This document shows, piece after piece, positions 1-64,000 of a stretch of DNA of 64,000 nt (positions are counted from its first letter, which is position 1; the number at the start of each line of letters is the position of its first letter). The stretch is from Catajapyx aquilonaris (lineage: Eukaryota), in NCBI GenBank assembly GCA_000934665.2, contig KZ538098.1, positions 62,001-126,000 on the forward strand. Reading direction: 5' to 3'. A program made the position numbers and the translations under genes. Under the pieces are notes generated by a model. The model worked only from the letters and a program-made list of their open reading frames with translations, ran no database searches and was not told the DNA's origin.

Positions 1-20
1 TCAAGTTGTGCTCGTCCTCA
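1..20 (-). CDS. Dys: Dystrophin exon (~DMD exon 74 equivalent), truncated by window edge
   Basis: Acceptor tttttttccatcttgcag|T then GAG GAC GAG CAC AAC TTG = (S)EDEHNL, resembling human DDEHLL; phase 2 fits the preceding exon. Confidence 0.88.
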
Positions 21-821
21 CTGCAAGATGGAAAAAAATAATGCGGTTCATTTACCTGTGAATGCTTCCGATTAAAAAGATTTGCCCGACAACAAATCCA
101 TCGTCATTAATAAAATGAAACTCACCATAATGGATAAGAACATTGCACATTATCGAATTGTTGTGTGATCCTAGCAATTTTTCAATAGTCGCGGAAAACT
201 TTTGTGGAACGGAGCAACTTCGTTACAGGCAAGTTTCACTGTACTAATAACGAGAGGTCGTCAGACTTTCAAGGCCAGAACACACATCACCTGCAATTCC
301 AGGCCTGTCTTGAACATTCTTCTACGAAACATTGCACTAATCTATTAGGATGTAATATCGGGTCTAACTATACATGGCAATTCTACGTCTATTGATGATG
401 AGAGTTTCCCATCTTTTCGCTAAGAATCAGCGTGAATTAAGAACATCCCATCATCCTATTCAGGGGGGGGCCTACTAATTTGTAAAACACCTTCGATACG
501 TACCCAATGCAAACCCAATTGGGGGGCTTGGAGGGCCTGTTGTTTGCCAGCGGGAGAATGGAAGCGGTTGTAACAGTGTGTCAACACAAATATCATCGAC
601 TTTTAGAAATGTGCCATCAACATCAACTTTACGTTTAGCAGTGTGTAAAGGATAGGCCTGTAATTACAGCTGCTACCAAAATATCGTTAAAGTAGCATCG
701 CCACATTTGGAAAAAGCACGAGAGAATTAAACGCACCATTTACAAGGTCTTTTCGTAAGGCTGTGATGACTTGCCATTAAACAATTACAGTATGTTACAG
801 CGTGTAAACGGAGACACTCAC

Positions 822-1078
822 GAGTCGGGTGTGGAGTTGGACCTCGCCCTCAGCTCAACTTCGGCCAGCCTTGAAGCGTACAACTCCAGGCGCGTGTGCA
901 TGTCTTGTGCAATGCTGCCGTGCTGTGGGGATGGAGCAGGACTCTCCAGAGCATCGCCTTCAAGCACCGTCTGCACTGGGAGGTACCCAATGCGGGGATG
1001 CTTCTTGAAGTAGCGCTTGGACTTGAAGCGGTTTCGGAGGGCACGAGTGAAATCACGTACGTCCTCACCTGATGTCGT
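822..1078 (-). CDS. Dys: Dystrophin exon: C-terminal region including syntrophin-binding segment (~DMD exons 70/72/73), 257 bp
   Basis: Acceptor aaccag|ACG, donor TC|gtgagt; [52 protein letters not shown]...[17 protein letters not shown]...TPD(S). Confidence 0.97.
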
Positions 1079-1169
1079 CTGGTTGTTTATAAAAGATGAG
1101 ATGCAACAGTTTAATCCAACAAATAAAGTAATCCCCTCATGTCCCATTTTTGAAAATCCATTCACTTAC

Positions 1170-1281
1170 GGCAGTGCAATATTCCTGCATGGGATGTGTC
1201 AGCTTGTGGTTCTTTGCCTTCCGCCCAGAGAAGAAGCAGTTCTGGCACATGTCAAAGTTGAAGCACTTCAAGCACCGGTAC
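1170..1281 (-). CDS. Dys: Dystrophin exon: ZZ zinc finger (~DMD exon 69), 112 bp
   Basis: Acceptor gtgcag|G, donor GCC|gtaagt; [37 protein letters not shown]. Confidence 0.97.
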
Positions 1282-1356
1282 CTGCACAACACAAACACAA
1301 GTGATGTATTCCCGAAGTAAAGCTATTTGTTTCCTTCCCACCGAGGCTGGACTGAC

Positions 1357-1684
1357 CTGAACCCAACAATGGGATATTCTTTGCAGATGTTGCACTTTGC
1401 CTGGTGCTTGGCAGTCTCCGCAGCAGCCAGCCTGTGCAACACTGGAAGCCACACCATGCTCTGCGGCTCCTGCTGCATCCAAGAGAGGAAGTGGACGGCC
1501 TCTATGCTCTGTCTCTCCTTCCCGGCCTTGGTGAAGCAGCTCCTCACTGACGGCTCGATGTTGGATCCCCCAAAAGCAGCCACCTCTCCAAGCTGGCGGG
1601 GAATCTGGATACAATCGTGCAGAAGAAGGCCCAACTTGCGCTGGTCAGCCAGTCGGTTGGGGTCGGCTATCAGTCGGAAGAGGT
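1357..1684 (-). CDS. Dys: Dystrophin exon: EF-hand end and ZZ start (~DMD exons 67-68), 328 bp
   Basis: Acceptor gtgcag|AC, donor AG|gtcagt; (Y)LFRLIAD...[32 protein letters not shown]...[37 protein letters not shown](R). Confidence 0.98.
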
Positions 1685-1742
1685 CTGCACAAAATAGAAG
1701 CACGTTAAATGCCTTCATCGCCATGCAAATGATCTAACTCAC

Positions 1743-2033
1743 ATCTGTATTTCTCCTCCAGATGTCCCTTGCAGAGCAGCACAAGTCCAACCTTGAATGA
1801 CAGCACGCGTATCTGTCCTGTGCGCTGAGAATCGTACACGTTGAGCAGCCAGTTCACACACATGTCAATGCAGAGTGGGACGTTGACCATCGTTGGATTG
1901 TCCGCAGCTATGGTTTCGTATAATGAAGTCAAGACTGTCACCATGTCCGGGACATCTATCAGCTTGTCGTTCTGAGCTCGGAGTCCATGCGCATCAAAAG
2001 CATCCGTAGCTGATGGGAGGTTCAGCATATCCA
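1743..2033 (-). CDS. Dys: Dystrophin exon: EF-hand region (~DMD exons 65-66), 291 bp
   Basis: Acceptor ggacag|TG, donor T|gtgagt; (L)[13 protein letters not shown]...[48 protein letters not shown]. Confidence 0.97.
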
Positions 2034-2605
2034 CTGTCCGCAAATGAAACACAGCGCATTAATATAAATAACCATAAAATAGGAGCCCTAGAATCGTGTA
2101 ACACATCATAAACTTTCAAGTACTTATAAGTCCAAATGCAATGCGGGGGGGAAAGTTCCCTCCTCTTCCTGCCAGCACTTTAATTGGAACTCTCTAAAGC
2201 CATGTGCAACTAAGATAAGAAGTTTGGTCATTTCAGATGCTAACTTGGGTGATTTTAATTGCAAGTAGAACTTTCTCATTGAGCTGCTTCAATAATCAAA
2301 GTTTATGCATTCCAATCCGAAAAGAACCAAAGTAATTACACAAATGTTCAATTAGACGCCCCCCACAAAGCGCCCAATATTTTCAAATAATATCATGGTC
2401 AACATTACTCCAAAATTCATAATAAATTGCCACTTGCAAAATTGTTTTGCAATGTGCCACAGATTCAATATTTTAGTTATGATCTATAATTTTTTCCTTT
2501 GTATTGCACTTGTTGTACTTGAAAAAATATACTTGTGCGAGTTTAATTTTTAAGTTTAAAAAATGCAAATTCCTTAACGATGAGTTTAAATAAGGCGCAA
2601 CTCAC

Positions 2606-2742
2606 AGCAGATTTTCTTCTGCACTGTCCTCAGTTTCATCGCTGTCCGATATGCGGAGAACCTGACTTCGTTGAGATCACCGAGGGAGTTGATCAGTTGG
2701 GTCATCTTCGGATGGTCCCAGTTCGTGGTCTCCAACTGATGG
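2606..2742 (-). CDS. Dys: Dystrophin exon: WW second half and start of EF-hand region (~DMD exons 63-64), 137 bp
   Basis: Acceptor gtaccag|C, donor T|gtgagt; [45 protein letters not shown]. Confidence 0.97.
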
Positions 2743-2818
2743 CTGGTACACACATAAATATGTCAGTATGTCACGTAATATGTCAGACAAAATAATGCAA
2801 GGTTGTTGCGATACTCAC

Positions 2819-3105
2819 TTGATGTAGTAAGGCACCTTGTTGGCGGTGAGTGCCCTCTCCCATGGATGCTCCACGGATGCGGCCAGGAAACCTTGCTGCA
2901 GCGGGGAGTCATCCTTTCCACTGTCGGTCAGCTGCTTGTACCGGTCGTCCATTGCCAGTTGCAGGAGCTTCCAACGGGTGTTCAGGTCCTCCAGGCGGTT
3001 CAGGTTCATCTGGGACACCAGCACGGTGCCTTGGGTGAATCCCGCTGCCTGGTCGTTGATGTCCTCCACACTACGCTGGATTGGGGACAGCTGCTCGTTG
3101 AATTT
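2819..3105 (-). CDS. Dys: Dystrophin exon: end of last spectrin repeat, hinge, first half of WW domain (~DMD exons 60-62), 287 bp
   Basis: Acceptor cccaccag|AAA, donor AA|gtgagt; KFNEQLSPIQRSVEDINDQA...RLEDLNTRWKLLQ...SVEHPWERALTANKVPYYI(N). Confidence 0.97.
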
Positions 3106-3731
3106 CTGGTGGGAGGAAAAATGCAAGGGTCAGTCACCCACATCTTTGTAAATAAAAGATGCGTCAAGGTGAGCAGCCACCTTCACAAAGCATTAGCACA
3201 ATTCAAGGGTGATAATTAATTTCACCTACCATTTGTCATGCGATAATTACACGGCTGTACATCCAGCAAGAATTTTCTGTTTTGACGTACAGCTGTCCAT
3301 TAGTAAATAACAACAACGGAAGCATCCGACATGATTCATTCACAGAAAAAGCTTTTGAGCTGATATTGTAACAGCGGGGACACCCCAATTAATTCAGACA
3401 CAGTTCACAAAACTTTTCAGCCGAGGTGCTAAATATTTGCACCAACTGTTTGAACTGGACACAGCAAAATGTGTCATACTGGCAGTTACAAAGTACAGGT
3501 ACTCCCATTAGGGGCTACCATAATATTTAAACATTCCACTAGCATTTTATGCCGCTGCTAATACATCACTTCCCACTAAAAAATTTTACAGCTAAATAAA
3601 TAAACGGTAGTTTTAAGAGCAGCTCAGTCAACATTATCAGGTCAACATTATCACAAAAAGTTTTGGCTGAAAATGAAGACTCGCCAAAATGGCCAAAATG
3701 CAAAAATTGTCGACCCCAGCAACCGGCTTAC

Positions 3732-3860
3732 CCTGAGTTGGTCCAGCATTTCGGGGACGTCGCTGGCGTCTGCCGGGTTCTGCCAGTGGTTCTTGACCGC
3801 TTCGGCCGAGGTCAGCCTGGAGTCCAGCTCGTCCATGCTCTTCTGGAAAACCCGCATCTT
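3732..3860 (-). CDS. Dys: Dystrophin exon (3' part of DMD exon 59 equivalent), 129 bp
   Basis: Acceptor gttgcag|AAG, donor AGG|gtaagc; KMRVFQKSMDELDSRLTSAEAVKNHWQNPADASDVPEMLDQLR; phase 0/0. Confidence 0.94.
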
Positions 3861-4650
3861 CTGCAACACAACAAAACAAAAACCGGTCATTTTTCCCCCT
3901 CAACAAAGAGACAGCTGTACCTCAACCAGGATCAACCACCGAAACGTCTCACAGACGGCAACCATTTCTTTTTCCCCTCACCCTGTCTCCCCCCCCCCCC
4001 CCCCAAAAACNAAAAGAAAGGTATGGCGGTAACCCACTCTCTTCAATATACGAACAAGGCCCATAAAAGAGGAGGCACCCACACACACACACCTTTTCTC
4101 CCCAGGCACCGTCTGCATAACGTCGATAAGCCGCCGGCTGGGTCTATCGCCTATAAATGCCAATGTTGGAAAAAAAGGCGAAGGGAAGGCTATGGCATCA
4201 ATCTCTCAAGGCCCGGGCCCCTCTCTCTCTCTTTTTTTTGGTGGGTGTGAACCCTCTACCTTAAGAGAAAAAGCTCGGTTGCCAATTTGGGCATCTCACT
4301 TTCACTCCCCAACAGTCGTTCCAAGGCCCCCAAACAACAAGGAACCATTAGTATCATACCCGAAATATTTTTTTTTTTTGTGGGCGGATGCTGCGTCAGG
4401 GGTTTCAAAAAATATATCATTTTTTTTTGGAGATGTGCACAGATATGCTGAAGTACGTGACAAAATACGAAGGCAACAACTTTTGGACGCCTCGGGCTTG
4501 AAACTTGTCTTCCCCGAAAGTGAAACTACGCCCTTTCGACCTCGGCGGACAATAACGGGTGTGAACTGAATCTACAATTTATTCTAATGTTCGGTCAATC
4601 TCTTTTTTATTAACTATATGCAACTACTACATGTTGAATCATCGCCATAG

Positions 4651-4943
4651 TTTTCACTTTCCACATTCAACAATTCAACTAAAAATTAGAGGACATATGG
4701 CGGTCAGAGAGGGTGGGACCCACTTCAATGGAGGCGAGACACGTACTGGTTAGGGCTTTGTCCGCACATTGACCCATCACCAACGTGCATGTAGTGTACG
4801 TTCCCCCTGTGGCCACTTCCGTCCTCTAATATTGCTGAATGAGGAAAGTAGAAAGCGGGGAAAGTAGTATAGCGTCGAAACGTCCTAGTGGGCTTTGTCC
4901 GCGCAGTGACTCATCACCAACGTGCTTGTAGTACTACTTTCCC
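4651..4943. repeat. Composite direct/inverted repeat (transposon-relic-like)
   Basis: 43-bp direct repeat 4753-4795 / 4890-4932 (39/43 identical); inverted arms about 4651-4713 / 4803-4854 and 4858-4869 / 4932-4943. Confidence 0.65.
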
Positions 4944-6083
4944 ACTGAGAGCGGCACTACTGTGCAGAGAGGGAGCTTATGCGTCAACTGGTACGTCCAA
5001 GTGGGGGTTTAGGAGACCAAGTAGTGTTGCCAAAATTTGACAACGGGTCCGCTACTAGTATGTCCATGTACGCAAAATTTGACAGGCTAATTCGCGAATC
5101 ATTACAAAAGTAATTGCCCGAACCCGCCATAATTTCTCCAGACAAGTTTGGAGTCGACAAAAAAAAGAGCACTGAAGAGGGGGGGCTGAGAGAGTTTGAA
5201 AATCTCCCCCACCCCCGCCTCATAATAATCACCCAGGTTGTGCATAAATTACTTCCATTTAATTAAAGTCCCGTTGTGTTCGGGATTTAGCGTTTGAGTT
5301 GCTATTTCCCGGAGCGGGCGAGAATCAGCCATAAAAGTGGCAGATGGCGGCAAAAGCCGAAAGCCCTCTGGCTTCACAGAGAGAGGGTGGGGAGGGGTGG
5401 TAGTGAGTGTTTATCGACAGCCATTAGGTCCCCATCAGCCATCGGGATAATCGCCAGGTTAAGGAGCATTAACGAGCCGGCACCGCTGGACCAGCTTTCA
5501 AACCTGGCGATAATCAAACAACCAAAAAAAGGAAGCCATCGTCCAACTTTGATTGCTTCCCACCACCCTCTTTATTATGAACAACTTCCTTCTCTTTTAA
5601 CCCCTTCTCTAAATCGCCCCCCAACAGTGGGTGGTGGGGTGCTGACAACTAATTCTTGAGCGCTAGTCAACAAAATGGGCAGACTCGTAAAATTGAGAGC
5701 CCTCACCCCCCAAAAAACTAGGGGGGGATCTAGAGGTTTAAAAAAAAAATCGCAGCTCCGAGTGCAGCAGAGATAAGGCCTCGCTCTAATTACTCCTGGA
5801 TAATGAGGCTGCCGTATTTTTTAGGCGAAAAAAATTTTAAAGCCTCCTCTCTGCAGGTTGACAGCGTCCAGGAAGCAACACTGGGTTGCCATCAAGGAGT
5901 GTACGAGCTTGTATCTGCGAGAGAGGCTCTAAGTTAAACTAGGGGATATGTAAAATTCAAAAGGCCTGCTTGTCGAGTTTTCTTCGTGTGCAGGGAAAAT
6001 GCTCTAAGTACATTTTGCTGGGCTGAATAAAAATAGTCGCAACGTGCAGGTGAATCCAGAATTTCTCTTAAGAGTTACACTGC

Positions 6084-6145
6084 TAGTTACTGCTAACTTG
6101 GCAGTATCATTGCCAACACTGGTGCTGCTAAGTTAGCAGTAACTA
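6084..6145. repeat. Short inverted repeat (hairpin)
   Basis: tagttactgctaacttggcagtat versus the reverse complement of gtgctgctaagttagcagtaacta: 21/24 match. Confidence 0.75.
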
Positions 6146-7458
6146 ACAGATAGGTCAGATTGCAATGACGTATATTTTTGTACGAATAACATGGGACAGT
6201 CCGCTAGCAAATTGTTCAGCATCGAAATATGTGATAGGGTTTGGCTGATTTGTGGTACACCCTGTTCAATGTTGCCTGTAAATCGTGCAACCCGATTCTG
6301 ACTGCACAATATGCGAGTATTAAATGCCACTGGTTTAATTTGATATCACCACGGTTCCGCCCACCCAGCTCGTCTAATGGGTGTACTACACACACTGCAA
6401 TATGTATGCCATGCATGCAGCCCCAGCTAACCCACAATTGAGTGAGCGGATCACTCGATATGTCCATTGCGGTACATTACATTTCAAAGTGTGTGTGTTT
6501 TTTTCTTCACTCTCTCAAAAATGCAGGACTATCTAAAACGATCCTCTGGTCTGAAACCGTTTGCCTTTTGAAACATTTAAGCAACCCTCGACTGTCGCTA
6601 TAGGTGCAAATGAATGGACCGTGGTGTTGGTCCACACCACAGGGCATCAATTTTCAATCGCAACCTAGCACTTCCCCTCGCATGGGCCAATTTAGGCCCG
6701 GCTAATAGTTTATTTCGCAGCCTTTTCCCAATGATGTCGAGCTGTTTAAATCGTCAATTGAAAATTACTCCCAACTTTTTTAAATTAACATTAAGTGCGA
6801 CGCCATCAAATGGACACGATGTACTCTCAGGTTATGTCATGTGAATTTCTATACATACCGGCACTTAATTTGTGTTCATGCATCTACAAAGGGGATGCAA
6901 AATGTGATTAACTCTCTCCAATCCATCATGCGGGTTCTACATATTGGCGAGAGTAATCCATCAGTTTAATCAGCAAGTATTTTGCAATAAAATAAGCTTC
7001 TAAGCATCTATAAGGTGAACTCCTTGGCACAATGAGGTCGTCCGCACAGCCTCGTTTACCCTCGAAATAATCAGCATTAATCAAAGAGTGAATCATACCA
7101 TATCCCAAGTCGCGGATACAGCCTGCGACACTCCCATCGCCTCGGAGACCGCTTGCTGCACCTGATGAGATCGCAATTCAAATTATTATATAAAATGGCA
7201 CATTACACATGGAAAAAAATGGCCGAGCGAAAAGCACTGCATACTTTACGTAACATATAATCTCCGCAATGAGACCGACCAAAATGACAAGTGCTCAGGA
7301 GTTCACCATCAAAAATTTGTCTCATTAATTTTAAAGCACCGATTGTTCCAGCCGAATTGTCCGCATTTTTTTTCTTCAAGCAGTTACTTTCAAGAGTTTG
7401 GGTGTATCCTTCGCATTAACAAGGCCAGATATAAATATGTAATGAGAGTGTAACTTAC

Positions 7459-7625
7459 AGCCAGAGTGTCGTCCAGTTTCCTCTGCCAGTGGTCCGACCG
7501 CTCGATGAGTCCGTTCCACTTCTCCGAGAGCTTGTTGACCTCTCTCCGGATGCTCCGGGTCAACTCTCTGGCCTGCTCTTCCGCCGACCTGTAACCCCTC
7601 GAATCAGCATCCAGTTCCCTTCCAG
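7459..7625 (-). CDS. Dys: Dystrophin exon (5' part of DMD exon 59 equivalent), 167 bp
   Basis: Acceptor tttatttcag|CT, donor GCT|gtaagt; (A)GRELDADSRGYRSAEEQARELTRSIRREVNKLSEKWNGLIERSDHWQRKLDDTLA; phases 1 and 0. Confidence 0.95.
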
Positions 7626-10252
7626 CTGAAATAAACAAAACAAAACAAAAAAAAAGTTGCATCAATTCTTTTGTACATGCCCACCGGTGCAAACACCCAC
7701 TCAAAAAAAAATGTATAATTGGTCCCCCCCAACCAGCAAGCTCACTACTGCATTTTCCGGGGAATGGACCCGTAATTAGAGCCCGGGTGACCCAACAAGA
7801 AAGACATTTTGATAATAATAATTCAGAGGGACAAAAATGTGTAATTAAATTCCGGGGAGTATAAATCCGGCGCAGTCCAAATGAAAATGGGGAGAGTGGA
7901 GGGGGCAGTGGTAACAAATGAATCCGGGCTTAATCCTGCGGGCAGCTGCCATTCCTTCAGCCTCTCTTTTTTTTTAGTTGGATCCGGAACAGGGCTTTAC
8001 TATAGGACCTGGCAGGAAACAGTGTTAAGCCTTTGTCCTCACAAGTAGCAGCTCTCATTACCATATAGGCGCGTACAAGAAGAAGCGAGAGAGAACTACC
8101 GGATTTTATTTTATACTTTTCCTTCCCCACTTTAAGAGAGAAAAAAAGGGCTCCGTATCACTGAAAAATGGCCCGGATATCTACACACACACCCACCTAA
8201 GTGCTCTTTCGGGCCATTTCTTCCCTCCGCCAGGAATTGCCCTGGAGATGTATCAGTAGAGTCCCTAGATGCCCCCGGAAAAAAAAGAGGAAGGGGGGTG
8301 CGGGGGAAGGAGAAAATAACCGGATTCCGATACGTCTCCCAATCTCCCAGAACTTTCAGGAAATACGAATTCACTTTAGTGACCTAAGGGAAGGTGAAAT
8401 TACTGCCTCAGAAAGGTGTGAGGTTACAATGACCAAAAGCCATTAGAAAGGTATACGAACCTGTGGGGCCAAATATACTGTAAAAAAAAAATCCAGCCGA
8501 ATTTTTTGGGGGGGTACAATTGTGGCATATCAGATTCTTCCTCAGTAATATTTCCTGTCGCGACCTGATGTCCAGCTGCTTGTGTCCGACACACACGCAT
8601 TCCTCCGGATAAAATATTCCGGGATCCATCCCAGCAGGTGGTTTAGAGATCTTAGTATCTCCCACTCTTTTTTTTTTCCTTTCTTTTTTTTTTTTTGAGG
8701 TCGGGCATGTGAAACGAGGCACAAAAAGAGTGGCCGGCATCGATTGGAATCTAGATGTAAGCCCCCGTCCTCCCTATACCTCCGGATCCTCCGGGAGACC
8801 CGGAAAAGTGCTCCGTGACAACGTCCATCTGAGACCACTCTCAGGTGAGGTTTTTTGGGTCGGGAAGCTCAGGTTTCCCAATGGAACATCCGCTCTCTTT
8901 TTTTTCATTATTTCCTCTTCCGGATAGAATTTGCCTTGATGTTATGGCATGAAACCTGCAGGCCTTTCCGTATGCATGCAAATGTAAGGCCCCCCTATCT
9001 TCAATTCAAAATAATCGGAACCAAAATTTTGCTAACACTATCAGCATAAATTACATGCTTCAAAATGAGACGTGCCCAACTTTTATGAGTCGTTAACTGG
9101 TTATGCGCGGAACTGGCCAGCATCAGCATATTTTCATATTTGCATCTATTCAGAATATGTAGCTTCTGAACATTACAGGGTGTGTCGTAATGATTCAAGC
9201 CAGTAGCTTCCATCAGAGTGATTCGAAGGAATGTCTTTGACCGCTGTAAAACTTTGATCAAGTTTCCCTTGGCTCCTCGAGCCCGCAGATTGATGCTCCC
9301 CCATTAAAATCCTCCACTCCCGAAAGCCAATGACAAATCGATGATTCGACTTCCATAATTCCGCGCATCCTTCAAGCAAGTACCGGGCACCGCAAAGTTT
9401 CCTTCCCCTCATTGGCCCAAATCCTTCAGCTTCCTCCAGCACCACCCAATTTTCTTAGAGCAAAAAAATGAAAGAAGAAAAAAAGGACAGCCTCATCCAT
9501 AAAAAAAATTCTTAACCCGCCCTGGTCTGGCTGTTCTTCCTTCGGCGCCTATTTTTTTTTATAAATTCCCATCGGATTTTGTAGGAACCATGCGTCAAGC
9601 CCCTGTCCCCTGATGCTGTCCGATAATCAATAGGCCCGACAGTATCAATACTGTTTTTGCAGATTCCGGACAGGATAAATGGGAGGAAATACTGGTGGGA
9701 ACAGCAGCAATTGGCTATAAAATGATGCCGCAGGAAAAGAATGTTTTGTTGAAGATTGTTGCACGTTGTGTTCTTTGGTCTAGTTGCAGTGAACATCATC
9801 GCCAAAGTGTGGGAAATGGTCGTCGCAGAAGGAAAAGGGGCCTCCAGAAATAGGTCCTAATGAGATTGGCCGACATGGAGGGGACAAGATTCGGGGCCAT
9901 AAATGTGTGGAGGAGAATGCAGCAAGCCTCGCAAAGTTAGGTGTCAGTGAACGCAGTGTGGTGCCAAGAGTGAGGTAGAGTCAGGGCAGAGAGGATAGGG
10001 GTGGGGGGAGAGAGAAGCGGCACCTCATCAGCGGCTCGTGTAGATATAAATCAATTAGAGGGCCAATTAGCGGGCGCCCTCGGGGGTCCAGTTAATCCTG
10101 CAAACGCTTCGCCGGAGAATTATGCAATGGCAAAGTGCGCAAGTCCTCTTCCTTTTTTCCTCCAAGCCCGAGCTACCTTTTCTCTCTCCTGCCTGTGATT
10201 AAGGATGGTCACAGGTCTGACCCCCCTGGGGAGGTCTAGTGGGGTCACTCAC

Positions 10253-10376
10253 CTTCGCTGTCGCTAGTGTCCGATAGCGGAGGCTCGCTGGCCACATATT
10301 GACGACCGCTCAGAAGGTTGGTCTCCACCACCGGTCTCTTGTCCTCCAGCTGCCTTCGGAAAGCCCTCTGGTCATC
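10253..10376 (-). CDS. Dys: Dystrophin exon (~DMD exon 58 equivalent), 124 bp
   Basis: Acceptor tttcag|GAT, donor GAAG|gtgagt; DDQRAFRRQLEDKRPVVETNLLSGRQYVASEPPLSDTSDSE; phases 0 and 1. Not in the ORF track. Confidence 0.95.
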
Positions 10377-10457
10377 CTGAAAGTGTTTAATATTAATTTA
10401 GCTTAACTATTAAAATTACTGCTCAGGCGGCCGAAAATGGCGAATAAAATTGGACGA

Positions 10458-10611
10458 TGTTATGCAATAATGAGTCAACCCACATGAGAACCATTTTGAG
10501 AAAATGGACTTTTGAAGGTCATACCACTGCAGAATTATGCAGATTTCACCAGCGTTAGGTATATGTCCATGGGCTTAGCTTAGTTGTGGGTTGACCTATT
10601 ATTGCATAACA
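10458..10611. mobile_element. MITE-like element with ~27-bp terminal inverted repeats
   Basis: tgttatgcaataatgagtcaacccaca ... tgtgggttgacctattattgcataaca (25/27 complementary); non-coding interior. Confidence 0.6.
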
Positions 10612-10615
10612 CCAG

Positions 10616-10725
10616 CGCTTTTGATGACGTATGGAGGACGCTTACAGGATACCAGATAAAGTGGTTATACAGTACGATTTTTTTTTCATCTGTTAACCCT
10701 CGTCCTCCGTACGTCATCAAAAGCG
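10616..10725. mobile_element. MITE-like element with 25-bp terminal inverted repeats
   Basis: cgcttttgatgacgtatggaggacg ... cgtcctccgtacgtcatcaaaagcg (24/25 complementary). Confidence 0.6.
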
Positions 10726-11291
10726 ACCTAGGCTTATAATCCGGTCAGCCCCCCAAAAGGTGGCTCGTGTAAATCCGCCTTTAAAACCAGCTTCCTCCAG
10801 TAATTAAGCAGGCTCATTCCCCCCCTACTTCGCAAGGTTGTGGACCCGAGGCTGCTGCGCAACAATCGACTCTCGGCCATTTTGTTCCCTCTCAGCACGT
10901 GGTCCGGCCTCGAGCAACAAAATGGCAGGTTATTGGTAGTCCATTACTGGCGATCAAAGTTCCGACAAAAGGGAGGCCTCGCTTGAATATTTAAAAGTGG
11001 AGGGCTTCTCGACGCCTGGGGTCTAATCCTCTTAGAGGGCCTCGGAGTTTCTGCGGGGGCCTAGCTCCTTTTTTTTGCACAGGTATCGGCAGTGTTTCGT
11101 CATGGCATGCAGCTGCTGGCACCACCCTTTTCATGAATAAGTCATGCTGGCCCCCGTGTGCTCAAGAGCAACTCCGGCCGAACTATTCGGGTTGCGGCTA
11201 ACCCCACGTGTTTATGAGGATGGAGAGTTTGCAATGGAGGGGGGGGCTTTTTGCGGGCTAAAATCCGCACAATGCACTTATTGTGGCTTAC

Positions 11292-11436
11292 CTGCTGTTT
11301 CTGCAGGATGGCTACGTCGCCTCCGACAGGGCCCAGTCCGGTCAGCTCCGTGTCCTTCCGGATGACCCACTCGATCAGCTCCCGGAGAGACAGCAAAAGA
11401 GCGTTCCAGTGCTCAGTGTTGCTCTCCAGACGATTC
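11292..11436 (-). CDS. Dys: Dystrophin exon (~DMD exon 57 equivalent), 145 bp
   Basis: Acceptor tttgcag|G, donor CAG|gtaagc; NRLESNTEHWNALLLSLRELIEWVIRKDTELTGLGPVGGDVAILQKQQ; phases 2 and 0. Confidence 0.96.
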
Positions 11437-11511
11437 CTGCAAATATTGGCACAACCATATTCACCTTTATTATAGGAAGCAAGGAATTTTTTTTAATGTG
11501 TTGGAACTTAC

Positions 11512-11684
11512 CTGATGGCGACGCTTTTGGCTTTGAGGTGGTGCCAACGCTGGTTCATCTCGTCGAGTCGTCGCTGGAGCATGACTGCATCTTCCTGACT
11601 TTCCAACGAGGCCAGCAATTTGCGCCCCGTCCCAGTGAGCGAAGAGAACACATCTTTGTGGCCCTCGATCTCCGACTGCAGGTC
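11512..11684 (-). CDS. Dys: Dystrophin exon (~DMD exon 56 equivalent), 173 bp
   Basis: Acceptor ggttag|GAC, donor AG|gtaagt; DLQSEIEGHKDVFSSLTGTGRKLLASLESQEDAVMLQRRLDEMNQRWHHLKAKSVAI(R), resembling human DLQGEIEAH...DAVLLQRRLD; phases 0 and 2. Confidence 0.96.
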
Positions 11685-12295
11685 CTAACCAGACACAACG
11701 AGACAAGAACATGTGCTGTTGAGTCATACAGAATTTCAAACCGTCAAATGTGGCTATTAAGATAAATTCTGTGCAAACTTCCGACCCGTATATCAAGATG
11801 TCATCACGTCTAAACCGTTGACAACATGTGCTTTTCATTAATTTTTTCCCCCCCACGCTCACTAGTGTCATATCGTGACATCTGTGCCGTGAAAATAAAC
11901 CCTCCGCAAATGGTCGGAGCACAATGAGTATGGGTCGGGTGTAATTTCCACATTCATAAACCATTGTACCTGCTAGAAAAAGCAAGCCCGGTATTAAAAT
12001 TGCATGACCGTTATTGGCATGCAAACAAACCATTTCCGAATCGTATTTCCACGAACAGTGAAACAATCCCCGTGACCCATTGTTCGGTTTGATGTCGAAC
12101 CAGACATTAAAATCGTTGCACTATAATGCTATTCGGTCCACCCTACCAACACCCGCATATTATACGCGAACACACACCAGTTTTAAAACCAAACACCCCG
12201 CCATCAAAGGCGCTGCCGAGAACCCCCAGTCGTAATTAAACATAAATAATAAGCTCGTATAAATTGGAAAGTCTGTCTGTCCGGAGAGGCAAGCT

Positions 12296-12550
12296 AGCCA
12301 ATCATGGCTACAGAGGCTCTAGGACGAGTCGCCAACTTCTGACGTCACGTCGTCTCTGATTGGCTGGAGCAATTTTGGACTGCGTTTCTATGAAAATAGT
12401 GGCTGGCTGTGACGTCACGGTCGACTCCGATTGGCTGGAGTCAGAAGGCCTGTAACTACTCCAGCCAATCAGCGACGACGTGACGTCAGAAAATTGCGCC
12501 TCTCTTCCTCGAGGCTCTCTAATCATGGCCAATGACGTCGGGCCAATCAC
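12296..12550. repeat. Palindromic element rich in TGACGTCA and CCAAT/ATTGG motifs
   Basis: Arms 12337-12369 / 12459-12491 are 32/33 complementary; TGACGTCA at 12340, 12410 and 12481; six CCAAT/ATTGG sites. Confidence 0.75.
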
Positions 12551-12676
12551 GGAGCAACGAAGTCACCCATGAATATCGATACATGTCAAGGGAATATCGA
12601 TACAGTCATATCAAGGCAGGCCGTTTGAAAAACAAATAACGGTTTGATGCCCACAAGGTGGAGAGGTCAGATTTAC

Positions 12677-12793
12677 CTCTTGGAATCTGTCCAATGCGAC
12701 CATCAGCACGAAGTTCAAGTGTACGAAACGCGAGTCTTCGACATACTTGAACCGCACTCTCTTCCTGTACGTCGTCGTGTCGGATACCTTCAG
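12677..12793 (-). CDS. Dys: Putative alternative/cassette dystrophin exon, 117 bp (39 aa)
   Basis: Acceptor cttccctccactgtcatgtccgcag|CTG, donor GAG|gtaaat; phase 0/0, no stop; LKVSDTTTYRKRVRFKYVEDSRFVHLNFVLMVALDRFQE; 30 of 39 codons end in G/C like the true exons. Confidence 0.55.
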
Positions 12794-15700
12794 CTGCGGA
12801 CATGACAGTGGAGGGAAGCCACTACAGACCACAGCAAAAGGCTAGCTCATCTCCGACCCCCCCAATATACACCCCTTGTGCTGGTGGGGGAAGCTCCGGA
12901 CATCTGGACAGCCCGGATCAATGGTCATACACACACAGACCCGGGTTACTATACACTCTATATATAGAGTTTCCACGTCATCCATCTGCGGACCAATTAA
13001 CTCGTTTTCCCCGAGCTACACAAGACTTTGATGCAGCTGGCTCCGCTTCCACGCCCACTATCCCTCCTCACGCCAGAGATAATTTACGGTCCTTCACACC
13101 GGAAGGCTCTCAAAATTGGGCTGGTCCNCCCCCCCCCCCTTCCATACCCTTCTCTCTCTTTGGATTGATTGCACCCGCGTTTGCTCTCACTTGCGCTTAC
13201 AAAAGGCGGGCTCTCACCAACTCTCCAGATTTTCCAGCCAGATATCCATCAGCCACCTTGGTCCAACTTGGCCTGAATTTTTAGCTAATAGCAAAGCAGG
13301 CGGGGACCTGCTTTAAGTTATTTGTGCTGAGAGGAAACCTGAGGGGGTGGGTGGGATGTGGGGAGGAAAAGCAAGATCGATATAACTGTTGTTTCTCCGT
13401 CTTGTGCTGGGCTGAGCCAACTGCAGCCATCCGGCAGAGCAAGAATCAGAATGTAAGTTGGCTTGCAGAGAGAGAGAGAGAGGCAGAGAGAAAGCTTAAA
13501 CCATAATTCGAAAGAGACACAAATGGGGAAGGCAGGAAGCTGTAACATGGAGAGAGAGAAAAATATATTCCGGAAACCGCCAGCAATGAATATACAGGCA
13601 AACCGCCTTAATCCCTTCCGAGTTTTGGCCAGCCGCAGCTTAAATGGAAAGGGGTCCTCAAGAGCATCGGACGGATTTTGGGGGAAGAGAGAGCCCACAA
13701 CAGCAGGAATGGCCCCCCTCTTCTTGATGGAGAGGATTTCATTATGCAGTGCGGCATAAGTGCTTCACTTTTTATTACTACGATTACTTCAGGTCGGAAC
13801 AGCCCAGGATAAAAGCAGAGGGTTGTATGAACTAAAAAAAATGTTGCATTCAGTTGCACGTATTGTTGACTCAATGATTAAAAGCCTGATGGTGCAAGAT
13901 GATGCAGGCGTTCAGGGGCAGGGCCGGAAACTAATACCTTGCCTGTTTGCATGGTTCAAAATTTCCATGACAATGAATCCAGCATCTTTTATGAGGCCCT
14001 AACTATTCTCGTGCCATAATACTACCCATTGATTAATCCATTAACATTCAGTTTGCTAATTAGTGCATTTTCATTTTCAGTCATATATATCGAGAGAGAG
14101 AGAGCGGCTCCCCTCAAAATTGGGGTGGAAAATTTCACTTTTACAACATTTACGGTTCCATGTTCATCCAGCAGCCCTCCCAACATCCCTCACGACCGTT
14201 CAGAAACAGATCAGAGTTTAAAAAGGGCCTTTATAAATCTTCCTTCGAGCCCCCCCTTTTCCCCATCCAGGATTATACATTCCGCCATTTTATACTCCAA
14301 ATAGGTTTGCTTTTGAAAGAAAAAGGGGAAGGAGCCCTATAATTTTGCAAGAATTGTTGCCATAAGAGCATCGGGGTGTTCCCTCGACAAATACAATTTT
14401 CAGAATCGCAATGTCAATGGAAGGGGGGGACCCTCATGCTCCTTTTTGGAAGCTGCCGACTCGATTCCTCCTAGCTTAACGTCATCAAAGCGAATCCCCA
14501 GAAAATGAAGTTAAGCCATCTCCTCATCCTCAAATAAAAAGGAGAAGCGCAAATAAAAACAAAAAAAAAAGGATTTGCGAAAAAAAAAAAGAAAAATCAC
14601 AATGTACACAGATTTTTCTTTCTCGTTTCATGTTACATTAGAGGACAACAGGACTGCTGCTTAGTTCATAGGGACGTGGACCACCCTGTATAATGCGCAT
14701 CGGGGTCTAATAAATTGCTTTCTCTGAGACGAGCTGGAGGCTAAGCAGAGACGGACAAAACAAGCCGGATGTACAAGATGCTAGACACATCCTGGAAATA
14801 AGGGGGGGAGAGAGAGAGACCTAGGATTCAATAAACCCCCTCCCCCGTTCGTTCTGTATGTAGTCAGGCCGTTTTATTGAGGGGAAGGGAAGGGTAGGGA
14901 GGAGGGGTTTTTGGGGGGGAGGCCAGAGCTGCGCCGCTCCATATTACTGAACTTGAAAGCTGCTGTCAAATGCAAATTCGAAGCGCGTGCTGGGCTAGAC
15001 ACGGAATAAACCGGCCGAGTTATCCGCCTTCATTTGTTTCTGGAGGAGAGACGAGATCCTTTTCCAACCCCCCCTCCCTCCACCCCCGAAGCTCAGAGAG
15101 AGAGAGAGAGAAAACTATTACATGGCAGCCAATGGGAAATAGTACGAGCCCTTGCGCGACTCCGGGAGAGAAAAGCTAAAGAATTGCTTCACATCGAAGC
15201 CAGATGGGTCCCTTCCTTCACGGATATGCTGCCTCTTCCCGGAGGACCATTTATCAAAATCACTTTGGCCCTGCTGCTGCCAGAGGAATATTACAACTGC
15301 ATCGCGTCATCGATACAGATCCATCCAGCAGCCCCCCCTCTGCATTATGGAGATAAAGGGAAAGGCACAGCGGACGTTGCAAACTGGACAACTGCGTCCA
15401 ATTAGGACGGCACGATTCGATTAGCTCGGGTTGGAAGCGAGAAAAGGAAGAAGAAGAAGAAAAAAAGTTTCTATACGGACAGTCCCAAGGAAAGTGCCGG
15501 ATTTAACGAGCACCCTTTCTTCACCCTGATTCATTTACCAGGGCTGGACATGGACACTCGCTGGCAAAGGAGAATGAACTTCTGAGCAACGATCACTTCA
15601 TGAAGATAAGTAGCATTATGTCGTAGCTTACGACACTTCCATCACCCTCTGCAGCAGCACACCTAGTCGAAAGTTTCGCATGCAAAAATTTCACCCCTTT

Positions 15701-18698
15701 TTTTCTTTTCCTTCCCCTTGCACACACTCGTTCTGAGATCCAATTCTTCCCCATCCTTCTTCCCCATTCCTGTAGTGCTCTCTGCTCTTCCCAGCAGCAC
15801 CAAAAGTCCTCCCAACCCTTAACCGCACAAAGGGTGGTTGGATGGGTGGGTGGAGGTCGACTTTGAAAAGAAACAGAAGCTGATATTCAATTCCACGAAG
15901 CAGGAAACCTAATAAAGGCTCCTCGCTATACATCTCCAAGCAAGCAAGTAAAGAGATGTGATGGCTCAACACTTGTGGCCAAGAACTGTGGGTGGGTGGG
16001 TGGCATCCCAAAGAGAAGAGAGAGAACAACCCTATCGACCCAACCCAGAGGGAAAAAGGACGAGGACAAAAAACCTGGAAAAATTTCCGATGTTCGCGAT
16101 TGGTATTGTTTCCAGCAGCAGACTCAAGTGCCCTTCGTTAGATGATTTTTTTTTTAAATGATGTGTGCATATGCAGAAAATTAATTGATGAGAGACTTCA
16201 ACGGACGTATCACACACGAAGCTTCATTTCACTAGGTCCACTAAAAATATTTGTGCATATCGCGTACTGTGTTTCGCTTCAGGCTATTTTGTTGCATACG
16301 CCCTACCGACCGCTTTCATTTGAGAGTTGTGCTCGCAGATTTTGTGTGCCAAAACAGGTGCAAATTGGAGGCATGCCCCCCGTCCCTCCTTTTTAAACTT
16401 TGATTCGCCCCCCTCCCTTTAATAAAACAGCAAGGGGGCGGAAGATGACCCGGGGGCGAACCAGGTGCGCCATAAACACGTGCCTGTCCAGGAATTTGCA
16501 TCGACATTGGTGCAAGCAAGGCGCTAATTCCCGCGTTGTCAACCCCACCCAACCCCCGGCGCTCTTTTTTGGGGGGGCGGTACACAAAAGGACCCGTGCT
16601 GGAAAAGCAATCAAGGATCCGACAAGTAGCAGCACTCCTTTTACTTTCAAATGACGCTTGTAAAACTGACGGGGGTGGAAACGCCCCTCCCATCCTCCTC
16701 CCCTCTGGAAAAAAAAAAAAAAAGCTCAGAGGAGGGGAAGACATTGGCGCACAAACTTTCCTCTGAAGCAAATCCAGCTTTTAATTACTGGGCTTACACA
16801 ACCATCCCACCTCCGGTACATCGGGACATTAATTCGTCAAAGAGAATGACGGCAGCCCTCATCAATCTGCGGGGGAGAAGCTTTTTCCTAAGGACTGTTC
16901 CCCCCCTCGGTAATGAGCGAAAAAGAGAGGGTAACTTGGTACCACTTTGGAGAGCTTCTGACCCGGAACAAGTGTAAGGCCCATACACTCATTAAACTCG
17001 GATTTTACGGGGGGGCCTACCCTGCACTTAAAGAAAAGCAAATGACCGGAGCTCCCTTGAGAATATTCATGGAATTTGCATACAGTATCTCACACTTGAA
17101 AACTACTACACGTTTTATATAGAGTGTATCCGCAAAATCTAAGGCGGTTGAGTTCCTCTCGTGTAAAGATTTTCGATGCTTGTTTATGTAACACTTGGCT
17201 CCACTTCCACTTGTGGACCTCCTGCCTCGCGTCAAGTGCAGTTCACTTATCAAAAAAAGGGGGGGTCTGAAAATAAACCCTTCCCTTCGGACATGGAGCA
17301 GCACTCTAAAAGGCACGTGTCTGGACAGCAACACCAGAACACTACGCGCACTGCACACGGCTCCGAGCACCACTGAACCAGACTTCTTTTTCGAAACCAA
17401 AACTTGGGCCCATTTCACGCTCTATCTCCTTTCGAGGGGCCTTTCACACGAATCCAAGTGGACTCTATTTATAAAAACGTGGTGCTCCAAAAAAAAAAAA
17501 AAAAAAAAGGGAAAGACTTTCATATCTGGAGACCGACTGTGGCAGGGGTAGGGGCACGCTGTACCAACCTGCTTCCCGGCGGATACACACCTATCTTTCA
17601 GCAGATAGAAGCCTATAGGAAAGTAGGGTCTCGTGTATACCAGACGCAGGGATGATTGGCACCGAGGGGATATGGAGGTTAGCAGTTATTCATTGCTGAA
17701 GATGTAAGAGGGGAGAGAAAAACAAGGAGCGGATAAGAAAAGCCGTTAATCATAAGAATCTTGCTATATACATTTTTTTTTTCTGACTCCAGCAGCTCCA
17801 GCTAGTCGAGCCTAATTTTCCGTTGGTACTCCTGGAGAACCTGGGCGTTATCGACTTTTGCTTCCAAAACCTGTAAGGTGTTTCCTCCAACTAAACGCAA
17901 TAAAGCCTGTTCCCCCGCGAAATTTAATAACACGCACATTCTTGCCACCCACTTGAAAAGCAGGCTACTAATATTATAAGTCCGTCCAATAATAACAGTG
18001 TGGCCATCATCAGCATTGCGGAATTTAACGCCATGAGAAGGGGGGGTAGGCGAGGCATAAATTATTATCCGGGTGTCACTCAAGGGTTGTGACGGCGGGA
18101 GGCACGAGCTTTGGCTTTTTTCCACCCCACCATCTTGGAAACTGCGTCCTAATCAGGCACTCAGGCTCGCCTTCACGCTCCGATGACCATTTTTCCAACC
18201 CCCCCAAAAAAACCCGCTACTTAACCGCCCCCACCTTCTTCATCTCCAGAAAAGAATTTAAAAAAAAACTATATCATCCCCACCTTAAAAGAGAGGGGGT
18301 TATTGCGTTGCGTCGCCTTGATGTTAATCCCGCATTAACCTCCAGCAGACATCTCTATCTATCGCCCCCCCTCCCTCAAGGTGTGTGCAACTAACTGAGA
18401 CTAATTCGAAGAGATTACACGAACCTTCCATTTACAAAAGCCTTACAACCTTCCGCCATCATCCAAAAAACCGCGCCTGATGCCAACACCTCGGAATTGA
18501 GAGAAAAGAGAAATTCAAGCTTCATCCACAATCTGGACCAGATTGGGCCATCGCTCATCGTCCGCCTTGTTTTATTAGTTGACTCCCGACTATCACATGA
18601 TTAATGGGAGCGGTCCAAAAACAATGATCGTTACTTCAGGGATAAACACTGTATACGCGTAAAGTACCCACATCCTAACTTCTCCCCCCCAAAAATGT

Positions 18699-18869
18699 GC
18701 GTGTCCTAAATATTGCGATTGGGTAGGGTTTCATAATAGCATTTCTTTTGTACCGCACTGTATCCACCGACCTGATTGGTGCAGCCAAGTGCGGTACAAA
18801 AGAAATGCTCTTTTGAAACCCTATACCGTCTATGGCTTAATCACAAATGTCGCAATATTTAGGACATGC
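18699..18869. mobile_element. Nested inverted-repeat (MITE-like) structure
   Basis: Outer perfect 17-bp IR tgtcctaaatattgcga (18702-18718) / tcgcaatatttaggaca (18850-18866); inner ~36-bp IR 18724-18759 / 18788-18823 starting and ending in TA. Confidence 0.7.
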
Positions 18870-21800
18870 CTATTTTTTTTGAGAAGTTTGGGTATGGGGA
18901 CTGTAGATTCTGGTTGACATTAAATCAGACGATGTGTTCTGCAACCAAATAGTGGTCCGGTTCCGGAACGGGTCCGGTTTCCAGGATGATGCGTAAAACG
19001 GTCTCCATTGTTGCAAATCACAATGCCGCATTGTTCTAAACAAAACTGTAGTAGCCCGCATGTAGGCTACCCCCCTTTTTTGGGGGGGCCAGCAATTTTG
19101 ATGGCTAGGCGCCCCCACCTCATCTCCGGAAAACTGCAGGGCTCGTAAGCTGCCCTGTCACCCGTCCGCCCATCAATCACAAGTCGGGGCCCCTCCATAA
19201 ACGATAGAATCCCCTTGTTGATCCTCTCCTGACTTCACCAAGTCGACGAGCCGATGAATAGTTTGCGGGGTCCCATGCTTTTGAAGGGGGGTGCATATTA
19301 TATAGACTCTGAGAGGCGGATATTGGCCCAAGTCGCAATGGCGTGTCAAGACGCCATTTATCTCACCAAGAGTTCAATATATAGGTATCAAACCATCAGA
19401 TTACATACCCATTTGCGAATATCACATGAAGTCAATTCCTAGCACGGCTTCCAACTGCAATCACCATTACGCGAATATAGAGAAAAAGAAACGAGACAAA
19501 AGAAGCAGCCGGCTTTTAAAAAAAAGGGGGTTGAATAAACGAGTCGCTTCCTGCAGAGGTATCCATCACTGCAAAACACGGACCTGCCTGCGCTTATCCT
19601 CATTCCGGGCATTAGTAACGTTCATTCCTGGCGACACAGGGTGCATCACAATGCGGATTCCTCGGATACTCGCCTAAAAAGCAGCCTAACGCTATATACC
19701 GAAAAAGAGCTGCTATCAGTAACCGCTTTTTTTTTACTTCTCCCAGGCAATTCTGCTCAGATTCGTCTCCTTCTTATTAGTCGCGGCTCAACCAAGCGAG
19801 CGCTTTTTCCAGCAACCGGACCAAACTCATCTCAAGCAAAGCAGGCTTAAGCCCAGCGTGGAAAATCACCTCCCTCACCCACAGATTAAGGCCACCCCCA
19901 CCCCCTACCTCACTTTTGGGGGAAGGGGAAAAAAACACCTGTGTTTTCCCACCACTCGTTTCCGCCCAAATTACTCTGCAAGTCCGATCCGGATCCCAGC
20001 GACTATTAATTATTAGGCACCCTTTACCTATCCTGCTTGCAAAATGGCTGCCGTTGGTGAGGCCGGAAAAAGCCCTGGAGGCCTGAACAAAGAGGCCAAT
20101 TCGCAAACTACACCTCTATATCTGAATTCACCGGCAAGGAATCGCTAACAAGATCTGATCCCACCCCAGCATCTTCTGTGTTTGGGTGAGGGAAACCCCC
20201 CTGCAAAAGCTTTCCCCCCCTCTTCCGAAAGTTCCAACCTGATTTTCCATTGGAGCCTTTCACTTCAAAGACAAGCGTTAGGAACGTTGATTGGGCCCCT
20301 CCGCCTGCTGTGCATCATTCCCCCTTCGCAACCTCATTTTTCCTCCCCATTTGACACCTTGTTAGGGAAATTCCAAGGGGGTGACGCCACGTGTGAAATA
20401 AGTCTGTCAAGAGTTGAAATATGGTCTGGGAGGTTGTGTGTGTCCGGCAAGGGACTAACTTGAAGGCTCTCGGACAGTCCGGACAGACGTGTGTCCCCAG
20501 GTTGTCGTCACGCTATCTGGCTCTCTCTCGCTCTTTTTCTATTACGCTCGCAGAATGAAAAGCCCTCGACCCACCCCCGCTTCTAGACGACCTTTCACTT
20601 CAAGGGGACTGACGTCGCGCAATGGTAACACCAGCAACGATTTTCCAGATTGAATTACAGCCCGACCCAAGTGCGGCGTGCACAGCAGTTTTAAAACTTC
20701 ACCAAGCAAAAACACTGCGGTGGGTGTTAAGTATCAAGGTGCGGTCCAGAATAACAAGGAATTGAATGTACAAAAGTGCGTTTGTTTCGGTGAAAAACTG
20801 GGTCAGATTTCTGACCGCGTAGGGGTCCTGAGTGGAATTGAAGAGTTTTTTATTTGGAAATAAATTGAATTTTCCGCTATCTGTCACATGTGCCTTTAAT
20901 AAAAGTTACACTGAATCCAGTGTGCTTTTCGTACAATGGCAATGATCAACAGTTGCTCTCGCAGCATCCGAACACGCACTGCCCCCCCCCCCCCTTTGCA
21001 AAATTCACCTAATTCCCTCCCCCTTTGTGTTTCCGGGGGCGTCCGGGGACTCACTCCGGAACGCAAGTGGGACACTTGGCACTATAATATGCGCCCGTTA
21101 TTCGCATTGCACAGCGGCCATCGCCAATGAAATCGCAAAGTATTGAGTTAACAACGTGCTGTTCTACCCGCTCCGGAAAAAAAAGTCCGGGAGCACTGTG
21201 TGTATATTGCACACAAGGCAATAGGGGCAGCTGGAGGTCCAAACTTGCCCCGGATAAAAACTGTTCTTTTTCGCTCTCTCTCTAGCATTTTTTTTTTGGG
21301 GGGGGGGGGGGGGTAATCGATAGCATATAGGACCAAGTAAATGGAAGAGTCGGTTGCCACCTTCACCTCCAATTGCGAGAAATACGGGCTAGGAATCCGG
21401 GACAATTCCGGAGTCGACGGCCTCCTTTTGCCAAGGCCTATCAGCTCGAGGCTCTTCCCCAAGTACAAGCAAGGGGAGGAAATTATTATTTATCTGGGAA
21501 AACGAACCAGACGCTCTGTCGTGATGCTGCTGGGAGGACGCCTCCTTGCAAGATAACCAAAACTATCGGGGAAATGGCCCGCCCTCTTTTGTTCCGGGGA
21601 AATAGATCCGGCTTCTGCCTCCCCGAATTATATATACTTATACGAGGGGCCATTTTGTCGCCTCCAAAATATCCGGGGGACAGACGCTACACGCAATTCA
21701 TCTACACTTTTGATTACATAACGCATGTCGCAAAAAATGGCACATGTTCAAAATGCAGCGTGGAAAATTGGTGCCATTTTCCGCATCCCCAGAAGTGACC

Positions 21801-24800
21801 CAGCCAAAAAATTGGCATCAAAAAAATTTCCCACTGCTTTTTTTTTTTCCTATCCATCTGCTGTGGGCACGCGACTGGTTCTACCCTTTTCAGGGTTGGA
21901 AAGGTGTGAAGAACACTCATTGTTTCACACGTCATTAGCTTATTAGTGATGGGAGGGGGACGGTTAGTCCCCGCAAAAAAAAAAACATCATGTTCAGCTA
22001 ATTCGGTGGCACTGCACTCTTCGCAATCTTTATGCTCGTTCAAGCCTGGCTTTTTTTTCATCGCGTTGAAGCCCCTTTGTTCTCGACCAATCTGTGCCCA
22101 AAAAGCCTCCAAAAAATGAAGGGGCGGGGATCAGGCTTCCAATTACCACCTCTCGATCGACAAAAAAAAATGAATGCAAAAATGCATAGGGTCGAGGTGT
22201 GCGAATTTTGGCTAGAGTTTAAGGTGTGTTGGAGAATAAGGGGCTTGGAGCTTGGGAGGGTTGGAAGGGGCAGGCAAGCGAAAGGGCGGCTTGGTTGCTG
22301 GCAAGGCCTTTCGGTGGCAGGTATCAGAATGGGAACCTCGACGGTCAATTACCGTCGCATTGCTGCCGTCACAGTCAGGCGCCCGCCAAGGAACCAAGAA
22401 ACCTTGCTTAGCTCCAAGCGAGAGCAATTCCTCCTGAAGAGTCTGTGGAAACACGCTAATAATAGTGGCGGACCAGGCTCCGACAACAAACTCGTTGATT
22501 AATGCGAATTATATGAGCCTGGTAAATCCGCAAAAAAAACCGGGCAATTTTGCGGGCAAAAGAGTGTGACCGCATTCTAGGGTTTAAAGTGTGAGCGTGT
22601 CTTTCCAAGCAGGATGAGAATCACGCCCAAATGTGGATTAGGTCTCTAACTGGGCCAGTCACCTCTCCCCAAAATTTCTGTCCTGGGTTTTATTTCGCCT
22701 CCCCAAAGTGACGGTGCAACACAAATGCAATTTCTTCCTCCCAGCGTGTCCCCCCCTCTGCTCTAAACAAAATTGCAGACGAGATTGGAATCCGGGCCTT
22801 GCTACTGTCCATTCCGTAAACGGCCCGGAGTCACACTGAAAGCGTCAGTTGTTGTTGTTGTTGTTTCCTTCCGCCACTTTTTGCTTCCTGTCTCTCCCCC
22901 TCCCCTTGTTGTTTTTTTTTAAATACCTTCAGTTTTTCTCGTCCCTCAGGAGAGTCCCTGAGCCTTCAGACAGATTCGTGTCTTCCCTCAGGGTATACCG
23001 TCATTCCAAGCCTGAAAATCGCCGTTTATCACGCCCGGAAAAGTAAACAAGTTCCTTCTGCCCGGATGGACTGTTTGCTCGCTCCACAAGACCGTTCTTC
23101 AAGAAAATTCCACTCTCAGCCTCTCTCTACCATTCGTGTAGACATTTTCGGCAAATACTGTCACTTCTCGCCGAAAGGCTGTTCAGCAGATAAGTTACAA
23201 TCCTGCTAACCAAGCTCGACATACTTTACTGTGAAAAGTGGGTTGCATACACTCCAGGATATACACTATACTTTCCCCAACACATGTGCGCTTCAAACGC
23301 ATGCCCTTTAATTTTAAACTTGAAACTTGACGCCAGGCCACAGGCCAATTTTAATTCATGCGGCAAATCCAGTCGCTCGCGGAGACATGCAGAATGTGCT
23401 TATTGATTAACCAGTACAGGTTACTAAACTCAATTGTCCTTGTCCCTGAAAAGGTTGGTGAGCATATTTTTACTTAATTTATACGTTCACATTAAAATGT
23501 AAGAGGTCAAAGCTCTGCTAGGTTCAACTTTAACTTGCTCATGTACTTGCACACTAGTTTTTTTTCGCGATGAAACTTGCAGATACCACATAATTTTCCG
23601 ATGCGAAACGTATATGCGTCTCGCGGTATCGCAACAGGCGAGAGCAGGTGCACAAAATTCATTTCCAGGCATTCCAAGCTACAATGGACCGTTTCAAACA
23701 GGTACGTAGCAAACCAGGACAAGTATACCAATCGACACAATGTACTCAGTTCCTTATATACCTGCCCCCCCGCAAAACAGGCCCGGATTTCGATAGAACC
23801 ATATCGACCTTCTTCTCCTATCGCCCCAACCTTCAACTTCAATTCCACAAGCTGGCGATGTCTTTATGAAAGAAACACAATAAATTCCATCTGTTCAGCT
23901 GCCGCCAGAGTGCATTGGGGGGCTCTGCAGGAAAGGAAACAGAAAAAGAAGAAAAAGGCAGGCAACGGAGGAAGAGAAAAGAAAAGCGATTAAATCCCGG
24001 ATCCTCCACATCGCCGGACTTTGGAAAAAGGAAAAGACAGAGAGAGAGAGAGAAAAGGAAAGCGACACGAGCTGCAAGATTCATACATATACACCGGGTG
24101 TTTCATAACACTTCTAGGCGTACCTTTGTTAGATATAAATTAGCTGAGTAACCGTCTCTAATAAAGTGCCAATTTGCTTGCACAGTTCAACCTAAGATGG
24201 GTTCATATAGTAAGAGGGGCAAAGGTAGTAGTGTAGGGTTAGTGTCTCCGGGAAGAGGACAAAAGTTTCCCAATTGGGATTGTGGGAGGATCGACGTTAC
24301 GAACATTTTCCCTCCTGGCCTGAGGGAGAGTGTTGCTGCTGAAATTTTTACCAGGTTAGATATTGGCCCTGTTGGCTCACTCGCTCGAACGACTGTCCCG
24401 CTCATTTCCGCTTGTTTAAAGTTCCCTTGTCGAATTCGGGCGGCGTCAACAACAAAAAAATGGGGGTGGACCTAGCCGCTTCCCAATTATTAAGCACGCA
24501 CTGTCACTATATGTATGAACACACAAGGGGGGAAAAACGGATGAGGTTTGGTTTTTAACCTAGAAAATTGGAAACGTCAGCGCGGGTATGCAGACATGTC
24601 AAGATGACATTTGCAGCGCACTTGAAACGAAAACGCTTGTCAAGGAAGCACCTTCTATATGTAGTTATTTGGCTTGAAATTGCAACTTCTCTCCTTTTCG
24701 CAAATGATATCTCCCCAGCAGTGAGGCGCAAACAGTGCCAAAATCTCAATTACGGCCGGTATGTTTGTAATCACTAACCAGGCTGGTGCTCTGCTCCCGG

Positions 24801-26492
24801 TTGTGATGATAGCCAGCAATTCAATCCCGCTCAGAGATAATTGTTCCTTCATGTGGTAATAAAGTGGCGGAACATGTTTCTTGAGATGGTCTTTCCCCTA
24901 ATTACGAGCCAGGAATTCGCAGCCCCGCCTTACAGGAAACGCGTTTCCAGCAATTGCGATTAAAAGTTCGCACCAACTCGGGGGTTTTTTTTGCACGAAA
25001 AAAAAATCAGGGGCGCTAATCCTAAAATTGCGTGTTTAATCACACCCGGACAAGGTCATGTCATCCAAAAGCTTTGTCACGTTCAATGACTGTTATATCT
25101 GACCGCAACGGACGTTCACCGACATATGGTTCAAGCCCCGCTGCTCGAACTGTCAATTACATACACACACAAAAAAACCGTCCCCACAAAAAACTGGGGA
25201 GGTTTCAATAAGTGCAACCACAACTTTAGCTGGAAATAAAAAAAAATTGGGCATTGCATTGAAAAATATGGGAAAAGAAAAAAAAAACGTCCAGGCGTTG
25301 GCCCTGGCGACATCCGGAATGAAGCGAATTCCATTCTGCTCCTCCTTTCAACCGAAGGAGGAAGATAAATTAGAAAACTAACTTTTGATTCCACCTCCTC
25401 CCCGCCTCCCTTTTTCCAACTTATTAAGGGGGGAAGGAGGGAGCGCTATTCGAATACAAAATTGGCCCCCTCCAAAAAGAAAAAAGAAGAAGAAGAAGAG
25501 ACGGCAGCATTTTCTTCCCAATGTTTCGACTGCCAGTCCGCGCGGAGAGGAATTATTATGGGCGCCAACCCTCCCCAGCAGCAGCACCACCCCCCGAAAA
25601 TTCTCTCCTCGACCTCTCAAATTAAGGATGGTGGACCCTCAGCAGGTTGGACCTAAACCCTACCCAAAATTTTCTTTTCCGGAAGCCGCCATCTGGTTCC
25701 TCCTGCAGAAATTCTGCGCCAGCCACAAACTTCCGCCATCAGATATGCAAATGATGGGGGGATGAAAGCCTTTCGGTTCAATGACACTGCCTCATTGCGG
25801 GCAACACTGCGGGATGGATTACCCCGATCAGTACTCTTCTGCTCCGGTTCTATGTCCCGGATAACACCCCCCCCCCCTCCAAAAAAAAAAAGAAAACCAG
25901 GGCACATCAACATTTCAGGTGAGCTGATGGCCCGCCAGAGGATCTGCCTTTCCGACTCTTTTTTTTTAACGCCTCCCGCCGACGCACGGTGTCTCCCGAA
26001 TGTAATATGGCCGCCTCCTGCTCATCCCTCGGGAACCCTCAACATTCGCAACCGACGGCCGTTAAGAGACACGGGATGGGCTTGTATTTTTGCGTGTTTG
26101 CGGGGGTGGAGACGAGGATAACAAGGTGAGGTTAAGATTCAACCGCATGCATCATTAATGAAGGACGGATGATGGGATGCACCATGCTTCTCAAACTGAC
26201 ACGCTTTTTTGCAGGCAATAAAATTTTTTTTTCCTGGACCGTGGAGGATAAATTTTAATGGATGGAGCGTAAATCTTGCGAGGGAAAAAAAAGCTAGGGT
26301 CGTTTCGGATGATGTTGACCCATGTCGGGTTCAATTTGAGTGGTTAGAACATGCTTTGTTGCATATTCTTTTCCCTGAATGTCATACAGGCATGGTCGGC
26401 TAAGTTCCGATTTCAGAGACTCTGAACTGGGATTAAAACGGACTTGAACCTAGTTTACATTTAAACCACTGTTCGAAAAATCGGGCCTATAA

Positions 26493-26557
26493 AGGCCGGT
26501 TTCACCGAGCTCGGTATATGATAAATCCAGGTATACTGAGCTCGGTGAAATCGGCCC
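26493..26557. mobile_element. Tiny Tourist/PIF-Harbinger-like MITE
   Basis: TIRs aggccggtttcaccgagctcggtata / tatactgagctcggtgaaatcggccc, flanked on both sides by TAA (3-bp TSD typical of PIF/Harbinger). Confidence 0.65.
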
Positions 26558-29500
26558 TAAAACACACTTATTAATTCTGAATTACGATAAAGCAAAAAAA
26601 AATTAATTAAGATGGTGTCGCAATCGTTGGCAAACGATTGTTACGGATTTATTGATTGAGCAAAAGAGCCTGATTATTATGAGCAATTGTTCCTCCACAA
26701 GTTAATTAAGCCCAAGAATGCGCCAGTTCAAAGAGTAATTTTCACCCAAGCGTATATGCTCAGTTTGAGCCCAAAACTCACTCACGATTTAATTCACTAA
26801 TCTAAAGTTTTTGGGGTCCTTATGCACCATGTACTAAAAGCACTTATGGCCCCTCAAAATCCTTCCGAAAAGTTTGCTCAAAAAAGGAGAACCTTCCCCG
26901 GAAATTGTGTACCTGCAATAATAATGATTATAAAAAAAAGAAGTTCCCCGCTGCCAAAAGGAGACACGGTTGAGTCCGGACATTTAAATTCCGGTTTCAT
27001 CCCGGAATTTCAGGGGGGGGGGGGGCGGNGGGGGGGCGGAGGAAACTGAATATGCATCGGGGGGGTGCAGGGACAAGTGTGCCGAGGTCTAAAAGCCAGT
27101 TGTACAAAGGGGGGGAAATTCAGTGAGGGAAGGGGGGGGAGGAACGTCTTTGTACATCCGGATGATGGCTCCGCTGGGAATTCGCTAATGCCAACTCGGG
27201 AATTATGCAAGATATTCCGCTTATTTGCTACCCCAAGCTTTTGAAGTCGCCCCACGAGTTTGCTCCTACAAGTGAGCAGAGTCGTGAGTGACGTCGTTTT
27301 CCAACATCACGGTTTTGGGGAGGCCAATCCTCCACTTCATCGAATTAATGATGTGCACCTCATTTGCAGCTCATTTTGCCAAAGGTTTACGTAACGAAAG
27401 ACAAAAAAAAACGGCGGTAATTGCACCGCCGGAAATAAATGCTGAGATTAGAATTAACAGTGCGGGGGGGAAAAAAGTACGCGCCATTAATAATATTCCT
27501 TCTCGCTTTTCGGACAAAGTAGGACAGAATGCGGACATAAATCTGGAGAAGAATCAGCGCCGTGTCCTCTAGTGGGCTGGGCCGTATTTCCCATTCTTTC
27601 ATAGATATATATATTTTTTCCACCGCTCTAAGTGATAAGAGAAAAGTAGGCGATGAGACCCCCTCCATCCAACCATATTCATCCCCAGAAAAAAAAAGTT
27701 GGGAGGGGCATAAATAATGAAGGGCAGTGCTGAGAGAGAAATAAAAGGGAGATGGATTCTCCTGGGCATGGAATGGCGTGCCGGTAGACTCTGGACCAGA
27801 GTTCTAGGCCTTTGCCCCATCTATCAATCCATGAGAATGGACGTAGCAGCAGGGGAAAGAGAGAGGCGGGCCCATTTTCGGATTCATACATTTGGGAGTG
27901 TTACATGGGAGTGGATAGTGCAAAAGCCTCACGTGAGGTTTCGCCAAATTGTACAAATTGCATGCGAGTTCAATGTTTTCAGAACAATTTTTTAAAGAGA
28001 ATATGCTTCAGGTCATGAAACCCTGGTTATCAAAAGTCATGTTAACTATAAGGTTAACCCACGTTTTAGCTCAAAATAATGATGCCATTTTTCTAGTGGT
28101 TCGAACCTGGCCTTGCTGCAGTTCCTGCAACTTTAATTGAGGTTTGTCCCCGAGTCCGGGGAGGTCAAGAGCTTACAGTATCAGGGAACGGGCAGGTCCG
28201 GATTTACTGTGCCGCAGCCCATTTTCCGATGCGAAAAGCTGGTCATACCCGCGTGTACTTATCTCTAAAGACTCTCGTGGGTCATAAAAATATGACTCGA
28301 TTACTTACATAGGACTTTGTAACTGCTTCAGTCGCCTACTTGTCTAACAAGACAGGGGGAATCTTCATTATAATATTATCAGCCTAATAAATCCGGGTTA
28401 TCCGGAACATCGGGTCTCATGACAACGTTTGATCTCACAACCTTCCCGCGATATCTAACCCGAAGCCTCCCCGAAACTTCGAGTGACAAATGGCCCCGCA
28501 AATACAACCTCCTAGAAAGGTTAGGTACTATGAGAAAGAGGAGGAGGAAGAAGGGAAGAAGGAGGGGTTGGCAAGAGCTGGAGGAGACCTGTAATGAATG
28601 GACCACAAGGCCAAAACCCTCCCCCCAATTCGCATCGGAGGTGATTTAGGATTCCTCTCCTTGGACCGGCGCCTATAAACCAATAGAAAAGCGCCGGCGC
28701 AATGCTACACATCCCCCTTGTGGCGCATAAAACCAGCAAAAGAAAGACTGAAAAAAAGCAGGGAGCTCGCCGCACATCTTGTTAGGCTGCCATTTGATTC
28801 GCAAAAAAAAAAGGTTGCCAAAAAAAAACCAATCGGGTATACACCGTCACTCCCAGGTGTAGCCCAAAAAATCGTGCTTCTTTTGTATTCGCCCACATTC
28901 CTTTTCCGGTTCCAAGGCAGACATCTAACGAACCTGTTAGTTCAATTACTGGCTCTGAAGACAAGGATCCGGACCTGTGCCTTTAGCTTCCTGATAAATA
29001 ATGCAACACACTCTTTTTTTTTCTTCAGGGCGCTGAATTTACCTGACCCAGAACACAAGCGATGACCCGTTTTTTCCCCCCCCAACTCTTTTATAGTGCG
29101 GTGGCAATTTATTGAATTCGGATCCTCTCCCGCCAGCCAATCGAATATCACAGTGTCGAAAGGCAATCTTTTTTTTTGTTGCGAAAAGTCGCCGAAATTC
29201 GCTCTGCTGAATATTTGAGAAGACAGTGGGCAAGGCGACGCATTTTGGGAGACTTTTTTTTCTGTCAAGAAATAAATCGATCAGGGACGTGATCAGGGAG
29301 CGTGGGCAGGACACGATTTTGCCACCCACTTCCAACCATATATAACAGCATCAGATCGACAGTACATGCCTTTAGCAAGTGTAGAAAACTAGGAGTTGGG
29401 AAGAAAGAAAGAAAAAACATAACCTCGCCAACTGGAGCCGATCGACATTTAAACCCAATCTCTTTTATGCCTTTTTTTTTTTTAAAAAAAATGATACTCC

Positions 29501-32500
29501 AGCTGGCGAAAGATAGATAGATAGATGCCCTCACTTTTGACATAATTACTTCTTGGCTGTCTCCGTGCCGAAGAAGAAATTGAGTTAGTGACAATAAATT
29601 TTTTACGGCCACAAGTTTCCTCTTTCGGGCTATAAACTTTGAAGCATATTGGACGATTCTTTCGCCCGCCGTATCGGGAAAGATTATTCTTCAACGCAGG
29701 ATATTGAAATGATTGAATCACCGCGCGGACGAGAAGCTCCAAAAAAAATATCGTTCGCAGAAAACTTTGCACAAAGAGACGTCGCGCCAAAGTGCTTTAG
29801 ACTCGTCTTCACATGATGCACGATATGACTGAGATTCGAAATGAAATTCGCCACTTTTTTTTAAGCAAACTATCGCCCTGATAAAAGTCTGCGTAAGGGC
29901 TCTCTTAATAATAATAAGCCGCAGCAACCAGGATTTTCTGATTTCACTTACTTGGGCCTAAGCCGATTCGCATGTTTAAATTCGCGATGTTACATCTGCT
30001 TGAGCCAGAGATTAGGCTCGAACTTTAAGCCCAGGGATGACACAAACCCGCGGATGATTGACAAACGCTTAAACTCCTCTAAAAACCCTTCCACTCCTCT
30101 TTTAGCCGGAACAAGATCCAAGCATTTTCCGCAACAATACGCCTGCATGGAGGGTCCGCATTCGTGAGGCTGCCTTCGGGCGACAGGCTGTCATAATTCT
30201 TGGCTCCGGGAGTTGAGAGCATGGGATATATTTAGGGGAAGGTTGGGGGGTAGATAAGCCCTCCCCAGCTCAAGTCCTCCAAAGCAGGATGGATGCAAGC
30301 CGACACAGATCCGGGCGTGAAGGAAGACTTCCTGCCCCAGCATCCAAAAATCCTCTATAAACCACATTAGCACTAAGTAAACCCCAGGGACTGTACGCTA
30401 CAACAATACACACTATTTTTCCGCGCACTCTGTATAGGCCCCCATTCTTTTCCAGGGATATGAGGGCGTTGACTTCCCATTTGGCCAAAAAAGATTTTCG
30501 CAAACTGGACTGGTCCCGATCGCTTTTTGGCTCGTGCCTCGGGCCCAATCCGGTCCCTCTTGCGGTTTTTGGGGAGGGGAAAGTGAGAGGCCAATTGACA
30601 TGCCGGATTTTCCACTAAGTAGCGGCTACGGCGCAATTCCCAGATGTCCCAAAAGGCAGCACGGAAGAAGCAAACAACTTTTTTATTTTATTCTCCACCC
30701 GCTTTGGTTCGGAATGGAAATGTATTCTGGGCTCCCCCCAAAAAACGTCAAAACAAAAATTTCGGCGGCCGCTTCAATTAACGGCTTATATTCGAAGATT
30801 CGCATATTTTAAAATAATGAGCCTATTTTTTAAACCGGTAATTTATTTGGCAAGCGCCCGTGATCAACTTAGAACCGGCAGTACTGGGAGCATCAAAATA
30901 TGCAAATTAAAGATGATGAGATCATATACCCGGAGAAAAGCGTCTGCAACTTGTGATCCCAAAGGGACCCCGGAGCCTCAGGGAGCTCGATCGTAGCTCT
31001 AATGTACGGTACATCATCCGGAATTAGGCCCAATCAAAGCCAATCAACCCGGCTCAAATAGTCTATAAATATTAAACACATTTTATATTGCGACTATTGA
31101 ACTATTCCGGCCATCATGCAATTAAGTCATCCTTTTTTTTAAATAAATAAAAATTTGAGTTTAATACCTTGAGGCATTAGTCAAGAGAGGCCATAAATGT
31201 TCCCGTGTCAGTTTCTCTAAGCAGCTGCGGCCTTTTTAAAATTATGGCTCGCGGGGCATTGGAAATACTCGCATGTCCGCCATTTTGAAATGCAGGGGGG
31301 ACTCTGGGGGGAGACGAGGCTCCTTTTATCACAACCTGCTACCAATTTTCTTCCCTCCCAGGCTCCGTAGGCAAAAGCTAAGGAATGAAGTTCGGCCTTT
31401 TATGCAACGATATGATACCCAGGAAGGCTTGAAAAGGAAGCCTGCCTCCCAACTTATGCTTTATAGTGTACAACAAGCGAGGCTCCTTTTACCCCCTCGA
31501 GGTCCTGTATTTTTTTTTGGGGGGGGGGGGGTGGGCGAAATTTAGAGGCGATGTTGGCAATTTTGGTCCAAACTAGGGGATTTGGCCCGGTCCTATATAT
31601 TTTTTTTCGGAGGTGTATTAGGTTGAATGAGTGGCCCCGTTTAAATTGCACGCAACCCTGAAGCGGTTTTGGCGCAGTCGCAAAAATTTTCCAGGGGGAG
31701 AATTTTGGCACGTGGTCCTCTCGGATTGGGACCGCCGGTTAATCAAAATTCATAATTCCCCCAGTCCCCACCCCATGTTTTGAATAAATGTCCTCCTGAA
31801 CGGAAAATCTATATTATCCTACTCCCGTGTTATCCCGTAACAACATGCGAAAATCTGAGTAGGATTATTCCGGTGAAATTAACCCGTCCGCAAATTGTAG
31901 CGGGGGTAGATAGGACCCATATAGTTCAATTGCGCTAAATTTCAGCTCTGGAAATCATTATCGATAAACCGGCAACAATGTGGGGGCCGAGGCAATAAAT
32001 GATACACTCCACCAAAAAAAAGAGTATGCCTTTCCGCACTGAAACAGGTTTAATCTGGCAAAATCCGGGTTTAAAAATATTGTTGGCCATACAGACAAAA
32101 TGTGCATTGTCAGACAAAAAAACAGCGCGTAATTGACTCAATGAATGTTTAGACAGTTTCTTACAACAATATGCTGAACGCACTCGTGTTATTTCCATTA
32201 ACCTTTAAGCGTTTCCTAAATTTCCTGTTTAGTACAGCAACTAATTAGCCTCGAATTTCGCTTCAAAATGCAAATAAATGATAATCTGCCAACAAAGTGA
32301 GCACTCTAAAAATCAGCAAAATCTGCGATTTATTAAGTGCAGAACCCCCCCAATAAAAGGCATGAACAAAGCTGTTTACTCGTTACAACTATGATTACTT
32401 TTTTTAAATATTTTTGCAACAATGACAGTTATATTTCTGACCTCTCTCCCTTCCCTTACATATTATCACAGCTTGCACGCCCCCACAAAAAAGTACAAAA

Positions 32501-35500
32501 AAATCAGGTGAGCAGGTGCGAAATTATGCAAGGCAGTAGCCGACACGGGACAGGGCGGTACCGGAGAGCCTGAATTTTTTATCCGGAGCAGAGTATAGGG
32601 GGGGCCAGAACTTTCCGTGACTGAGAAGAGCGGTTATCGACGTCATTTATATGCGACATCCAGCCTTTCCCTTAACCCCCCCTTCCCTCGTCCTCTCTTT
32701 TCCTTTCTCTCGCTCCGGCAGACTAGTAATTAATTTCCCTCCAGTGCCTTTCCCCGGATTCCTCCTTGATCAGGACCCGGAGGCTACCTATGTTCGGGCC
32801 TCCCGGAATACCAGATCAGCCTCGGGGATATTCAATATCCCTCTGGTCAAGCTCTTTTCTTTTTTCTCGCTCTCTCTCTATACAGTACTATCCTCTCTCT
32901 CCATGGGCCCAAGGCTTCAACCTGAATATACACTCCGGCTCCATTTGGGTTTCATGTCCGCCCCCCTTTTCCTAGCTTGGCTACCTATCCCCCACAGCAC
33001 CTACGTCAAATGTTGTTATGGCATCATCTTGCAAATGGAATAGTAAAAGAGGGTGAAGAGACTCGTGAATTACACATGAAGCCAGTCCGGACACAAATTA
33101 CATTGGCCGCCATCCAAGCTAAGGAAGAAGAGGAAACCAGATGCGATGGAGGGTTCCGCACAATCTCTGCCGAATTATTCCGCTCTCTTTTTTTTTGATA
33201 TCATTATTATATATATCAGTGAAGAAATCGGAAGGCATGACTTGAATGAGATGTGGAGAGAGAATCGTATCCGTTTGCCGAATTAATTTTCGAGGCGGGG
33301 AAGTTCGAACTGTCAAAACTCGCAGGCGAGTTCGGGACCTGAGCTTGTTCAAAATGGGCGTCTCGGGGACAAATCGAGTATTAATGCTGCTTGGAATCGA
33401 GCTGAAGTGAAAAGAGCCGAAAATTCGGACGTCAAAATTCGATGATCGACTCGGGGGGAAAATAATATGTGAAGCAAAAGATGCACGTAATGAGCCGCCT
33501 CATTGTTGCAATGTTGCGCGCACGAAATTACTCCATAATTATAATAAAGCGACATGACAATAGCCAATATAATCAGCTGGTACGAGCTTTTTCCCAAACT
33601 CCGCAATTTTAATAACGGGGTAATTCGATCACAGGAAACATGCTTCCGAATTGAACCAAAAAATCGGGAGGCCAAAGCCCTTTTCCTTTGTTCTTTCCAA
33701 TGCACCTTCTGGCACAATTACTCCCAGGCCACTTCCGGTAATACCCATGCGAAATGAACCTCTACCAATATAACATGTAACTAGTTTACATCCCTTTCCC
33801 CTTTCGAGGGTTACAAAAAAAAAACGAGCAGCCCTTTTCCTTCTTATTCCAAAGTCTACGGATAATTTGGTCATCTGCATGCGCAGTTGGTTGGGCTGCC
33901 GTCGTTTTCTTTCTTTTCTTTTCATTCCTGGAGAAAAACGGAGGGGCCCCGGGTTTTTGCGGCTAATTGCAACGCAATGCATCGTGCCTGCTTAACTACA
34001 CGCACCTGCGCCTCTTGATTACTCTGCAGAATCGCAAACAAAAAGAGGAGGGGAAAAAAACGGCTCTCCCAGCAAGAGATACATTCCCAGCGGGCAGAGA
34101 CCCAGACAAGGCGGAAGCAGCGGGTAAATTATTGCTACGGAAACACTATACACACCGTACCCGGTACCTTTCCTAGAGAGGGCCATACCTCTCCATTAAT
34201 TGGGATTCTTCAGCTTCTGTACCAACAGTGAAAGCAAATCCGCAGATAATTTTGGAAGCAGTTTTCTCTGTCCCTCATTAGTAACTCTAATCCCAATTAC
34301 TTGCAAGAGGGCTCCGATTGGTTTATAGGTTTTTTTTCCACATAATATACAGTGCACGGCAGCAGTGTTTTTATTCTCCCTCCCCCTCCCCCATCCACAT
34401 TTAAAATCCAATTCCGGAAGTTTTGAGGTGTATTGTGACCACATTTTCCTCTCTGGCACAGAGAGGTCTTACGGCATCGAGTTTTCCATAGGCATTTATA
34501 GTTTGAAGGGGGGCGGGGGGCGGAGGAAAAGCAGTGCTTTTTCAAAAGTTGAGCAAACTTGGCAACCCAAAAGCCTTGGCTGTAAGTATGCAAACCACTT
34601 CGATTTTGAAGACGACCACTTTTGTTCACTTTGTAATCCATATTTAATCTTCTCCATCCCCAACCCCTTCCCTCTCTCTCTCTCTCTCTCTCCCACGCCA
34701 CCGAAAAAACAATTCCAACCAAATGTACTGACAAAGTATCGGAAAATAACAATGGAATGCGGGATATTAAATTCCGCCAGATTTCGATGCACTGATTTTT
34801 TCCACCTTCCTTTTTTTTTGCGGTGGGAATGACCGTCTCTCAAAAAAAATACCCTTTCTGATGTGGATCATCCCAATATTTTTTTGTTGTAAAAACCCAG
34901 CATCCGAATTTCATCCTTTTATTCTGGTAAATTCAAACAGCAGCATCAATTTGCGTCCTGGCTGCCAATAGGCTCCCCCTGACGCCCCTCTAACAACAGC
35001 CAAAAAAAATTTGAATCGATGTCTTCCCCATGCATGGTATTATATGGACATGAATATATCGCTAAATAACGAGCGCTGCGGCCTTTCAAGGATGGCTTCC
35101 CCGTGAACACAGGACCAGCTCGGCTCCCCCTCCCCCCCCCCTCCCCAAAAAAAAATCTGATTTTAAAGCGTGTAACATGTCGTGCAGCATATTTTTGGGC
35201 CACATCCACACCGCCTGCCGTCACGAATTACCCCCATCAATTCCCCTCCTAGCCCCTATTTTCCTGCCAACACACAACACACGATGGGATATACCCACCC
35301 CCGATCTTGTTTCTAGCTCGTATTTCCCAGACAATTCAAACTCTCGATATTATGAAACAACCTAGACTCCCTCCAAATGGTTTATTATTATAACAAGCCC
35401 CATTACGGCTCATAAAGGCAAGGAATTAACTGTCCGAATGCAGACCCCGTTTTCTTTATATGTCCTGGGATATCATAATGTCCCCCTCTGGGGCGTTAAG

Positions 35501-36206
35501 GGATTCGAAAGTTGTTGGGTCGAAATGGCAGAGTTCGTGTATCCATTAGCACTTCACAAGACTGCGAGCCGACGCTCCCGGAGTTTCTGATCCCGGAGTC
35601 ACTCCGGCCCCTCCCCAACCAAACTATACAATCACAACTAAAAAAAAAAAAGAGGCAAGCCAGTCTGCCTTCTGCTGTCCTTTCTTCTTTTTCTCTAGAA
35701 AAGCCTCCGCTGGATAACAAAAGGAGTGTGGCCACATCTGATCCGATCGTAAAAAGAAATTCTCTCAGAAATATTCAGGCGCTTCCGAGGCTGCAAACTG
35801 TTGCCTTGATATTTGAAGGCAGTGATGGGCGACAAGGACATGAATCGAGTTCAGTATGGGCTGGACGTCCCCCAACCTTAGAGGGTCATCAATATTCGGT
35901 CGCCAACTGAACACAGAAACGCAATAAAATTATCAGGCAGGTGTCCACTCAAATAACGTCGGTCGCAATTTGCGTCATTGCGCAAAATCCATCTTCATTG
36001 AGGTTGCGAATTAATGTCCGTATAATGAAAAGGTCGCAAGTTTGTGTCGACATGTTATGAGTCCTGCACTTAAAATGTAACCCACACATGTCGTGTAAAG
36101 CGACAGCTTTAATTTTTACGATCTGACCGACAATTACGCATATAGAAACAGCTAAAATAATTTATTCTAAATAAAATCACGTGCTTTCAAATGTAACGTG
36201 AGTGAC

Positions 36207-36413
36207 GGATATTCATATGGTGTACAAAAGTTTGTGATCATGTCCAGATCACGTTTCTAACTGTCAGATAAATGGCTGAATAACAATGAAAAACATGATG
36301 GCGGGGGAAACATGATCCAATCACGAATCGCTTTTGTCGCATGAATGACCCTAATTAATAACAATCAAAAACATGATCCGATCACGAAACTTTTTGCACC
36401 GTGTGAATAGCCC
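36207..36413. mobile_element. Degenerate MITE-like element
   Basis: ggatattcatatggtgtacaaaagtttgtgatc ... gatcacgaaactttttgcaccgtgtgaatagccc followed by TAA; a second decayed right end lies at about 36311-36354. Confidence 0.5.
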
Positions 36414-36827
36414 TAAGCATCATATCAGTCACCAATGATACACTTTATTTTCTGTATGAATATTCGTGGTTTTCCAGTTTCCAGTTTCGATCAAAAAACA
36501 TTGCGTCAAAAATTAGAACCTCAAATAATCCGTTTCCCCCAAATTCCTGGGGGGGTCAGCAGCCCAAAACCCAGAGTGTCCTCTCATCGATTCTCCCCCC
36601 AACATTTTCCATTTTCACAAGCCCTCCCCTCCTTCATTACCGAAGTTATAAGCCTTGGGCACTTGTGAAAGGAGATTTCCCAGAGTAGCAATGATTTAAT
36701 TGGCAGGCCGACCATTATTCCTCCCCCTCTCCCCCCTCCCAAAAAAAACGCCCTTCCCCAAAAAAGGATTAAAGGGTTAAGAACTGTATAGGCAAATTTT
36801 CATTTAATGCGATTCGTCACTGCTCAC

Positions 36828-37640
36828 CTGAGCGAACCTCTCCTGGGAATCAAAGATCTCGAAAAAGAGTGAGACCTTGTCGTCAGGCAGAAGAGAGAGG
36901 CTGAATCCATTCTTGGGCTTGACCCGGGGCAGAGTCGAGGGCAGGCTGGTGGAGTGGGGCAGTTCTCGAAGAGGTGGGTTAGGGTGCAAGGGGGTGGTGG
37001 GTGTGGACTTGGCCCCGCCTCCTTTCACCTTGGGTATTCCGCTCAGAGACACCTTGGGAGGGTTGGCCCTCGGGGGCGGGTTGGGGGCGAGGGATGTGCT
37101 ACTGCTGGAGGTGTGCTGCCCCGGGGTGGTTGGCCCCGAGGAGGAAGGGGTCTGCACCCAGGGTGTGTTCGGGGTCGAGTTGCTGTGCGGGAAGTGGTTG
37201 TTGAGAGGAACGGTGAGGGAGAGGCGGCGGGCGCCCTGGGATGGGGCGGCCCCTGGGGTTGTGGCCTGACTCGGGGCAGGGGTGGGGCGGGTGGCGGCAT
37301 ACAGCTGGTAGTCTGAGGCCGACGACACCGGGAAGGGTCTGGAAGGGTTGGGTGCTGGTGGGGTCCTCGCCCAGGTGTTGGGAGGGGGTCGCCAGTAGGC
37401 CTGTGGGGGCGGCCCCGGGGCGGGAGGCCTAAGGGCCGTGGGCCTTGTCGGAGTGGAAGTGATCGGCGCGTTGGTGGCATGCTGACCGCCAGGGGCAGGG
37501 GCTCGAGGGGCGGCATTTAAGGCGAGTCTGTTGAAGGATTCAGCCGGGATCTGGTCAGGAACGTATGTGTACTTGTACTGATGCTGCTGGGGCTGGTACT
37601 GCTGCTGGTTGGGTGTGCTAGTGCGCCGGGGGTAGTTCAT
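36828..37640 (-). CDS. Dys: Putative alternative first coding exon of an internal-promoter dystrophin isoform (Pro/Ser/Thr-rich N-terminus, 271 aa)
   Basis: Longest ORF in the window, on the dystrophin strand. First in-frame ATG is at 37640 (MNYPRRTS...), with an in-frame TGA upstream at 37737-37739. It ends ...DKVSLFFEIFDSQERFAQ at donor CAG|gtgagc, phase 0, compatible with the phase-0 acceptors at 11684 and 12793. Confidence 0.75.
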
Positions 37641-38000
37641 CAGGGGTGATGCCAAGAGCCAAACACGGCTTGGAATTACGGATCGGGTCACGACCCTGCT
37701 GCATCCGACACACACATCGCACTCGCACTTTTCACTTCAAGTACTCCTCACTCCACTGTATCCAGTACAAGAGACTGCACCCCCCTGTGTGTGTACCCCT
37801 TCCGTGCGGAAGCCCAGCCCTGACTGCCAAAAGCCGCCTTTTGGATGGCTTCCCAACGCGCACGCCGCTCTCTGCTGCTGATGCTGCTGCCCGCCGACGC
37901 TCGCCGGCGCCCAAGACGCAGCTCCACTCCACTCCCTCCCTCCTTCCCCTCCACAAAATCCCTCACTTTCAAGCCCTCGCCACATTACCACCACCCACCT
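37641..38000 (-). promoter_or_regulatory. Putative 5' UTR / internal promoter region of the short isoform, with two upstream ATGs
   Basis: GC-rich stretch directly upstream of ATG 37640. uORFs at 37717-37688 (MCVSDAAGS*) and 37704-37618. TSS not determinable; the upper boundary is approximate. Confidence 0.4.
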
Positions 38001-41000
38001 TAAACGGGTACCAATCTAATTTGTGGGCCCAAGGACCTTGTCCTCCACATCAGTTTACACTTCACCTGCCTGCCCTTCCCTCGGGGAGGATCGTCGCACC
38101 AGACTACAAGGTGCACACAAAATCAGATACACTCTCACACCCTTGTACACTCCAGACGCAGAGAAGGTACTTAGTAAGTGACAAAATGGCTTACTCCACC
38201 GGGTAATAGTGCAGTAACGGCTCAACGTTATTTTATTTGGAAGGGGGCTAACAGCAGTCACTTTACTTGGAAGAGCGCTAATATAGCACTTGGTAGAGAT
38301 CTAATAGCAGTCCTTACTCGCTCACTAGCAGCAGTTATTTTACTAATAACACTCTAGTAGCACGTACTGACTTGAACATACTTTCGATGCGATTCCCTGA
38401 AGGAACGCTTTACTGGCCGACAGGGAGAAAGAAAAAGACCAACACACTGTAACTTATGAACAGATAATCCAGCCCCATTTTCCCGGTTGAATAACTACAG
38501 TTTTTCCCTTCTTTTTTTTCGGTGCACTTCACTCGCGAGTAGCTTCCGGGTTTCGCGTTTTCAGACCCATTACCTTGATGGAATCTGTGGGCCATTCCCG
38601 GACGCAAGGACTGTGTGCTGCTGCCTCTCCTTGGGAGTATCAATTCTTCAAGACGGGAGAGAGTCCCCCCCCCTTCCCTTCCCAAACATATACACCCGGA
38701 CGTGAGTGGAAATCCGGAGTGCCACTAGTGTCGTACAACTTGTTACCCCGGGTTTTTAGGAGACATTCGTTAATCAAGGAGTGGCATTGAAATGGGAACT
38801 CTTCGTCTCCCCCCCCCCCCCCCACCNAGGCACGTGTCGATATAACCCTTCCCCGGAATTTGGAAATGTGGTCCTCCGTAATCCGGAGCATGCTGCCAAT
38901 ACCACTGCCGGGTCCGAGGTCCACCCTCCCCAATTTATGCCTCCCATATATTGGACACAATAAGGTAAACTGTGCCGAGGCCTCACCATTAAACCCGCAT
39001 CGCAAATATCCGCAGCTGTCTATAACTCCTCCCCGATCCGGACAACAATACACTACGGGCACCCGCAAACTAACCGCATGATTGCAACGACATTTCAGAA
39101 ACTTCGCCATAACCAACGATTAGCACAATTTTGTTCAAAAAAACGAGCGTGCTGCACAATTAATTTCCACAATTGCGCAAGAATCAATGCGAGCATATAA
39201 CACAGAAAATTCGTCCTACCTGATGCACATATGGCATACCAGTTGTCGAACCAATCTTCCCAAAAGCTGATGGAGAAAACTATAAAGTCTGGGGGAGGGT
39301 GATAATCCCTATTTATGATTCATTGGAATCAACTTCCATTTCATGCACCGGTAATTCACCTCCTGAAACGGTTAAACCTCGATTCCGTTCTCCCTCATGC
39401 CGATATCTACGCCCTTTCATCTCAACGGGTACGAGGAAATAGGGCTTCAAAAAAAAAAAAAAAAAGGTTGGGGGTAAAGTGAAGAGGAATTCTTTGACAT
39501 CAAACCTGTATTAAAAATCGAGAATAAAATATTTCGCAACAAACGTTTGAAAAACTGCGGCCACACCTTCGCACTATAAAAAAGTAGAAATTGTCAAGTT
39601 TTGCAATGTAACATCTACAATCTGATTACAAAAAAATTTTACGCGGATCTTCACATATTTTTACGCTACTCCACCCTTCTCATTAATTTCGAAATCTCAG
39701 TCAAATTTTAGGGGGAGTCGTTGTAATTGCAATTTTGAACTCGGATTTTCCGGGAAAAGAATCCCGGGCAGGCAACGTGACCCAGAACCGGGAAGGAAAT
39801 TAATTACCCGTGTCTCAAGCACTCACTTGTCGACTATAGTAAATAACATTAACTAGTCACAGGGTCCATTTTGTATGCCGGTTGCAAAATTAGGCGGGTT
39901 CACTAGAAGGAAAGAGAGAGAGAAAGAAGTCCTTACTACTTAAGCTTTCGAGTCGCATCTCTCCTTTTTTTTTACCTTCTCAGTCAGCATCGGTAAGAAA
40001 GTTTCACAACTTGACGAACCGTTAATTGAATCGCTCCGTAAAACGTATCCCAAGGTGCACGTCGGACTAATGACTCGACGACCCTCTCTTATACCCGCCT
40101 GAAAGAAGACAAACTCGACTGTTTAAACCCCCAGTGGTAACAAATTGTCCTAAAAAACCTAATGTACTGTACATATGTCAGCAACATGTAAAGAGCATCG
40201 GACAAAAAAGCTTGTTATTTTTCAAGCCGGGAAAAGTACATAGGAGAGAACGAAAACAGTGCAGAGTAATGATTCAGAACATTTCTGGCCAGCTAATTAA
40301 ACCAGGTCCCGCATTGAAGCCCTCCCCACCTTGTAATAACACGAGTGCCATTTTGAATCTGGTGAGTGCATCACATGCAGCCCCACCATTTTCCTGGTCC
40401 AGATTCTATCCACCTGCGTGCCGCAGCCTCTTATCTCCTTCCCAGATAATTTCCCTCCCTCTCTATACTACTCTCTCGCAATTTTTTTTTTGTTTCGATC
40501 CATTCGAGAGGCTGCCTGTCAATTTTCAATTTTCGCTACACTTCCTCCCTCCCTCCTCCATCCCCTCCTTTTCATTTCCGTTTCCCTCCCACCATTAAAA
40601 TCGGAGGGGTTGCAACCATATTCTGCAGGAGAGAACGCACCTCGGGATTGCAAAGGAGGCGGTTTTCGGGCCACTGATTCCGCTCCATTTGCCGGATAAT
40701 TCGCCAAAAAAAAGGGGGGGGGGGGAGCCAAAAGTTGCGGTTTTGCGAATGAAAAGCGCCTGGAAAGTGCGGAGTCCCGCATGACAAGAGAGGCGCTTGG
40801 GTTGCCTGACCGACAGGATGAAGAATGGCCTTGATGAAACGGAATATATTTTCACGGAATTGTTGCAACACCATCATGAGAAGTTACGTAACTGTTGTAA
40901 TGAGGAGCATTTGGGGTAAGTGAAATAGCTGACGTCACAACCGGTATATGTCAAGCTTGATGGCGATTAGTGTTGGAAACAGGTCCTGGTTGCGGTTGTG

Positions 41001-41370
41001 CCAATTAACCCCCCAACGGTCACAATTACCCCGGTTTTCCTCCGCATTTTGGACCGGAGGAATTCGGATGGGTAGGTTGCAAAACCTTGCGGATAGGGAG
41101 GAAAGGCTTTTGGGAGGGGATAGTGTGATGCTGGAAAGCGAGAAGGGTTTGTGCTCTAGCTAGGGCAGGTCGAAGAGTGTGAAATATTCATGGGTCCGGG
41201 GGCGGAACAGGAGGTGAGGCAGTCAAACGGTGCTTGTAACTTTAATTGTCTGGCGTCTTGTCGCTCCGGTTGACATTTACAAGGGGAGGCAGCCCGGCGG
41301 TGGGGCGTGGTTTTGCAGCGCCTGCTCTTCTGGCGGGTGGGGCTCAAAATTGAAATTTAAAAAAACTACC

Positions 41371-42030
41371 TGCTATTTCTAAAGTAGCAGTTAATAGCAA
41401 TCACTGTTACTTAACGGCTTTTCAGTCGCAGTGCTATTTTCGGCCAACAGTAAAGTAGCAGTTAATCGCTGTTATTGGACCCCAGCTTTTTCATGGGCAG
41501 TGCTATTTTCGGCTCCAGTGAAGCAGCAGTAATCAACAGTGACTGTCGCTGAACTACTTTTCCGATCACAGTAGACTATAATTTCGGGCTCATCAAAGTA
41601 GCAGTTATTAGCAATTGCTGTTATTGAACCCCAGCTTTTTCATGGGTGCTATTTTCGGCTCTAGTACAGTAGCAGCGATCAACAACTTTTTCGATCGCAG
41701 TGCTATTTTCGGCCCACAGTAAGTAGCAGTTAATACCAAGCGCTGTTATTGTACAGCAGCTTTTTCATGAGCAGTGCTATTTTCGGCTCCAGTACAGTAG
41801 CAGTGATCAACAATGGCTGTCGCTAAACAACTTTTTCGATCACAGTACTATTTTCGACCTCATTAAAGTAGCAGTTATTAGCAATTGCTGTTATTGAACC
41901 CCAGCTTTTTCATGGGCAGTGCTATTTTCGGCCCACAGTAAGTAGCACTTAATAGCAAGCGTTTTTAGTGTACAACAGCTTTTTTTTCAGTCGCAATGCT
42001 ATTTTCGGCCTGCAGCTCATGGAAAGTGCT
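41371..42030. repeat. Degenerate tandem array, about 10 monomers of ~70 bp, with higher-order structure
   Basis: Core gtgctattttcggc...agtagcagtta recurs at about 41371, 41432, 41501, 41577, 41647, 41701, 41775, 41846, 41920 and 41997; 41468-41646 closely resembles 41742-41916. Confidence 0.9.
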
Positions 42031-42236
42031 GACAATGTGTTCTGTGAATGGGAATAATTGTGGGTGCTGGCTGTGAGACCCCCCCCCCCCTTTCCCTCCT
42101 CCCGGTAATTATAGCAATGCGGGTATGGAGATCGATAGGCGTTGTTGTCTTCCGGGGGAGGGCCGGGTGTGAATATGGCGGCGGATCTGGCCACAAGGCG
42201 TGGAATTTTGGCGTCGAGGCGAAAGTTGGTTGAATG

Positions 42237-42240
<4 letters not shown>

Positions 42241-42266
<26 letters not shown>
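42241..42266. repeat. (GA)13 microsatellite
   Basis: Read directly from sequence. Confidence 0.95.
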
Positions 42267-42270
<4 letters not shown>

Positions 42271-43377
42271 CCGATCTATTCGGTTTTCATGCAGGCAGCA
42301 ACCCTTTTCCTGGCGGAATAAATCAGCTGGATGCTTAGTCTGCCCCCCCTGACGGCTGGGGAGGGAGAGGGCTTAGGCCTCTCTTTGCAAAAGCTGGCGG
42401 ACACTTATATTGCCCAGATTTGGAAGGGAGTTATGTAGGGACAGGAAGGCGGCGGCGGGTGAAGAGCCGACAAAATTGGGACGTCATTGGAGCCGAACGA
42501 AAAACGCTGCTCAACTCCACTGATGGCTGCAGCAGGGCTTTTTTCGACCAGATAAACAAATCGAGAAAAGATTAGGGAAAGCTCTTTTTTTAGGGGGTGA
42601 GAGCTGGGTCAAAAAACGTCGACAGGTAAAGAGCGAAAAGCGGCACCGCGGGCTTGGAGCCTGATTTAAAATGTAACGAAATCGATCTCCTCATAAAACC
42701 CAAGCTGCTGAAACCCTAATGCTTTTGTGACCCAGGTACTACGCATGACTAAATGTGTTGGACAACTGCAAAGGCCAATTAACAAATTAACTCACGGAGT
42801 TATTGGAAATAAGCAGCTTCGGTCGGTTCGGTGGGCGGAGAAGTTCCTATCTCCTACTTGTAAAAGAGCAGTTAATCAGTAGCCGTTAATAGCAATCACT
42901 GCTTTTCTCAGTGTTCGTGTGGGTTTTCTCATGATTGTGCCCAGGCTATTCTAACAAACTGCTACGTGGTTGGAAAACGCGATCCCTAATAAACAGTCAA
43001 AGCAAGCCACATCTGACGCCTCTTGTAGTATAAGCCACACTATCCGTTCGGAAACAAGCGCTGCCATAACCGCCGCCCCCTACCCAGAATTTAATAGAAT
43101 TTTCCATGGCCTGGGAGGCGAATCATGAATACTAGGCGGTATCTTTTAAAAGTAGCAATTATCCGCAGAATGTTGGGTCTTGGGGAGCCCTCCTGGGGCA
43201 AGCAAGAACAAGCATGCATGCTGCACTTGGCGTTAATGACAAGCTGCGGCGAAAAGGAGTCTTGGCGGCAAACTTCATAAATTATTTACATACGATTACA
43301 GGAAAGGAAAGGGAAGGAAGGAAGCCGGATTATCCTGGAAAAGGAAAGAGGGGGGTGGATGGGAAGGAGGGGGGGGG

Positions 43378-43400
43378 NNNNNNNNNNNNNNNNNNNNNNN
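43378..43400. other. Assembly gap (23 N)
   Basis: Run of N next to a poly-G tract; single Ns also at 4011, 13128, 27029, 38827 and 52280. Confidence 0.99.
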
Positions 43401-46400
43401 GGATAGGAGTTTTGGGATTCGTCGGAGCGTGAGTTTCGTGATTTTCTGCCCCGGAGAATGCTCGAATGTCGCCCGCCTGTGTTTCTGCGACGTATCTATC
43501 GCAAAAACCCTCTCCCTCTCCCCATCCCTCCACCCGCCCACACCACACTTGCGGATATTAAAACCCACATTTCATGGGCTGATACATTCCATCTGGGACA
43601 AGACTCCATCGCTCCATTCCTTTTCACGCCGACTGCTATATCCTCCGGAACCAGGCACCAGACTCCAGGACAGGTCTCCGTCCAAAAAAAAGGGGGGGGG
43701 GGTGCAATTTTGAGTGGGGGGAGAAGAAGGAATTTTCCAAGACTGCTATTTCAAGTGCCATATTCAGCAGAGCAGAAAATTTCCGGAGAATGCCTTTCGA
43801 CCGTTTATTGGTCATTTTCCTTTGCCAGAAGCTTGCAAATACTGGAATCAACCTGTTAAAAATGTACTAAGCAAAATTTGAACCAAACAAACTGGTGGTG
43901 TCAAAAACTTTGGGAACACTAGAGTAACACCGACTCATTAAAACTTCATGGCTATCACTGCCATTCACCTACAACATGAAACAGAAACCAATGTCAACAA
44001 CAACGAGCAATAACAAAAAATAATGAGGCATCACCAGTTAATTACCTGAACTCATTATCAAGCCATTTCAACACTTTACATTTCAGCATTTTTCTAGCCA
44101 AGCCTTTGCGCCGCAATTTTCTGAGCCTGACAATATGACCACGTTCCCAGAGAGATATAAAAAGAAGTGTCGATTTGAGGGCAGGAGGGTGGTGGAAAAG
44201 TGAGTAATTTTGTGGGTGGGTCCTAACGAGTCCGCGGCCGCGTCCGAAAAGCCCCCGGAGTTTGATGGCTGGCCTGGAATAGCCCGCATGGACGTCCGCA
44301 GGGGCCGCTGCAGCTTCCCAAGTGATTTTCCGCTTCGGCCATCCTCACCTCTTTTGTGCGCCACCACCCGAGGATTTCAGGCCAGAGGACAAAGGAGGAC
44401 TCAGGTTAATCCCCCCTCCCTCCCTTTTCCACCCTCCATCCACGTCTTTTGGCGTCCCGACGCCTGCCTTGAGGGGGAGGGTTGGAGGACAGAGGGGGCA
44501 CCCAACAAAGTCACTGGCTTAATCCGACAATTAAAGCGGACATTTCGCAAGTATGGTGGATAGACGGATGGGGGCGCTAGGACCTAGGGTGTCGCTCGAA
44601 AACGCGAATAGTTTCGCAAACTCGCAAGCGGCCCCAACCAGGAATTTGCACAAATGCCGATGCCCCCCCTTTCCATGTTGTTGAACCACCCCCACTGTTC
44701 TCCGCCAAACCAAACTGCTGTAAAACAACACGCCGTAAATGGCACTTACTCCGCCCTCGCTCCATAATGTGAGTGATGACTTTACTCCCCAGCAGCACTA
44801 AAAAAAATTATTCAATAGTTCAGCTCCTCTCTTTTTTAGCGTCCCATTGCGAAAATGAGATGTGTTTGTATGAATTCCAACACTCCCGACATATAGACTT
44901 GGCGACCAGTAAAATTGCACACTGGGGAACCATAGAGGAGGGTTTTTTAATTTAATCGAGGAAGTTTTCATTTCAGAGAACGCTGGAGGAAGCCTGGGTT
45001 CCCCGCGGGGGAATCTCCGGAAGGAACGGATCAGATCAGAAATCTGAGGGATACGAATTTAATCCTAAGGAGTGGGTGGAGATTGCGTTGCTCTCGACAA
45101 AACAACTCCCCTAATAACAAAATCGCAATGTCTGCCCACGCACATTGGGAGGAGAAAACTGCTACTGGAACAGATTTACAGTCCTGCAGTCTGATAACTT
45201 ACCCCTTGGGGACTGAGTGGCAAAGTTACGCGATATCTTCAGTTGATAAAAATCACACATTAGCTTGATGGTAGCTCCAACTGCTATCTGCTAAACTGCT
45301 ACATGGACCAGAAACTAAAGTGCACACGTCTCGAGAGCCTGTAAATGGCAACAGTCAATGGTAGTGTTACGTTACTGCAACGCATTCAGTCATTCCGCCC
45401 CCGCCCTATTCGCAACAATGTGCATCGTGCAATTGTGAGGGACAGAATGGGGGTCCATAATTTCAACCTGACACGATCCCTTTCGCTCCAGGATTTCGCT
45501 AATGCCTGATGGATACAAAGGGAAGCAGAGTCGTTTGTAAGGAGCCTTAAGCTTCCTTTATAATCTAATGGAAAAGCTCTTTCTCTCTCTCACTCTGCAG
45601 CTTTAAAACACTTCAGTCCCATCCCTCAAAAAAAGAAAAAAACTCCCCCTCCTACTCTTTCAACAAACTCAACATCGATTCTTACTCCATCTCGATTATT
45701 CTTGACCCTTAAGAGTAGGCCCGTACAAATTTCCCTTCCTCTTAATCATTTCACCTTGCAAGTTTGCTTGCGGGTAGAGAGAGCCCGGAACGCCTCATTC
45801 TTCTCCATCCTCCCCCACCCGGATAAGCGCATAACAAATATACGACCCGAGTGGAGAAGTTGTCAAGGGGAGGGTTTAATCCCCAAGTTACCTCCTGCAG
45901 CACACTCCAATTTAAATAATATAAACACTGCCTCCTATTGGCACAGACGTTGACATCCGATATCACTTATCATCGCTTTAAAAAAAAAAACTCTGGACTC
46001 GGTTTACATGGCGTCATAATTTAAAATCTGGTTAATATGCATACTGCAGCCTGATTTCATTAAGCCTGCGGGGTCCTCCCCCGCCGATTTGGCGAGCTGT
46101 TCACACACTCGTTCACTTTTCGCCAGCAAAATTTTTTTAAGGAGGGAGAAATCGTGACTCGAAAAGAGTTTAAACGTTGCGCTAAAGCGGCTTGATGATT
46201 TCATTTAAGCAAAAGGATGCTGGCCCAACAACAGCGCTTCTGTGTGTATATGTAAAGCCATGCAGAAAATATACCGCAGCAGAGAGGGTAGTGGGGGAGT
46301 AAAAAAATTAACATGCTACACTATCCATGGTGACACTAGGCACGCATACATGTCAGGAAAATAGAGGGGGTACTGTACTACATGGCCCGCATCCCCCAGT

Positions 46401-49400
46401 GGTGCGATCCGGTGTTAGACCTTCCTTTATTGCATCAAATTCATATTTAAACCGGGCCGAGTAATTAAAAATGGCAGTGCAAAAGTTGGGACCTGCGCCG
46501 CATTCCTGCAGGGACATTCCTGAAGAAATATTTTTTACAAAACGGCTTGCCAATTATAATAATAGGCGGGTTAAAATTAAATGTTATAAAGAACGTCAAC
46601 GATATATTTCTGGCACTAGTCCTTTTTTTAAATAAATAAAAAAAAACGAACATGCATTGGTTGAACCCAAGCATAGCTCCAAAATTAAAGTATGATCACA
46701 AATAATGCTGCTGTCAAATTTTGACAAGAACGTACAAACTTAAAATGACACATATTATTTTAATATTTTAATTTGTAAGGCCTGTCATTTATGCCATCAA
46801 CAATCTCACCCCTTCATTTTGAAAAACTACAATTTTGGAACACGTTCTCAAAAAGTGTCATCAGGCATTGTTGCAACTCTTTTTCCCCCCCACAATTTCT
46901 TCCCCCAAAAAAGGCTTTTTTTGGCCATCCCATAAAATAAGTGGCAAGCAATATTCCAGCAGAGTCCAGCAATCTGTCCGGCGTCCCAGAATTTAGCGGC
47001 CAAGATAGATCATAATAAGAATATGATATCGCCACGTCCTTCGCACGAATTCATATCGCAAAAATGGGGTCCACGTCCCCCCTCCACTCTCCTTTTACCA
47101 GCCAAAAAAGTATAAAAAAAGGGGGGGGGGGAAGTAAATTATGTGCGGAAGAGGAAAATTGATCTGGGCAATGGAAGTTTCATAAAGGAAGGAAGGAATT
47201 TACAGCCAGACGTTTTTTTTTTTTTGCTGATTTTTTTTGTGTGCAAAAGGTTGGAGAGGGTGGGGGTGGAGTGTCCGAGGGAAATGGACCAAGTCGAGGA
47301 CCAGCTGTGCGAGAAGGGCAGCATCAAAGTCCGATTGAGAGAGACCATATCGATTATAGGTCCCCCCCCTCTCTCTCTGGAAGCTTTTTTTTATATCAGA
47401 AAAAAATTCGGGGGGCGACGGCGACGCCATCTGGAAGCCAAGAGCGTGCCCTATGCTAATCGTCCCGTAATTAGGCAATTGTCGCCCTCGCAGACAGCCA
47501 TTTACAAGAACTAATTAACCCAGGGGGTGTAGTGGGGGGACGAGCACTTCCCCAAAAAAAAGAGGGCAAGAAAAGCGGGCGTACGTCACGCGAAAACTCT
47601 TCATTACAACGTTTCAGGCAGCCAGCAACTCGTCTTGAAACATGACCAAACCTCACACCAACCTCATTTGTCACCCAAACCAACAGCCTCATTTGTCTGG
47701 GGGGAAGCCGGGAGGCAACGGCTGTTACGTGTGTGCGTGTGTGTGTCATACATGCAACAATACCGAGGCCCCACACATGGGTTTACCAAATGGGACGCTT
47801 TCAGCAGTCACAAGCGGGACAAGCGTTGGATATTAGTTGCATTTTTAAAGCTACTAATCAAGCCTGCAGGTCATTAGTTTAGGCCAGGTTGGAACAACAG
47901 GCAATGAACTTTACGGTTGTATATACAAGCTCGACGTGCGAGTTTCTGCAAATATTACATACGGTGTATATAAAAGTGAAATCTGAATCATCATGTACAT
48001 ATAAAAATCCGTTAATTATTACGAAAGAAATCAAAAATTCAGGCGGCAATGTTGTCTCGGCAGCCGGTTTGATAAGAGGATGAAAAATGCAGCAGCCACA
48101 GACCACCCTGTATACATGCATTATCCCTCGATGCCAGTCCTCTTCTGAGGTTAATTGGGGGCCGGATTAAATGTAATGAAACGGTTTCGTGATTGAGAAT
48201 TAGCACCCTTGTTGTTTCCATTTGTCACCCCGCAAGGCCCTCAGGATGGATACCACCTTTGGGAAATCCCGATTTAAACTCATTTGCCTCCCACTCACTC
48301 ACAGTAGAGTTGAGAGGGGAAAAAAATAGCACGCAATTTCCAGTGTTGCCGACTATAAACCAATACGCACTTTTTTTTTAAAAAAAAAACGAGTGTTACA
48401 TCCAAGCATTAGCCAGCCAGCAAACCCCACAAAAGACATGGTCGCGTCCGATTTAATTTTCATCCGGGAACCATGCGTTTCACCGGATAATACGAGCGCC
48501 ACCGGAAGCGCCAAAAGCCGGCCATTTATTGGGGAGGTGTCCCGCCCTGGTGAAAAACAGTTGTCATACGAATGAGCTCATATACATGCGGGGTGTACAC
48601 AGCACATGTTGCCAGGGGAAAAAAAGGCCCAACATATTTGCCTCTAATAGGATATACACCAAACGGCCCAACTTTTGTCGCTCTAAAGAGTCTCAATTTT
48701 TCGGGTGAGTGAGGCCTTTTTTTATACAGGCTCCTATTAGGCCCCCCCTCCCATGCTCGTACCGACCAGTTCAAAATTCGGGAGCCCACTCAATCAATAA
48801 CTTTTCAGCGGGAGGCTGGGAAATACCTCCACTACGAACAGGAGTCTGGACCGACAGATAAACCCGCGTTACATCAAAAGCAATCTACTGAAATGTACTA
48901 TAAAAGTCAAAGAAAAAAGTGTAGGCCAAACAGTCGAATATTAGTAATGATATTAATTTGTTGGCGGTTCTGTTATGTACTTTCAACCGGTTTGATTAAA
49001 CTGACCCGATTTTTTTTTTTTTAGGGCTGCCAAAATTCACGCGAGTTTGAACACGACACACAGCAGTTTCCCCCCAGAAATCGATTACAATTGGCACCAC
49101 CCACCCATGTCCACACATCCCCCCCGAAAATAAACCGCAGACTATTAAAGCACATAATTCGCGGCCAATTCAAAACCCATCCCTCTTGGCCAGACGACAA
49201 CTTAAAATTCCAGCATGTACACACCAGCCATTAGTCATCGGATCGGAGCTCAATAGCACCTCGTTTCAATCCAATTGCAGGGAGGTCGAGTAATTCCAAA
49301 TTAATGGGGGGAGAGGATAAAAACACATTAGGGTTGATACAATTATGCGGCAGGTTTTGAAGCGGAAGGTTGCCCAAAATTCAAGGTACATAGTCTTTCC

Positions 49401-50087
49401 TACATATTATATAAAAAGGAGAGTCTGTGAGGGGGGAAATGGCGGCGGGGAAACGGCGTGCTCAATTACTGCGATGATTGCCCAATTAGTCCCTCTGCAG
49501 CCCTTCCCCCCCTCCCCTTTTTATAAGTCGTTAATGACCGGCAATATGTGCCACCCCACCTCATTCCCATACCCTCCACAGACTCGCACAATGTACTTAT
49601 CAGACCCCGGGTTCGCGTGCCCGGAAATATTCCCCTCCCTCCCCAAAAAAAGTTCCGATCAGATTTGGCCCCCAGATTTATTAGAAAAGTTTTTTGCATC
49701 ACCCTATACCCAGCAACTCAGCAATGATCCGGTTGTGTCATGATAAAATTATTGTGGGCAGCCATCCTACCAAACGCGCGTATGATTACAATGATAGGCG
49801 GGGTCCAGATGCGGATGCTGAGCTTGATCCCCCAGCAGTGTGTGTTTGAAAATTCTGGTCCAGTACATATCTGTGACTGGGAGCATTAACTGCCGGCTTC
49901 ACTTCCAATTAAAATGATTCGATTGAGGACATGAAATAAATTCATTTCATTAGAGGGGAACAGAGAGGGCCTGTCTGCTGCTTGCTTCCCCCTTTTCCAA
50001 TGAGAGTTCTCCAGGATTAATTAAGCAGCCGTTGTATTAGGAGGTGCATAAGGAAGAAGACAAAAAGCGGCTATATGTCTGCCTCTG

Positions 50088-50127
50088 AGCAAAAAAGCCG
50101 TATCTGCCAAGTTACGGCTTTTTTGCT
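50088..50127. repeat. Perfect 15-bp hairpin with 10-nt loop
   Basis: agcaaaaaagccgta-tctgccaagt-tacggcttttttgct. Confidence 0.75.
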
Positions 50128-53100
50128 TAAGAACCGTTCAAATTGTATATGTATTTTTTTCAGTTTTCATTATTTGTAGAATTGCGAGATTATAGCCTTC
50201 ATAGGGCCACCTCCTGAGGGAGGATGGAAGATGTTGGGTGGTGCCTTTCCATCCACGACCTCTTTTCATCAGCAGGCTTTGTGCTGGCTGGCTACGCGCC
50301 GTCAGCAGAGGAAATTAAGCCATCCTTCCCTCCACTGCCAGACTCCGCATCTTCAATGTTATCTGGCGTAAGGCAACCCAACCTAGCAACCACCCTCGAA
50401 GAATAGAAAGCCCCCCCCTCCCCCCCCCAGATAGTTGCGTTTTTAACCCCCCAACGCGACACTACACTGGAGCTGGCAGTGGCCAACGCACAGCCGGGAA
50501 GGATTACTCCAAAAAAGTGCAATATTTTTTTTATTACGTACAACCCAACGAAATCCGCAGCATTGATTCGGTCATTACAAAAAAAAACGCGAATTAGTCC
50601 GCAATGAATATTGCATTATCCCTAGGAAGGATCAACTGGGATTGTGGGCCCCTAAGACACACATTTTATGCCGGAATACGCCTGTTTGTCCGCGGTGAGT
50701 CATCAGTGGTGCACCATCTGTGTGAGACACACGAATGGGGTCCTTGGTATGGGATTTGGCGTACACAAGTAGCTCAAAACCATAATACATGCAAACAACT
50801 TTTCAGCACCAAAATATCATTCCGCCATAAATTATCGCGGGTTTAAAAAGTCACTCTCAAATTGACGGGGGGAAAGGGGGTGTGGTCTAAAAAGGCACAT
50901 TCCGACTCCTGCCTGACCAGTGTGACGTCAGCAGACCGGTGCACCTGCTTTATTTGGCGGGCTTTCGAATCGAAAGCTCGCCAAGTAAAGCAGGTGAGCA
51001 AGTAAAGCAGGTGGTTGGTAATTGGTATGGTCGCCAACAAAGCAAACAAAGCAGCCCGGGTGCGTTCCTGCCTCTGCACCGATCTATTTGGCCACTGTGA
51101 CGTCAGAGGGCAGTACGATACTGTATAATTAATATGATCTTAGACCAATCATATCTCGAAAACTAATGCGTATTTATTCAAACAATTTTTTTTAATGAGC
51201 ACGATTTTCTACATGGGTTTGCAAAATGTAGCCTATAGGACACCCTCATTGTATTGAAGGCTATGTGACACACTGTATTTACCAGAAACGATGCTCATGG
51301 GGGCCCGAGAACAGAGCGGTATCGAATCGGACGGAATTCCAAATGTTGGGTCTAGAATGGAAAGGGGGGGATTGGAGGCTGCCAACAATGGAGGAGCCAA
51401 ACTCCACCTGCACAAAAGAGGGCCTCAGACCCTCATGAATACGGAAAGCTTACAACTCCGGAGACAGTGAGATGGTGGGGGTTCCCTTTTCTGACTTCGC
51501 ACCTGCACAATGGCCCCCTCAATCCCCACCCTCGTTACCTCTTTGTTGTCCAACGTCAACACTCCACCACCACCTCAAAAAAAAAAATACAACGAAAAAT
51601 GAGTGATAATAAATGTCCCCGAGGGGTTGGCCCCCGCCACTTTTCTTCCCACCCTTTAAATGAGTTCTCTTATTCAAATCGCTGCTTAATGAGCAGTCTC
51701 TTCGGGACAACCCCCCGCCACCGCCATGTTTGTCATAATTATGCATATTTTCTTTCTTCATTATGGTAATGGGCGCCTGGTATAATCAGTTTAGTACCGT
51801 GTTAGCATCGGATCCTGTGTTTTTTTTATACGCTCCTAAATACTCATTTTTCTCTAATTGTTGCGGGGCTCCTACGTGTATTGCGAGCCATTACGCAAAT
51901 ATCCAATCTCGAGGTTTAGAGGTTTGTTAACCCCTTTGCAGTCGCCCCAGAGGGTACTCAAATAATTTTTTTTACAGTTCTTAATTTGCGCTATAATGTC
52001 TTCTTTTTTTCCCCTCCCCCTCAGAATTTCTTTACTACTTGCTTTAGAGGTCGGGAGTGTGCCACGTGCCATATTTCCCATCCTCTTCAAAAGGGGGCGG
52101 GCACAGATGTTGGTCCAAAACCAGACTAATTAACTGCCTGAGGAATCGACCCCCGAGAAAGTACGACACGGCTTTACTTTCAAAACGGAGGCACAAACCC
52201 GGGCATTATTTATTTATTCATCTCCCGCATTAGCTTCTTGATCGTGTATTCCTGGAAGGAAGTTTCAAAACTTCCTCCCNCCCCTCACATAGAAACTACT
52301 GAAGAGGGGGGTAAATTCATTTGGACAAGTTCCTGCGGATTTCTCCTTTCGGCAGCAGCAACTTGTAACATAATTGACCGAAATTAGGCGTAGGAATCGA
52401 TCCGGACCCCCCTACATTTTTTTATACAGTATGTACTGTACTATATAGAAAGGGACCAGGCACCAGCAGCAGACAAAATAATCGTGCTGCCAATGGCAAC
52501 AGCGCCCAGTCATAAATTTGATCCGCTCTTTTGTGTCCCCGGAACCCACTAAAAGCCAACTGGAGGACTCTAGTACATTTTCCCAGCCCGGGGGCTTGCT
52601 GCTGCAGCCTCTTGAATAAACACAACTTGGTCCAACCCCATCACATGCCCAACGTGCATAAAAAGCCACTGCAATAATCGCCTTAAAGTTGGGCAATTTA
52701 TTCCGGGGGGTCGTTAGTACTGCTGGGAAAAGAGCGATCGCCGCTAAACTGCTATTTTCCATTTTGTAGAAGAAGAAAAAAAAAACTGAGCGAAGATGTT
52801 ACGACATAATTCATGCAAGCAGGAAGGAAAATGGAAGGGGGAGGGGGAGAGGATATATCAATTTAGCAGCGCAATCAGGAAACTCCATTACATCTCCCTC
52901 CAGGAGCTTCAATAACTTTCCCTAATGACATTTCAACGCCTGGAATCCTAGAGTCTTCCCCCCGTCCCAATTATTGTGGCCCAAGGTTCGCAACATAGAT
53001 CGATCCGTCCCCGATATATCTGGTCCACTTGTGCTGACCCGCTCGTAAAAACTGCACAGATAAACTGCTGCAAATTTGCAAAATGGCGTCTGTCAGCTTT

Positions 53101-54086
53101 CACCCCCCTTTCCCCCCCTGGATTTTAATGAAATACGGGGACCGGGGAGGGAAATGGAAGGTCATTCACCACATCTCACTTCCGACTCTTTTCCTAGACA
53201 AAATGAGAAAGCGAGAGAAAAGACATGGCTGCCGGTTCGATTTAATATCCAGCAAACTTTTCGAGTGACGTATAGTGGATATCACCAGATGGCAGAAGGA
53301 AAAATATATATAATTGAAAGGAGGGGGTTGACAGACTGAAAATTCCGGTCTCCCCCCCTTTTACTCGGGCCGCTTATGACCTTATCAAATTTTGTGAGGG
53401 GCGCATCACAGCTTTTATGGTCCCGCTTAATTTCGATAATTAGTGTATAATACGTGCCAGGTAGCCTCATCAATCCGTAATGCAGTATGAACCATCCCGC
53501 GAAAATTACCAGCTGACTATTTTATAGACGGAGATGCCTGCACCAGTTTATTTTTTGTGCTGAACAAAGGCAATCTCTTCTGTACAAAACCGCTGCACTT
53601 GATGACACTGCTTTACGAGTTCAACAGCAATCCCTTCGCCAGATGGCTCATGTAAGAGGAATGAAGCATAAAAATAATATCACTCGACACAGGTTATGAC
53701 AATGGCTTTCCAACAACCCCTTCTCCATTACATTCCGCCCCCCTTTGTCTGCTTCCCGCCTTCCCAAAACAGCACTCCTGCCATCTACCGCCCGTATCCA
53801 GAACTTGCTCAGAATCTCTCGGAAAGCTCGCGCCCTTAAGCGGCCGCCTCTGGAAACTTCCGAGAAAATTTTTGCTCGTCCAAATATTTTTTTGGGGTCT
53901 CTCAGGGCAATTCGTCATTCCGACATGCAAATCCTCCATTAAGCCGCATTAGCCGCGGTCTCAGTGCATTAAACCACATCCAGGCTGAGGTTTTGCCCCA
54001 AAATGTCCTCCGAAAATTGGAGCACAAAAAAGGGGGGGGATTGGCACACGCGAGGTTCGCAGAATTTATTTGTTTATGGTCCTTAC

Positions 54087-54276
54087 CTTGAGGCGTTGTA
54101 GGGGCTTTCGCATGGCATTTTGGTCTCGGGCTGGTCCCAATCGGTCCAGCTCGTTCTCCATACTCTCTGCGCTGGACTCTACCTCGGACAACCAGGCCAG
54201 GAACTTGTCCAGGCTCTTGTCGAAGTGCTGAAGGGAGTTCATGGCCGAGTGCAAGCACTTGCCACGACCCACAATG
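54087..54276 (-). CDS. Dys: Dystrophin exon (~DMD exon 55 equivalent), 190 bp
   Basis: Acceptor tttcag|C, donor AAG|gtaagg; IVGRGKCLHSAMNSLQHFDKSLDKFLAWLSEVESSAESMENELDRLGPARDQNAMRKPLQRLK; phases 2 and 0. Confidence 0.95.
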
Positions 54277-57200
54277 CTGAAATTTGAATTCAATTATTAT
54301 TAACTTTAAAAAGTAGAATTTTTGGATGACTTTTTGGTTTCTGGATTAATATTTAACAATTAAATTCAACATGAAGGATGTACCTTGCATGTCGCAAGGC
54401 TTCGTGTCAAGTACACACACAAAAACGCAACAGCTTCAAAAATTCATCTCGTGAATTATACAAATCACGCTGTATTTTTATTCGTCCGCTTGTGTCCTGC
54501 CTTGTAACCATGCTGTACATGGGAAAAATTCATAACTGGCCGCACGTTTTCAGCTGTCCCAACCCAGCTATTCATGGGCGCAGTGTGTTTGGAGCCCCCC
54601 CTGGAATTCTCATTCCCTCCCGTCCCGGTGAGCAATACGTTCATTTGAGACGGAGAGTGTGTCCAGGAATTCAATTAAGGAGTGCAAACCACCCTGCTAT
54701 GCATAAGCAGGGTGCTAATATACGTGTCTCTGCAGAGGGACACAACCAGGCTCCAAGAAACGACTCCAAGTGCATTTAAGGCCCGATCCGAGCCCCCCCG
54801 AGCCCCTTATCGAGCAGTATTCTCCAACGATGATGGCAGTACCAAGCGGCTAATTCGCATGCTAAGAGTCCCCCTAGAAGAAGCTACATGAACTCCGGGC
54901 TTTCATTACCCTCCCCTCTTCCCCCTATCCACGGTTTCCTGGCCTGGAAAAGCCCATATTGATTCCTAATGGTTCGTTCTCTAGTTGGAAACACCGTTCA
55001 GAGATGGAGCTCACAACGGATTCGCCCGCGGCATCTGGCGGGATTTGGCCGAACTACCTCGATGCGGATGGGCTTAAACGCTTTTCACAAATAGCAGGGT
55101 CGATTAAATTATAGTAAATAACAGTTAGGCCTTATCATTTGACTGGTACCGGTTGTTAAAACGTTCCGGAGTTATTCCGTACTAGTTAATTGCTGCTACT
55201 ATCCGCCATGAAGCCGGCATATATACCAAAAGGACCTGTCGATTGATTCTGTGGCTCCACCCCTTCCGAAATGTCCCAAATGAGTCGAGGCCTAGAATGA
55301 ATGGCCACCATCGTGCCAGTCACGCAAGAGTCATCATCGTTAGAGGGAGGGGGGAACAGAAGCAGCCGCAGCCATCCAGGGAATGCCCCGTGGTCCTTCC
55401 GCACTGCATTCATCTCCGGGACAACGGAGTGTCAAAAGTGTTACTGCCTCGCCTAATTAAAGCCGACAAAAACTGTGATATCATGTTGCGCCAACAATTT
55501 TTTTTTTGGGCTGTTCCCAACGCAAAAAACAGAGGAAGTCTGGCCTGGTTCACAGAGTCGTTAGCAGACTGTCAACACGAAACCGGAGGGTGGAATTAAC
55601 CCATAATCACATTGATTTGGGCCTCTGATCTTCTGTGTAGGCGAACCCATGTCCAAACACGTTACAATAACCAGGCCCACTGTAATATGACACCGGGCCG
55701 TGTGTTTTGGAGTTCCGCAATGCAACTGGCCTACAGAGTTAAGAGCTGTGGAAAAATTATCCTAATATTATGTCCCGCTATTTTTAGAGCTGCAAATGGG
55801 GAGGTTATAAGCTTGTGGCGTGAACATTTACGACTGGAATTACTCTTGTTTTTTTTATCTCTTAAAAGCCATGTCGAGAGTTGGCACGAATCTGCCCGCA
55901 CAAGACATTTCGGCCATCCTTTTTATTTGTATTATTCAGTGCAAACTGTCGAAAGGATAACAATGCCCGTAATTACTGGGAAGCATGCCTCAAGTGGCGA
56001 TAAAACTCGCGACCAAAACGCATCATCGCCATTAACATTCATTATCGTGGTACTCGCAGGGACTCTCGATCACAATTATTTGATAATGCGGTATATATGG
56101 AGCGACACTGCAACTAATGCATCAAATGATAGGGTTTTGGTCACAATTATTTGATGTCCATCAATTTGATCTGGTACCAATATCGGCATGAAATTTGATA
56201 TCCAATCGCCGAATTTAATTTGAGTTAGTTTTTCAATGTGGCTGAATACTGGATTATCCTTTTTTTTGCAAAAAAATTTGAATAGTGATGATTTAACCAG
56301 AAAATCGACTTGAACTTTTGACATTGAAAGGAACAATGCCATGCAGGCCAGCAGAAGTCGTAAGTGATTTTTATGACCCCCTGTAAGTTAGGAGGTGAGC
56401 GGTCCAAGGTCACAGGCTCATTTGCCCTGGTTTTTATGACCACCCAACGCCCAAATTCTCGAAAGGTCCGCCCCCCCAGGTTTCTGAATCCGCCAGCCTC
56501 ATAAAGCAGCACGCCACGCCATACTATTGGCTTGTAAAATATTGCCCCGGATTCTTCCTCCCGAATTATTGATAAACTTTAATCGTTGGCTTTCAACTGA
56601 AATCAATACCTCTGTGTAGTAGTATTGTAGGGCAACTCCCCCCGTCCTATAGTGTATGGAGTACATGTGCATAATGGGGCCAATGTTACTAGATGAAGCC
56701 GGTCAGGGATGGGTGATGATGAATACAGTTTGTGTGTTCTTTCCCCTCTTCTTCAGCACCACATGTGCTCCGTTTTTATCCCCGGAGGTGACGAAAGGTC
56801 ACGTTTAGGGGAGAATATCTCAAGGGGTGAAGGCTACGAGAGTCCATTTCCCTCTCGCCGCCCACGTTGGGAATATGCAGCAGTCTGGGTATCATCAGAT
56901 GGAAAGATATACGAAACTTGAAAAATTGGCATCCCTGTTGGTCACCTTCCTCCAACAAATTGTCCAATATGACGTCACCTGTCGAAAGTCAGACATGGCG
57001 GCTACCACAGATTGCATTGCTGGGAAAACCCCTATTCGAAATTAGCAATTTCACTTCAACGTAATTGCGAACTTTGCTCTTCCACTCAAAGCAGGGGTAC
57101 CAATTGGTGGCCGCGCAATAGGCGCCGTAATTATTCCCTCATCCTAATAATTGCCTTACTTCAGGATAATTTGGCCAGTCATTTGGAGTGACCTCGCTTA

Positions 57201-57293
57201 CCGTTTCGCAGCCAGACTTGGCGAAAACAAGTACCTCTCCTTAATGCAAATGTCTTGGCAATCTCTTGTCTGCTGTGGAGAGAGATAACTGAC

Positions 57294-57448
57294 CTGGTGT
57301 TGAGGTTGTTGTATCTCTGGTTGATCTGCTCTGTCATTTTCTTGACTTTGCTGGTGTCGTCCTGCTGATAGACGGCAATGAGCTTCTGGGTGAGTTGGTT
57401 GAACAGCTCGATCTGGTGCTTGTACTGGTGCAGCTCGGCGTGGAACGA
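57294..57448 (-). CDS. Dys: Dystrophin exon (~DMD exon 54 equivalent), 155 bp
   Basis: Acceptor tattcgcag|TCG, donor AG|gtcagt; SFHAELHQYKHQIELFNQLTQKLIAVYQQDDTSKVKKMTEQINQRYNNLNT(S); phases 0 and 2. This frame is not in the ORF track. Confidence 0.95.
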
Positions 57449-60400
57449 CTGCGAATAGGACCAAAATTCAATTCAATTATGCGCCGGAATGCCCGCCATC
57501 TCCCGTCGACTTAATTCAGACTCCGACTCGAATCGAGTCTCTCCCTCCCCCTCCAAAAACCCTTGCTCTCAACCCACTCTCAAGAGGTCGTTCTCCAAGC
57601 AACTACAGGACTCTGGATGTCCCTTTCTACTGATTCCCTTTCCCCCAACTGACAGGCCAGCCCCCCACAAAACTGGCGCGTCTGAAAATAGCACAGCAGC
57701 TGTTTGCAATCGCAGTGATGTCCATTAGCAGTGATTGGCATGTGATTGCTTAATGGGTCAAAAATCACAGCAGCGATTTTGTCACTGCTGGTCTGAAATG
57801 ACGATTGTTAGGTTTCTCTGATGGAGCTGGATTTTTAAACAATTCAATCGCTGTCCTCAAAAAAGTATGTTTCCCAGCATTTACTGACTGTAGGTTCAAA
57901 TAGCCAATTTTCCAATCTGTAGACTTACATAGCTCAGAATTGACTTGAAACTACTGCCAAGTATGCAAGAACTGCTACTTATGAACTGGTTTAAAAACTC
58001 TCAACTTGGCAGATTCTGCGCCACATCTGGGGTCCTAAACCCTCTGCAGTACCACCACTTTTATTTTTCGTACCCCCCCCCCTCCCCCCAAAAAATTCGC
58101 TTAGTGAGGAAGTATCTGGAATTTCAATTTGCATATTTAATGCATGTTAGCCTCCTTCTCATTTGGAAGGCGGTTCTAAGGCAGATGTGAAATAAGAGCC
58201 ATCCAGCGGAGGGATTTTCTGGTCTCTTCCTGTTCGGGTCGGATTCTCATCACTCAGCTCTCATAAATCAGGGGGGCTGCAAGTAAGTACTTCTTCAGTG
58301 GCCACCGTCACGCCTCACTAATGTGTCTCATCTTTCCCCCTCCTACCTCCCCCATCCATGGATGGAAACAAGGAAGGAGAGAGGTAGGGTCACATCTCGT
58401 GAGAGGAATATTGATAAGTCCTCGACCCCCAAGGCCTGCCATTATAGGCTTCCCCTGGAAAGACATTGAGGCCTATAAGCCGGCAGAGGCACGTGGAGCG
58501 ATGTTAATGGGACCGACATCACCTTTTGCAGAGGCTCCGACAAGGATTTGGGCTCGGGGAATGCTCCAACTCGTACCTGCTAAGCCTGCACTTTGCACGG
58601 GAGAGAACTTGACAACCGAAGTTGCTCTCAACTGCTGTACATGGAAGGCCTCGTCGCATTTTGTTAGGGAACCATTCCAAACTCCTAAACTCCGAAGCCT
58701 ATAATATGTTCCACCATGTATTTTTCAGTTGTCAGCTAACTGCAGCTTATATTACGAGCAATTGCCGGTACAGGACAGTGCTTAAAATTAGCTAAACGAA
58801 ATTGCAATGCGGTAAGCAAAATCTGGTGACTTGCCTCGATTCGTGACTGGGATTCTTCCGCGTCATCAGCTAAAATTTTAGCTTCACATGCAATATCCAA
58901 TTAGGAAATTGGAGCCTACTATCTGAGCAAGATCACGTCATTATTAGCATAACAATGCGTCTGCCTTCAAGATTTCGCAATAACTCAAAAATTGAAACCT
59001 GGCTGGCATTATCTTAATGGTTTCTTATTGGATCTGACAAACTAGCGATAATCTTTCTTATTAATTCCGACAGATTCCGGTTCGATAAAAAGGTTTGTCA
59101 GAAGATGAGCTACCTTCTCCGGGATTGAATCCGTCCGTCTGCCCCCATAGTGAACATTAGTCATCAAGACCAACCGCAGCTACGGAAATGGGCCAAACAG
59201 CAGATTCTGTGGTCCCATGAGAATGAAGGAAGAGGAAAGAAGAAAATGAGGGCGTTGCAAGGCCGCAGCTGCAGTGATCCGAACCAGCATCCGATCCATC
59301 CTCTCCTCCCCCCTCCATACCATCTCGAGACTTCGATTCCAAATGAAAGTAGGTCTTATGTGGAAGGGGCGGGGGACTTCAATTTCATCCTCTATGGTCT
59401 GACGGCGAGCATGGCAGCAAATTACATTTCCCACATTGAAAAAACTGCGAGCATCTTCTCTTGTCTGAAGGAGAAGAAGAAGAAGGGAAAAAAATGAGGT
59501 TTTGCCAACACATTTTCCTCCATTTTTAAATCATTCCGCCCCGCCTTCTTTCCAGATGGCGAAGGAAAATGTGCCGGGATGCAAGCCAATTTACCAAACT
59601 TTTGTTGCAAGTGCGTAATTGGGATGCTTTTTCATGACCCGCACTAAAATATTTTGAGTGGCTTTAGGCAAACAATGTTGAAGTCGACTTGGGACCTTTT
59701 TGTAAGAAAATGTGTCGCTCTGCTCTCTCAATTACTATGAAGCAATTTTTGGCTCACTTTCACTGCGCAATGGAATTGCTGAATGGGCAATTCAGCAATA
59801 CTTGGGCTGTGCAAATATCGAGAGAAGCACTTTTCTAAATTGTGTTGAATAATTTTCAGTGGTTCTACACTTTTAAGCCATTCCTTTTGACTTGAAATTT
59901 TCTCCCAGTTGCCTCGATCAAGGCTATTCTCAGAGCAATTTTTGGGTAAAATATTTACCGAAACGGAGGGAAAATTACTTGAAATTGAAAGGCAAATTTA
60001 ACCTGCAAAAGCATTGCATGCTATTTCATGTGGAAATTATTATTTAACCAAAAATAACTAAAAATAACTTACGTTACAGAGTGGAAAGATAAACTACAGA
60101 GAGTTTCATCTTAAAATACCAACATATGAATATTTCACATCCAAAACTCATACAAACTGTACAGTTGAGCTCATTTCCCTCCTTCAAAGGATTGAAAATA
60201 CACGGTTATTTTGCTGGCTATGTTTGCTTTTATATTGCAGGACTTCAGTCTGATTTTCTATGTGCGAGTGATACTTGCTCCATTTGCATAATTGCCTATT
60301 AAGTTCACTCCACATTTCAATGGAAATTAACCCTGGGAGAACTTCCTAAAATCACTGAACTTATTCGAGAAGAACAACGATCATTTTTTTTAAACCTTTT

Positions 60401-61320
60401 GAGTGCACGGAATAATCGGAGTAATGACCCTTCCTGCACGCAATTCAGGTCACTCATGAATTAATACACTTGCACTGCTCCCACGGCATAACAGGCTGAG
60501 GCAAGGAGCAGAAATTATCGTAATGGTTACGCCGATTTATAAATTATTACATTAATAATGTCTAAGCCGCCACTCACCCTGCAGTTACACGAGCAACTAA
60601 ATTATGCCAGATCCTCCTCTACAGGCTGGCAGCAGATTCGAAAATGTGTCAACAGCTCCCATGTTACTTCATCTGCTCAACAGCCTCCCCAGATTAATTG
60701 TGCACTGTATGAACAAAATGCAGTGGGCATTGAATTTATCAATGATAATGTGTAATTTAAGTCCAATTTCTATTTCTTTTTAGCTCCACAATTGGCTGAT
60801 GGAATCCGACATAACAGTTCGCGCCTTCTACACAGCCAAATAAAGAAAGGTGTTTACCGCATAGGTAAGTCCTGGCACAACCTCCAGAGACCTGTTCGCA
60901 TTGTGCTTCAAGGGAGCGGAAAAAGAGGTTCAGGAAGGTTCAATCAGAAGGACAAGAGTGGAAGGAGTGGGTGAATCCAACCAACATCGATTATTCCTCT
61001 CTCTCTCTCTTTTTATTTTCCTTCCGAAAAAAAAAGTAGGCACGGCTTGGTTTATGGGCGGCTATATATGATCCTGCAACCCAACTTCCATCCCCATCAT
61101 CTATGGGGACGTTTGGAATTCACTATCCCCCCCCCCCTACCTCTATACCCCTCCCTTTGCCCTCAAACCAAAACCCCTCGACCCCACCTCCCATGGGCTT
61201 CAAAATCGCGCTTTTTGTGGGAATGAAGCCAAGCGTATTGACTGTAGGGCTCAAAAAATGGACTCGCTCTATGGCTGAGAAGTACGTATAACCAGAGGCA
61301 ACAGCCAGAGAGAGAGAGGG

Positions 61321-61328
<8 letters not shown>

Positions 61329-61392
<64 letters not shown>
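61329..61392. repeat. (AT)32 microsatellite
   Basis: Read directly from sequence; explains the YIYIYI ORFs. Confidence 0.97.
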
Positions 61393-61396
<4 letters not shown>

Positions 61397-62246
61397 AGGC
61401 CGCAATACGATATTGGAACCTTCAGTTCAATCTGAATTGGCATTTATGGCTCTTGTCGTCTCTCCTAGTTGAATCCTAATTAATCGCTCTGAATCCCTCT
61501 AGTTCACAACGGAGTTTCTGACTGAGTTGCTCCGGTCGTCTCGTCGAAGTCTAGACTTGGGTAGCAGACCTCGTTAACTCACTGGAGGCTTGCATTACTA
61601 TTTGGTGTTCTAAGATCCCTTTCACTGTGGTTGATTCACCGGTTAGTGCAGTAACAATACAGGCCCAATTAGCCAACTGGTTGAGCCCATTTACAATACA
61701 GGTCTTGGAGATTACGAAACTCTAGTACAGACCGTTTCAATTTCATAGTAGCTTACAGTAGACTACAGTTGACTGCGACACACGACATGCGACATACGAC
61801 ATCGTATCTTCAAACATTTCATTATCAAGACGTCCACGTAATAATCGCTGAATGCGGAAAAATCTGGAGCAGTTGTCGGACGATGACTTCAGATCGTCCT
61901 GAATGTGCAGGAACTCCAGACATGTCAGTTCCATAAAACGTATTTCATGACTAGACGTCCCAAGCAGTGCCAACTGCCAACTTTTGACTCTTCCGGAGAA
62001 GAAAGAAAAAAAGGCCTCGGCTCTCCGACACGTCAATTGGCAATTTATCTAGCAAGCCCTCACGCAAGGACAGTAGCCTAGATACTAATTAGCTTCCACT
62101 GGGACTCGGATTGCCAATCACTGCTCCACAACCTCATCTTATAGGGAACACCTCGTACACGGCTGGACATTCCTTGGAAGTTTTCCGACAGTGCCTAGTT
62201 TTGAATACTTTTGATAATATGTCCAGTTGCTTCAACTAGAACTGAC

Positions 62247-62458
62247 CTTCTGCTCCCTGAGCTGCACTTCTAGGACGTCAGCGGTGTGTCCGACCAGGCC
62301 CATCCTGTCCAGCCTGGCCTCCATGCGTCCCAGCCAAGCTTCCACCTCCACCCGCTTGGCTTCGTAGCGCTGGCTGTCGGCCAACATGGCGTCCAGCTCC
62401 GTCTTCCGGGCCATCACCTTTGCGTTCGTGTCCTCCCAGTGCTCCCGCAGCTTGGTGA
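62247..62458 (-). CDS. Dys: Dystrophin exon (spectrin repeat; ~DMD exon 53 equivalent), 212 bp
   Basis: Acceptor tttccggcag|TC, donor AAG|gtcagt; (V)TKLREHWEDTNAKVMARKTELDAMLADSQRYEAKRVEVEAWLGRMEARLDRMGLVGHTADVLEVQLREQK; phases 1 and 0. Confidence 0.95.
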
Positions 62459-64000
62459 CTGCCGGAAACACACAAAAGAAAAGGTTCAAAGACATCTCTC
62501 TCGGTACATTTGCACCACCCCACATGAAAAAAGGAAAGGGGGAACAAATCCTAGCTCGCGACACTTGGCAGCCGCCACCATCTTTCTTCCTAGGTCCCCC
62601 CTCTCACAAAAGCCTACTTTCCGATTCAGCATTTGCATCGCCAACGAGTCTGATAAGCACACCTGCTTTGCATGACAAACTTGCCTCCCCTTCTTATTCC
62701 TCCCCGTCCATATACCCAGAGCAAATCCTTTCCTCCAGCACCAAGGTGCATCACCATATCAGATTAGGGCTTCTAACTGGCCTGCAATTGATGGCATGCA
62801 TTGCATTACAAGCAGTGTACCGAGCCATACCCTTTTTTAAATTCAATCGCATGCTGGCGGAGTGCGGCTGAGGAGGGACATTTGTCTGAGTGGACTCGGG
62901 GCAGAAGATAGCAGTTAAACCCCCCCCCCCACCCAGTCTGAATTTTTCAAGGGGCTACCAAAAATAGCCCGCAAATTATCCCTGCTCCGCTGAATAATTG
63001 GGCAGATGTCTACTCCATCAAGCGGGGTTGGCCCAGGGGCGAGTCATCTTGCTGCCTCCGCGCAAAAATTTCGTGTAAAATATCCTCAGGCTGTTCCCTT
63101 CCAAAAAAAAGGGCGGATTAATAAGAAAAAGGGTGCTCTGCAAGCAAGAAAGAGGCAAAATAATGTATTGCGTTTGCTACTGCTGGCTCTTCACCTTCGC
63201 TGCCGCACCTCGGTTAATTATGCAAATGAAGCCCTCAAGTGCCAGAAGGGGGAGGGAGTCCACCATCCACTTAGAAACCCATGAATACTTCATTGCTGCG
63301 GAGCAAATTCTCTTAGAAGATGGATCACTCAGACAGACGCACCCGAAGAAAAAAAAAATACAAACCACATGCAAATTCCGGATTCCTCAGCCACAATTTC
63401 AGACCCTCAACTAAAATTACAAATTTTAAGGCGCAATTGGTGGATCCGGATGCTGCAGATTTTTTTCCCTGCACTCTGCATGAATTATCCGACGAGGTAT
63501 CTCCATTACGAAATAACCAGAATTGTGCATGCACACACATACAACGCTGCGAGCCCGGTGTGTCCGACTCCATAAAAACCGCCGATTTTAATTAGATTAC
63601 ATGCCTCCTGCCTGACACAAACCTGCACACGTTCCCTGGCCTGTCATGAATAAAACCAGTACCAAGCTCCCATCCCCCCCAGAAAACTCCATAAAAATTG
63701 AAACTGGAAAAAAAAAATCCGTGCCAAATATTGGGGAGTACAAGCCGGGGCCTAGGCAAGGTAATGAAGCGAGTTTTGCGGAAAACTGGGCGCCACTAAT
63801 TGGAGCCTCCCAATCTGCAGCTTGAGCATCCCATCAAAATTTAGGGAGGGGCCCAAAACCGGGATGATTTTCCTCTCTCGTAAGACCCCCCCCCCCCCCC
63901 CAAATGATGATGCCACAGTGGGCCACGCCTCGTCCCATTATTTTACGACCTTCCCCATCTTCCCACCTCAGTCCGTATTGATCAGCAATTAGCCTTCCTT

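Follow-up and report, generated by a model that had tools for sequence, protein, structure and literature searches.

A probable first coding exon of a short, Dp205-type dystrophin isoform within a 42.4-kb dystrophin intron of Catajapyx aquilonaris

The window, meaning the whole stretch of 64,000 nucleotides of contig KZ538098.1 from Catajapyx aquilonaris that was analysed, contains part of a dystrophin gene on the minus strand, the exons of which were mapped by tblastn of five insect dystrophins. On the 5' side these are 62459-62247, 57451-57272 and approximately 54276-54087, and on the 3' side they run from 11684-11512 to 1078-821; the window does not reach the 3' end of the gene. The window exons match residues 213-929 of the dystrophin-like isoform X3 of the termite Zootermopsis nevadensis (P0024, 1154 aa), in which Pfam finds two spectrin stretches and WW, EF-hand_2, EF-hand_3 and ZZ domains. 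Termite P0024 also gives the best identity of the gene to any fetched protein (74% over ~840 aligned residues), which compares by the same method with 77% between termite and mayfly and 85% between termite and bee; the shared downstream exons are 69-74% identical to non-dipteran insect isoforms. The constitutive exon at 54087-54276 (...HFDKSLDKFLAWLSE...QRLK), placed by tblastn and sequence, ends in a phase-0 donor, and is separated by an intron of 42.4 kb from the acceptor exon at 11512-11684 (DLQSEIEGHKDV..., hereafter the DLQSEIE exon), which sequence and protein matches identify as common to all isoforms and which opens at 11684, after ttag, with a whole codon (GAC CTG CAG TCG...).

Inside this intron, directly upstream of the DLQSEIE exon and downstream of the constitutive exon of the type ...FLAWLSE...LK, lies an open reading frame of 271 codons (36828-37640, minus strand), delimited by its ORF ends, by a profile of its conserved tail and by alignments of homologous N-termini, and read here as the coding part of an alternative 5' exon. 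It runs from an ATG at 37640-37638 to a CAG at 36830-36828, followed by a splice donor, GTGAGC, in phase 0 (36822-36827, minus strand), which is recognized both in the sequence and in the homologue alignments; since the exon at 11684 begins on a whole codon, a junction with this donor is in phase 0. The first-pass annotation had described an 813-bp frame from ATG 37640 to CAG|gtgagc, on the dystrophin strand and in phase with the DLQSEIE exon, and its coordinates are all correct. Its in-frame stop about 100 nt upstream is a TGA at 37737-37739 (minus strand), 96 nt 5' of the ATG, which closes the frame upstream; the stop-to-stop frame comprises 310 codons (37736-36807, minus strand), and a TAA at 36806-36804 (minus strand), 7 codons beyond the donor, closes it downstream if the donor is ignored.

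The start codon and N-terminal MNYPRR (37623-37640, minus strand) are provided by the first in-frame ATG after the TGA, and this beginning resembles those of the termite and psyllid models, both of which have M-x4-PRR. The context of the ATG is poor, with C at -3, and two further ATGs lie upstream in other frames (minus strand), one at 37717 that opens 9 codons and one at 37704 that opens 28 codons and overlaps the main start, both of which would affect translation if the transcription start site were 5' of them; the leader may hence be short, or a non-coding exon may lie further upstream. Such an upstream exon, non-coding or with a very short coding part, might be spliced into the 96-nt gap between TGA and ATG, in which case the isoform would be the same, its promoter would be elsewhere in the intron and the ORF would not belong to the first exon. 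An acceptor just before the ATG would avoid both upstream ATGs and the weak start context, AG dinucleotides are present in the gap, and in some insect homologues the unique N-terminus is far longer (482-927 aa). Against this, the candidate acceptors, read by eye, have weak pyrimidine tracts, and the two AG candidates 5' of the ATG would not fit the phase of the constitutive donor at 54087 (phase 0), in agreement with the earlier remark that there is no convincing acceptor; tblastn with 12 homologous N-termini detects no further exon at 37740-54000 (E < 0.05); and two insect models begin at the equivalent M-x4-PRR. We consider this arrangement rather unlikely, and prefer to read the ORF as part of the first exon. 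The GC-rich 5' flank (37641-38050, minus strand; GC ~0.6) is presumed from its composition to hold the 5' UTR and core promoter; inspection of the flank by eye for core-promoter motifs yielded nothing convincing, and for that reason no start site is claimed.

The 271 residues contain 55 prolines, 12 PxxP and 11 SP/TP motifs, and the unique N-terminus as a whole is 20% Pro, 11% Ser and 10% Thr. No Pfam family, and no actin-binding domain, was matched in the ORF, nor any Pfam family in five other frames, on either strand, that overlap or flank it. Within the window, GC reaches 0.6 or more in the region 36800-38050 alone; the CpG observed/expected ratio of this region, 0.5-0.7, lies below the median of the window (0.77), and a CpG-island reading was rejected on account of this low ratio. 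Long frames are common in GC-rich DNA, so that the length of the ORF by itself is weak evidence, being only modestly unusual: of 1000 dinucleotide shuffles of 36800-38050, 11 contained an open stretch of 310 codons or more in one or other of the six frames, and the ~930-nt segment of the ORF was open in its own frame in 9 of 2000 shuffles. Runs of N beside poly-G or poly-C at ~3950, 27010, 38850 and 43300-43330 mark intronic assembly gaps, none of which falls in the exon.

Searches with the ORF itself were empty. phmmer against 1.84 billion representatives gave no match to the whole ORF at E <= 0.001, and a word search of proteins of 476-2000 aa gave none at E <= 0.01 among 7915 candidates, so that outside some 40 motif residues the sequence is without detectable conservation; a word search with residues 212-271 alone gave none at E <= 10 among 46 candidates; a match of 30 residues cannot reach significance in 5.8 billion sequences. 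Homologues were instead collected with the 57-residue DLQSEIE exon, which matched 126 proteins among longer proteins at E <= 0.001; 120 are listed, the named ones all from insects, with 68-88% identity. Among these 120, three classes of sequence precede DLQSEIE: a constitutive ...FLAWLSE...LK (class 1); a tail of the form PRNGF..DDK.SLF.EI.D.QERF.Q (class 2), present in 23 of the 120; and ...EDARFIHLNF.LLAE..HFEK (class 3), in 17 proteins among the matches listed. The class 2 tail adjoins DLQSEIE directly in 22 of its 23 proteins, the exception being P0060 from Megalopta genalis, which has eight extra residues.

Over its final ~29 residues (KNGF...DDKVSLFFEIFDSQERFAQ), the ORF matches the segment that stands directly before DLQSEIE in insect dystrophins. 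This conserved tail, KNGFSLSLLPDDKVSLFFEIFDSQERFAQ (aa 243-271; 36828-36914, minus strand), follows the pattern P-R/K-N-G-F ... D-D-K/R-x-x-L-F-x-E/D-I-x-D-x-Q-E/D-R/K-F/L-x-Q/K. A profile made of 15 non-redundant insect tails and run on the full set of six-frame ORFs in the window (2167 ORFs, 99,592 aa) matched the ORF at 36828-37640 alone (E 8e-12, 41.4 bits); the last matched residue is the one that precedes the donor. By tblastn, each of the 12 class 2 N-termini used aligned with the 3' end of the ORF, at E values from 4e-8 to 5e-3, and 11 of the 12 alignments end exactly at 36828; the junction is placed at residue 212 of P0024, 254 of P0059 and 482 of P0061, each of which aligns to 36828 while the next residue aligns to 11684. 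An alternative junction of the first-pass annotation, from 36828 to 12793, is open in frame; it is seen in none of the 23 homologues.

These comparisons bear on two other explanations of the frame. The first, a frame open by chance or the decayed remnant of an exon whose expression has ceased, would be in keeping with the empty whole-ORF searches, with the readiness of GC-rich DNA to yield long frames (frames of 157 aa and 147 aa overlap the ORF) and with the ~1% of shuffles that reach 310 codons. We hold it to be very unlikely, given a tail profile match of such significance, whose end coincides with an in-phase consensus donor, an order of motifs common to six insects (see below), 271 intact codons with exon-like GC3 (0.75, against 0.59-0.87 in the neighbouring dystrophin exons), and the finding that no repeat family within 30-45 kb includes the exon region. 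The second takes the frame, which runs on for 7 codons beyond the donor before it meets a stop, as a separate gene nested in the intron or as a product of intron retention, namely a Pro-rich protein of 278 aa unrelated to dystrophin. Its probability is judged slighter still: similarity stops at the donor in nearly all of the alignments and the homologues go on into the exon at 11684, the conserved tail was found solely within dystrophin proteins in the fetched set, and no Pfam family is matched. The homology is decisive, and confirms at the level of sequence that the ORF is a genuine and conserved coding exon.

Two inner motifs were recognized from the non-dipteran homologues, SDYQL (aa 109-113; 37302-37316, minus strand) and RRLSL (aa 138-142; 37215-37229, minus strand), the latter being a putative site of the basophilic-kinase type. 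The first-pass annotation had not recognized the N-terminus, whereas the tail and these two motifs are common to annotated insect isoforms. The order SDYQL, RRLSL, tail is found in all six non-dipteran homologues with long N-termini (P0024, P0059, P0060, P0061, P0065 and P0093), and neither motif was found by pattern in the 16 dipteran homologues. With patterns that were defined after viewing an alignment that included the query ORF, looser forms of SDYQL and RRLSL gave 0 and 1 matches, respectively, in the 59,371 residues that follow DLQSEIE across all the proteins fetched and 1 and 2 matches in the ORF set of the window (99,592 aa), and both motifs in order arose in none of 200,000 shuffles of residues 1-240. 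A profile of the SDYQL block alone is weak (E 0.078), and with a profile of the RRLSL block alone the ORF is absent from the matches at E < 3. A basic motif, K/R-R-P-H/Y-S-I-A, recurs in the N-termini of P0059, P0093, P0079 and P0060; none was seen in the window exon.

Fly proteins with the class 2 tail are 1839-1925 aa long (for example P0112, P0108 and P0102), with 856-921 unique residues, and are presumably Dp205, given their size and two-repeat architecture. In Drosophila, Dp186 has four spectrin repeats, Dp205 two and Dp117 none, the N-terminus of Dp205 is unique, and in embryos Dp205 occurs in pericardial cells, the ventral nerve cord and visceral mesoderm (PMC2840664); size and these published repeat numbers are the grounds for equating the class 2 fly proteins with Dp205. 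Other fly proteins, of 1656-1700 aa and starting with MTAKPPPP, have a Dp186-like start, and in these the constitutive exon (...FLAFLSETE...FK) precedes DLQSEIE. From the sequence comparisons, a short dystrophin isoform of the same type as Drosophila Dp205 is likely, with the ORF as its first coding exon.

The first-pass annotation had named Dp186 as the fly analogue. Dp186 is likewise a short form with an internal promoter and a unique Pro-rich start, features that would suit a counterpart of the exon described here; it differs in starting further upstream in the rod, in keeping the constitutive exon, not the tail, before DLQSEIE, and in having four repeats and not two (PMC2840664). That the exon is the counterpart of Dp186 is accordingly of negligible probability, and it is Dp205 that fits.

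Drosophila Dp205 likewise has a unique N-terminal exon in the intron before the DLQSEIE exon, a tail (PRNGF..DDR.RLFIDIIDSQDRLSQ) that adjoins DLQSEIE, and a low-complexity N-terminus followed by two spectrin repeats and WW, EF and ZZ domains. It differs from the isoform proposed here in the length of its unique part (856-921 aa versus 271), in being without SDYQL and RRLSL by pattern, and in a tail identity of 43-47%. Further parallels are found among predicted isoforms of non-dipteran insects, namely the Zootermopsis nevadensis X3 protein already mentioned, Macrosteles quadrilineatus X2 (P0059), Megalopta genalis X6 (P0060) and proteins of Cloeon dipterum (P0061) and Diaphorina citri (P0093), which share Ser/Thr/Pro-rich unique N-termini (212-683 aa), the SDYQL-RRLSL-tail order and the DLQSEIE junction, as well as, in two of them, the M-x4-PRR start. 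In comparison with these insects, the exon here has a 3-residue insertion before DDK and a higher proline content (20% versus 6-15%), and is without an AIQQLL-type helix and an RPSPTFHG motif. In P0065 (Microctonus), residues 105-305 match the window at 62459-54039, ahead of the Dp205-type N-terminus; with constitutive spectrin exons strung before that N-terminus, P0065 is probably a merged gene model.

Vertebrate and sea-urchin forms are comparable as well. Dp116, G-utrophin (Up113), DRP2 and sea-urchin SuDp98 would resemble the isoform proposed here in having an internal promoter or first exon in the orthologous intron, joined to the same downstream exon, and in being short forms without the actin-binding domain (PMC1790709, PMC5664101). 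Dp205 and SuDp98 arise in the intron orthologous to that of the Dp116/G-utrophin promoter, and a promoter in this intron is regarded as ancient (PMC1790709). Exon S1 of Dp116 is located in intron 55 and joined to exon 56; it encodes 10 (or 24) residues, and the unique part of G-utrophin consists of 48, against 271 here (PMC5664101). The Dp116 peptide, as printed there, bears no resemblance by eye to the exon described here (PMC5664101). The earlier placement of the intron as the equivalent of DMD intron 55 probably holds, by virtue of the orthology reported in PMC1790709 together with the Dp205-type assignment, and the proposal of a short isoform without an actin-binding domain and with a disordered Pro-rich N-terminus is supported on comparative evidence.

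Transcription of the Dp205-type isoform would start inside the 42.4-kb intron between 54087 and 11684, and its first coding exon would contribute 271 unique residues, with the donor after 36828 spliced in phase 0 to 11684. Neither the actin-binding domain nor the greater part of the rod would be present in the product, which would retain the final pair of spectrin repeats together with WW, EF-hand and ZZ domains, known as the dystroglycan-binding part of dystrophin. By analogy with P0024, some 940 aa would follow the 271 unique residues, for a predicted size of about 130-140 kDa. The unique part, predicted to be disordered, bears the N-terminal PRR, SDYQL and RRLSL, which may serve as docking or phosphorylation sites, and the conserved tail would extend the first retained helix. 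An AlphaFold2 model of the termite protein P0024, taken as a proxy and built on a 36-sequence alignment, is poor overall (mean pLDDT 56, pTM 0.38), for which reason it was used for N-terminal disorder and tail helicity only. In this model residues 1-174 have no secondary structure (pLDDT ~30), which, with the PxxP and SP/TP counts above, bears out the earlier description of a disordered N-terminus rich in PxxP, TP and SP; and a helix at residues 194-226 runs from the tail into DLQSEIE (pLDDT 52-59). The tail is thus probably helical and continuous with the DLQSEIE helix.

A broader proposal, which we put forward tentatively and consider somewhat less probable than its contrary, is that the N-terminus is a conserved regulatory module of an ancient isoform transcribed from the promoter of the intron-55 equivalent: a disordered segment with a fixed series of motifs (M-x-PRR, SDYQL, RRLSL) and an end helix, DDKVSLFxEIxDxQERF, that would cap the truncated spectrin repeat. 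The gene here is more distant from that of the termite than the mayfly gene is, so that such a module, if real, would predate the winged insects sampled. The isoform class is already known from fruit flies and is annotated in many insects, and the motif series would be a modest addition to it; none of the titles listed by searches of the open literature for Dp205 concerns the conservation of its N-terminus, and the series may therefore be unreported. SDYQL, RRLSL and the helical tail may offer handles on the function of isoforms of the Dp205/Dp116 class, which reviews describe as poorly understood. The exon also supports the view, already in the literature, of an ancient origin for the promoter in the orthologue of DMD intron 55, and would extend the Dp205-type N-terminal exon to an organism whose dystrophin is at most 74% identical to any fetched insect protein.

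Besides adding a short-isoform 5' exon to the dystrophin annotation, the analysis indicates that two or more alternative 5' exons lie in the large intron. The second, of 39 codons and phase 0-0 (...VEDSRFVHLNFVLMVALDRFQE; 12677-12793, minus strand), was identified with a homologue profile and by tblastn with P0049, and is bounded by an acceptor, ccgcag|, and a donor, |gtaaat. It is the sole match of a profile of 14 homologues (E 1.1e-6), and corresponds to the sequence that precedes DLQSEIE in 17 insect proteins, mostly lepidopteran ones of 1105-1188 aa, among the matches listed; no fly protein among the matches listed has sequence of this type, and a motif-pattern search for an upstream partner exon found none.

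Between this second exon and the DLQSEIE exon, seven CCAAT/ATTGG boxes and three full CRE palindromes (TGACGTCA, at 12340, 12410 and 12481, spaced 70-71 nt apart) cluster at 12263-12547; CRE sites number 7 in the window against 0.54 expected, and Tandem Repeats Finder reports no tandem array in 11700-13000. Since some insect models start right at DLQSEIE, the cluster may act as a promoter or enhancer of an even shorter form. A direct-repeat array lies in the intron at 41380-42030, 4 kb upstream of the 271-codon exon, and consists of up to 9 copies of units of ~71-75 nt with 62-95% identity.
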